DNA from: Felis catus | Taxonomy: Eukaryota | Assembly (NCBI RefSeq): GCF_018350175.1 | Contig: NC_058368.1 | Location: 39,744,001-39,808,000, forward strand | Direction of reading: 5' to 3' | Length of the DNA stretch: 64,000 nucleotides | Shown here: positions 1-64,000 of the stretch, in pieces | Layout of the letters: every line of letters starts with the position of its first letter | Position numbering within the stretch: position 1 is the first letter of the stretch | The notes under the pieces: model-generated | What the model saw: the letters and a program-made list of their open reading frames with translations, nothing else | Databases searched by the model: none | Told to the model about the DNA's origin: nothing | Made by a program: the position numbers and the translations under genes

Positions 1-180
1 GCTGGAGACCCAGGAAAGCTGGTAGTGTAGTTCCAGTCTGAGTCCCAAAGCCTGAGAACCAGGAGAACAAATAAAAGTAAATTACAATCTGTGTCCAAAG
101 ACCTGAGAACCAGGAGTGTTAAGTCCCAGTTCAAGGGCAGGAGAAGACTGATTTCTGAGCTAAGCAGTCAGGCAAAGAGA
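1..180 (-). mobile_element. MLT2-like ERVL LTR fragment (runs off window start)
   Basis: GGCCTGAGAACCAGG-type subrepeats and AGGGCAGGAGAAGACTGAT...AAGCAGTCAGGCA match the reverse complement of the MLT2 LTR as I recall it. Confidence 0.7.
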
Positions 181-194
181 TGGTTTCCCCTCCC

Positions 195-735
195 TATACC
201 ACACCCAAGAAAAATGAAAACATGTCCACCCAAAAGGTGTGCATGAATTTTTACAACAGCACTATTTATAATAACGAAAAGGTGGAAACCAATTCAATGT
301 CCATCAATAAATGGATGAATAAACAAAAGTGGTATAGACACACAATATAATATTATTTAATCATAAAAAGGAATGAAATACTGAGATATATTACATGATG
401 GACCTTGAAAATATGCTAAGTGATAGAAACTAGCCACACACACACAAAAAACACATATTATATGATTTCATTTATATGAATTATCCAGAATAGGCAAATC
501 TACAGAGGAAAAAGCACAAAATAGTTCCTTAGGATGGAGGACAGGGAATGGAGGGATAAAGAGACGATAGTCAAAAGGTATGGGTTTTCTTTATGTGGTA
601 ATAAAAATGTTCTAAAATTGACTCAATGGTGGTTGCATATATCTTTGAATATGATAAAGCCATTGCATTACGCACTTTCAGTGGGTGAATTGTATGACCT
701 GTGAATTATGTCTCAATAAAACTGTTTAAAATATA
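195..735 (+). mobile_element. Old LINE-1 3' end (L1MB-like)
   Basis: ORF2-end/3'UTR motifs AATGTCCATCAA...GAATAAACAAAA, AAAAAGGAATGAAATACTGA, CCAGAATAGGCAAATC; ends GTGAATTATGTCTCAATAAAAC plus an A-rich tail. Confidence 0.8.
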
Positions 736-2491
736 AAACGACTTGACTGGCAGCAAAGCCAATACATTTACTAGCTGTGTTCTTTCTGAAATGAACCACT
801 TGACACAAAACCATTAAATCCTATATTCAGTTGCCTTTAAATTAAAACCACATTCCAAGGGTTTTTATCTTTTGATTCTGCCTATTTGGTAGAATTTATA
901 GAAAATCTTTTTCAGCAATCATATAATAAAAAAGCAAAAGCATGGGAATTCAGGATATGGAGGTAGCAGTTGTTCAATAACAAAATATGTATGGATTTGG
1001 TATTTGAATCATTTAATAATCATTTAGTATGTGTACCAACCCTTTCAATCACATCAGTTAGAAGAGTTCCTAATAATTTAATCCATACCCATTATAGGTT
1101 TTATGTTTATTCAAAAAGGCAGGTTTCTTTGGGGAATGAAAGTACGACTGCACATCTTAAAACTTTCCCTTGTATAGCAGAGAAGTACCTGTTTTTCCAC
1201 TTACAGACTTTTCTCCTAGGGTGAGAGTTGTGCTAACTGAATGTACAATATTTGGATTTATTTATAAACTAACAACTGCGTGGGAAAGTTGACAATCAAT
1301 TTGACCACAGACAAGTTGAAACAATTTTTTTTCTCCCTCAGAGCAAAATAGATACTTCTTGAAACTACACAAAAGTGTTTAAAACCATTTGATAAATTAC
1401 CACTGCGTTTTAGCCAATCTATTTGGAAACAAATCACAGTAATTTCAGTATTTACAGGGAGATTGCTGGGTCACTGCATATCAGCATTTTTTTAACACGA
1501 CTGTATTTATGTATAGATATGAGAAAAGGAATAAAAAGGAGAGGAAATGGAAAGCAAAGTGGCTATTATACCACCCCCGTTGCCCAACAATCACCATTCA
1601 AGTATTTGCTAGAAGGGCTATCATTGGGCTGGCTACAATTTATCACCATTTTCCTTGTCTTCCTTTCCATTTACTCTCTTATTTTCTGATCTATATACCC
1701 ACAATTTAGATTCTTTAAAAGATACTACTACATTCCCTACCAATATATTTTTTTTTGTTTGCTACATTCATTTACATTTTGACAATTGCTGTAAATAAAG
1801 TTTCCATTTACTTCTTGTCAAGGTTTCTGTTCTTACCCCATTTCCTTTCCTTTCCATGTTTCAGTTGCGGATAGCTGGACAATAACCGCAGTCATTGCAA
1901 CCCACCCATGATTGAAATTCTCTAAATCACCTATCTCTACCTCTGATTTTCCACTCTCACCAAATTTACAAACATTCTTTCACATGCTCAAGATTACACT
2001 GTCTTGTGTAATTTTCCTGCCCTTTCTTAGTTCGTTGTGTTTCTATATATCTTTATTTTGATTTTTAATAATTTAAAAATTCTAACCATGTTTAGAGATG
2101 GTTAATCTTCTTGGTCTTTCAATTATTTTAAAGTATTCCAAACAACTGTGTGACTAAATGCACATTTCTCTTCTTCAATGCAAATGGTTTTGAATTTTGA
2201 TGAAAGAATTCATGAAATTGAACTGGTTGAAAGGTAAATTTGACACAGCTAGGTTTATATCAATTTGAATTCCAGAAAAAGTGGAAAACGTTTTATTTTA
2301 ACCAAATGATGTGCACAAGAACATTATGACTGTTATTCTACCCTTTAACTACCACACTGATTAAAATAGATGCTATACTTTCCTGATTTCTGCTGTATCT
2401 GAATGAATTATACGTTTGGACTACATTTGTATTTTGGAAAAGCATGTTTTCTAAAGCCATAGAAGACTCAGCTTTTTAAAAAACGTATTAG

Positions 2492-2720
2492 GGGGCACCT
2501 GGGTGGCTCAGTCGGTTAAATGTCCGACTTCGTTTGGCTCAGGTCATGATTTCACAGTTCGTGGGTTCGAGCCCCGCATCGGGCTCTGTGCTGAATGCTT
2601 GCTCAGAGCCTGGAGCCTGCTTCAGATTCTGTGTCCCCTTCTCTCTCAGCCCCTCCTCCACTTGCACTCTGTCTCACTCTATCTTTCAAAAATAAATAAA
2701 TGTAAAAAAATAAAAAATAA
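2492..2720 (+). mobile_element. CAN-SINE (felid SINEC)
   Basis: tRNA-like head with A box TGGCTCAGTCGG and B box GGTTCGAGCCC, CT-rich region, AATAAA/A tail; TSD about AAAA(C)GTATTAG. Confidence 0.95.
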
Positions 2721-3129
2721 AAAAGTATTAGTACTAAAGTATTAATATTAAATTTTCTTTTAAAACTGATATCCATTCCTACCTCCACAAAGGAGTTTAT
2801 TTATATCAAATAAAATACATAAATATGACTGAGTTATGAGAGAATTGGTAAAAACTATGAGAATTTTAGCACAGAACAATTTTAGCACAGAACAAGATAT
2901 TACACTGCAGTTCCATTCCCCCACCCCGAAGTTAATGTCAAAAATAATCAAGTGAGTATAATCAGGTATTCCAAAAAGATTAAAGGTATTCATATTTGTG
3001 AACCTTATTCATTGCATGTTACTATTTATTTGTAAAAATTTTAAAAATCATGATTTTTGGAGTTTTAAAATTTAAAAAATCCAGAAGTTTTTAATGACAG
3101 ACCCTATAGTAATGAACATTCTTTGAGTG

Positions 3130-3815
3130 CAAATAGAACAGAAAATAAAGATGTTATCAAGCTTATCAAACTCTATAGACATTTCCAAAGGATTTAGAAG
3201 TCAAAGTAAAGTGACTCCCACTGGTCTAAATAAGTAATTTGAACTTTAATAATAACTTCAATGAACTGAAACTCATCAAATGTGTTTAAACTCATGAGTT
3301 TGTAATGATATTGCAAGAAATAAAAACCAACTGGGCACCTTCTGAGATAACAAGAGACCAATTCATTATTTAGACAAGTTGATAAATCAGAGAGAAGAAA
3401 AGTCAAAGATTTTTCTCTCTTTTCCTATATCAATTGTACCACTAAATAACAGAAAGATAACTGAATAATAGAAGAAGAGAACCACCCTCTTATAATATTG
3501 CTCAAACTAAAAGCAAAAACAATGTATTAATGAACTCAAGGACCTAAATGTGAGCATTGGTAACTGTTAAATATCATAACAAAGAAACACAACCATTATA
3601 TACTGCCAGGTAAAAGAGCAAAATACTGCCAATAGTCTTGTCAGATAAATTAAGTCTGAATCTGATCAAGTCTCTGGATCCTGCTTCCAATTTTTCATGA
3701 AATATGGAGACCAAAGGAACATGTACTACTCCACCAATGAGTTGCTAAGTGTAGGTTCTAGACTGTGGACATACCAAAAATTAAATGACCCAGGCCTGTC
3801 AACAACTAAATTATC
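3130..3815 (+). mobile_element. LINE-1 3'UTR fragment (L1MC4-like)
   Basis: CTCCCACTGG, ATCAAATGTGTTTAAACTCATGAGTT, CTGAATCTGATCAAGTCTCTGGATC and GGAACATGT occur in the order of the recalled L1MC4 3' end. Confidence 0.65.
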
Positions 3816-4121
3816 CCCTGCAAAGGTTAAGTCTGTAATGGTTTTTGGTCATGTTACAGAAAGTCCCGCTAAGCTTCAAATTCTGACAATTCCTCTTATA
3901 TACTCAAAATCCTAACTGATACTTCAACAAAAAGCTTCCTGAAGAAAGCCAGAAGGCTCTACCTTGGCCATATTGTATTCTCCCTCAATCTCAGGACTTC
4001 TTTCATTCCAAAATGCATTACTGAAATCATGTTGTGATGTTACTACAATGTGGGGCAGGAGGTATAACCACATAGTTTTTAATGATCCAGTATTAATTTT
4101 CTTTACAAAATGACAAAATCA

Positions 4122-4330
4122 GGGGTGCCTGGGTGGCTCAGTCTGTTGAGCGTCCGACATGAGCTCAGGTCATGATTTCACAGCTCGTGGGTTCAAGCCC
4201 CATGTCAGGCTCTGTGCTGACAGCTCAGAGCCTGGAGCCTGATTTGGATTCTGTGTCTCCCTGTCTGTGTCTCCCATTTGTTCCCTGTCTGTATGTCTCT
4301 CTCAAAATAAATAAGCATTAAAAAATTATT
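4122..4330 (+). mobile_element. CAN-SINE
   Basis: GGGGTGCCTGGGTGGCTCAGTC head, B box, CT region, A tail. Confidence 0.95.
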
Positions 4331-4398
4331 AATAAATGGCAAAGTTAGCATTTTAGGTTCAGCATGTTGGGCCAAAATGCTGGGAGGTTTTTCTTCTC

Positions 4399-4610
4399 TT
4401 TTTTAAGTTTGTCTATTTATTTTGAGAGAGAGAAAGCATGTGTGCAAACATGCACATATGCATAGAAGGGGCAGAGAGACAGGGAGAGAGAAAATCCCAA
4501 GCATTCAGTGTGGAGCCTGATGCAGGGCTTGATCTCATGAGCCATGAGATCCTGACCTGAGCCAAAATCAAGAGTCAGCTGCTTAACTGAGTGAGCCACC
4601 CAGGCAACCC
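4399..4610 (-). mobile_element. CAN-SINE
   Basis: TTTATTTTGAGAGAG...TGAGCCACCCAGGCAACCC; tail-to-tail with the previous SINE. Confidence 0.95.
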
Positions 4611-5121
4611 TTCTATTTCACATTAGAAAATAGCATATTCCATAAGACAATAAGAAAAGAAATATTTTTTATAATTGCATTATTTATGGCTTAATGCAAT
4701 TTTTTTTTTGGCCAGGGATCTCCAAATTACTCAAACTACTATGCTTCCTTACAATTCCTTTCTTATAGAATGACTTGGAATTGATTGAATGTACCCATTA
4801 GATCCCTCCAGTTGGGTTCCTGCCCCCTGGAATACCAAAAGTTTATACATGTGTGTTATACTTCTGTGCCAAGTTTATTCACCAACTAGACTGAAACTGG
4901 TATTTTGAAACAAGCTCCCAGCTTGGTACACCTGAAGTATCTGAAAATTCTTCAGCCTACCTCTGGCTAAGAATTGTTCTGTCTTGTGAGACTTTTGTCT
5001 AAAAAGTTGGGAATTTTATAGAGATTCTGACTCTAGACAGCTTCAAGAATCAAGCTAAGGCTATGTATGGGCAGGTTGAATGTTTAAGCAGTGATTTGGA
5101 GGGAGACATATCTACCCTTAC

Positions 5122-5295
5122 ATTTTTTCCAGTTTTATCAATATATAATTTATCTATAACATTGTATTACTCCAAGGCATAAAACATAATCATTTATATA
5201 TGTACATATTGTGAAATCATTACCACAATTTTAGTTAACATCTACCTCCTTAAATACTTAGAATTTTTCCTGTGATAAGAATTTTTAAGATCGAT
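5122..5295 (-). mobile_element. LINE-1 3'-terminal fragment
   Basis: T-run, then ATATAATT...ATATTGTGAAATCATTACCACAAT...TAGTTAACATC...TTTTAAGATC, typical of a reversed L1MA/carnivore L1 3' end. Confidence 0.6.
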
Positions 5296-5428
5296 TCTAA
5301 TGAGCTGCACCATTACCTTTTCAGTTGTACCGTTGTTTGGTCAGAAAATATCCCAATGAGTTATGAGTTATACTAATAATAATGGTAATGATGATTACAA
5401 TAAAGCTGAAGTCCTAAAAAAAATATTT

Positions 5429-5446
5429 CACACACACACACTCACA

Positions 5447-5483
<37 letters not shown>
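5429..5483. repeat. (CA)n microsatellite, imperfect
   Basis: Direct reading. Confidence 0.95.
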
Positions 5484-5485
<2 letters not shown>

Positions 5486-6394
5486 CAAATCGTATGAACT
5501 ACTCAGGTAAGCTAGAAGTTTGAAGATGGCTATTCTCTGTGGTTCATAGTCCATTTTATCTGGGACTAAGCCTTGAGTAGGCATTTCACTGTGTACAGAG
5601 CTTAAAAGCCAGAGAAATTCAAGACAAGAGGTTTAGGGTCAGAGGATATATCTCCCTATTTCATTTGTGTTTTTTGCAAAAGCACTAGTCTAGAGATTGT
5701 GGGTCAAGATAAAGTTTAATAATTTTTACAGACAGAGTTATTGCAAACATCTTGCCTAGACATTGTGTATTTCTGTGTGGCTGTCTTGTTTTTTTCCAAG
5801 AGAAATGAGCAAAAACATGCAAATAGGACCCTTCTGATATCTAAGAAAGGCAAAGAGCTCTTTATAAGCCAGAAGTACTCTTTTTCATTTCATGTGCATT
5901 AAATTCTGACACTAATTCAAACTCATTCATACGATTTTCATCCCAACCAATAAAAGCCTTTTGTTGTTGTTTAAGTCAGAGCTCTCTGCTCCCCAAACCA
6001 TGCAAAAATGGTTCTAATTTTTAAAACTTTGTATACATTTCACCCTTTTTATGGTAGATGTGTTTCCAATTAGATAACTCCATAGTACAAATGAAATATT
6101 TATATGACTGATTAATATCCAAAAGTCTTAAAAGGAGCCAGTCATACACACAAAAGGGCTACAATGAGAAGCAAGCTTGTAAATGCTAATTACGTGTACC
6201 ACAAAGAAACATAGGAAACCAGTAAGTTTGCCCATTGGTCAAATGTGAATACAAGGAACAATTGGCTGTATTTCAAATGAAATCAGGAATCAGCTGCATC
6301 ACTTTCAGGTAGGGATGGTCAGGTAGACATGAATAATCTTGAGACGTCCCTTGAAGAAAGAACTGATTTTCATTTGAGTGAAATTTAAAAACAA

Positions 6395-6596
6395 TTTTTT
6401 AATGTTTATTTATTTTTGAGGGACAGAGACAGAGACAGAGAGAAAGCAGGGGAGGGGCAGAGAGTGAGACACACACAGAATCTGAAGCAGGCTCCAGGGT
6501 CCAAGCTGTCAGCACAGAGACCAATGTGGGACTTGAACTCACAAACCGTGAGACCATGACCTAGGCCGAAGTTAGATGCCTAACCAAATGAGCCAC
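6395..6596 (-). mobile_element. CAN-SINE with altered 5' end
   Basis: TTTATTTATTTTTGAG...GAGCCAC; the first ~10 nt of the head are replaced (see findings). Confidence 0.9.
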
Positions 6597-7281
6597 AGTC
6601 GGTTAATTTTTAAAAAGTGATTCAAGTTCAAAGAATGTGAAAACAACACCAACTTAAAAGGTTTTATCTAATAATCAGATTATACATAATTAATGATTTA
6701 ATATGTATTATGAGCACTTTGTCATCTTTGCATTAGAGACCAGCCATCTATCTTTTAAAACCATATTGTTATGATCTATTGGCAAAGTGAATAGTTACTA
6801 GAAATCAAAAGATAACAGAGTCCTCAACACAAGCAAACACAAGGGATAAACAGAAAGATACAACCAGTGTTTTCTGTCACTTGAAAAAGACCATATGGTC
6901 AGATAATATAATCAAAGCCAACCTCCCAATGTTGCTGCTAAAGAGGAAACAAAATGATGCTCATTTACAAAATGGAATCAGACTTGGCTGAAAAACAAAA
7001 CAGTCAGAAACAGTCAACAAGAATAAATGATCTTCCCTGCCTAGTTAGATTTATTACTGGAGCCAAGAAAGGTGAATCAAGATACAAGACACAAAAGAAG
7101 TACATTTTGGAAGCAATCTGTTTAGTTATAATGGGTAGATCTGCCTGGGAATCATGATAGTACTTCTACCAATTAAGAAAAACTTCAGAGGGAAAATATA
7201 TTCTTATTTGCAAAGTTCTACAGGGGAATTTATAGTTCCAAAAAACTTAGATCTATGAAGGAATGAAAAGAAATGGAACTA

Positions 7282-7480
7282 CAGGTACCTGGGGGCTCAG
7301 CTGGTTAAGCATGTGACTCTTGGTTTAGGTTCAGGTCATGATCTCATGGTTTCATGAGTTCGAGCCCCCTATCGGGCTCTATGCTGACAACAATGAACAG
7401 TGCTTGGGATTATCTCTCCCTCTTTCTCTGCCCATTCCCTGATCACTCTCTCTCTCAAAATAAAAAAAAATAAACTTAAT
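7282..7480 (+). mobile_element. CAN-SINE
   Basis: CCTGGGGGCTCAGCTGGTTAAG head, GAGTTCGAGCCC B box, CT region, A tail. Confidence 0.9.
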
Positions 7481-7559
7481 TTCATTTTTTTTAAATAATG
7501 AAATTAGTAAACATATTGTGAATATTATTTGAATATTAGTATCAATAAAGGATAGTTCA

Positions 7560-9218
7560 ACTGACATAAAAACAGACACTCAGATCAATGAAACAAAATA
7601 GAGAACCCAGAAATGGACCCACAAATGTGTGGCCAACTAATTTTTGGCAAAGAGGAAAGAATATTCAATGGAATAAATACAGTCTCTTCAGCAAGTGGTG
7701 CTGGGAAAACTGGGCAAAGACATGCAGAAAAATGAACCTGGACCACTTTCTTACACCATACACAAAAATAAGCTCAAAATGGATGAAATACCTACATGTA
7801 AGACAGGAAGCCATCAAAATCCTCCAGGAGGAAGCAGGCAAAAACTTCTTTGACCTTGGCCTCAGCAACTTCTTACTCAACACATCTCCAGAGGCAAAGG
7901 AAACAAAAGCAAAAAGGAACTACTGGGACCTCATCAAAATAAAAAGCTTCTGCACAGTGAAGGAAACAATCAGCAAAACTAAAAGGCAACTGAAAGAATG
8001 GGAGAAGATATTTGCAAATGACATATCAGATAAAGGGTAAGTATCCAAAATCGATAAAGAACTTATCAAACTCAACACCCAAAAAACAAATAATCCAGTG
8101 AAGAAATGGGCAAAAGGCATGAATAGACACTTCTCCAAAGAAGATATCCAGATGGCCAACCGACACAAGAAAAAATGCTCCACATCACTCATCATCAGGG
8201 AAAAACAAATCAAAACCACAATGAGATACCATCTCTCACCTGTCAGAATGGCTAACAGTAACAACTCAGGCAAAAACATATGTTGGCGAGGATGCGCAGA
8301 AAGATGATCTCTTTTGCATTCTTGGTGGGAACGCAGGCTGGGGCAGCCACTCTGGAAAACAGTATGGAGGTTGCTCAAAAAACTAAAAATAGAACTACCC
8401 TACGACCCAGCAATTGCACTAGTAGGTATTTATCCAAGGGATACAGTGTTTCAAAGGGACACATACTCCCCAATGTTTATAGCAGCACTATTGTTAATAG
8501 CCAAAGTATGGAAAGAGCCCAAATGTCCATCGATGGATGAATGGATAAAGAGATATATATACACAATGGAGTATTACTTGGCAATCAAAAAGAATGAAAT
8601 CTTGCCATTTGCAACTATGTGGATGGAACTAGAGGGTATTATGCTAAGTGAAATTAGTCAGTCAGAGAAAGACAAAAATCATATGACTTCATTCATATGA
8701 GGACTTTAAATTTTTTTATTACGTTTCTTTATTTTTGAGAGGCAGAGAGAGAGAGACACAGTGTGAGTGGGGGAGGGGCAGAGAGAGAGGGAGGCAGAAT
8801 CCAAAGCAGGCTCCAGGCTCCGAGCTGTCAGCACAGAGCCCGATGCGGGGCTTGAACTCACAAACTGTGATACCATGACATAAGCCGAAGTGGGACGCTT
8901 AACTGACTGAGCCGCCCAGGCACTCTGAGGACTTTAAGATACCAAACAGATGAACATAAGGGAAGGGAAGCAAAAATAACATAAAAACAGGGAGGGGGAC
9001 AAAACATAATATACTCTTAAATATGGAGAACAAACAGAAGGTTACTGGAGGGATTGTGGGGGGGGGGGAGTGGGCTAAATGGGTTTAGGAACATTAAAGA
9101 ATCTACTCCTGAAATCATTGTTGTACTATATGCTAACTAACTGGGATGTAAATTAAAAAAAACAAATTAAATTTAAAAAATAATAAAAAAGAATTTCTAA
9201 AAAAAATACAATGGAAAA
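7560..9218 (+). mobile_element. 5'-truncated felid/carnivore LINE-1 (3' part of ORF2, 3'UTR, A tail), frameshifted
   Basis: ORFs 7588-8040, 8098-8307 and 8314-8700 translate to the L1 ORF2p C-terminus ([51 protein letters not shown]); G-rich 3'UTR; 16-bp TSD AATAAAGGATA(G/C)TTCA at 7544-7559 and 9219-9234. Confidence 0.95.
8710..8925 (-). mobile_element. CAN-SINE nested in L1 at the ORF2 stop codon
   Basis: Full SINE with 12-bp TSD TGAGGACTTTAA (8698-8709, 8926-8937). Confidence 0.95.
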
Positions 9219-10303
9219 AATAAAGGATACTTCACAGAGGAAAAACAAAGTTTTCAAAGTAGAATTTATAAGTTATATAAGCAATCTATGACAATTACAC
9301 CAAGAATGGGTAGGGATAAAAGGAATTATATTTTTTACATAATATGTAAAGTGATACTCTAATGTGAAGGACAATTAAGGAATATTAAGGATACATATTG
9401 TAATATTTAGAGACACACTGATCATAGCTTCAAAACTTTGGAGATTTAAAAGGGAATCTCAAGAGTATTTAAATTAATCCTATGGAAAATGGGAAAGCAG
9501 AACAACAACAAAAAGAAAATAAGCGAACAATAGAAAATGAATGGGAAAATGGTAGACAAATATTTTTTAAGATTATATCTGAATGCAAAACATCCTTTCT
9601 TTCTGTGATTGAGATATGTCCTTAGCTTAGTGGTTGCAGGAAATTCCAACTATTTTTCAATTTTTTTTTCTCATGGAAGAATGTACCAATCATTGTCTAA
9701 AAAATTGTCTTTATTCTTTCTTTTATACTAGATTTTATTTCTCACACCATACTTACATTTTAATTAAAAATGTATTTATATATTTTTTAATTAAAATGTG
9801 GGGTAAAAAATTATTTTCTTTTGGAAATTTAAGACAATTATATTCCAGTGTATAATCATACATATATAAGACTAATGTCCATGTAATATTTCTTCTTTTG
9901 TAACCCAACCATTTTTTCTGTCCGGATGATGTTACAATCTTTTTTTTTTTTTTTTTTAATTTAGGATTCTGATAATTTAGCAAAACATATCTCTCTCTAG
10001 GTTAATTCTAGAGCTAGTTTGGTACTCCACTGGTCATCTCAAGCAGAAGACTGATGCCTATGATCTGATTGAGAAAAAAATTCTTCTATGATTTTTAATA
10101 ATTTATTTCTTTGGCTTTTTTTCTGTTCTATAGCACTGGAAATTTTATTATGAATATGTGGAACAAGTGAACAGATTTTTTATGGTTATTTTCTCTAATA
10201 TTACTTTTTTGTATATTTTGCTTCACATTGCAGACCCCCTCAGCCTCTTATACTAAATCACTATGTTTTAGCTGGAAAGGTAAATATAGAAAAGCCAAGG
10301 GGA

Positions 10304-10380
10304 GGGGCACCTGGGTGGCTCAGTCAGTTCAAGCCCAGCATTAGACTCCGCCCTGGGCATGAAGCCTACTTTAAAAAAAG
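10304..10380 (+). mobile_element. Short internally deleted CAN-SINE
   Basis: GGGGCACCTGGGTGGCTCAGTCAGTTCAAGCCC...GAAGCCTACTTTAAAAAAA; A box joined directly to B box. Confidence 0.75.
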
Positions 10381-10707
10381 GAAGAGAAACACCAAGGCGG
10401 AAAATTTGGGGGTGACACTTCACTATCGAACAGTACAGTAAAGACCTATAGAAATAGTAGTGTTTATTAGCACCTTACATATTTGAAAGAAGCCAAAGTA
10501 AGAGATTTCTTCAACTTTCTCAATTATCCTTTTGTGATTTTCCCAAAGACAGATGCATCTTAAAGGATTGCAGTGAATTATTGTAAACTGAATGGGGCCA
10601 TGATTCCAATTGCAACTGATGTTTCAGATATAGACTATTTGATGGGACAAAGAGATAAATCAACACATCCCTGGTATCTGTTAAATAACCAAGGATTTTG
10701 TAAATGC

Positions 10708-10734
10708 AAAAAAAAAAAAAAAAAAAAAAAAAAA
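10708..10734 (+). repeat. Poly(A)27 tract
   Basis: Direct reading. Confidence 0.95.
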
Positions 10735-10808
10735 CTGAACAAAGCAGAAGTGCTTTGCATTCCCCTGACAAGCACAGCAGTGTCCCTTCAAAGTTGTACC
10801 AATTTTTG

Positions 10809-11026
10809 AGGGTTGCCTGGATGGCTTAGTTAAGCACCGACTTCATCTCAGTAATCATCTCACAGTTCATGGGTTCGAGCCCTGCATCGGGCTCTGTGCT
10901 GACAGCTCAGAGCCTGGGGCCTGCTTTGGGTTCTGTGTCTCCCTCTCTCTCTGTTCCTCCCTTGCTAATGCGCTGCTCTGTCTCTGTCTCTCAAAAATAA
11001 ACAAATGTTTAAAGAATTTTTTTTTA
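10809..11026 (+). mobile_element. CAN-SINE nested in the ERV-L relic
   Basis: Head, B box, CT region, tail; degenerate TSD AAGTT...CAATTTTT. Confidence 0.9.
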
Positions 11027-13732
11027 AGTTACAACAATTTTTTGCTCGGAGCTCAACATTCCCTTTCTGCTCATAATTAGTATTCATGGACCTTCATTAC
11101 CTTGGCCCACATCTCTCATGAAAATTTGAAGATGTCCCCAGGCTCCTGAGATGTCTGTATTGCAAGGTTAGGAGCATGTTAGTATAGCTCCTTCAAGGTG
11201 AATAACAGCTTTGCCTGGAGACCTGAACTAATTAAAAAATGGTACAAGACTGAGTCTCTTGGGGATTTTAGAGACAACATGCACCACATTTGAGTATACT
11301 GCTCTTCATTCATACAATGACCACTAATACTCTCAACAAAAAGAGGTCCACAGGAAGGAAACATTCTTCATCTGTTCTAGAATGCAGTGGAAACAGATTT
11401 TTCATTTCGATCCAGATCTAACTGTACCTAAAGTATCTATTGCAGATAAGTAGGCTCCATGTATTCTACAGCAGACACTAATAGGAGAAACATAAAGTAG
11501 ACCCAGATCATTTTGGAACAAAGCAATAACTCCTTAGAAAATCAGGTGGTAACTTCAGATAATTCAGAATAGGTCTTAAAAGTTAAGCCTAGAGCCCATA
11601 TTTCCAGCTATTCCAAAACTATTCCAATTTGTAAGTCTCCTAATGTTCACATATATCCTTGCCCACTTCAATTATTGATTTCTGTTGTATGCAATGAAAT
11701 GTGAACCAATAAACCATATCTTTATGATGCAGCTCGGATTCTAAGTCCCAAACAGGGCACACTTAGAGTGTCTTAGCTTGAAATAATATCTCATTTTTCA
11801 GCTCTGCTATAGAATTTAAATTTCAACTTTGAAAAAATATTTGTCACACTGTCCTTGTATGTGTTACCCTTTTTATTAAGATGATGAATACTACTCTTAA
11901 ATGAATCTTGTCTATAATCGTAATAATATTCAGTTCAACATACTTAATATCAAAAAACTTCTAATTTCATTTATTTAAATTTCAATTTTAGCAAGTGAAC
12001 AAAATTAATCAGATGACAAACTTGGTTATCAAATAAACATATATTGTTTAGGATGGAGAAAAAAGGGAATTTAGTATTCTCCTCCCAAATGCCTATTTCA
12101 TCAATACAATTGGAAATGGTGAGTCAATTATTCATGCTAAGCATTATAAATGATATACTTCTTAATTGGTAAAGGTAAAGGGATGTGATAAACATTGCAT
12201 CATATATATTTTCCTAAAAAGCCTTTACTGATGTTGAGATAGGTTACTGAAGTATGGTCTATTCTGAACAACTAACATGTTTGGTTAAATATTTTATGTT
12301 TGTGCGACATTTTTACTAATAAATATTAGAAAAAAATGAAAGAGGATTTTGTGCAATACTCAATGCTGAATTTTTTAAATATTCATTTTAACTCTATTTT
12401 TGTGGTTCACATACACTTATTGCAGGCAAAAGAGTGGATCTGAGGACTACCGTGCCAGTTTCTTGAGTAAAGATGATAAAATGAAACATGGAAAGACAAA
12501 AGGCTTAGACATTTCCAAATGGGTTCTTTCGTTTGCAACTCACTCTGCTCAGGAATCACAGAACAGCTTTTAACAGCTAATAAATTGTGAAAAGTTACTT
12601 AAGGGAAAATATGAATCTACCCTAACAGGATGTTTGTTGTCCTGTTCTTGCTCTGTCTTCTACTGCTGTTTTATTCTTTAAGCTTTAAACAGGGCCATCA
12701 TCTTCTTTACGTCCAGGATATATTATATTTTATTTTATTTCTTTGTTGGGAAAAATAAGAAACTCTAACATCAAATAAATCATTTATTCATATTAGCTTC
12801 CATATATAATTTTCAAAGGTCCATGGGGTATTGATGCCATCCTTCTACTAAAAAGCTTTTGTGTTTCAAAGATCAGGATTTACTGGTCTTCAGTGTGAGG
12901 TCCTAACTTCAATGATTGACCAATCCAACTCATTTCCCTTAAGTTTGGGTGGAAATGCCAATTCAAAATGGGAAAATAAAATCCTATGTTGTGAAAATTC
13001 AGGAGTATACATTCTGAGCTAATAATTGGTAGCATTTTATGCACCATTATCTAAAGGGCATTATAAGAAACACTTTGTAAAGATGGGGTAAACTAAAATA
13101 AACATTGGAAATTTTATGACAACTTATGAGAGGCACATGTTCCTAGATTTCATAACAGAAATATTATTTACTACGTCGTCTTCCAATCACCATAGTGGTT
13201 TATAGGAAACTTAAAACCTACCACTGAAAAGTGTGTAAAAATTGATTGCACTCATTCTGCATACTAAACTCTCCTAGCTTCACTTGGTATTTGTACATAC
13301 ATTTTAGCTTTGAGATTCTCTCTCACTTATTTATTATAAATAATTAGATTTAATATATCATTGGAAGCTTCTTCTTCATTCTTTTGACTATCATTCATTG
13401 ATTTACATATTTACCTAGGCAACAAATTGCAATTAGTGGCCATTATATGGCATAAGGGTTGAAAATGTGAAATTGGTCAAAAAGGTGTGTCAATATCACA
13501 TATGTAAACTGATAGCACCTTTATTCAGATGCGTCATGTAGCTCTCATTTTGTGCCCTTGTGGTTTTTTATTTCCCCTGTATTGAACGCCTTCTTGAACT
13601 AAATCAGACATTTTGACACATGTAAAGCCGGAAGTGGAGAAGGTTAACATCTCATGTGGAGCACACATGCCTGAAGTTTTTGCATAATTATAATTTATTT
13701 TAAATTAAATTAAAGCCAATTCATATCCCAAA

Positions 13733-13817
13733 CTTTTAATGTTTATTTATTTATTATGAGAGAGAGAGAGAGTGGGAGACGGGCAGAGGAGAGGGAGAAA
13801 GAGAATGACAAGCAGAC
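13733..13817 (-). mobile_element. CAN-SINE 3' fragment (5'-truncated)
   Basis: TTTTAATGTTTATTTATT...GAGAGAG...GGGCAGAG...AGAATGACAAGCAG. Confidence 0.8.
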
Positions 13818-13884
13818 ATCCTTAACTCATTCTTAAATTACCACATTTATTGTCATTCAAATCATAGCAAAATCTAATTTTCTT

Positions 13885-14030
13885 GTTATTGTATCTCCAC
13901 CAGACCTTATTGGAAATAAAATCCAAATGGCAAAAAATCAGTTTTCTTTGTTAATTTTTATCTCCTTAGTGCACAGAAAAGCCCCTGGCATACAGAGTTT
14001 TCAATAAAAAATTGTTGCATTAATTAATAA
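13885..14030 (+). mobile_element. LINE-2 3' end relic
   Basis: TATCTCCTTAGTGCACAG...CCTGGCATACAG...TCAATAAA...TTGTTG. Confidence 0.55.
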
Positions 14031-14334
14031 ACAGAAGAATAGTGAAATAGAAAAACAAGAGGAGCAAGTCTGTGAATGTGAGGAAGAATGAAGAAATATG
14101 TAAGATGAAAAATTGAGTTTTAAACATGAAGTAAAATGTGGGTGGCAGATGATTCTGAATACAAGCAATCCTATCTAAATCTAAACTACTATTTAGGGGA
14201 AAACCATCAAAGAACGGCCCATAACTTCTCTCTAGAGGAAGATAACACAGCGGTATAAAACCTAATGAAAGAAGAGATTTTTAAATTGGATCAAAAGCTC
14301 ATGTGTCAATGCAGTCTGTCAAGAAAAATACAAC

Positions 14335-15445
14335 TTCAAAAGTCATATATTTTGTAGAGTACTCTTCAGTTGGGATTTGTCTGGTATTTTTCTTAAGATT
14401 ATATGTAGGTTATGGGTCAGAGATCAAGTATCACTATCATATCAAGAGTACAACCTGTCCACATAACTTATCACTGTTGATGTTAACCTTGGTCACCTAG
14501 GTTTCTTTACTGTGAAGTTGTGCTTTTTGTTTCCTATTTCATAGGATGCTCTTTGGAAGAAAGTCCCTCAGTGTAGCCCACACTTAAGTAGAGAGGAGTT
14601 ATGTATCACCTCCTTGAAGATAAAATATCTTCAAAAATTGGTTGGAATTCTTCACGGATGACTTCTATATTCTGCCCTATGTATTTTTTTTCCTCACTTA
14701 TTTATGTAAATATAGATGCATGAATACTTACTATATACTCTTGGTATAATTTAATATTCTGAATTTAATATGTTTGTTCATGTTTTCCTAGCTTTGTCAA
14801 TTGGTCCTTTTTTTTTCAGTTAACACTTCTATCCCTTTGACATAAACTCATCATTATGTATTGCTATTGTTGAGCACATCCCTGCTTCCTGGCATGACAA
14901 GATGCTTCAGGTTCATATTATATGTTTCCCGCCCCAGTCCTATAATCAGCCATATGTCCAAGCTCCCACCCTCTGCCATCCATCTACTTAATTGTTCAGT
15001 TCTAGTATACACATATAGTGCATGTGTATGTTTCAGAGTTTTTAACCAAAATCCCATAGAAAATTTTATTCACTAAAGTAGGGTTTTTTTATGTTCAGTA
15101 CCTTTTGACTTTATTCTTACAGAATCCACTTATTGCCAAAACTACTTAGGTCAACATCTTTTCCATCACTACCCCATGCAGTGATGTTGTTTCATATATT
15201 TGTAATATAGCTAGATTGCTTTGTCATATTGGATGCTCCATTCTGGTATCTTCCAGCCTCCTAAATAAATTTTTAAATCTGCATATAATAAGGTTCATTT
15301 TGTATAGTATGGGTCTAAATGTATAAGGTCATTTATCCACAATACTGTAGCATATAGAATATTTTAACCACCTTAAACAATCCTGTCCTTTACCTATTAG
15401 TTTTTCTCAGCCTAATTAGCTTTTAACTAGTGATCTATCTACCAT
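14335..15445 (-). mobile_element. Old LINE-1 3'UTR (L1MC/L1MD-like)
   Basis: TTGGGATTTGTCTG, ACTTATCACTGTTGATGTTAACCTTG, CTTTGGAAGAAAGTC, GCCCACACTTAAG and ACAAGATGCTTCAGGTTCA match the reversed L1MC/MD 3' end. Confidence 0.75.
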
Positions 15446-15466
15446 CTCCACAGTCCCTACATTTTT

Positions 15467-15682
15467 TAAAAAAAAATTTAATGTTTATTTATTTTTGAGA
15501 GAGAGAGAGACAGAGACAGAGATAGAGCACGAATGGGGGAAGGGCAGAGAGAGGGGGAGACTCAGAGTCCAAGCAGGCTCCAGGATCTGAGCTGTCAGCA
15601 CAGAGACCGACATGGGCTTGAACTGAGATCATGACCTGAGCTGAGGTTGGGACACTTAGCCGACTGAGTCACTCAGGCACCC
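15467..15682 (-). mobile_element. CAN-SINE (older copy)
   Basis: Full SINE; TSD TC(C/T)ACAGTCC(C/T)TACATTTTT. Confidence 0.95.
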
Positions 15683-15704
15683 TTCTACAGTCCTTACATT
15701 TTTA

Positions 15705-15929
15705 TTTTTATTTTTATTTTTTCAACGTCTATTTATTTTTGGGACAGAGAGAGACAGAGCATGAACGGGGGAGGGGCAGAGAGAGAGGGAGACACAGAAT
15801 CGGAAACAGGCTCCAGGCTCCAAGCCAGCCATCAGCCCAGAGCCTGACGCGGGGCTCGAACTCACGGACCGCGAGATCGTGACCTGGCTGAAGTCGGACG
15901 CTTAACCGACTGCGCCACCCAGGCGCCCC
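15705..15929 (-). mobile_element. Young SINEC_Fc-type SINE inserted into the TSD of the previous SINE
   Basis: CpG-intact; perfect 15-bp TSD GTCCTTACATTTTTA at 15690-15704 and 15930-15944. Confidence 0.95.
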
Positions 15930-16920
15930 GTCCTTACATTTTTAAAAATAAAATCATGTTTTTGTATTTTTACTTTGTTATTCTTTAATAATATAAATAA
16001 TATCAAAAATTGGCAGTGCTAGGGGCGACAATGTGATTTCTAAAAGATATTTGACAGAATATCCTTTGATGACATGATGTTTTCTATAAATGTGACATAT
16101 ATTTAAAATGAATCAAGCAATTGTGCAAATGAAAAATATCCTGCTTACTAAATCATGCACGGACCCTTTAATAGACCTCTACACTGCAACTCACAAGTCA
16201 TCAGGAATACAAGTTAAAATACTGAGAAAATCTAGGGATGAAATATGCTTATAACATATCATTGTAAAAGTTGAAAAAAAATGAATCTCAAGCTTGTACT
16301 AAGTGGAGTGTAATGTTCTAAACAGGAAGAATTGGGGTCTGTGCAAGAGTCACAGAATATGATCCAAATATAAAATATGAAATGTTCAAAATAAACATAG
16401 ATATAAATTAGTATGAGCAAGGACGAGTTTGAACAATAGAGGATCTTAGCACATTTGACATGTGAGACATAGGAAGCAAGTTTGAGTAATAAGCACATTT
16501 CAGAACATTATGTCTGCCACCTAAAGCTTGTGAATATGGTATAGTTTTTGTTAATGAAGGTACCATTCCTTAAGCAGGGCAATTATGGTGTTGCGAAGTA
16601 GAGAAAAGATGGAAGAATTAATGAAGCTTTGCAAGTGTTTCCTAGTGCTAAAGCATGGTAATCCATACCTTCTTTCCAGGCTCTTAATTGTCCTTACAAG
16701 TCTCAAGATCCCAAAATTCCCATGATGGTTCTCCAGACATTAAAAAAATATCTGGTAGACACGGGGTGAAGAGGAGAGAGCTCCAATCATGCATACACAA
16801 AAATTTATTGTGTATCAGAAAAGTGCCATAAATTTTGCAAGGCAGAATGTAGAATTAAATGACATATTTTCTGCCTTTTAGAAATCAGTAGCAATTTTTA
16901 CGATAGAAAAGTAAACAAGC

Positions 16921-17164
16921 TGGGGCGCCTGGGTGGCGCAGTCGGTTAAGCGTCCGACTTCAGCCAGGTCACGATCTCACGGTCCGTGAGTTCGAGCCCC
17001 GCGTCAGTTCGAGCCCCGCGTCGGGTTCTGGGCTGATGGCTCGGAGCCTGGAGCCTGTTTCCGATTCTGTGTCTCCCTCTCTCTCTGCCCCTCCCCCGTT
17101 CATGCTCTGTCTCTCTCTGTCCCAAAAATAAATAAACGTTGAAAAAAAAAATTTAAAAAAAAAA
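16921..17164 (+). mobile_element. Young SINEC_Fc-type SINE with duplicated B-box
   Basis: Perfect 16-bp TSD AGAAAAGTAAACAAGC (16905-16920, 17165-17180); AGTTCGAGCCCCGCGTC occurs twice in tandem. Confidence 0.95.
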
Positions 17165-19344
17165 AGAAAAGTAAACAAGCAGTTACAAAATAATATAATA
17201 AATGCTATACTAAAGTACTGAGATTGCTTATCTTAGTTAGAAGCTTTTCTAGGAAGGCCAGATACCTTTTTATCTAAATTTGATATGTTTCATATTACAG
17301 ACTATCCATGGTTCAGATTTGCATGATACATTGGGTTTCCCAGGAAGCACTAAAGCTCCCTCAGCCAGATTTCATGCTTCCAAAATTAAGTGAAGCTGTT
17401 GGGGTATTTTCTGAATAAAAGTAAGATCAGGTTGTCTTATTATTGAATTAAGTGATAAGAATTGGTGATTAACCATATGGACCACATGTAAGGGGTTAGA
17501 GAGAGAATGAAAGCAGGTGAATATTAATTAGCTCATAGTTATTCTGAGGATAAAAGGAAGCAATTTATCTGAAAGCAATTTGAAATACAATAAAAGAAAA
17601 GTTGACATTTACTAGGTTTCCCACAAAATTTCTATAATCTAACACTTTAAAGAGGGAGTGGAGATGAGTGCTGGTAAATAATTAAATATTACCAAAATGA
17701 ATTGTTGTAACTCAGGTATTGTGCCTGGTATATTTTCACAATTTCTACTTCTTATGACCTATGGAGAAATTAAAAATGTAATAAATTGCTTGTGTATACC
17801 CTCATTACCTGCAATAGTTTTGTCTTTAAAAAAACAAAAAAACTCCTTGTAAGAAACCAGCAAGGACATAAAAAATATCTTATGACCCACCTCACCTTGC
17901 TTATCTCTACTATGAATATTTCAATTGAATAATTTAACAATGCTGGATTCCAGCACTCTCATGTTGGCAAATGGCTAAATTGCACTGTTCTCACTAACTA
18001 TATTCACAAATGGGCCATGCCTTATTTCTACACATATTCTTATTTTGCCCCACATTCTACTGGGGATTCTTTTGTTGGCCTGTTCTATAAGCAGACCAAA
18101 AATAATATGGTAACCCCAACTGCAAATGTATTAGTGACCTTGACAGTTATAAAATATCTCTGTGCTCTTGTGCCAAGTGGAAGCCCAGTTTTACACATTT
18201 TAACAACAAAAATAGTGCTAGAGTAAAATTGCAGAGAAAGGTGTAATTTGTTATACTCCTGCTGGACGTTAATGATGTGCTAGCAAATAATAGCACTTTT
18301 ACTCATGGCAGATGAAGATACCAGTCTAAGATTACCAGAGGGAAGAAAGCATGATTTAAAAAACTCAATTTCTCTATAAAATACCCAGATTAGAAATCCT
18401 TTCAATGATATGTAAAGCTGGTAGTGTAACAGGAGATCTTTGCTTTGTTTTTTGTTTTTTATTTTTTTATTTATTTTTTCTTTTCTCCTTAAGAGTTAGG
18501 AGACTCAATAACTGAAGGAGCCTTGATAAGATTTGGAAATTTTTGAGTGTTGTTGACTTATCAGAGAACCACAGCTTATCATGTAAATGTAATGCATGCA
18601 AATTTGTAAAGATAAGAGGCAGGCACTTTTATAGTCTTACTGAAAGAGATACTTGCTAGGTGAGATGACAGTACCTTGAAACTTGATTCTATTTATTGAC
18701 TCACAGTGGATATAAAGAATACAAATAAATTTCACTTGGAGATGAAGAAAATAAATAGAAACTGAAGATTTTTCAATAGCGTAGAGAGGAAAAATCACTT
18801 CAGATATAAGGGAGAATATTCTGAAAGGTGTAGCAAAAGGGAAAAAAATGAGAAACTAGATGTTATATGATTTTAGGCCCTTTTCCATCAAGGACAAAAT
18901 TTTAAATAAATTAGTCATGCAGAAGCTAAACTGTGCCCCTTATTGGCTTACTCATTTTTGAGTATTGCCCCTGCCAAGTATTCTTAAATCTATTTCCTGA
19001 AATGAGCATCTTCCAATTCACCAAACTTCATCTCCCATTTCCACAACTGATTCTCCCATGTAGACAATGTTGTCAATTTGAACTGTTCTACTACTGAAAT
19101 GTAGGGCTCCATACTTCTCCCAATATATCCCTTGGATATCCCTGCATATCTCCGTTTCACTATTTCTATTCTCATATATTACTGTATTCTTCCAGTTCCT
19201 TAACTGGTTTTTCCCTTTCTTTCTGTCATGTTTCTATTTTCCTCCATCCTTCCCTTTCTTTTCTACCCAACCTATATATATTGGTACATCACTTTGACCA
19301 GGATCTTCTGTTCTGACTGTCTACTCTTACCCTCCACTCTCTCT

Positions 19345-19543
19345 TTTTTTCTTTTGATTTTTAATGTTTCTATTTATTTTTGAGAGAGAAAGAGACAGAG
19401 TGAGTGGAGTAGGAGCAGAAGAATCTGAAGCAGGCTCCAGGCTGTCAGCACAGAGCCTGATGCGGGGCTCGAACTCACAAGCCGTGAGATCATGACCTGA
19501 GCTGAGGTAGGACGCTCAACCCACTGAGCCACCTAGGCGTCCC
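19345..19543 (-). mobile_element. CAN-SINE
   Basis: Reverse SINE ending GAGCCACCTAGGCGTCCC; TSD about TCCACTCTCT. Confidence 0.95.
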
Positions 19544-19849
19544 ATCCACTCTCTTCTTTCTAATGAATTTCTGAAAAATTAAAGGTGTCCACACTTGTGA
19601 TTTTTCCTGTCTCCATTTATAAGATATTCCAAATAGTTAGCATTCTTCTTTTACACCAAACCTACTCTAAAAATTTATTTTGTAACTATTTCATTGGCAA
19701 AATAGAGATCATCTGTCATGAAATTAATCAATTACCTTTATCTCCCATTATTAAGTCGCTTTACATCTTTGTTCATCATTATCTCACTTTTCCCTTAGGC
19801 AGAAGGACTAATCTGAATTCCTTTCCAGAAACAACTTTTGCGACCTGTC

Positions 19850-20600
19850 TTGGACAGGCTTATATATCAAACTGCCTACTTGATATCTCTGACTGGGATG
19901 CTAAGACACTTCTTAAAATTTCTATGTTCAACAATGTACTTCTGATTTTCCCCACACCCAAAATCTGCTCCACCCATAGGTTTCCCATTTTCATTCAGGT
20001 CAACTCTATCTTTCCATCTGTTTAGAGCAAATACACTACAGTCATCCCTGAGTCCTCTTTTTTACATATAAACAGCTTTAATAGGCAAGAAATCTTGTTG
20101 GTTCCACCTCCAAAATATATACAGATATAAAAATAGTACAGTATCAAAGTGAATTTCATGACTTTGATTATTCAACTCTGGTTAAAGGAAATGTCCTTGT
20201 TTTTAGGAAGCATAGAAAATAAAAAGTTAAAAAATATATTATTCTAAAGGAAAAAGTATGTATGTCCAGAATCCACATATTTCTCATTCTATACACTGCT
20301 ATTCCCCATAAGAGCCACCATCACCTTCACTTAGGTATCTGAACAGCCTTTTCACCAGTCTCCTTAGATCTTCCTTATCAATTCCCCATGGTTCCCACAA
20401 CTTACTATTAATAGCTGCCATAATATTCTTTCAAATTTATAATCTAGAGCATGACAATATTCTGCAATAAACCACAATGGTTTCTCATATCACTCAGGGT
20501 AAAATCCAAAGTCTTAACATGACTTAAAATATCTGGAATATTTTCATCCCTTATTACTTTTTTTGATCTCAGGTCTTTCTATCCCCTGCCTCTCTCAGTC
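19850..20600 (+). mobile_element. LINE-2 relic, interrupted at about 20125-20260 by a short L1M 3' fragment
   Basis: AACTGCCTACTTGATATCTC, TCTGTTTAGAGCAAA...GTCATCCCTGAGTCCTC, CCTCCAAAATATAT and CTCAGGGTAAAATCCAAAGTC are L2 hallmarks. Confidence 0.7.
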
Positions 20601-20612
20601 CAAGCAAGAGAT

Positions 20613-20644
20613 GGGGGGAGGGGGGGGAGGGGAGGGGAAGGGGG
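20613..20644 (+). repeat. G-rich tract G6AG8AG4AG4AAG5 (G-quadruplex-capable)
   Basis: Direct reading. Confidence 0.85.
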
Positions 20645-21309
20645 CACTGTTCATGGAAGGGGGTCATTAGGGTGGCACATAGCTATGTAGCATCTAAAAA
20701 TCACCTTACAAACCCTCGTTCTAGTCACACTTTTGGAAAAGATACCCAAAAACTGTTGGATAGGTGGATATTCAAAATTTATATGGCAAAAATAAAATGA
20801 TATATGCTTGGCCACCTGTCTTTTCCAAATCATATACCCTTCATCACACTTTGGGGATTTTGAAGTAATTGGTCATATCTGCTCTAACGTTTTAGGCTCC
20901 TTGATGCCAGGGACCTAGGCAAGTACTATACACTGCAAGGCTCATAATCTTAGCTCAGTTAATATCCCACTGATTAATATCAAGATTCTCTCCTAAACTT
21001 CTTCAGATTAGTGAATACTTTGGAAACTCTTTAGCTTTTGACTGTTCAAATATGTATGCCTATACTCTTAAGTGCCTCTTTACTATAGTTTGAGGTCAAA
21101 TACTAGCCTCTTTTCCTTTACCTGAAATAGTACCCTGTATGCTACAATCAAATTGAATTTGCTTCTTCAGTCCCAAGTGATTTAGAAATAAAGATTATAA
21201 CCATTTGTTGGAGTTCTGTACACAAATATCCAACTGTATGAATATATTATATCTGGGTGTATAAAATTAAAAATGGTGTCACAGGATGAGGCGGATGAGA
21301 TGAGGATCT

Positions 21310-21880
21310 TTGAGCAATGTTAAGCATTTTAGATATAATTTAAAAAAGAGAGGTTATGTAATGGGGTATTAGTTAGATTTCCATTATTTTCAAAGAATGC
21401 TCTAAGTGCAATGCAGAACACATATTTCTGGAAATCAAGCTTCCATGGTAAGTTAAAATGCAATATTCACATAAGAAATGATTCTGGCTTGAGTCAGGCT
21501 GATGGGACAGGAGGGAGAATAAATATATGTGAGAGAATTTGTATACGGAATTAAGAGATTGTCATCATTAATTAGGCATAAAATTGAGGAAGAAGTCAGT
21601 GATACATTCCAGATTTCTACCTTTGTATATGTTCACTTTTAACCAGCAAGTGAAGATAGAAAGAATAGCAGGGATATTTTTGGGTGAGTAATGATCTCAG
21701 TTTTTATTATTTTTAATATTAGCCCCTGAAAGTGATATCTAAAAGGCAATTGTAAAAATAGATCTGAAGCTCAAAAATATGTTCTGTGTACAGTATATTA
21801 GATTTTGGAGTTCTAACACACACATGGCAGCCAAAGAAGTGAGAATGAATGAGATGTCTTGGGGAAAAGTGTAAATTGCA
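21310..21880 (-). mobile_element. LINE-2 relic
   Basis: AGAAATGATTCTGGCTTGA, GATATCTAAAAGGCAATTG...ATCTGAAGCTCA, AGATTTTGGAGT, GAGAATGAATGAGAT. Confidence 0.55.
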
Positions 21881-22152
21881 GTTCACAAAGCCAAATACTA
21901 CCCTGGTTGTTTGGATAACAAAAACAAGTAAAGCTTTCCAAATCTAAGAGTAGTAGAGAAGGTTTTGAACTGGAGACCACATGCTTCACTTCATGGAGTC
22001 AGCTGGCCTTCAACACTAGGGAATCATTAGATCATCTAATTTGGAATGGAAACCAAATGTCTACATTTTGAATACACTGTTCTTTGCATATTATGGTAAT
22101 TCTTGTAGCAAGCAAAGAAATGGTCTCTGAATGTCATAAGTAAAAAGGTGCA

Positions 22153-22365
22153 TTTTTTTATTTATTTACTTTGGGAGGAAGAGAGAGTGTGCCCATGAGC
22201 ATGAGTCGGGGAGGGGCAGAGAGAAAGAGGGAGAGAGAGCATAGCAAGCAGGCTATAGACCCAGCGTAGAGCTCAATGTGGGGCTCGATCCTGTGTCCAT
22301 GAGATCATGATCTGAGCCACCATCAAGAGTCAGCCGCCTAACTGACTGAGCCATCCATGTGCCAC
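22153..22365 (-). mobile_element. CAN-SINE
   Basis: Reverse SINE; TSD AGGTGCATTTTT. Confidence 0.9.
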
Positions 22366-22998
22366 AATAGGTGCATTTTTCATGATATTTATCTTCACAT
22401 AACTGGTGGGATACTACAGAGTGTTTCAGGCTTGCAAAGCAGACAGGAATCAAGGAGTTTTAGTGAGCTTGGCATCATGAGTAATCTGTCTAAAACATCT
22501 CCAACATAATAAACACTGAACATTAGCTCAGTTCCATTTCTACCTTTCTAACTCTAGATTTAAAGCTCCAAAAGGGAATGTCTGATTGGCCAATCCAAGG
22601 GCAAACATCTCTGTGTCAGTAATAAGCAGGTACAAAGTAGGTTTACTCACTTTGCTTTCCTACATGGTAAGAAGGTCACTGAATTCTGTCATCACTACAC
22701 ATTAGGGGATATTCCTTTAAGAGGAGTGGAGAATCCATGCTGGAGAGTTAAATATCTTCTCCAAAAAAGTAATGAATGCTTTATTTAAAACACTATGTGC
22801 TGAACACAAATATCCAGCCCAGTTTTGGCTCAAAAGCAAAGTCATGCACCATCATCTAATAATGATAGAGCAAGAAAGAAAGAAAGATTGGCTTGGACTA
22901 ATAAGTACTAAAATTTAAGGAATGACTATAGTGAACAGATATCAGGTCCAACTAATATTTCCTGCAAGGTTTCAAGAAAAATATCTGGTGTCATTAGG

Positions 22999-23000
<2 letters not shown>

Positions 23001-23038
<38 letters not shown>
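23001..23038. repeat. (TA)19 microsatellite
   Basis: Direct reading. Confidence 0.95.
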
Positions 23039-23047
<9 letters not shown>

Positions 23048-23589
23048 ATATTAATTGGACAGGCTATACAGCAATATGCATAAATGGTTTAATGCCTCAC
23101 ACTAAAATGCATCCTTTGGATTTTGTAATGTGGGGATTAGAATCTAGTTCTGGGAGTAGAAACCAGATTTTAGAAGGTGAAAAATAACGATTTCATAAAA
23201 ATGTTTAGATAACCATTATAGACAACTTGTTGAAAAATTTGGCTATGAAGTGAAATAGCGAGGTAAGGCAAAAACTAAATAGGAGCTCTCTGAAGCCTTG
23301 AAAGGGGAGAGAGATGAACATGTTTAAATGATAATGTGGCATATATAGAAAGAGAGAGACTAATTATCTAGAAGTAAGCAGATAATCATTAAATTGAAAG
23401 CTAAGCTGAGAAATGACCCAAAAATGTAGGTAGAGGGATTAGAGATAGATAGAATCAATGTGTGCCTCTTCCTGAGTAGTAAGTGAGGCTGAGGAGAATC
23501 CTAAAAGGAAGAGGTTTGTGAACTGGTGGTGGGTGCTGAGAATGTTCCTTTCAACCAACTGACAAACTGAAATAGAAGAAAATATGAGA

Positions 23590-23808
23590 CGGGTGCTTGG
23601 GTGGCTCAGTCGGTTGAGGGACTGATTTCTGCTCAGGTCATGATCTCTCAGTTTGTGGGTTCGAGCCCTGTGTCAGGCTCTGTGCTGACAGCTCAGAGTC
23701 TGGAGCCTGCTTTGGATTCTGTGTCTCCCTCTCTCTGCCCCTTCCCCACTCATGCTTTGTCTCTCTCTTTCTCTCAAAAAAGAATAAATGTTAAAAAGAA
23801 TTTTTAAA
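23590..23808 (+). mobile_element. CAN-SINE
   Basis: Head, B box and tail; TSD GAAAATATGAGA. Confidence 0.95.
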
Positions 23809-24696
23809 GACGAAAATATGAGAATGGGTGATGATAAATAAATCTGAGTTTTGAGGAGATTAAAGATATCTTAAATAATGTGAGAATTGGGGATTTCTCT
23901 TTATTATTTAATTCAATTGTCTGAGTGTCAACAAGAATTTGGAATCTTGTTCATGATCATAACTTTCTCCATCACTCTCCTCCAATTTACATTTCTCTGT
24001 AGTTTTTAAATCCTGTCAATGCCACCAATCAAATATCTCCCAAAACTATCCCTTCTTAACCATAATATCATAATTTCACAGTGGCTTTTCTTGTAGGCTT
24101 TACCAATATTCAGCTAACTGAATTTTTTCCACTCCTTTATCTCTGCAGTCACTTTTTCCTAATGTTTTCAATTATCTGCTGGAAAAAAATTTTAGCTGAT
24201 TGATTGTCTCATATGATAAAGCAGAAAACTGTTACAAAGTCTATGATAGTCTGTTGCTGAACTTGATTTCTGTTCTGTATCTTCCCCACACTCAAACTTT
24301 ATGCACACATTTGATGTTATCAAAATTTCCCTAAAGTCAAGATGCTCATTTGATTGTTTATTTATTTTTATTATACATTGGCTTATTTATTTACATGCTT
24401 ATATTTTACAATGTCCTTCTCTTCTATCCTAATTAAGGAATCTTTACCCTTTAAGATCTTGATCAAATATCTTCTAGTGAACATAATGCTTTCTTAATTT
24501 TGTACATTTCCAAAGATTTTCCACACCTGAATATAGTACTTATTCTACTAAATGTTACTTAAAACATTAATGTCTATCATAACCACTCCAGTGTCTGCTA
24601 CTTGAAGAGACGATGCCTTCTGAATGAGTATTCTACTTTTCAGGAAATATTCTGCCAGTTCCTTTTATTTTATGAAATATATAACCATCATTTTAA

Positions 24697-24699
24697 TAT

Positions 24700-24742
<43 letters not shown>

Positions 24743-24743
24743 T
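24697..24743. repeat. (TATT)n tetranucleotide microsatellite
   Basis: Direct reading, about 11 units. Confidence 0.95.
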
Positions 24744-26507
24744 ACATTAAGAAGCAACATAACCTCAAACCCATAGCCAATAGATCAAAAAAATTCTTTT
24801 AAATTGGTAATAATGTTCTTTTCTGAAAAGTCGATAACCAGGCTAGAATAACCAAATCCACTGCAGATCAGCATACAGAGTGTGTATATATAGTTTTATT
24901 GCAAATGTTTTTGCCCAAAATATTTAGATATTTGAACAGCCTTGGGGTGTTATTTATTCAGATGGAATAATGATTTCTAAAATCCCATTCAGAGAAATAT
25001 TTACAGAGTCTGAGAAACATGTGGAAAAGTGTCAATGTCAGCAATGGGATTAGCTGCCAGGTACATTTTGGAAATTCTTTAAATGGGACTAAACTTCCTG
25101 AGAATAGGAAAAAATAAATGCTTTCTTTTTTGCATCTCCTTAGAGTTAGTTCTCCTGGGATAGATATTAGTTGAGACAGCCTGAGAAATTTAAGTCACTG
25201 TGGATAAATGACGAGTGGATTATTTTATACAGATAAATGGAAGTTATAAATTAATGTGTAATATTTATGGTTACCAAATGTTTCAGAACTTTAAGAAATA
25301 GCAATTTATTGTTTAGCATATTTTGCAAATAAGTTATAAAAACTATGTTTATATTGATGAATTCAAAGATGGTAAATTATGTGTATGTGCTATTAAGGTT
25401 CAGTTATAAATAATCTTATCAGTATTAGAAATAATTTAAGTGCAGAAACTAAATTAATATCCATTATTTACCCAAACATACACTACTTGAATAGAGCTTT
25501 CGATGTGGCATACAACAGCTAATTGATAAGTCCATAGACGTATGTCACAGTGCGTTAAACAAATAATCACATTTGCTACCTCACCTTTCCTCAATTGTCA
25601 CTATGAACTTGCTCTCGGATACTTGGTACTGTGATCAAGTCTAGGCCAAATCTAACAATGCGTTCAACTCCTGTCAGTAATAAGTCCTGTCATCATTTTC
25701 AGTCACAAGAATTTTCCATGTAATCAATACACCGAGTCCATGGTAATGACCAATTTCAAAGCTTCAAGTGAAATCTTCTCGCCTGGTCTAGCTCAAGTCT
25801 GGTGCCAAGTCTTTTGGAAGAAAAAGTCACTGTGCGGCTTCATCTCTCCTTACCTGTGTGGTTCTCCTATTTCCCTTTCCTCATTAACTAGCCTGCTGCT
25901 GGTGACTCCTGAGTTGAAAGATGGCAAAGCAGGAGACGTAAGGTGCAAAAAGGTCCCCTTTTTCTGGCATTTGTGCGATTAGGCTTTGTTACCTCTGGAC
26001 TTAGCAGTCACCAAACTGATACATTCTTGGCCTGGCAGATAATAAAAGCAAGCTGTTTTTTTGGAGCTTATTTATGAGTTTTTTAGAAACACCCTCGGGG
26101 GATATTTGCTAGACTTCCTCTGACGTGTGTAATTTTTCTTCCTGGTGATCACTAACGTTTCTTCTCTCAGCACTAAGAACTTTGGCATTTTGGCCATCAT
26201 ATTTTTTAAGGGGTGATGGAGAATCCCCTCTCTAAGCAACCTCATAGGAATGACTAAAATGCCTGTAGTCTCATTCTCTGCTATGTGATGTATATTTGGT
26301 AACCATAGCAAAACAAAAACAAAAAGAAAGAAAAGAAGAAAGAAAAACACAAACAAGCAAATGAAACAGCGAGAACAGAAAAAAGAAAATAAACAAAACT
26401 CATACATCCTTTCCTCTACAACTGATGGAGATATAAGCCAGTAGGGGTCCAGTATAAGGTGTAATTTAAATGTGTAACCTTTGTTCCAAAAGAAGGAGAA
26501 AAAGTAC

Positions 26508-26951
26508 TCTTAAAAAATAAAACTCAAAATAAATTTTAAGACTAATTACCTTCATTAAGCAATTCATGAATTGAGCAGCATCCTATCTAGCAAATAGAAT
26601 GGAGCTCTAAGGAGTTGTACAAAATGGAAGGTTTTATAAAAGGAAGCAGAGTGGGGCAAGAAAGTTACAATAAAAGAAAATAAATAATTGTTTTAGGCAA
26701 GGTCACATTCCCTCAGAGGAAGAATAGCAGATCCTGTTAGGTGGATTACCTCATGTTCCTCTGGGGGATAGAAAGAGCCCATGTGACAGATTTCCTCATT
26801 GGTGCTGACCTGAAAACTCCTGATTGACTTCTAAGATGACTTTTCTGGGGAAGGCTGAAATTGCAATTAAATTAGGTATTAAAAGCCCTGGTTTCATGAC
26901 TTGGTCTAGCATGAGTGACTCCATCTGAGCCTTCACTTTTTCTTTTTAACA
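26508..26951 (-). mobile_element. Solo ERV1-class LTR (444 bp)
   Basis: Minus strand starts TGTTAAAAAG...GATGGAGTCACTCATGCTAG and has TGCTGCTCAATTCATGAATTG near a degenerate 3' terminus; 4-bp TSD GTAC (26504-26507, 26952-26955). Confidence 0.75.
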
Positions 26952-27229
26952 GTACTAACATAAAACTAAAAAACAAGAAAGACAAATCTATATCTGTCTA
27001 TCTATCGACTATTTAAATCCTTTCTTCCACAGTCTTTCAGTCCAGCTGTCATAAATTTTTTATTCGCTATTTGATGTCAAGCTCCCTCAGACATAGGGAT
27101 ACTCAGAGGCTGCATGAAAACTCTCACTAGTACTCAGGGCTCTTAGCCACAACTTGATGAGCAGTAAATTGGCTTCTGGGTCCCTTCTTCTGTAGACTGC
27201 TAGACAGATGCCAGCACCCTGGTTGGAGC

Positions 27230-27858
27230 TGGGCCAATCACACTTACCCATGGCAGACAAGCAATCGCCAAGTGACTGCAATCTCAGCATGAAGTTATGC
27301 TAAGTTTTTAGATCAAAGATGTATGAGAAGCTCACCCCTTCAAGTCTCCAGCTGAAGGTGCTGTGGTGCTGACTGCCCAGAGCAGAATGTCCATGGCATG
27401 CCCCAACCCAAGATGCCACAGGGCATATGCAGAAAATCTTGACCACCTTTGTGACTGTGTCCAGATCTCCATTTGGGGAAGACAACAGTGAGAGAACACA
27501 GGGGTCCCTATGCCAATATGACCCAGATGCCACTCTAGGCAGAAGGTGGTAGTGGAAGCTGGGCAGGGGTAGGAAGTAGATCCATGTGGGGTCCTTAGCA
27601 CTAAGAGGAAGAACCTAAGAGGAAGAATCTACAAAGAATCTATCTAGGGGAAGTTTAGGAGATGGGGCCACATGGGAAGCTCGAAATCTTTGGGGCATGC
27701 TCCATTGTCCTAAGGATTTCACTTAAAAACATAGATTCAAAGACAATATTAAGAGTTTTAATGGGTTGACCACAGAACATTAAGCCCAAGCACAGCTATC
27801 TTCTGAAGGTGGATCTGTGTGAAACTTCATCGGCCACTGATTGTGAAGTGGCCCCCTG
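27230..27858 (-). mobile_element. MER45-like hAT/Tip100 DNA transposon relic
   Basis: 27716-27858 (TTCACTTAAAAACATAGATTCAAAGA...TTAAGAGTTT...ACCACAGAACATTAAGCCCAAGCAC...TGAAGTGGCCCCCTG) matches the recalled MER45 terminus; the GC-richer left part is assumed internal and its boundary is uncertain. Confidence 0.6.
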
Positions 27859-28727
27859 ACGACAGTTCAATTCAATGAAATTCTCTCTCTCTTCCTTTCT
27901 CATGAGCTCATTAATTCTCACTTTCTTGTGCTCCCTCTTGCTTTCCTTTACTCAGTGTCTCTTCAGTTCTTCTGACTCCTCAGTGAGCTTCTCCAAGCAC
28001 TGTAAGATCCTAATCCAGTACACCTTCCTCCACCCCACACAAGGTTTACAAATTTCCCTCTATAAGGGACTCTCTTACCAGGCTTGAGAGAAAAAAAGGA
28101 AGGGCAGGCAATATTCGCTGTCCTTCCTTCTTGAGAGTGGAGCATGGGGTGAGTAGAGTTTGGACTCACAACACACTGACAAATCTCTCCAAATAAAATT
28201 TTCACTTTAATTTCCAAATTACTCTTTCAATTATAGATCTCAGGTGTGTAGTCAAATAAGAGTGATTACATCAGTCAAAAGTACCTCCTTTGCAAAAGTC
28301 TGTTTAGATGGTTTAAATCTCATGTTATAGTGAATAGAAGCAGTTAGCATATTCTCTGGGGTTGCCTCACACAAAATGGGCATATCCTGTTAAATGTGGA
28401 CCTATGTGTATAAAGATAAAGTAAATATAGATATGTATAGAGTATGTGTTATGTAACCAAAGGCTGAATTGTAATCTCTTATGGATAAACCACCCAATTT
28501 TGCACACAGATTGTTGAAGATTCCAATAGTTATTGTTAGGATGTACTCAGAAAAACTAATGAACACACACCTTTGCCCAGTGTGCCTCCAAATAATCAAT
28601 ACAAATGACAATGGCCTCAATAATTTAGAGAAACATTTCAGTGTGTACATTTTATTCCATTTATTTTGCCAATGTCAGAAGTTATTAGATATTTGTTTAG
28701 CCTGTTTTAAATGGAGTGGTTGAGTTT

Positions 28728-28840
28728 GTAAGAGATGAATCACTGGGTTTTACTCCTGAAGCCAAGACTACACTGTATATTAACTAATTTGAATTTATAT
28801 TAAAAATTTTTTAAAAAGAAAATTAAGATAAATAAATAAT
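28728..28840 (+). mobile_element. Very short carnivore L1 3' end
   Basis: GATGAATCACTGGGTTTTACTCCTGAAGCCAAGACTACACTGTATATTAACTAA plus an A-rich tail; similar to 9100-9150. Confidence 0.8.
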
Positions 28841-29355
28841 GTAAATTGAGTTTTGTTTCAGCTTATCTTGACTTCACAGATCAACATTTCAGAATTTCCA
28901 TATATATTATTCAACTATTTTACTGTCTCACATTTTCCTAGTCTACCTCCCAAACCTCACACTTTACTAAAATTTGTCTACTTTTAACAATTCAGCTTAA
29001 ATTTCTTATTTTTCCTAAAATCTCTGTTGTCCTTTCTGTTCATTCCATAATATTGTTTTCCGTAAAATCTAAAGATTTCAATATTCAAACAATTGCTTAG
29101 GAATTATTTAAAAGTACACAATAAACCTTCTTGAATTATTTTATTCATTTAATTTTATTCTTTAGAAAATGCACTATAAGATTTTTTTCTCATTACTGAT
29201 CATTTAATCTCTTTGATAAGTGTTATATGCAATTACATTGTGGAGGAAGGCAAATGAAGCTAGGAATGTAAATATTAAAAAAAATGAATTGAAAAATGAC
29301 TAAGTAAATAATTTGAGAGGTTTTACATGAGGTGTGTTGATAATGTGGCATAAAC

Positions 29356-29415
29356 TGAAGACTTCAAACTAATAAGTTTGAAGACTTCAAACTAATAAAT
29401 TGAAAACTTCAAACT
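29356..29415. repeat. 22-23-bp tandem repeat with internal palindromes
   Basis: TGAAGACTTCAAACTAATAAGTT, about 2.7 copies. Confidence 0.9.
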
Positions 29416-30930
29416 TCAGTATATAGTTCCAGAAAGCAAGTAAAGTATATGCAAAAGTAATAAAATTTAGATGTATTCTTTTATTTATTTACTTGCTACT
29501 TTGGAAAAAATAGAAGGAGGAATACTAAAGGCATTTAGTTACTTTTAAATTTTTCTCTCTTATTTATAAGACTCTAAAGAGCCTAAAAATTCAAAGCAAA
29601 GCAATGTTTAGGATTTATCTTTTTTTTTTTTTTCCTGTGTTTGTTTAAGAAATGTTCCTTTAGGTCTCTCCCTTTCTGGCTTGAGTTAGGAGCACCGGCA
29701 GCGCAATTCTTACCCTGAGATAGATTAGAATTACTCAAACACTAAGAGATAAAATACTGAACCAAATATGTATGGGATAGGAACTGTGACAGGTGCCCCT
29801 GACACAAACCAAATATAATGAGCCACACCCAAGGAATGTTGTATCAAGGGGAATATCGATACAATAAAGTAGATTCGTGGAAAATAATAATACATTGAAA
29901 TCGAAAAAGATATAGAAGTTGCAAAGAATCTCTTTGTTTACTAGTGCCTGTATAAAATATATGTATGAATATTGAATGAATAAATTCAGGGCTTCATAAA
30001 ATTCCTTTTAAGTCTGAGTAGATGTTTCTCTATTTTACTACTTTAAATCCAGTGCTTCACATATATTACGTGTTCAATAAATATGTGTTGATTAACTAGG
30101 TCAAAATTTTCCCAGATAATGAGATTTTGAATATATTAATCAACCTAAGTAGTAGTTTAGGTTTGTAATTAGAGATGACTTAATGCAATATATAATTTTT
30201 ATTATGCATAATAGAACTCTAAAATAAAAATAAAGATCTACACCATATTTGTGATTGCCTGAAAAGACCTCATGGATCTAAGAACATGTGTCTTTAACCT
30301 TCACATGAGGAGGACTTTAAATGTTTTTAAGCAGCTATATCTACTCACTTCTTATTTCAGGGATTTTTCCCTTTTGGAAGATGTTTTTTAAATTTTACAC
30401 AAATTGGACGCTTTTTCTCTATATATCATAAAGAAATAAAACTATAAAAACTTTTCTATTTCTAGGGCAGAGATGAGAAAGTTTTCTAAATGGAGCTGAT
30501 ATAGCCCTAGAGATGCAATATAGATAAAAGTAATTCTCAGAAAAAAAAATGGCAACCATAGCAACCGTACAGAACACACTGAAGGGGAGTACATATCCTT
30601 GAAGATCAGCGTTGTTCAAATTAAACAGGGTCTAGAAGGAATAGTGCTGGTTACGGCTCCAGAAATATAATTTAGTAAAACTCAACCCTTAATATTTGAA
30701 TTAAAAAAAAATGTGACCATAATTAGATTAAACAATCTTGACACCAGAAGAAATTATATTGTTACATGTTGTTCAAATCTGTATGAGATTGTTTTAAAAT
30801 TGTATAAGAAAAAACACAGAGACTGGACATATACATATAATTGAAAATGATAAAAGAAGATACATTTAGACAGGATTTGAGGCCAGTTATAGAGAAAGAA
30901 GAGAAAGTAATTCAAAATGATGAACATATT

Positions 30931-31121
30931 TGGGGCGCCTGGATGGCTCAGTCTGTTAAGTGTCGGACTTCAGCCTAGGTCATGATGGTGCACTCCGTGG
31001 GTCAGCTGTGCTGACAGTTCAGAGCCTGGAGCCGGCCTCAGATGCTGTGTCTCCCTCTCTCTACCCCTCCCCTGCTTGTGCTCTCTCTCTCTCAAAAATA
31101 AATAAACGTTATTTTTTTTAA
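30931..31121 (+). mobile_element. CAN-SINE lacking the B-box segment
   Basis: CCGTGGGT joins CAGCTGTGCTGACAG; 17-bp TSD AAAATGATGAACATATT. Confidence 0.9.
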
Positions 31122-31169
31122 AAAATGATGAACATATTACACAATATTTGTAAATTTAGATGCATACTT

Positions 31170-31394
31170 TTTTTTTTTTAATTTTTTTCCAACGTTTATT
31201 TATTTTTGGGACAGAGAGAGACAGAGCATGAACGGGGGAGGGGCAGAGAGAGAGGGAGACACAGAATCAGAAACAGGCTCCAGGCTCTGAGCCATCAGCC
31301 CAGAGCCCGATGCGGGGCTCGAACTCACGGACCCCGCGAGATCGTGACCTGGCTGAAGTCGGACGCTTAACCGACTGCGCCACCCAGGCGCCCC
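31170..31394 (-). mobile_element. Young SINEC_Fc-type SINE
   Basis: Perfect 13-bp TSD TAGATGCATACTT (31157-31169, 31395-31407). Confidence 0.95.
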
Positions 31395-31414
31395 TAGATG
31401 CATACTTCTATTAA

Positions 31415-31935
31415 GATTGTAACAGGAAAAGGATGGCACACTCAAAATGGGCAACATGAGTAATACTTAGTTACAATTTTAATGTTTATAAAAATGTAGT
31501 TTTAGGGAAACCAGAGGGATACTGTAGTGATGTCTGACTGGTGGTAGGAAGCTTTTACCATCCCTAACCCACAGGGGAAAAAAGGGAGCAAATTCTATCA
31601 AAAGTCAGACACAGTAGCCTATCAGAGATACATAATAGGAGTCAGAAGGACAGAACATTGGATAGGATCAGCAGTCTTGAGATCAATGTGCTTTTGGTCA
31701 AGAGCGGAAGTTACCACCTAAAGAAACTTCATAGGAAGGTAACCAAGGGAATAAATACTCTAACTTCATCTTCTTGCTTCCTAGGGTCTCCTAATGAGGC
31801 TTCCCATTGTCTATACCCAGCTGAAATGCAGAGGCACAGAACCCTGTTGATGAAATCATGAAGGTGAGCTTTCTGGGACAGAGAGAACAGAAGCAGACGA
31901 CGAGAAACATAGGAGAGAGAATTGGAACAAGCCAC
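31415..31935 (-). mobile_element. LTR33-like ERVL LTR
   Basis: CAGGAAAAGGATGGCACACTCAAAATGGG...GGGAATAAATAC...CCCATTG...CAGAGG...TTGATGAAATC; same family as 62360-62810. Confidence 0.6.
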
Positions 31936-32155
31936 CATATTTAGGTTGTTTAGTTATTCTTCACAAACTTCACTGTATAACATGTGCTTAATTATTCCTT
32001 TAAATGACTTATTGCTTGTGTTATTGGTAAATTCATGTGTTAAAATAGTCCATCAGATCTATTACACTCAGGATGCTGGTTTCCCATTTAAGTAGACCAG
32101 TAAGCCGTACCCCTATTTAAAAGTGGCCACCCATGTCACGTTTCCCACTCTGGAA

Positions 32156-32370
32156 GTGTTTTGCATTGGGTTCCTCAGAAGCAGACTCTGACATGACAAT
32201 TTATAGACAGCTGGTTTACTAAGGCAGTGCACCCACAAAAGGAAGAGGGAAGAGAATAGGGGAAGCAGGCCCAGATTAGGGAAAGAAGCCAGACTGTACT
32301 TTCACAGGAGGTTTCAGACTTAGCCCAAACCTGTAAGGAGCTCCAGAATGTAAATTATACCTCAGTTTGC
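32156..32370 (-). mobile_element. LTR16-like ERVL LTR fragment
   Basis: TTGGGTTCCTCAGAAGCAGACTCTGACA...GGTTTACT. Confidence 0.55.
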
Positions 32371-32697
32371 TAAAGGCACACAATGTGCTTATCTACATAG
32401 AAATGCTTGTAATATAAGAAATTCAGCTTCCTAATGAATAAATGAGTTGTAGGGAAAGAAAACTGAACATTTATTGGTGACACAGATATATCACTAAAAA
32501 CCTTAATTATTGCAGCATACTTAGAGACCACTGAGATGTGATACTAATCTCTAAACAAGAACAGACTTGTATTGTTCAGATATTTGAAATGGAAGAAAAA
32601 AGAGGGAAGATGGTTTTTAGGTCCTCTTTCTGTATAAAACTGTACCCCCATAGCCTCTTTTGTTACCCAGCACTCCCTCCACATCCTTCACCCCACC

Positions 32698-32700
<3 letters not shown>

Positions 32701-32740
<40 letters not shown>
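32701..32740. repeat. (CA)20 microsatellite
   Basis: Direct reading. Confidence 0.95.
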
Positions 32741-32741
<1 letters not shown>

Positions 32742-33885
32742 CCCACAAATTTCCAATGTATTTTGAGACTATGAACTGAGAAGCCAGATAACAAATTATA
32801 AATTTAAAGAAAAATGACAGATTCTGTACCTACATATTTTGGGGGCTGGGGAAATTATGTTAGATCTTTTGGAATAAGGAGTGAGAACTGACAAAACTGA
32901 TTATGTCCACAGGTTCTTTTGTTCCACCAGAGGGTGTCCCTAATGACACATGGAAAACACACCCAACATTTGAATTTCATAATTTCAGTTTTGGAAGATT
33001 AATAACTCTCTCTCTCTCTTTTTTTTTACCTTTGCTCTTTCAAAGGCATTAGAACTGAAGTTCCCATTTATCAGCATGTTAAAAATATCTTTTGCAACAT
33101 ATTGAAGGATTTGCTAAATTTGGAAATTTTAGGGAAAAAATCATGAAGAAAAATAGGCCACCACTGGGTGCTCGGGTACTCCAAGCCCTACACTTGGTGT
33201 TCTGCGTGATGGGGCCCACCCCATCACTGTGGCCAGGCTGTGATCAGTGGAGCTCGAGTGTCCTACACAGGCTAGGACTGCAGAGAAATTCCAGAGCACT
33301 TTGGTAGGGACTGTGGACATTTCTCAAAGAGGTCCGATCTGAGCTTTAACCTTCTGAGGACTCCTATGGAACAAGTATAAAAGTGAAGTCAGACATCTTG
33401 GGAAAGAAAATAGGCATCTCTGCCCAAACTGGGAGATGGTTTTGGCTCTCTTGGCTATTTAGAAACCCTAAGAAATCTGCTGATATTTTAAAGAAACAAA
33501 AAAAGATGATTTATGATGATATCACAGGTTGCCCAAGTAGATTGTAGGAGAGGAAAACAGCTTCTATAGAGAGCATATTGCAATAAAGCAACAGTGAGGG
33601 ATTGGGGGAGCACCATCAATTGAAATGCCTTCAGTTATCAGCCTTAACTATTCCCCATCCCCAACCCAACCAAAGACCTTGGAACCTTCTAGGGCCTTGC
33701 TGTAAAGGGGTGCAGAAGGCCTGATCCCAGAAGATACTTTTCTCTGTCTCTCCCACCTCCCCCCCACTCTGCCTCTTTCTGATGACTGTGATTGCATCTG
33801 GCCTTACTTTTAGATTCCTGTTGGTTAAGGTGGTGCACCCACAAAAGAAGTGTTTGCACCACAAGCAGGTGCTGTGCTGGTTGCT

Positions 33886-33892
33886 TGTGTGC

Positions 33893-33951
<59 letters not shown>
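33886..33951. repeat. Compound (TG)n(AG)n microsatellite
   Basis: Direct reading. Confidence 0.95.
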
Positions 33952-33954
<3 letters not shown>

Positions 33955-34044
33955 GTGTATTGGGGTATGTGTCACCCCTGTGTGTTTAAGTGGTGGACAA
34001 TGGGAGGAAATGGTAGGATAAGGGGAAGCAGTGAGTTTTTGAAA

Positions 34045-35475
<1,431 letters not shown>

Positions 35476-35829
35476 ACAGATAAATACATAAATTAACTGA
35501 AACTCTGCTTGTTTAATAGAGCTACTATAAATACTCCTTTTAAATATTTTTATAGGTTCAGGTATGACACACACTAACATATGCATGTGATCATACATAT
35601 AGGTTGACATGTATGTGCGTGTGTACAATATGATTTTATATACATAAATATATGTATGCATGCATGTATATGTATATATGTGTTCCACACTATAAGAGAA
35701 GATTTGGATAGTCTGCCTTATTCATTTAAAACTAAATTGTGCTATAATTTTATTATAACTATAACAATTCTTTCCTTAAGAAGAAGACAACAGCCCAAGT
35801 ATGGGGCCCCAAAGTTTAATTATTCACTT

Positions 35830-36210
35830 AAGATAGATTCTTGAAGTAGAACCACTTAGTCACAGGGTATATATTTCTAAGGGCTCCTGGTGCTTGCTTT
35901 CCAGACAGCTTTATATCCATCCTATCGAGCAGAGGATGAGACTGACTGTTTCACTGCAGCTTGCCAGCACTGAGTATCTGTTTGGTTTTTTTTCCTAATA
36001 TTTGCCAATTGTATACGCACAGGGAAAAAAAGATGGTATGTATCAATTTCAACTGTGCATATGTTATTTCTTGAACATTTGAACCTGGTTTTATTTATTC
36101 GCAATTTGTATTTCTTCATTTAAGTCCTTTGAGTACCTCTCTATTGCTATGTTGGTGTTTTTTTCCTTTTTTTAGTCATTACTCTTCATGTAATAAGGAC
36201 AATAATATAC
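35830..36210 (-). mobile_element. Ancient LINE-1 (L1ME-like) ORF2 3' fragment
   Basis: CTTGCCAGCACTGAGTAT...TTTGCCAAT...ATGGTAT...ATTTGTATTTCTTC. Confidence 0.5.
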
Positions 36211-36329
36211 TAAGGCTATGTCACATATCTATTACATGTGTATTTTTACAAATATTCTGTGCTGTGAAACTTTATAAATATTGTCTCTAATGTAATATTT
36301 TTCTTATTAGTCAAAAAGCTTAAAACATG

Positions 36330-36370
36330 TGCTAACAGTCTCCAGAACTGCTAACAGTCTCCAGAACTGC
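36330..36370. repeat. Perfect 19-bp tandem duplication
   Basis: TGCTAACAGTCTCCAGAAC x2 plus TGC. Confidence 0.95.
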
Positions 36371-37420
36371 CGTAATTCGCTGTGACCTCTAGCAAGCAGT
36401 TCAGCAGTTAACTTATCATTCATATTCACCCTAACTCTGTATACTCTGAATCTACAGTTACTAGGGCCACTTCAGGAGCTTGTTGAAGGCCCACTTAATT
36501 TCCCTCTGCATGGATCCGCCTACTTTCTTCTTTGAAAAGCCCGAAGGAAAGTCAGGGTCAGACCAATTAAACAAAATGTTACGGACCTAGCAAGAAGTTA
36601 GAAAGTTTGTTTGGTTTGTTGATGACAAAATAGATTGTTTCATCCTTTAATGAATACAAGTAATGGCAAGAACTTTAATGAATCCACATCCTACCAGGAA
36701 AAGCCATGAAAGTTGCCTTAGGGAGGTCAATTATTTTTTATGTCTTTTTAGTGTACGTTTTATAGCTCTGTATGGCCGGATTAATTAGCACAAGGACTAT
36801 ATAGGAAAATGACATGAAAACAAGCTGGTTTACCTAATGTGAGTAAGCATGACAAAAAATAATTAAAATGCAGTCATTTCTTGAGTGTTTTCAAATATTA
36901 TTCTATTTTAAACAAAACTATAGCTGCAAATTACAATATATCATTAACATACATTACCAAACTTTTATATGCCCCATTTATTTCTCATGGCTCAGAATTA
37001 AACTTTCTTTTGTCCTCTGTTTCCTTCCCTTTTATGATTGTACAAGGATGTCTTACGATCTTTTTAATCTTTCATACAGATTGTATATAATTGATTTCCC
37101 ACTTCCTGGTATGATCAGAACCTCAGAACTATAGAACCACATATATGTGTGTATACACATGTGCACATATACATACATTCATATTAAGTGGCATGTAATT
37201 TTTCTTAATGGCAACAATTATATGAAAATGAGATACATTTTTTTATTGAACTTCTAATCACTTCTATCTGCATTTTGAGCATTCAAATACATGTACAGAG
37301 ATTTTGAGGTGCTAGCACCAATATTCAAAATCCACCAGGCATATGTGATGTATCTCACTGAATCACAAGATTTCTCAGTTAGGGTCATCTTGCACAGCCC
37401 TTTAAAAGATGAAAGATTTC

Positions 37421-37600
37421 TTGGGCCACCTGGGTGGCTTAGTCGGTTGGGTGTCCGACTTCGGCTCAGGTGATGATCTCACAGTTCATGGGTTCGAGCC
37501 CCGTGTCGGGATCTGTGCTGACAGCTCAGAGCCCGGAGCCTGCTTCGGATTCTGTGTCTCCCTCTCTCTTTGCCCCTCCCCTGCTCACACTCTGTCTCTC

Positions 37601-37649
<49 letters not shown>

Positions 37650-37677
37650 AATAAATGAACATTTAAAAAAAATTTTA
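37421..37677 (+). mobile_element. CAN-SINE with expanded (CT)n
   Basis: TSD ATGAAAGATTTC (37409-37420, 37678-37689). Confidence 0.95.
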
Positions 37678-37769
37678 ATGAAAGATTTCATATGTCCACT
37701 GAATAAATCTTATGAACTATTTGCTCTACTCTATAAGAAAACAGTAATTAACATTCAGTGACCACTTTC

Positions 37770-38300
37770 CGCATCAGAGGATTTTCTTATTTGTAAGCAT
37801 TTCAAGCAGCTCTTGCTGGGTTAAGCAGAAACGGAGTTTATTAAGAGATATTGGGCATTTCACAGAATCATTAGGAAGGCTGGGAACTAGGCCAGATGCT
37901 AAACAGAAGCAAAGTGCCCCAAACCTTATTTTAATGACCAGTGCAAACACACTGGTATGTATGGGCTACCGCCAGCCTTTCCCGTAATAATCCCCAAAGT
38001 GTTTTTGGTAAGGGATCTGCTCCTTTGTTCCAGCTCCTCCTACCAACTCTTGAAAAACAGCTTTCCTTTTCTCCTTTTAATCTTTGAAGGCCAGCAGCTC
38101 ATAAGCCCGCGCTGGCACGAGGCCGCTGATCGCCACAGCCTGGGTCACGTGCTTGTACACTGTTTGCATGGAGGCTTCAGAAGCAAGCCACTAGCTTTGT
38201 CAACCCCGTCGATGTGACACAGCGCTTGCGCCCGTTAATAATCACAGCATCGGGACGGCCCAAAACACAAAATGTAGGCCTGATTGCTCAAAAGTAATAA
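37770..38300 (-). mobile_element. Ancient MaLR LTR (MLT1K/L-like)
   Basis: TTGTAAGCA...TTAAGCAGAAACGGAGTTTATT...GATATTGGG...TCACAGAATC...AAGGCTGG; GCCTGGGTCACGTGC. Confidence 0.55.
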
Positions 38301-38329
38301 AGTCACACATCCATCAAAATGTCCATGTG

Positions 38330-38480
38330 TCAAGCACTGGGGTAAACGCTTTGTAGAAAAGACCCAATTTTCTGTTCTGTATGTGAGAAAACGGAGAGAG
38401 AAACTACATTAATTTGTTCAGCGTCACGAGGCTAATAAATAATACTATCAATACTCAAACCAAGATTTCCTAAAGCATTA
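38330..38480. mobile_element. MIR-like relic
   Basis: ATGTGTCAAGCACTG...ATGTGAGAAAACGGAG...AATTTGTTCAGCGTCAC...CTCAAACCCAAGAT. Confidence 0.45.
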
Positions 38481-40236
38481 TACAGTCTTTATAAAGGACT
38501 AGAAAATCTTTCTTTAGCTATGTGCTTCAGAAACAAAGACGTCATTGAGCGGCATATAATTTTTCTTAATAGCAGCATTTATTATATGACAAAATTATTC
38601 ATATTTTTATTGAACTTCTAGTCACTCCCACATGCATTTTGAGCATGTGAATATACATACAGACACTGTGAAGACCACATTAATTTAATTCAAAGTGATT
38701 AAGTTCATGTTAAGAAAGAATTTTTGTTTTTTTTTCTTAATGAGTCACGTGGATAAATTTATGATTTTTTTAAGAAGTGAAGCATTTATTTTAGTTGTAA
38801 GAAAATTTATACTTGTAAAATAAGTCATGTTCTTATATAAGAAATGCCCTAAGTTAACTATGTTAAATAATTCCCTTACTAATTGCCGTTCAACTCTAAA
38901 AGGAAGTTCATCAAATATTCATACACATTGGCCCCTTTCCCAAATTTGTAATAAGATCATAAGATACCTCAGAAACTATCAGAACAGTGTAATTAAGAGC
39001 CCATTTATATTTTAATGATAACGTATTAGATCTGCAAATATAAAATTAAGGTTAAACATGATACTATATTGACTTTTAATAAAATGCAGTGATTCCAATG
39101 GTAAATAAGGCATTGGTCTATATTTGATTGAAACCATTCTCTGTAACTACATAATCTCCCCTCCCCTTATTATGAGAAGCATTACAAGTGAGTATGCAGG
39201 AGATGAAAAACGAAAATCTATGGTAAAGGTAATGATCTTTGAAAATTTTCTCTAATGAGTAATTTGTGGCTCAGTGGATTTCAAGAGATTATTGGTTTTG
39301 GAAATGGATTCTATCAACTAAGGAGATAATGAAAATCATTAGGGCTGAATAAAATAAAACAGCAAATTTGTAATGCACACTAGCATTTTCTAAGTCTCTA
39401 GTTTGCACACAAGTTGAAAGCCTTGTTTAAAAACACAATTACGAAAGTTTTTCTATGTAGGCCACTATATTTGTGTTATACAGTGGGTTTACATATATAG
39501 CAATAAATAATATTACACTCATAATTTTTTAAAACCAGAAATAAGACATTATCATATAATACAAAAGAGCATGTTATCTCCATCTACTTGATACCAAGTA
39601 ATTAATTAATTCACATAGGGACTATATGAAAATAGACTGACTCAGGGCATTTACGTATCACATACTCAATACAGAAAGAGCTCCCAGTATCGTTTCAGGA
39701 TAATTTGCTTGACATTCGAGACCAACAATTCTTAACCTTTATTTTTCCTCATATACCCTGTCTATTCTGTTTCTTGTATCCTCAGGCCTTAGATCAGTGT
39801 CATGTACACAAGAGGAAGGCAATGAAAATGTGTTGAAGAACTATCTGAATGAAATATATAAATATGTATTTATACATAGATACATGTATTTCACACGTTT
39901 GACAACTTTAGTCAAACCAGTGCTAAGAAAACAATAAGATTTTAAATGAAATAAAGTTTTGAATATTCTAACTTTAAAAATAACACAAAGGAGTAAAAGA
40001 AAGAAAAAAAGGAGAAACTAAAAGTGTTTCCTATTGTCTTTAAAGACAAATTAGAGAAGCTTGAATTGCATGAGATTTAAATTGTTAGCATCAAAAACTC
40101 CTTAAAACAAGAAAATCCGTATTTATATTAATGTATTAGATAATGAATGGATTATACTAATGAAGACAATACTTTTAAAAGCTTAGTTTGATCATTTTTA
40201 ACAAGTGAAAACCAGTTATTAATGAAATTCTTTGTA

Positions 40237-40423
40237 TTTTAAAGTTTATTTATTTATTTGGAGAGAGAGAAAGCACGCACAGGAGGGGCCCGGAGAGGAG
40301 AGACAGAATCTGCACAGTCAGTGCATAGCCCAATGCAGGGCCCAGACTCCCGATCTGTGAGATCATGACCTCGGCCAAAATCAAGAGTCTGGTGCTCAAC
40401 AGAACTGAGCCACCAGGTGTCCC
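40237..40423 (-). mobile_element. CAN-SINE
   Basis: Reverse SINE ending CTGAGCCACCAGGTGTCCC. Confidence 0.9.
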
Positions 40424-40429
40424 TCTTCC

Positions 40430-40685
40430 TTTCTCATTAAAGTGCAATTAATATATAATGTTATATTAGTTCCAGGTGTGCAACACAGTGATTCCACAGT
40501 TCTATACATTACTCAGTTTTAACCATGGTTAAATGTAGTAGTAAGTGTAAGTGTAGTCATGGTAAGTGTAGTCACCATACATTATTACAATATTATTGAC
40601 TATATTCCCTATGTGGTACTTTTCATAGCTGTGACTTATTTTATAATTGGAAGTTTGTACCTCTTAGTCCCCTATATGGTTTTTC
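40430..40685 (-). mobile_element. Carnivore L1 3'-terminal fragment
   Basis: AATGTTATATTAGTTCCAGGTGTGCAACACAGTGATTC...ATTATTGACTATATTCCCTATG...GGAAGTTTGTACCTCTTA. Confidence 0.8.
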
Positions 40686-41282
40686 ATAATCATTTATACT
40701 AGAGGAATCTTAAATAGGCCGTCATGAAAATGATAAAACCATATTATGTGAATCATTTTACAAAACAACTGTAGCCAAACCAATGCGAAGAAAACAAGAT
40801 TTTAAATGAAAGCAAGTTTTGAATATTCTAACTTTAAAAATACACAATGGGGTAAGAGAAAGAAAAAAGGTGGTAGAATAAGAAAAGTACAAATTATCAG
40901 TATATGGGTACATGAGACAACTCATGGTATATATTTTGTCATGAGTCCTATAATTATCCTTATAGATCTTCTAGCTGATTTATCACCATCAAAAAAAGAA
41001 ACTAAAACTGTTTCTTATTGTCTTTACTAAGAGAAAAATGTTCAGTTAAAACAGTGGACAACCAGCAATTAGAAAAATACTACTATGGTTTTATAGAATT
41101 AGCTTAGAGACATTTTGATAGTAAGAAGCAAATGAAAAAAAGACATTGTTTACTGACATTACATTAGAGAGAGTGTGATGTACTACGAAATATTATGTTT
41201 AATTTTGTAAACAAAGAAACCATAGCACGAAGTACTTAATAAGCATGTCTAGATTTCCACAAGTCACAAATAGTGATGTAGG

Positions 41283-41495
41283 TTTTTTTTTTTTTTTGTT
41301 TTAAGTTTATTTAACAGTGAGAGTGTGTGCGAGTGTGCAGGAGGGGCAGAGAGAGGGAGAAACAGAGAATCCCAAGCAGGATCTGAACTGTCAGCACAGA
41401 GCCTGATGATGCAAGGCTCGAAATCACGAACCATGATATCATGACCTGGGCTGAAATCAAGGGTCACTTAACCAACTGAGCCACCCAGGTGCCCC
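41283..41495 (-). mobile_element. CAN-SINE
   Basis: Reverse SINE ending GAGCCACCCAGGTGCCCC. Confidence 0.95.
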
Positions 41496-41909
41496 AACAG
41501 CGATGGAGTTTTAAGTCTAGATCTGTATTCAAAGTCCGTTCCCCGCAAAAAGGAAAATCAAAGATCTAGCACAAATATCAGAAGGGTGATTGAGATTCCC
41601 GAAGGTTAGATTCAAAGTTTTGTTTTATTTTGTTTGTGTATGTGTTTAAGTGTGTATATGTGCATATTGTGTGTGTGTATGTGTATGTGTGTTTGTTTGT
41701 TTTTTGACTCAACTGCAGATTCAGTGATACTTGGAAAGAACATTTCCATGTAGGTCTAGTCTTAATTTGTAAATATGTGAAAGGTGTTTAAAATCTGAGC
41801 AGCAGATCGTAGCGAATAATGCCAATTCCCGAAGAACTGATTACCCCCCCCATTTTAACCTACTTAATTTTTATTCATTTGTGCTATTATTCACAATATA
41901 GTCACTTCA

Positions 41910-42580
41910 TATATCCATTCTCTCATTTAGGATCTATTTGAAAAATATATATTATTAACATGGACATTGTGTTAGCCTCTGAGAATATAATAGGAAAAAA
42001 GCAAAGTGTTCTGGCTTGCAAGGACATGACAGTCTGATGGGAAAATAATAAAAGTAAATGGAAAACTATACTGGAGCCTCAGAATTGTAAAGATAGAGTT
42101 ATAAAAGGGTGCCTTAGGAATCCACAGCAGAACTATCTTAGCTAGTCTTGAAAGAGCAGGGAAGTATTTTTGGAAAAAAGTAATATCTGGCAAATGAGTA
42201 AGATTTCTCAAGACAAATTTAGCAGGGACAAGGGTGGGAAAATGGGAATAAGTTCCAGGCTGAAGAATGATCTATGCAAAACCCTGGCTAGTAAAGAAAG
42301 GTGGAACTAATTATTTCTCTAAAGTTGAGAGCACAGAAGGTCCTCAGGGCTTGATAGGAGATGAGGTAAGAATGTAATCATAAAGGTAATTTTAAGCCAA
42401 ATGTATAAATTTGGATTTCATTGTGAGGAAAAAGATTTTAACTCTGGTCAGATTAAAAAAAAAAAATCAGGCAACGACTTGCAGATTTAAGTCAAGAATA
42501 ACGAGATTATAGACAAGAAGGCTAGTTAAGAAATTCTTTACAGAAAACTGGATAAAAATTAATAGTAGCTTGAATTACGT
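41910..42580 (-). mobile_element. LINE-2 relic
   Basis: ACATTGTGTTAG...ACAGTCTGATGGG; GTTCCAGGCTGAAGAA...TGCAAAACCCTG; TTTGGATTTCATTGTGAG. Confidence 0.6.
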
Positions 42581-42901
42581 AGTAATTGGTAGTACCCAAA
42601 CAAGTTACCAACTTGTATCTATGTTTGTATTTAAAAGTTCACTTCAGATCTAATCTCTTATATAGAACATATTAGGACATATTTTTTCCTTAGTTATGTT
42701 AATACAAAACATTTTACAATCTTTAAGTAGAACGTGAATGATATGATGGGTATTAATGATATAGCACATACCTTACACTATTAGCCCAGTGCTACTTAAA
42801 GATCTGAAGACCAACATTGATTAGCATCAATCGGGATATTGTTAAAAATGTAAATTAATGAGATGTACCCCAAAACTACAAAGAATTTCTAGAGGTGGGC
42901 C

Positions 42902-43497
42902 TATGATAGGGAAAGAGAGGATAAAATAGGCAGAGAGGGAAAGATAGGACCTGAGATCCCTGGGTGGGGAAAAACATATATTTTGGACTAATGCTAGGAG
43001 TGTCTGACCACAACAAATCTCCTTGGGTGTAATCTTAAGAATGTAACAGACATCACCTCTCGCCCTCATGTTTCCCTCAGGAATTTGACAAAAGATCTAA
43101 CTAAAAATAAGCAGACCATAAAACATTATAACCCACAAGAAAAGGTATGGCTATAGACCACCCCTCATACAATGGAAATGAGCCAATCAGGAATGGGCAA
43201 CCCAACACCTAGAGTTATCCCGCCAGTAAAGGTAGAATCCAAGGAGGAACAAGGGGGAAGGGAAGGGGGTGTGTGTGACCAGAACCTTATAAAAAAAAAA
43301 AAAGGCCCTTGCCTATAGTCCAAGCACATTCACTTTCAAATGTCCCCTCTCTGTAAAGACAGTTTTCCTAGTAGTCTTACTTTCTAATCTTATACTCTAA
43401 TAAACTTTTGCCTGCTATTCACTTTGTGCCCACCTCTTCATTCTTCAAAGCAGGGAGACAACAAATCCCAGGTATTGAAGTAAAAAATCCTGCAACA
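42902..43497 (+). mobile_element. Solo ERV1-class LTR (596 bp)
   Basis: TA(for TG)...CA termini, 4-bp TSD GGCC (42898-42901, 43498-43501), CCAAT at 43183, TATAAA at 43288, AATAAA at 43399. Confidence 0.75.
43183..43293 (+). promoter_or_regulatory. Putative LTR U3 promoter (CCAAT box and TATA box)
   Basis: AGCCAATCAG about 100 bp upstream of CTTATAAAA within the LTR; activity unknown. Confidence 0.45.
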
Positions 43498-44558
43498 GGC
43501 CCACATTTCCCATGCTATTGTGATGATCACTAATATTTAGATTACCTAGTCGATGATGTAATATACTTAAAAAAAATAATTTTGTTAAGGATAGAAGCAA
43601 TGTATGTCCTTATATTCAAGAGCTAAATCAGAAATTATAAAAATGGTAAACGTCAAACATTCCAGTCTTACATTTAGTATATACGACTAATGGTGTGTTT
43701 TTGTTTTATTGCTGTAAAAATAGTATTATATCTCCAATCGTAGAACAATCCTGCTAACCCATCTAAAATATGAAAGTTTATTTTGTATAGTACAGGTACT
43801 CTGTTGTCTACGTGACTTTATGTGGAAAAAGGAGAGGTAAAATACCAGATATTTGATAATTTCAGTTTCTAGAAGAAAATATTCCAGTCTCTAGAACTAC
43901 TCTAGGTTGATATAGAAGAGACTTCAGATGTTACAGAATTCACAGAAATTGAAAGTTTCTTCCCATATTATTCTTTTACTTGAAATTACTTTGGCCAGTG
44001 AAGAGTACCTGTGACAACTTTATGAAGACACAGAGAAGACCAAAATAATAATGGTGACATATTCATCACAAACTTATATTCAAAGATAAACCTTCAGTAA
44101 CTCTCATAATTGTTTCCTGAATTTATAAATGTAAATTTCTATAAAACACTTTTTTTGTTGTTGTTAAAGGGCATAGTACTGCGTCCTAGGTTCTTCCAAG
44201 GCTTGCTGCACACAACTGTGTAGTGCATCTTGTGTTCAATAGCTGTTTTCTTTCTAATATTTATTCAACTTATTTAAACAAAAACCAAAAAACAGTTTAT
44301 CTATTTCTCTACCCTCCACCCCTAGCTCTGGCAGCTATCTATCTATTCTGTGTATCTATGATTTTGATTTTTATTTATTTGTTTGATGTTTATTTTTATA
44401 GTTGTTGATTTTGAGGCTCCACATAAAAGAAAGAGATAATTTGTTGTCTTTTTCTGTCCAAGCTATTTCACTTAGCATAATACCTTCAAGGATCATCCAT
44501 ATTGTGCAAATAGCAAAATTTCATTCTTTTTCAATGGCAGAATACTGTTGTATTGTAC

Positions 44559-44564
44559 TATATA

Positions 44565-44602
<38 letters not shown>
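44559..44602. repeat. (TA)n microsatellite
   Basis: Direct reading. Confidence 0.95.
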
Positions 44603-44603
<1 letters not shown>

Positions 44604-44784
44604 CACAATTTCTTTACCCATTCATCCATCAATGGATACTTAGGTTGTTTCCATATTTTAGCTGTTTTAAATCATGCATTAAAAATGGAGGTGCATATAT
44701 CGTTGCACTTAGTGTCTTTGTTTCTTCAGATAAATACCCGGAAGTGGAATTGCTAGATCATTTAACTTTCTTGAGGAGTTTTAT

Positions 44785-44921
44785 TTTGTCTTTATTTATT
44801 TTTAATTTAAATCCTAGTTAGTTAACATATAGTGTAATAATGATTTTAGGAATAGAATTTAGTGTTCATCACTTACATACAACACCCAGTGCTCATCTCA
44901 ACATGTACCTTCCTTAATGCC
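44785..44921 (-). mobile_element. Younger carnivore L1 3' end nested in the older L1
   Basis: TAGTTAACATATAGTGTAATA...ATCACTTACATACAACACCCAGTGCTCATC...CCTTAATGCC; degenerate TSD AGGA..TTTTAT. Confidence 0.75.
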
Positions 44922-45574
44922 AGGAACTTTTATACTGTTTTCCATAGTGGCTGCACCAATTTATATCCCCAACAAAAGTGCATAAGGTTCATCATCTCGA
45001 CATCCTCTTTAACACTTGCTACTTCTTATCTTTTTGCTAAGTTATTTTAAGAGGCATGAAGTTATATTTCATTGTGGTTGATTTGTAATTCTCTGATGAT
45101 TAATTGTGTTGAGCATCTTTTTACATACCTTTTGGTCATTTGTGTGTCTTCTTTGGGAAAATGTCTACTCAAATCATCTGCTCATTTGTTAATCAGATTG
45201 TTTGGGTTTTGGCTATTGAGTTGAATTCTTTATCTATTTTGGATATTAGCCTTTTATATTCTCTCATTCAATGTCCTTTTATTGTGTTGATGATTTTGCT
45301 TTTCAGTTGATGTAATCACACTTGTTTATTTTTGCCTATGTTGCTTTTACTTTGGTGTTAGATTCAAAAAATTATTGACAAGACCTATGTCAAAGAATGT
45401 TTTCCTATATCTTCTTCTAGGAGTTTGATGGCTTCATATGTTTCTTTCTTTTAAGACTTCATACCTTATGTTCATGCCTTGAATCCATCTTGAGTTAGTT
45501 TTTGTGTACAGTATGAAATAGTGGGCCAGTTTCATACTTTTGCATTTGGCTGTTTAATTTTCCCAGCACCACTA

Positions 45575-45759
45575 TTTTTTTTTAAGTTTATCTTGAAACA
45601 AAGTGTACATACACGCAGGGAAGGGACAGAGAGAAAGGGAGACAGAGAATCCCAAGCAGTCTTGGTACTGTGGAGCTTGATCTCATGAGCCCTGAGATCA
45701 TGACCTGAGCCTAAATCAAGAATCAGATGCTTAACTGACTGAGCCACCTTGGTGTCCCC
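45575..45759 (-). mobile_element. CAN-SINE nested in L1
   Basis: Reverse SINE; TSD about GCACCAC(T)ATTTTT. Confidence 0.9.
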
Positions 45760-46601
45760 TGCACCACATTTTTTTTTGATACTGTTGTTCTTTTCCTTTT
45801 GTATATTCTTGGCTCCTTTGTGTAAATTAATTGACCATATATGCTTAGGTTTATTTCTGTGCTCTCTAATTCTGTTCCATTAACCTATATGCCTATTTTT
45901 ATGCCAACCCCATGCTGTTTTAGTTACTATACCTTTGTGATATACTTTGAAATCTGGAAGCATGATGCCTCCAGCTTTGTGCTTCTTAAGATTGCTTTGG
46001 CTCTTTGGGATCTTTTGTGGTTCCATTCAAATTTTTAGGATTGTTTATTCTATTTCTGGGAAAAATGCTATTGGAATTTTTATAATGATTACATTGAATC
46101 TTTAGATTGCTTTAGATAGTATAAACATTTGAACAATAGTAATTCTTCTGATCCTTTCTTCTCTTGTTCTCTTTGTGTTTGATGACTTTTTATACAGGTA
46201 AGCTTACATTCCTATCGTTTTCTCTTTTGTGTATTTACTATAGGTTTTCTTTTTCTTTGCAGTTGCCATGAGGCTTTACGTATAATACTTTATATCTGTA
46301 AATGTCCATTTTAAGTCGATCACAACTTAAGTTTGATCCCATTCTAAACCCAACACTTTACTCTCCCCACCTGTTTTATGCTTTTGATGGGATATTGCAC
46401 ATATTCTTATCATGTGTGCCCCTTAACTGATTATTGTAATCACAGTTATTTTTACTGTCTTTGTCTTTTAATCTTTATACTAGCTTAATAATTAATCTGT
46501 CACTTTTACAATATATTTACTTTTCCAGGAAGAATTGTTTTTTCATATGTATTCTTGTTACTAATTAGTGCCCTTTCTTTTTAGCCTAAAGATACCCCTT
46601 T

Positions 46602-46838
46602 AGGAGTGCCTAGGTGGCTCAGTCAGTTAAGCGTCCAACTCTTGATTTCAGCACAGGTCATGGTTTCACGGTTCATGAGTTTGAGCCCCACATTGGGCTC
46701 CCAATTAACAGCATGGAACCTGCTTAGGATTTTCTCACTCCCTTTCTCTTTCTGCCCTCCCTCTCTCTCTCTCTGCTCCTTCCTCTTCACTTTCTCTTTC
46801 TCTCTCCCTCAAGATAAATAAATAAACTTAAAGAAAAA
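46602..46838 (+). mobile_element. CAN-SINE nested in L1
   Basis: Head GGAGTGCCTAGGTGGCTCAGTCAGTTAAG, CT region, tail. Confidence 0.9.
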
Positions 46839-47624
46839 AAGATGATCTCTTAACATTTCTTATAATGCTGGATTAGTAGTGTTAGTAGTTATGAACTTCT
46901 TTAGATTTGTTTCCCTGGAAACTCATCTGTCCTTCAATTCTGAATATCTTTGTAAGGTAGAGTATTTTTGGTTGGGAAGGTTTCTCTTTTTTCTCTTTTT
47001 TTTTTCTTTTAGCATACCATGCCATTCCTTTCTGGCTTGCAATGTTTGTGCTAAAAGATCTGCTAAATACCTCATGGGATTCCCTTGTATGTAACAAGTT
47101 GTATTTTCTTGCCTCATTTAGTATTTTCTCCAATATTTAACTTTTGACATTTTAATTATAATGTGTTTCTGGGTGAGTCTGTTTGGGTTTATCTTTTTTG
47201 GAATTTTCTGTGTTTCCTAGAGCTGGATGTCTTTTTTTTTTCCAAATTTAGGGAAGTTTTCAGTCAATATATCTTCAAGTATAATATGCCCCTTCTCTCT
47301 TCTCTTTCTGGGAACTCTATAATGCAAATATCAGTTTGTTTCATATTGTTCCATAGATTCCTTAAGCTAATTTTACTTTTTTTTTTTACTCTTTTTTTCC
47401 TTTTTGCTGCTCTGACTGGATGAGTTCCACTGCTTTGTCTCTGAATTAACTGATTTCTCTGCCTCATCTAACCTGCTTTTGAGCCTCTCTAGTGTATTTT
47501 TCAGTCCAGTTATTGTATGTGTCAGCTTTGTGATTTCTATTTGGTGCTTTTTTATATGTCCCACCTGTTTTGAAGTTCTCATTGTATCCATCTATTCTTT
47601 TTCCCAGTTTTATCTTATAAATTT

Positions 47625-47841
47625 TATTTCTTACTATTTATAAGTGTTTATTTTTGAGAGAGAGACAGACAGAATGTGAGCATGGGAGGGTCAGAGAGAG
47701 AGGGAGACATAGAATCTGAATCAGACTCCAGGCTCCAAGCTGTTTGCACAGAGCCTGATGTGGAGAATGAACTCATAGCCCTCTAGATCATGACCTGAGC
47801 CAAAGTTGAACGTTTAACTGACTGAGCCACCCAGAAGCCCC
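47625..47841 (-). mobile_element. CAN-SINE nested in L1
   Basis: Reverse SINE ending GAGCCACCCAGAAGCCCC. Confidence 0.9.
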
Positions 47842-47843
47842 TA

Positions 47844-47862
47844 TTTTTTTATTTTTATTTTT

Positions 47863-47918
<56 letters not shown>

Positions 47919-48081
47919 CAAGCAGGATACAGGAAGAGAGAGAGAGAGGGAGAGAATCTTAAGCAGGCTCCATGCTGAGCATGGAGCCCGATGCAGGGCT
48001 TGATCCCATGACCCTGGGATTAAGACCTGAGCCAAAATCGAGAGTGCAATGCTCAACCAACTGAGCCAGCCAGGCGTCCCC
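47844..48081 (-). mobile_element. CAN-SINE with (GA)n, abutting the previous SINE
   Basis: Reverse SINE ending GAGCCAGCCAGGCGTCCCC. Confidence 0.9.
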
Positions 48082-48374
48082 TATTTCTCTATTTCTTCCT
48101 TTTGTTTGCTTTCTGTGTTGGTTTCTATGCAGATGAAACTACAACCTCTCCTAGTTTTGAAGGAGTGATTCTGTGTAGGAGGTGAACCTTTTGTTCAGCC
48201 CTGTCTTAGTTCTTGGTCATCTCTGAAATTTCTGTGCTTATGCAAGCAGCCTATTATATTTTAATAGTTCCCAGTAATTAAAGATGTGTCAAGACCTATC
48301 CGTGTTTCCAAAGGCGAAGATCATAGCAGCTAGATTCGGGCTAACTAGAAGCTAGGTCCTCAGGCAGCAGCTTT

Positions 48375-48419
48375 TTAAAAAAATTTTTTTTAATTTAATG
48401 TTTATGTCTATTTTATTTT

Positions 48420-48468
<49 letters not shown>

Positions 48469-48636
48469 ACAAGTGGGGGTGGGGAAGAGAGAGAGAGGGA
48501 GACACAGAATATGAAGTAGTCTCCAAGCTCTGAGCTGTCAGCTCAGAGACTGATGTGGGGCTCAAACCCATGAACTGTCAGATCATGACCTGAGCTGAAG
48601 TCAGATGCTTAACCGACTGAACTACCAAGGTGCCTC
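48375..48636 (-). mobile_element. CAN-SINE with (GA)n nested in the L1 5' region
   Basis: TSD CAGCAGCTTT. Confidence 0.9.
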
Positions 48637-49740
48637 AACAGCAGCTTTAAAAAGTATACAAATATATATAGTTTTTAGGGGCCACAAACATAAGCCCCAC
48701 TAGCTACCAGAGCTAGGTCGTCTGAAGGTGTCTCCCAGGAAGCAGTTGCAAAAATTAGGGCTCCAGATGAATGTATAAGCTCCTTCCTGGAAGATACCTG
48801 TGAGCTGGAACAAGGCAGAGGGAGAGCTCCAAGATGATATCCACAGTCTATGATCCTTGAGAGCAGCTTGGTAGACCACTATGTATCCCAAACTTTGAGC
48901 CTGCCCCTCAGTCTGAATCTCTAGGATGAACAAAGTGGCCTCCTTCACAGAAAAACTGGAGAGTATGCTTCAGTCAGCTGTCTTTACGGTACCCTGGGGG
49001 GTTGTAGCCTTCCAAGAATCATCCTGGATGGCTACTGTCCTGTGGGATGAGGAAAACAGGGCATCCTCTAGGACATGCGTAAAGCACCCCTGCAGGAGAG
49101 AATGGTGCTCTGTAGCACAGCAGAAAGTGAGTGTGATTATACCCACTCTCCAAAGTCTCTGGAAAAGATTACAGTCCATGCCTAAATGTGTGTTTAATAG
49201 AAGCCTGTCCCTCTGGCCAGTCATGATAATTAGCTGATAGACTTCTTTCAGAGAAAAAAACAGAGTTCCTTTGTCCATTGCCTCTTGTTGTGGCCTCTTG
49301 CTCTGTTGGTTACAGTCCTGTGGGACCCACAACTTAAGCTCCATTGCCCACCACAGCCTGGAAATGCAGAGATCGCAAAAATTGGGGGACCAGAAAGGGA
49401 TATGAGCTCTTTTTTGGTGACACTGATTATTACAGTCCCATGGCCAAGAAGCCAAGCTTCCCTGGCGCCCATAGCCAGGCAATGAAGAGGCATCCCCTGT
49501 GCGGCAGCTGCAGAAGTCAAGGCACCAGAAGTGTGTAAAGGTTCCCTTCTGGCAGATACTGGTGCTCTGAAGCATGGCAAAGGGGGCCACTTTAAACACT
49601 TTAAAATTGTTAAAACCTTGTAAAGTATGTTTGTTAAGCTTGAAAGTTGATGGAAATAAGACTAAGGGAGAAGGAAATTGGGAGTAAAAATTACAGTAGT
49701 AGATTCAAAATACCGATTGCTCTATTTAAAAAATAAAACT

Positions 49741-49899
49741 GGGGTGCCTGGGTGGCTCAGTAAGTTAAACGTCAGACTTTGGCTAATGTCATGATCTCGC
49801 AGTTGGTGAGTTTGAGTCTCACGTCGGGCTCTGTGCTGACAGCTCAGAGCCTGGAGCCTGCTTCCAATTCTGTGTCTCCTTCTCTCTTTGCCCCTCTCC

Positions 49900-49945
<46 letters not shown>

Positions 49946-49981
49946 CTCAAAAATAAAGAAACATTAAAAATTAAAAAAAAT
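49741..49981 (+). mobile_element. CAN-SINE
   Basis: TSD AAAATAAAACT. Confidence 0.95.
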
Positions 49982-50939
49982 AAAATAAAACTATTCAGCG
50001 ATCAAAGACAAAAGCCGCATCATAGATGGTGTGTGGTTATGTTACTATTTCTAAATATCTGATCAGGATAAACATAATTATAAAATCTTCATGCAAACAT
50101 GTAGTTTAATTATACTATAATTATAGTACTTGTGCTAACCCTACCCTAAATGTATGTTAAAATTTTCGACTTAACATATTTATTAGTTAAACTGAAGAAT
50201 CTTTTGCTGGACAAATAAATAAAATTCCCAACTCTATAAAAACATCCCATTAAAAATCAGAAATTTATTCACTGGTTGATAGTTACTGAATAAACTGCAT
50301 AATTAAAATTACATAATTATAAACTTCACGCATCCCATGAGATAGGAAATTTCTCAATGTGATAAAGTGCTTCAATGAAAAACCTATAGTTGATGCTATA
50401 CTGAATAGTGATATATTGACATTTTTTTTGTAAGATTGGAAAAAAAAAGATATTCAACCTCATCTGTTCTTGTCAACATTTTACTCGAAGTCCTAATATT
50501 GCAATAAAGCAAGGCAAAAACATAAAAACCATTAAGATTGTAAATTAAGATAAAGTTCAAAATTAAATACTGCAAATTGAGATAGGAAAACATGAACAGA
50601 GTAGCAAAAGATTGCAAAAATTAAAAATAAATATTGAAATAATAAACCTTAATTCAGATATTACAATTATATTTCACATATATTTTTTTAAATATTGGAA
50701 AGAGTTAAACAATTTAACATATCCTTAAATAAATTATGATGTGTCCCGTATAATAGTTCCAAGCAGCTGTATAGTGTTATATTGTCCATATATTCACCAT
50801 CTTATCTTTCAATGGCCATGTTGAACATTTTGGAAAATGCTAGAGAAAAAACCCTGGTGAATCCTTAATGTTAATACCGAAAGTCCCAGAGGATTTTTAA
50901 CCAAGTAGTACAGACTGCTTTTTAACATGTCCATTATTT

Positions 50940-51168
50940 TTTTTTTAATTTTTTTCAACGTTTATTTATTTTTGCGACAGAGAGAGACAGAGAGAGACAG
51001 AGCATGAACGGGGGAGGGGCAGAGAGAGAGGGAGACACAGAATCGGAAACAGGCTCCAGGCTCCGAGCCATCAGCCCAGAGCCCGACGCGGGGCTCGAAC
51101 TCACGGACCGAGAGATAGTGACCTGGCTGAAGTCGGACGCTTAACCGACTGCGCCACCCAGGCACCCC
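50940..51168 (-). mobile_element. Young SINEC_Fc-type SINE (left arm of the inverted pair)
   Basis: TSD CATGTCCATTATTT at 50926-50939 and 51171-51184. Confidence 0.95.
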
Positions 51169-51356
51169 ATCATGTCCATTATTTAAAAGAGTGTTATAGG
51201 GGTGCCCCATCATGTCCATTATTTAAAAGAGTGTTATAGGGGCGCCCCATCATGTCCATTATTTAAAAGTGTTATAAGGGCGCCCCATCATGTCCATTAT
51301 TTAAAAGAGTGTTATAGGGGTGCCCCATCATGTCCATTATTTAAAAGAGTGTTATA
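51169..51356. repeat. 40-bp minisatellite, 5 copies
   Basis: ATCATGTCCATTATTTAAAAGAGTGTTATA + GGGGYGCCCC; copies start at 51169, 51209, 51249, 51287 and 51327. Confidence 0.95.
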
Positions 51357-51573
51357 GGGGCGCCTGGGTGGCGCAGTCGGTTAAGCGTCCGACTTCAGCC
51401 AGGTCACGATCTCGCGGTCCGTGAGTTCGAGCCCCGCGTTGGGCTCTGGGCTGATGGCTCGGAGCCTGGAGCCTGTTTCCGATTCTGTGTCTCCCTCTCT
51501 CTCTGCCCCTCCCCCGTTCATGCTCTGTCTCTCTCTGTCGCAAAAATAAATAAATGTTGAAAAAAAAAATTTA
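51357..51573 (+). mobile_element. Young SINEC_Fc-type SINE (right arm of the inverted pair)
   Basis: TSD AAAA(G/A)AGTGTTAT at 51343-51355 and 51574-51586. Confidence 0.95.
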
Positions 51574-51902
51574 AAAAAAGTGTTATTTTCAAATGTATTT
51601 ACATTTCATAAAAGTCATTGCTTGTGTAGAATTATGTTTTAATTCAGAATATCATGAGATCATGTTTTGCTTGTATTGGCTATTTAATGTAAAAAAACAA
51701 AACAAAACAGAAATAAAATATCTACTATTTTAATGCCTCTTTAAGAGACAGTATTTGCTATTCCTTTTTTATACAGGGACTCCCTTCTAGTTTACAATTG
51801 CTAGTTTTTTGCTAGTGAGATGACCCACCTTCCATGATTCTCTCTACTCTTAAGCAGAAAATAGAATTTACAAATTTTACAATAACAGAGAAGCACTACA
51901 CA

Positions 51903-52119
51903 TTTTTTTAAATGTTTATTTATTTTGAGAGGGAGGAAGAATGAGTGCACATGGGTGCAAGCACATAGGGGCAGAGAGAAGGAGACACAGAATCCCAAGC
52001 ACGGTCTGTGCTGTCTGCACAGAGCCCTATGTAGAGATCGATCTCATAAACCATGAGATCATGACCTGAGCTGAAATCAAGAATCAGACGCTCAACCAAC
52101 TGAGGCATCCAGGCGCCCC
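51903..52119 (-). mobile_element. CAN-SINE
   Basis: Reverse SINE ending CCAGGCGCCCC. Confidence 0.95.
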
Positions 52120-53304
52120 ACATCTTTTAAGTGACCATAACATCTTAATTATTTCAGCAAAAAAAAAAAAAAACCAAAAGATTATAGTAGCTCTGCAATC
52201 AGATAATTATATATTTGGTGGGATTCCTACAAGATATTCACATATTGTTTCTCATTAAAGTGTGCTCACTTATATACCTTATATTATTATCTAGAAAGCC
52301 TAAAAGTAAGGATAAATACTTGAGTTCATTTCCATTCACAACAGTTTAGAATCATTCCCTATGTTATCTCAAATATCAGTAATTTGTGTTTTAAGATCTT
52401 AACAGCACACATAACTTTTTGCCTTTTCATCATAATATCTTCCTCAATCTAATCTCTGCCTTCATACTGGGGAATTATGTTAATAAGTTCCTTTCTTGAG
52501 TCTTCCAAAAAAAGTAGAAATTTCCCTATAACGGTTTAAAACCTTTGTTTAATAAAACAGAAATTTTATATTTTGAGACTTTTTAATGTTTGTCATTAGA
52601 ATATACATTTATCCCAGTAGATAAATATAATGTGCATATTCTCTTGTATTTAGGGAAATAGATTAAAGCCTCACATTTTTGTCCATTTAGTGAGTTCTTT
52701 ATGTCAATGTGGCATAAGCTGGATATTTTTATAACTTAAATTTGTTCAAATGAACACTGTGTTCATATGTAGGCATTCACATCTCAGCCTGAAAAGATGC
52801 CTGTCTATTCTCACCTTTTCCCCCTTGTGATCACAGCATTTTAATTGTCACCAAAGAACCAAAAGAGTTCTGTGTGCAGAGACATTGACAGCCCCATAAT
52901 GAAGATATGTGAATAGTAAAATGGCAAGACTTTTAGAGCTGTATACATTATGAAAAGGTTAATGAGTAGTGCTACCCACAGAGCACAATTTAGCTGACTT
53001 CGAAATTTTATTGATGAGAAAACTTTTGATTTTCTTTTTGAGGACTATGTTCTTGATGATACTTATTAGCTTCACAAAAGAAAGTACACATTTATGTCTT
53101 GTTAATTGAAATGATTTTTAAGCTGCAGGAATACGGACTGCCATTTCAAAATATTTATATTTCTGAGTGGCTAACTTATTGCTTGTTGGATATACAAGTA
53201 GTGCAGAATTGTTGTTTTCCCTATTATGTTGCATTTGTTGCCTCTCCTTAGATGTAGGCTGAAAAATAATTAGTAATAAAAATAATGTTAATAATTATAG
53301 CAAT

Positions 53305-53945
53305 GGCATTAGTTGTTCTTGGTTATAAGCAAAAGAAACTGATTCTGGCTATTTTATTTTTTTAAGTTTATTTATTTTGAGAGAGAGAGTGTGTGTGAGC
53401 AGGGGAGGGGCAAAGAGAGAGAGGAAGGGAGAGAATCCTAAGCAGGCTCCACGCCGTCAGCGCAGAGCCCGACGTGGGGCTCAAACCCACAAACCGTGAG
53501 ATCATGACCTGAGCCGAAACCAAGAGGTAGTGGCTTAACCGACTGAGCCATGCAGGCACCCCGATTCTGGCTGTTTTCAACAAAAGTTTAATGTATTGGA
53601 TGTGTATGCGGGAATCACTATACTGATCACAGGATGGAGAACCTAGGCTAAGAACTGTGCAAAAATAAGACTGTCAGAGCACTTGGCAACAAGACCATCT
53701 GGCTAGAAATTTGCTAGGCCTTCTCTCACCATTGTTTCACGGCCAGTGTAAGCAGTGGCAAACTTCCCCTTACTTTCCATCACAATCTCTAGATTCACAC
53801 TTCCATATTTGAGAATCTGATTGGCTAAGCCTCATTACAGTCATCTGATTCAGGAGTTTAGTTACTGTCTCTCACAGTGTGGGATTGGCCCCGCCGAAGA
53901 AGGAGCTAGTTGAATCTGAACAGCGAAAATGACAGTAGTCACTAT
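53305..53945 (-). mobile_element. Ancient MaLR LTR (MLT1K/L-like), split by a SINE
   Basis: CTTGGTTATAAGCAAAAGAAACTGATTCTGGCT...; GAGAATCTGATTGGCTAAGCCT. Confidence 0.6.
53356..53562 (-). mobile_element. CAN-SINE nested in the LTR
   Basis: TSD GATTCTGGCT (53341-53350, 53563-53572). Confidence 0.95.
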
Positions 53946-55270
53946 TTTTCACCATTTTGGTTACTCAAAATCTAAAAACTCTCTTTTGCCTATTTTTATA
54001 ACTGTAAGTAAAATCCTAAGGCACTAGTCCGTTAGTAGATATTCACTCTCTCCCCTAAAGGGAGAGAACCCCAAATGTTGTCAAGTACCAATCTGGCTGC
54101 ACATAACAGGATCGTTGAATAAAATCTTTAATATTCACTTAAAAACGTAATAGGCTTATTTTTAGGCAGTTTTGTGTTTACAGAACAATAAATGCTGAAT
54201 ACAGAGTTGTCATAAATATCCCTTCAGCCCTCCCCTCCTCCTCCACTCAGTTTCTGTTATTATTAACATCTTGGATTAATGTGGTACATTTGCTGCCATC
54301 CCTGAATATTGATACATTATTATCAACTAAAGTGCACAGTTCACATTTGAGATAACTCTTTGTGTTGTACATTCTCTTGGTTCTGACAAATATGTCATGA
54401 CACGTATCCACCATTATGGTATCATATGGAGTAGTTTCATGGTCTTAAAAATACAAATATTCATGTGTCCATAGCAGTATTTATTACCTCTCTTCTCCAC
54501 TCTCCATTATTGCCTTTGACTTATATCTCAGACAGATGAGATTCTTTTCCTAAAGTCTAAAACCCTTTATTAGGGATTTGTTTTTGACTATTCTGCCTTT
54601 AGAGAGTCATGATGCATTATTCACTGTGATTTTTAGAACTAAAAAATGGAAAGATGAGGAAGAAAACATGGAGTTTCTAGAAAGTTTTACCCATAGTCCA
54701 TCCAGTCTCCAAAAATGACAAGAGCTTTATTTCTTAGTGATACAGAGGATGTACTAAGCCAATATCCTGAACCCATTTTTTTTATTCATCCTGGGATTCA
54801 TCTACCCAACTTCAAAACTGGCAGGAGCCCTCAAAATGACTCGGTAGCAGTTTTATTTTGGAACCATTGCCCTCTTTCTGGTGAAGCAGTCCTTTGTTTC
54901 ATGAAATTGATTCCAGAAACCCAGCAGAGCCCAGAGCTCCAGTGCAGAAGACAAATTTTCGTTTAACAGATCATTGAATAGACAACAGCAATCCCTCTCA
55001 TATACACATGTCCTTCTCACATACACACTGTCCTCTCTGGTGCCCAGAAATATATGTGCTGCTTGTTTCAGAGATCGCATCAACTCTCTGAAGATGTGCT
55101 CCAAATGGGAACCATATAGAATACCAATAACAAACTTCCATGAGAAGGGTGATTGGCAAAAAAAAAGTGTCCATTCCTGAAAAACGTAACTTTTAATGAA
55201 CATTCCTCAGAATTGTTCTAAAAATTCCTACAACTATCTCACCACCATAGGTCTCCCTTCCCTCACTAGA
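53946..55270 (-). mobile_element. Degraded MaLR/ERV-L internal segment adjoining the LTR (integrase-end/dUTPase-like region)
   Basis: Minus strand GAAAATTTGTCTTCTG...GGGCTCTGCTGG...TGCTTCACCAG...CAATGGTTCCA...TTTTGAGGGCTCCT resembles recalled ERV-L/MLT-int 3' pol; interrupted by an L1 fragment. Confidence 0.45.
54150..54455 (-). mobile_element. LINE-1 3' end (L1MC1/2-like)
   Basis: GCAGTTTTGTGTTTACAGAA...ATTATTAACATCTTG...GTGGTACATTTG...ATTGATACATTATTATCAACTAAAGT...GTATCCACCATTAT. Confidence 0.8.
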
Positions 55271-55437
55271 TCTTTTACAAATCAATCAGCTCCGTCAAAA
55301 CGTAATGTCAAAAATTGTCAAATTTTGCTGCAAGGCCACGTACCTATAGCCAAAACATTAAGGTAGTTAGAAAAAAAAGGCATCCAGTTTAATGCTACTT
55401 GGGGTATATTGAGATATTCAATGTCAGCTTTATTCTG

Positions 55438-55440
<3 letters not shown>

Positions 55441-55490
<50 letters not shown>
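55441..55490. repeat. (GA)25 microsatellite
   Basis: Direct reading. Confidence 0.95.
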
Positions 55491-55492
<2 letters not shown>

Positions 55493-55649
55493 TGGGGGAA
55501 GTGAGAGAAAGATTGATACATATGGTTGGCTACAGTGATAAAACTACTTGCAATGTTTTCTTTACACAAACAGAAGAGATTAAAGAAATATCTTGCTAAA
55601 AGATTTATTCTGTTGTTATTTTAGGATTGAAACATATTTTACCCACAAA

Positions 55650-56215
55650 ATTAATTCCTTCTATGGTCTCCCTTCATTTCAAGGATAAGTTTTAAATGCC
55701 CTAGAATAACAAAGAAAGTCTTTCACGACCCAGTCCCAGACAATCTTTCTTACCATAAATTTGTCTTAACTGAATTTTAGTTCTAACATTCAGTTTATAC
55801 CCCAACTTCCTTCTGGCTTTTTTTCAATCTAAGTGCTCTCTGCTCCAGAAACTCTAAAGTAATCATAGACTTCGATTATCACATTCACCTTCCCTCTTCG
55901 TCAATGCCCTACCCTCCATCTAGAAAGCTCTTTATTACACTCTCTCTACTTCCTATTAAACAGACACTCATGCTTCAGAACATGTTTCAAATGTCACTTC
56001 CTCTGTAAATTCATCCTTAACTTTTCCTGGCAAAGTTAATCATTTCCTCTATTGTATTCTTAGAACATTCTGAACATACAATATTTGCTTTGAAAGTATT
56101 GGTTTACCCATCATCTGTACCCACTAGATGGTGGGAATACAGGTTATGTCATAGTCATCTTTATATCTCAAATGATAAGAAGAATAGGTATTCATTGGTT
56201 GAGTGTTGAACATTT
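55650..56215 (+). mobile_element. LINE-2 3' relic
   Basis: CCCTCCATCTAGAAAGCTCTT, TGCTTCAGA...TCAAATGTCACTTCCTCTG, CCCACTAGA, TCATCTTTATATCTC. Confidence 0.6.
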
Positions 56216-56466
56216 GAGATTTTCAGCCATTTTTGGAGCAGTTGTTTATATGAACAGTATCTCCAATAGAACCCTTACCCTGAAAATAAAAGCATATTCA
56301 GTATGTTGGTTATTTTTTTACATATATTTATTCAGGATTTTAAAATATATCATCTGTGTAATAAAAACATATATTCAAGAAGAAGTTAATCAAAATAGAT
56401 TAATGTCTGTACTCAAAATATTCAAATGTAAGTTTAAAAAAGTTTTCTTTTTAAAATGACAAGAAG

Positions 56467-56663
56467 AGGAGTGCCTGGGTGGCTCAGTCAGTTAAGTAAG
56501 CGTCTGACTCTTGATTTGGGCTCAGGTCATGATCTCACGGTTAGTGAGTTTAAGCACCGTGTCGGGCTCTGCACTATCTGTGTGGAGCCTGCTTGGAATT
56601 CTCTCTCTGCACCACCCCGCCACCTCAGAATAAATAAAAATAAAACTTTAAAAAAATAAATAA
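56467..56663 (+). mobile_element. CAN-SINE
   Basis: TSD about AA(A/T)TGACAAGAAG. Confidence 0.9.
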
Positions 56664-57417
56664 ATTGACAAGAAGAAAGTAGAAATTTTAACATGAAATT
56701 TTGGGCATGGTTTTCAGAATTGTGATCTTTGAAAATAACAAGGACTTTATTAATTTGCTGAAAACAAAAACAAATTATATTGATAAATAAATGAATGAAT
56801 AAATACATAATTCAGATTGAACATATGGTCCCTGATATAGCTAATATTACTAGAAACACTTAGAAATGCTGTGGAACTTATTAGCATGGTGCCTTGTTAA
56901 CAACTAAATTTAGGCTTTAGCTTTAAGGCTTAGAACTGAAATTAATAAAAGTTTTAAATAATATTTTAGAATTGACAGTTGGGTGGGATGTGAATATTCT
57001 GGACAGCTAAAATATATCTCAAATCTAAGAAAGTTAAAATCATCAGCAGTCTCTGTTTTAACAATGCAATTTTGAAATTCTATTCCCAGTTAGCCCCAGG
57101 GAAACATGTTAAATACCTATAAAATGATGGCTAATGTCAAAATCTCTAATGCAACTAAATAGACAAATCTTCCCTAGTTAGGCCAAGACAATATAAAGCA
57201 GGTTTCAGTCAACACATCTCGATGTATGCCTAATGTGCTTTATAACACCTGAAAGAAAAACTAGAAAATAAAACATCAAGACAACTTGCCGGCTTAGAGA
57301 TATTTACACCCCAGATATCAAAAGACAGCACCAATGATGAGTAACTAAAATGCTGAAATAACAAGTTATTGAGAACTGTCATTGTGGGAAATCATTTACA
57401 AAATTTGTCTCATTTAT

Positions 57418-58022
57418 TTTCTTAGTCTGCTCAGGCTATCATAACAAAATACCATAGACTGGGGGCGCCTAGGTGGTGCAGTCAGTTAAGCGTCCGACTT
57501 CAGCCAGGTCACGATCTCGCAGTCCGTGATTTCAGGCCCGCGTCAGGCTCTGGGCTGATGGCTCAGAGCCTGGAGCCTGTTTCCGATTCTGTGTCTCCCT
57601 CTCTCTCTGCCCCTCACCTGTTCATGCTCTGTCTCTCTCTGTCCCAAAAATAAATAAACGTTGAAAAAAAATTAAAAATAAAAATTAAAAAAAAATACCA
57701 TAGACTGAATGACTTAAACAGCAGAAATTTATTTTCTTACAGTTCTGGAGCCTGGAAAAACCAAGGTCCAGATGTTGGAAGAGTGTGTTCGTAGTAAGGG
57801 CCTCTCTCCTGGCTTGTGTCCTCACATGGCCTTTCCACAGTGTGTGTGTATAGAGGCAGTGAGCAACATCTATGATGTCTCTTCTTACAAGAACACTAAT
57901 CCCATTATTATCCAGTCTTATGACCTCCTCCAGTTTCCTCCCAACTGCCACATCTCCACATACCATTACACTGAAGACTAGCATTTCACCATATAAGGGA
58001 TACAAACATTCAGTCCATAACA
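57418..58022 (-). mobile_element. MLT1A/B-like MaLR solo LTR with nested SINE
   Basis: Minus strand starts TGTTATGGACTGAATGTTTG; ATAACAAAATACCATAGACTG and CAGTTCTGGAG; 5-bp TSD TTTAT (57413-57417, 58023-58027). Confidence 0.85.
57462..57691 (+). mobile_element. Young SINEC_Fc-type SINE
   Basis: Perfect 16-bp TSD AAAATACCATAGACTG (57446-57461, 57692-57707). Confidence 0.95.
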
Positions 58023-58574
58023 TTTATTTAGTCCAGTTGCCTATGGCCAACTGCAAAAAAAAAAAAAAAAAATCTATGATATTTACTTAGAAAATAACAC
58101 TTGTTTAGGAAAAACTTTTTAAAAAAATTGCAGTCATTGAAGACAAATGAGACCCCAAAATACAATCCAAGGAATTCATGAAGTTGTATGGCCTCTGTAT
58201 TCAGATCTTGAAAATGAGAGAGAGAGAGAGACGATAACACTGTTGGTAGCAAACCGAACTTTAAATAAACAGAAAACAGTTTCTTCTCCCTGGCAAGCTT
58301 CTGGTTTCATCATTGTTGTTAGGACATTTAAAAGATGAGGAAATCAGGTTTCACATGCATGAAGTAATTCAAATAAATTCATACAAATAGAAAGTAACAA
58401 ACTCAGGAATTTTTATGCAAAACAGTTTGAAATTTAAAACCTATATTCAGAACAAGTGGGATATACAGTCCAAACAACCTCCCTGCACCTTTATATTTAA
58501 GACCGTATCAATAAAACCTAAGTTATAGAAAAATTTTAAAACTGGCTTATGAAAAATACCAATCACATAGTAAT

Positions 58575-59144
58575 TGTTGTGGAATGAATGATTGTGTCCC
58601 CTCTAAAATGCATTTTAGGGGCACCTGGGTGGCTCAGTGGTTAAGCGTCCAACTTTGGCTCCTGTTATCATTTCTTGGTTCGTGAGTTCGAGCACTGCAT
58701 CAGGGTTGCTGCTGTCAGTCCAGAGCCCACTTTGATCCTCTGTCCCCCCTCTCTCTGCCCCTCCCCTGCTCACGAGTACTCTCTCTCAAAAGTGAATAAG
58801 CAGTTTAAAAAATTGATTTGTTGACATTCTAGCCCGCAGTATGATGGTTCTATGAGGTGGGACCTTTGGGAAGTGACTAAATCATGAAGGTAGAGTCCTC
58901 ATGAATGGAATTAATACCTTATAAAGGGGACCCCCAAGAGCTCTCTCACTCTTTCTGCCCAGTAAAGACACAGTGAGAAGACAGCCATCTACAAGCCAGG
59001 AAGAGGGCTCTCATCAGACACCAAATCTGTTGGTACCTTGATCTTGGACATCATAGTTTCCAGAACTGTGAGAGAGAAATGTTTGTTATTCAAGCCACCC
59101 AATCCATGGTATTTTTGTTATAGCAGACGGAAAAGACTAAGAGA
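58575..59144 (+). mobile_element. MLT1A-like MaLR solo LTR with nested SINE
   Basis: TGTTGTGGAATGAATGATTGTGTCCC...CCTTTGGGAAGTGA...ACCTTGATCTTGGAC...CCAGAACTGTGAG...GACTAAGAGA; 5-bp TSD GTAAT (58570-58574, 59145-59149). Confidence 0.85.
58618..58807 (+). mobile_element. CAN-SINE nested in MLT1A
   Basis: Head, GAGTTCGAGC B box, CT region, short tail; TSD about TAAAAT(T)G(C)ATTT. Confidence 0.9.
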
Positions 59145-60199
59145 GTAATTATAAAAGTAGTTCTGCTTATTGTTCTCATTAGTTTTTGTAGAAACTTACT
59201 TCAAATATTTATAATTAAATAAAATTATTATTATTATTATTTAATTTTTTGGCTTAAAATTAATTATTAAAAATAATTTGGCTTAAAGATCTCAGAACTC
59301 TGTTAATTAGACAATGCAATAATACATTTCAAATCATATTTTTAAAAAATTAAAAGTACACTATCATGTTATTATGTGGCAATAGGGTTAAATCCTCGAA
59401 GTCACTGCTGTTCAGTGATTTATGATTGTTTTCCATGTTGTTGCTTCAATTTTTTCAAATTAGTCAGGTACAGTTGAACTAGAAAAACTGACTTGTGTCA
59501 TTTGAACCTACTCAATAATGATTTAGTCAGAAAAGTTTGGACTATATACTTTGATCTAGATAAATTTCCCTTGTCCTTGTGCAAGGATAAAGGTAGTGGA
59601 GGAGTACTGGTCTCAGGGCATCATACAAGCAGAAAACCATATGCTCAGTTCATCTCTGTTTTCCAGTTATAGAACTGAGTGGGCCTCCCTGGGGTGCCCC
59701 ACACCAATCTCTACCTGACTCATCATGGTAAAAACACCAGAAGTAAAGCTGTTCCTCTCAGACGTGTCATGTTACATTAGAAATAATGGCTTTTCGCTCT
59801 TCATCTATTAGTTTAATTTCTCATATCAAGTTATCACAAACTAGCCATCTAGTTATTGTTGACCCAACTGTCTTACTATCTTCTGAGAATAATGTTTACT
59901 AACCCAACAGTCTTACCTTCTAAAGATAAAGCTTAAGGCATATGTCTTTATATATAAAGATATATAACACACACACATATATACATGCCATCCTGACATA
60001 AACAACCATAACAGTGTAAAAAAATGTCTAAGGCAACTTTTTTATCTTTTTATTTTTTAGCTTTAGGTAACAACCTTTCAAATTTCTAGTCCTTAAAGAA
60101 TAAAAATTCACGGATCCAAGTGTGTGATCATATCAGCTTTCTCTGTAGAGCGCTGTACCATAAGCTTACATTTAACCAGAGTATGATAGTAACACTGAG

Positions 60200-61164
60200 C
60201 TGAAGAAATAGTTGTCAGTGATTGGGGCAGCTAAAGTGATTGGGCTTTATGAGGCAGGTCACCAGAGAGGAGTCAGCTGCCTAGGGGTGTGAGAAGCAAT
60301 CTGGGTCTAAATTCTCCATGTTACCTCAACATAGAACTGGGCTTCTAATATGCAGAACAGGTCTACAAAATGATAATCAGACAGCAGCTGCTACAGCGTG
60401 AGGGCACAACAGGTAACAGGTTAGTTGGTGCTTCACCCAAGTAATGAATATTTGTCACTCCAGTGCTGAAACTGAGACAAGGACTACACCTCTGCCTGCT
60501 CCAGACCTACCCTAACAAAGCATAAGCCAAATCCCTGAGAAAAACTGATGCGAACACAATTTGGAAGTTGATAGTCTCACCAAGTTCTAGGAACTTCAGT
60601 AATATCGTGAGTTTTACACAGATCTGCCTTAACAAAATACAAACCAAGCCTATGCAAGTTCAAGTTGATCAGAAGTAGTTAATGCACCAACTAGGAAAAA
60701 ATCAATAATCTCTAGAAGAAGAATAGAGTACACGGTTTCTAATTTACACTCCACAATGTCTAATATACATAACCTCATTCATGTAAACAAACAGGAAAAT
60801 GTGAATCAGAGTAAAAAAAAAACAGTCAATAAAATTCTGTCCCCAAGATGGCTGAGAAAGTTGCCTTTAGAAGATAAAAATGTTAAAAGTTACTATAAAT
60901 ATATTCAAAGAATTAAGTAAAATATGCCTTATTGCATGAATGTGTATACTCTTAGCAAAGAGATAGAAAGAGTTAGTAATGGAAAAATAAGTGATCTTAA
61001 AAAATGAGTCAATAGATGTTATCCCATCAGAAGAGCAGAAGTAAAAAATATAAATAAGATTGAAAAAAATTAACAGAGGTTTAGGAAGCCTAGACACATA
61101 TAAAATAGTCTAACATTCATGTAATAGGAGTCCCAGAAGAAGAGAGAGAATATGGAAATACAGA

Positions 61165-61225
<61 letters not shown>

Positions 61226-61700
61226 GGAAATTGTTGAAAAATGCCAAATCTGATCAAAACATCTAGTTACAAATCTAACCCAAGAAAATCTAATAAAGTA
61301 GTTTGGCACATCATACTCAAACAAGCAAATATCAGGAGAAAATCCTCAAAACATGTACAGAAAAATTGCATATTGCATAGTTTATCAAAGATAAGAATGG
61401 TAGAAACAATTATCAGAAAAAATTGAGGCCAGAATATAATGAAGGAGATAATAAAATCACAGCTTTAAAAAGCTAACCACAATGACAAAAAGATTGCCTT
61501 TCATGCAATAATTCAGTATTCATAAAGAATACCCTTTAAAACTCAAGATGAAAATAAATACATTTTTAGGTAACTGAAAGCTTAGGAAATTTGACACGAG
61601 ACCCAAACTATAAGAAATGTTAACATATTCTTTAAGCTGAAGAAGTAAACAAAAATTTGAATCTGCAGAAGGAAAAAAATGAATAATGAAAATGACAAAT
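60200..61700 (+). mobile_element. Ancient LINE-1 5' region/ORF1 relic (L1M4/L1MC-E-like)
   Basis: AAACAGGAAAATGTGA...CAGTCAATA, CTATAAATATATTCAAAGAATTAA, GTCTAACATTCATGTAATAGGAGTCCCAGAAG, AAATACATTTTTAG. Confidence 0.65.
61168..61224. repeat. (GAAA)14 microsatellite
   Basis: Direct reading. Confidence 0.95.
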
Positions 61701-61779
61701 AAGTAATATAGTCATCAGGTCCTAATATATTTCAGGAAAAGTAATCCAGGGGATATAGCTAAAAAAGAATAGTGTGATT

Positions 61780-62330
61780 GGTTTTATGTTATATACAATT
61801 GTTAAAGAATGTCTCCCTGCTAGGAGACATTTCATTATATATCTAAAGAAAGTGAAGGTGTGAGCCTTGAGGATGTCTAAGAGAGGAGCCTTTTGGGTAA
61901 ACAATAAAGATCCTGAAGCAAAGCTATGCTTGGGGTACTCAAGGGTCAAGAAGGAATTCTGTGGAGCTGGTATGGAGGGAAGGAGAAGGGAGTAAATAGT
62001 AGAAGATAATGACCAGATCAAGTCCCAGGACATAGTGAGTATTTGGCTTTGCTCTGTGACAGGGAGCTACTTCGAATTTTTGAATGAGGTGACATAGTAG
62101 GTCTTTAATTTTAAAAGGATCACTCAGGTTGCAACAGTAAGTAGAGATGTGGAATGCTGGAGATGGGGAGTGGATGCAAAGCAATTGAAATCTGAATATA
62201 TTCTCTAAGAGAAGCCAACAAGATTTAAGGATGAATTTAATATAGAGTGAGAGAGAGAGAGAAAATAGGGATGTCTTTAAAAGTTATGGCCTTAACAACT
62301 GTTAAATGCATTTGCTAATTTCTGAGAGGT
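61780..62330 (-). mobile_element. LINE-2 relic
   Basis: GTGAAGGTGTGAGCC, AAAGATCCTGAAGCA, TTTGGCTTTGCTCTG, TTTTAAAAGGATCACTC, TCTGAATATATT. Confidence 0.7.
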
Positions 62331-62359
62331 TGTTGTTATGAAGTTTGGTGATGTTTCAA

Positions 62360-62810
62360 TAAGCATTCACCAAAAAACAGATGACACACTGAAATGGGGC
62401 AATTTGAAAAGAGTTGAATAAGGAAGAGACTATTTACAAAGGTTGATCTGAGAAAATCCAGAAGGGCTTGTATAGTACTCTGGGGGCTAATGGTTGCCAT
62501 TATAATCCCTAAGTCTATGGGAAGGAGCAGTTACCATGAACCATAGAGAAGACTTCCAGAAATAGAATTGTGTTAAGAAAGCTCTGTTCTTCAGTAAAGT
62601 GTTGCAGACAGCATATGGTGATCTTAGTGAAAAGGATCCAGGGCCATAAATATCCCAGCATTACTTTCTTCTTGCTCTCTAGACTTCATTCTGGGGTCTC
62701 TCATTATGAAATCCAACTGGAAGTAAGAGGGCATGGGAGATTCTTGATCCAGTTCATATAGTTTAAGCTCACGATGGTAGAAAGCAAAGTGGAAAAATAC
62801 GAATAATGGA
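62360..62810 (-). mobile_element. LTR33-like ERVL LTR
   Basis: AACAGATGACACACTGAAATGGGGCAATTTGA...GACTATTTACAAAGGT...ATAAATATCCCAG...CCAACTGGAAGTAAGAGGGCATGGGAG. Confidence 0.6.
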
Positions 62811-64000
62811 ACCAAGGCAATTATTTGAAGATACGTAACACAGGTAGAATGCCAAGAATCAATCATGAGACAGCAAAGAAGAAATGTTTAGTAGCCTGGA
62901 GTTCAAGGAAAAGATAACCATAACTAATAAAAAGCAGAGAATACCAGCATATATCTGATATATAAAACCATGTAGCTGGATGTGTAGTTTCTAATAAAAA
63001 GGTGTCAAAAGTCTCATATGTAGGTTTATCTAGAATTAGGAGCCCTGGCCTTCCCTTAGCTTTGGTGTTCACTCCACTTGGAGGACCATTAAATCGACTT
63101 GATAATCTTGAATTGTCAATAAGTAAATTAGACATCTTAAAGTAAAACTTCCCAAAGGTTCTCTAGCACCAACTTAAATTTAGAAAGGTCTTTAAATCTC
63201 TGTAATGATTGTTGTAAGGCCAACTGAATACATACATATATTGTAATTTGTCAGATTGGCTTCATTTACGTATTTATTCTCTTGCTAATGAGTGTTACCT
63301 TGTGGGAGGTACTGAACCATACTCTGTGATGACATATTACTCTATTGGTCCTCTCTCTCTCAGTCAGCTCCTGCGTACAGGTTATGTAAATAAATGGCAG
63401 GACAAGTGTCAATGAATAGTCTTCTTGTTCATCTACCAACTTACCTCCCTGAAAAATATCTTTGTTACCTTAAAAGTAAAGAAGAATGGAAACAAAATTT
63501 ACTTTCTAGCAGGGCCTACGTCTAAGAAGTATATATGATATTATTTTGACCATTCAATTATATACTCACCTTCACTCTGATCTGGATATAATTTTGTGTT
63601 TCATGGTGTATGAAGGTCAATTACCAATATTATACATGCCTTTGAAGTATGATTATTTATAACAAGAGCTCCCATGAGTTTTTCAGTTCCTCAGTTATTT
63701 TATAGTTATGAACAATTACCACACATTCAGTTTACTCTTTATGATACTGAAAAATCATTTCAGGGACACTTACATTGGTGCTTTTCCTTCCTACAAAATC
63801 TGCAGAGGTCTGAAATCTTTATTAAAGTTTAAGGTCACTTTCACACAATCTGTATATGTTTAGCAAAGAAATGCAGTGTCCCTCCTGATGTTGGATATTT
63901 GGTTTTAGGTCCTCATGAGAATTCTTAGTCATAAATTCACTAACAATTTTCCTTGTAACTTCCATAACTGAAAATCACCCCTTAACATTCAGTGTTGCCT

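Follow-up and report, generated by a model that had tools for sequence, protein, structure and literature searches.

A young minisatellite between two head-to-head CAN-SINEs of the cat, with a proposed origin at their self-complementary heads

In the cat, two young CAN-SINEs lie head to head at a single L1 target site and enclose a five-unit tandem array, the units of which are mostly made of target-site DNA. We best explain this locus, with a probability of roughly 0.7, as a young, probably neutral minisatellite that arose through two insertions, a duplication at the overlap of the two SINE heads, and subsequent growth. The first duplication of a minisatellite is rarely visible; at this one locus, the sequence reveals the empty site, the two insertions and the first junction. 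Positions given below are those of the window, i.e. the whole 64-kb stretch of DNA that was analysed. The papers referred to by PMC number, as well as 10.1101/2020.11.30.405357, are cited from excerpts, and statements about them apply to those passages.

The SINE pair and its insertion site

The left SINE (50940-51168, minus strand) is full length with an A-rich tail, the boundary of which is approximate as it falls within a T run. The CpG of its head, GGGGTGCC, has decayed, and it carries a private 10-bp duplication in the CT tract. The right SINE (51357-51575, plus strand) is also full length and has an intact head, GGGGCGCC, while its tail end (~51575) falls within an A run and is likewise approximate. 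A CT tract, AATAAA repeats, an A tail and a target-site duplication of its own were found for each of the two. Both arms contain the GGCTCGG motif of the tRNA-related region, which defines felid CanSINE subfamily II (PMC4084570). Within this subfamily, subtype IIB is described as having a T>G change in the A box, as being equivalent to SINEC_Fc1 and as dating to the last 5 million years (PMC4084570). The A box of the arms is GGTGGCGCAG, compared with GGTGGCTCAG in an older copy at 49741, which fits IIB at the level of the box rather than of the exact diagnostic position of PMC4084570; both SINEs are probably members of subtype IIB (SINEC_Fc1).

The sequence-only reading had described the pair as near-identical inverted arms, and this was confirmed by a match in two parts, of 183 nt (98%) and 56 nt (89%). 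Compared with each other, the arms showed five substitutions and one 10-bp indel over ~204 nt. Each of them differed at 5-7 positions of 200 from three of the other young window copies and at 14-15 from a fourth, so the near identity of the arms reflects their youth and no special relation. Among 28 neighbouring pairs from 29 SINE-like matches, this was the closest head-to-head pair at 188 bp, followed by one at 735 bp. A C>G variant ahead of the tail, GTCGCAAAAAT, is common to both arms (51540 on the plus strand, 50975 on the minus strand). This variant was found in none of the four other young window copies and in none of the six sequences written out in the supplements of PMC4084570, where dotted alignment rows could conceal it; either one source gene or a short conversion between the arms would explain it. 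Elsewhere in the window, the region 30932-31394 holds a tail-to-tail pair, 79 bp apart, of an old SINE on the plus strand and a young one on the minus strand. The young SINE at 16922-17142 contains a 17-bp tandem duplication (16985-17022), and the young copies at 15722-15929 and 31190-31394 contain insertions of 4 bp and 2 bp, respectively.

The left SINE is flanked by CATGTCCATTATTT at 50926 and 51171. Its outer target copy (50926-50939, plus strand) is a 14-bp exact match, or 16 bp with one mismatch from 50924, and the six occurrences of CATGTCCATTATTT correspond to the five units and this outer copy. The right SINE is flanked by AAAAGTGTTAT or AGTGTTAT. Its outer copy (51576-51586, plus strand) reads AAAAGTGTTAT and matches unit 3 over 11 bp and the other units exactly over 8 bp; this 11-mer occurs twice in the 64-kb window, in unit 3 (51265) and in the outer right target copy (51576). 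The spacer between the heads consists of the two inner target duplications abutting at TTT/AAA (the slash marking the nick) plus three extra bases, making 30 bp, in agreement with the original head spacing claimed by the sequence-only reading. For comparison, the modal duplication of young dog Can-SINEs is 15 bp (10.1101/2020.11.30.405357), and by our own arithmetic two of these would make a spacer of ~30 bp.

The L1 target is 5'-TTTTAA-3' (PMC3215922), and at this site one position reads TTTT/AA on the bottom strand and ATTT/AA on the top strand. The same position is thus nickable by L1 on either strand, and both insertions could have taken place there, one after the other and on opposite strands. 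We infer a shared nick between 51184 and 51185 (TTT/AAA); tails and T/A runs overlap. The claim of two separate L1-mediated SINE insertions at one TTT/AAA site was upheld by their own target duplications and different tails. In the first step of our explanation, which the sequence itself records, two CAN-SINEs inserted in turn at a TTTAAA site that the L1 endonuclease could nick on both strands. The first insertion left the site intact beside its head and the second used the opposite strand, after which the heads were parted by the two inner target duplications and three bases, that is, by 30 bp. The mechanism of this step is that of established L1 biology. Three other origins of the pair or its array were rejected by inspection. 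The separate target duplications and different tails rule out a fold-back copy of one SINE from the other; had both SINEs inserted at once at a blunt break, neither spacer nor duplications would be left; and repeated insertion and deletion at the site would yield half-spacers and not whole units.

The array, its first duplication and its growth

The array spans 51161-51364 and was recovered by TRF with a period of 40, 5.2 copies, 93% matches and a score of 366, the highest of all 28 TRF rows of the window. Its units start at 51169, 51209, 51249, 51287 and 51327 and are thus spaced by 40, 40, 38 and 40. The 30-bp spacer (51169-51198) has five matches in the window, every one of them inside the array; the earlier count of five spacers with this period was therefore correct. 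All units are in direct orientation, and being head-to-tail units of 10-100 bp they constitute a minisatellite. Its copy number may differ between alleles, as in a VNTR. Three types of unit follow one another in the order A B C A B. Unit 1 (51169-51208, plus strand) is of type A and consists of the 30-bp spacer and the junction GGGGTGCCCC; unit 4 (51287-51326, plus strand) has the same sequence. Unit 2 (51209-51248, plus strand) is of type B, in which the spacer is followed by GGGGCGCCCC, a perfect 10-bp palindrome. Unit 3 (51249-51286, plus strand), of type C, is 38 bp long, with AAAAG in place of AAAAGAG and AGGGCGCCCC as its junction. Lastly, the fifth spacer (51327-51356, plus strand; the last B) continues into the head of the right SINE. 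Overall, 30 of the 40 bases of a unit are target-site DNA and 10 are SINE head, and the array overlaps with either SINE by at most 8-10 bases. An additional tandem repeat of three 23-bp copies, unrelated to SINE heads, is found at 29350-29415 (TRF score 102).

All four junctions are made of right-head letters followed by left-head letters. The motif GGGGYGCCCC, by which the copies were said to be joined, matches three of the four and fails at the third, which is AGGGCGCCCC; it has one unrelated occurrence elsewhere in the window (59691) and none in shuffles. The hexamer within is GGCGCC at the right end and in junctions 2 and 3, GGTGCC in junctions 1 and 4, as expected from the CpG-type unit variants previously pointed out, and GGCACC at the left end; junction and end hexamers differ only at the CpG. 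On the plus strand the left head reads CAGGCACCCC and not GGCGCCCC, and the A of its GGCACC appears in none of the four junctions. The overlap of the heads at GGCGCC that the sequence-only reading had invoked is hence intact on the right side, but on the left side the hexamer is a reconstruction.

More specifically, GGCGCC (positions 3-8) is the sole self-complementary word of at least 6 bases in the arm, among nine such words of at least 4, and it adjoins the loop. Wherever the arm has a self-complementary word, the inverted pair holds that word as a direct repeat, and a slip or unequal exchange at GGCGCC gives exactly a GG-GGCGCC-CC junction and a 40-bp unit. Other 6-bp direct words common to the arms span at least 56 bp in the one-spacer state and at least 244 bp today. 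In today's heads, 5 of the 6 bp of the hexamer match and the exact overlap is limited to CC at the 3' end. A first duplication joined at the overlap of the two heads is supported, and all 6 bp may have been intact at that time. GGCGCC is intact in five of the six young copies and in two of the 16 older ones (7 of 22 full-length SINE matches in the window). Based on its retention in young copies, both heads probably had it at first, and its loss, mostly through CpG, would make for a short-lived seed. The A of the left head either decayed after the joining or indicates that the join used only CC. We propose, as a second step, that GGCGCC, being self-complementary, would have turned the inverted heads into a direct repeat 40 bp apart, at which a single slippage or unequal exchange would have created the GG-GGCGCC-CC junction and a second spacer, as in Haber-Louis seeding.

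Units 1-2 are the same as units 4-5, with an 82-base exact match at lag 118. Possible histories were searched exhaustively over single-site changes, tandem duplications and deletions, with up to 6 units. The shortest history by single-round tandem duplication comprised 6 events, 3 of them duplications, the CpG change following the first of these. One amplification with four later changes comprised 5 events and was counted as short as the stepwise history; it requires two parallel CpG hits, with a probability of ~0.045. CpG transitions were estimated at ~0.08 per strand-site from the six young copies. Stepwise growth explains the identity of units 1-2 and 4-5 without parallel hits, and the presence of three distinct unit types with CpG-type changes fits inheritance. 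On this pattern of unit types, stepwise growth is favoured over a single amplification. In such a third step, full-unit homology would have supported growth to five units, most simply by about three duplications with a CpG change between them (A B C A B).

The reconstruction of the empty site held with respect to the TTT/AAA insertion site, but its sequence is ambiguous at two places: AAAAG or AAAAGAG, and AACATG, as in the outer left copy, or ATCATG, as in every unit. In the former case, either the site was AAAAG and four units later gained 2 bp, or it was AAAAGAG and two separate losses removed the same bases. Event counts are tied, at 7 for AAAAG first and at 6 plus 1 for the outer copy for AAAAGAG first. 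The 2-bp deletion reported for one unit is accordingly a genuine 2-bp indel of ambiguous direction, since unit 3, at 38 bp, is an exact match to the outer target copy.

The inverted arms and other routes to the array

The hairpin formed by the arms may have raised the odds of the second step. From the spacings involved, the 30-bp pair was plausibly unstable and today's 188-bp pair is plausibly less so. In the dog, close and similar inverted SINEC_Cf pairs are rare within ~75-100 bp (10.1101/2020.10.27.358119). A larger role for the arms would be that a hairpin or cruciform of the 30-bp-spaced arms stalled or broke the replication fork, and that one or two events of microhomology-mediated repair synthesis then produced several copies of the loop, with point changes occurring later. 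We consider this account improbable, despite its economy of 5 events. The region folds at -308.5 kcal/mol with a z of -39.6 compared with 20 shuffles, a value due to the complementarity of the arms that restates that property. Fork stalling was reported at inverted Alus 12 bp apart and was not frequent in eukaryotic cells at a 52-bp spacer (PMC7999016), a spacing of 30 bp being outside those passages. Two features could record pairing of the arms, namely the C>G that they share with 0 of 4 other young copies, and the T of junctions 1 and 4, a perfect pairing partner for the left head's A. The shared G can, however, stem from one source gene, and at the above CpG transition rate chance suffices for the T/A pairing. 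Five substitutions between the arms, versus 5-7 to three other young copies, argue against any broad homogenisation, and the repetition of units 1-2 as units 4-5 is accounted for by stepwise growth. Because all units are in direct orientation, the array is not a product of inverted-repeat exchange. Lastly, local duplications or insertions (17, 4 and 2 bp) are present in three of the four other young SINEs, all of them without a young inverted partner nearby, and this counts against the need for a hairpin.

Folding was also considered at the scale of single units. Junction-to-junction stretches of 48-50 nt on the plus strand fold at -6 to -10 kcal/mol; for four of the five, at most 2 of 100 shuffles reached this energy, and for the fifth 25 did. 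The one-unit loop-out folds at -2.1 kcal/mol, a value reached by 47 of 100 shuffles, which suggests that junction palindromes help single-unit slips little. Hairpin-stabilised slippage of single units found no support in this.

The first duplication could instead have been an ordinary short tandem duplication with little or no homology (the 2-bp CC), the SINE heads being at its ends by chance or owing to nicking of the L1 target in the spacer. This would agree with an exact overlap of today's heads of CC only, with the short duplications and insertions of the other young SINEs, and with the finding that flanking direct repeats accompany only 300 of 7,276 human TE-derived tandem repeats (PMC3389668). 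The join, however, coincides with the only self-complementary 6-bp word that the arm contains, which five of the six young window copies have kept, and nicking at TTT/AAA would set the unit boundary in mid-spacer with outer homology at that place, which is absent. We therefore regard such a duplication as very unlikely, and prefer seeding at the overlap of the heads. Just as remote is an assembly or library artefact, in which fewer units exist in the true allele or two haplotypes have been merged into a five-unit mosaic: long inverted repeats that are nearly perfect make difficult templates, but a misjoin at a 6-bp overlap or a looped graph would yield identical copies and not three unit types and three junction types with two differences that are ordinary CpG and slippage changes, a haplotype mosaic would still require arrays in the animal, and the window contains no N.

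The array is probably neutral, no sign of function having been seen. Pfam families were absent from 37 of the 45 stop-to-stop frames of at least 90 aa in the window, a 96-aa frame over the left SINE (50949-51239) being among the eight unscanned, and Rfam gave no match in 49000-53000 at an E value of 0.1. Scans of this type would overlook short exons, and the locus may lie in an intron. In the left flank, 50412-50560 (plus strand) resembles a worn remnant of an L1 ORF2 reverse transcriptase, a 31-aa stop-free piece of which had no match among solved structures. A 244-codon stop-free frame on the minus strand at 48970-49704, within a GC-richer patch and with no Pfam family, is possibly part of an old LTR-type repeat.

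Wider meaning and relation to known systems

Being a single locus with no function seen, this array is a worked example and not a new system. We would extend it only tentatively, and with considerable doubt, to head-to-head CAN-SINE pairs as a recurrent nursery of minisatellites, a general route for which n=1. In this scheme, two-way L1 sites would fix a spacer of ~30 bp, the heads would supply microhomology until their CpG decays, and alleles with a longer loop would escape the instability of the hairpin and persist. If it holds, felid and other carnivore genomes should contain arrays whose units are unique sequences with no relation to one another but share a single fixed palindromic junction; surveys of TE-derived repeats would have missed them, and the two SINEs of each would allow it to be dated. 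Should the pattern recur, comparing pairs whose head palindromes are intact with pairs in which they are not would provide a controlled test of the effect of the arms on loop duplication. Judging from the age of IIB (PMC4084570), the insertions are probably less than 5 million years old, so intermediate states may survive in other cats.

A minisatellite built from the spacer between head-to-head SINEs was not found in our literature search, a weak result since most subscription papers were outside its reach. A self-complementary word that may be present at the head of the dog SINE was not found in three texts. Exact patterns for close head-to-head CAN-SINE heads and for the 3' end of the young SINE each gave 0 stretches in collections of metagenomes, viruses and prokaryotes, in line with the DNA being from the cat.

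The seeding step proposed here resembles the model of Haber and Louis (Genomics 1998; via PMC3389668 and PMC6947457), in which slippage or unequal exchange duplicates a unique stretch lying between direct repeats of 5-10 bp, after which the array expands through homology of full units. A short direct repeat followed by full-unit growth would be common to both. The direct repeat of the cat locus, by contrast, is no chance word: it arises because a self-complementary SINE head is present twice in inverted orientation, at the foot of a possible stem of 200 bp.

Minisatellites derived from SINEs have been described for Alu (Jurka and Gentles 2006) and mouse B1 (Bois et al. 1998), both cited in PMC6947457 and PMC3389668. 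There too, a young SINE gives the short direct repeat that starts the array; their unit, however, is SINE sequence, whereas three quarters of the cat unit (30 of 40 bases) is target-site DNA. In PMC3389668 a tandem repeat is classed as TE-derived if it has at least 70% similarity to a TE or one full period of overlap, and the cat array, with its 10 of 40 bases of SINE head and SINE overlap of no more than 8-10 bases, falls outside this definition. That human survey found an assignable mechanism for ~6% of TE-derived arrays (PMC3389668).

With regard to the pair itself, head-to-head Alu pairs outnumber direct pairs only at spacers of 24-36 bp (3,464 pairs, with a peak at 27-30 bp; Cook et al. 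2011, PMC3215922). The cat pair has the same head-to-head (type 3) orientation. One cat spacer, at 30 bp, lies within this range, but the distance today is 188 bp and the one-spacer state is reconstructed. The cat pair also differs in being made of a carnivore tRNA-derived SINE and in having an amplified spacer. The Alu peak was ascribed to nucleosomes or to anchoring of the L1 endonuclease at the Alu 5' end (PMC3215922), whereas at the cat locus the spacer is nothing more than two target duplications lying end to end at a two-way site. Such abutting duplications would also plainly account for the peak of head-to-head pairs at 27-30 bp.

Among felids, CanSINE hotspots have been reported by Walters-Conte et al. 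(2014, PMC4084570), with repeated independent insertions at one AT-rich site, overlapping target duplications and, in different species, opposite orientations. The cat pair is likewise a repeat insertion at one site in opposite orientation. The 'tandem arrays' of those authors are, however, SINE insertions, and the passages of PMC4084570 available to us mention no amplified spacer. Both halves of the present locus, namely 30-bp head-to-head pairs and seeding by a direct repeat, are thus known, and their combination is new as far as the literature search shows.
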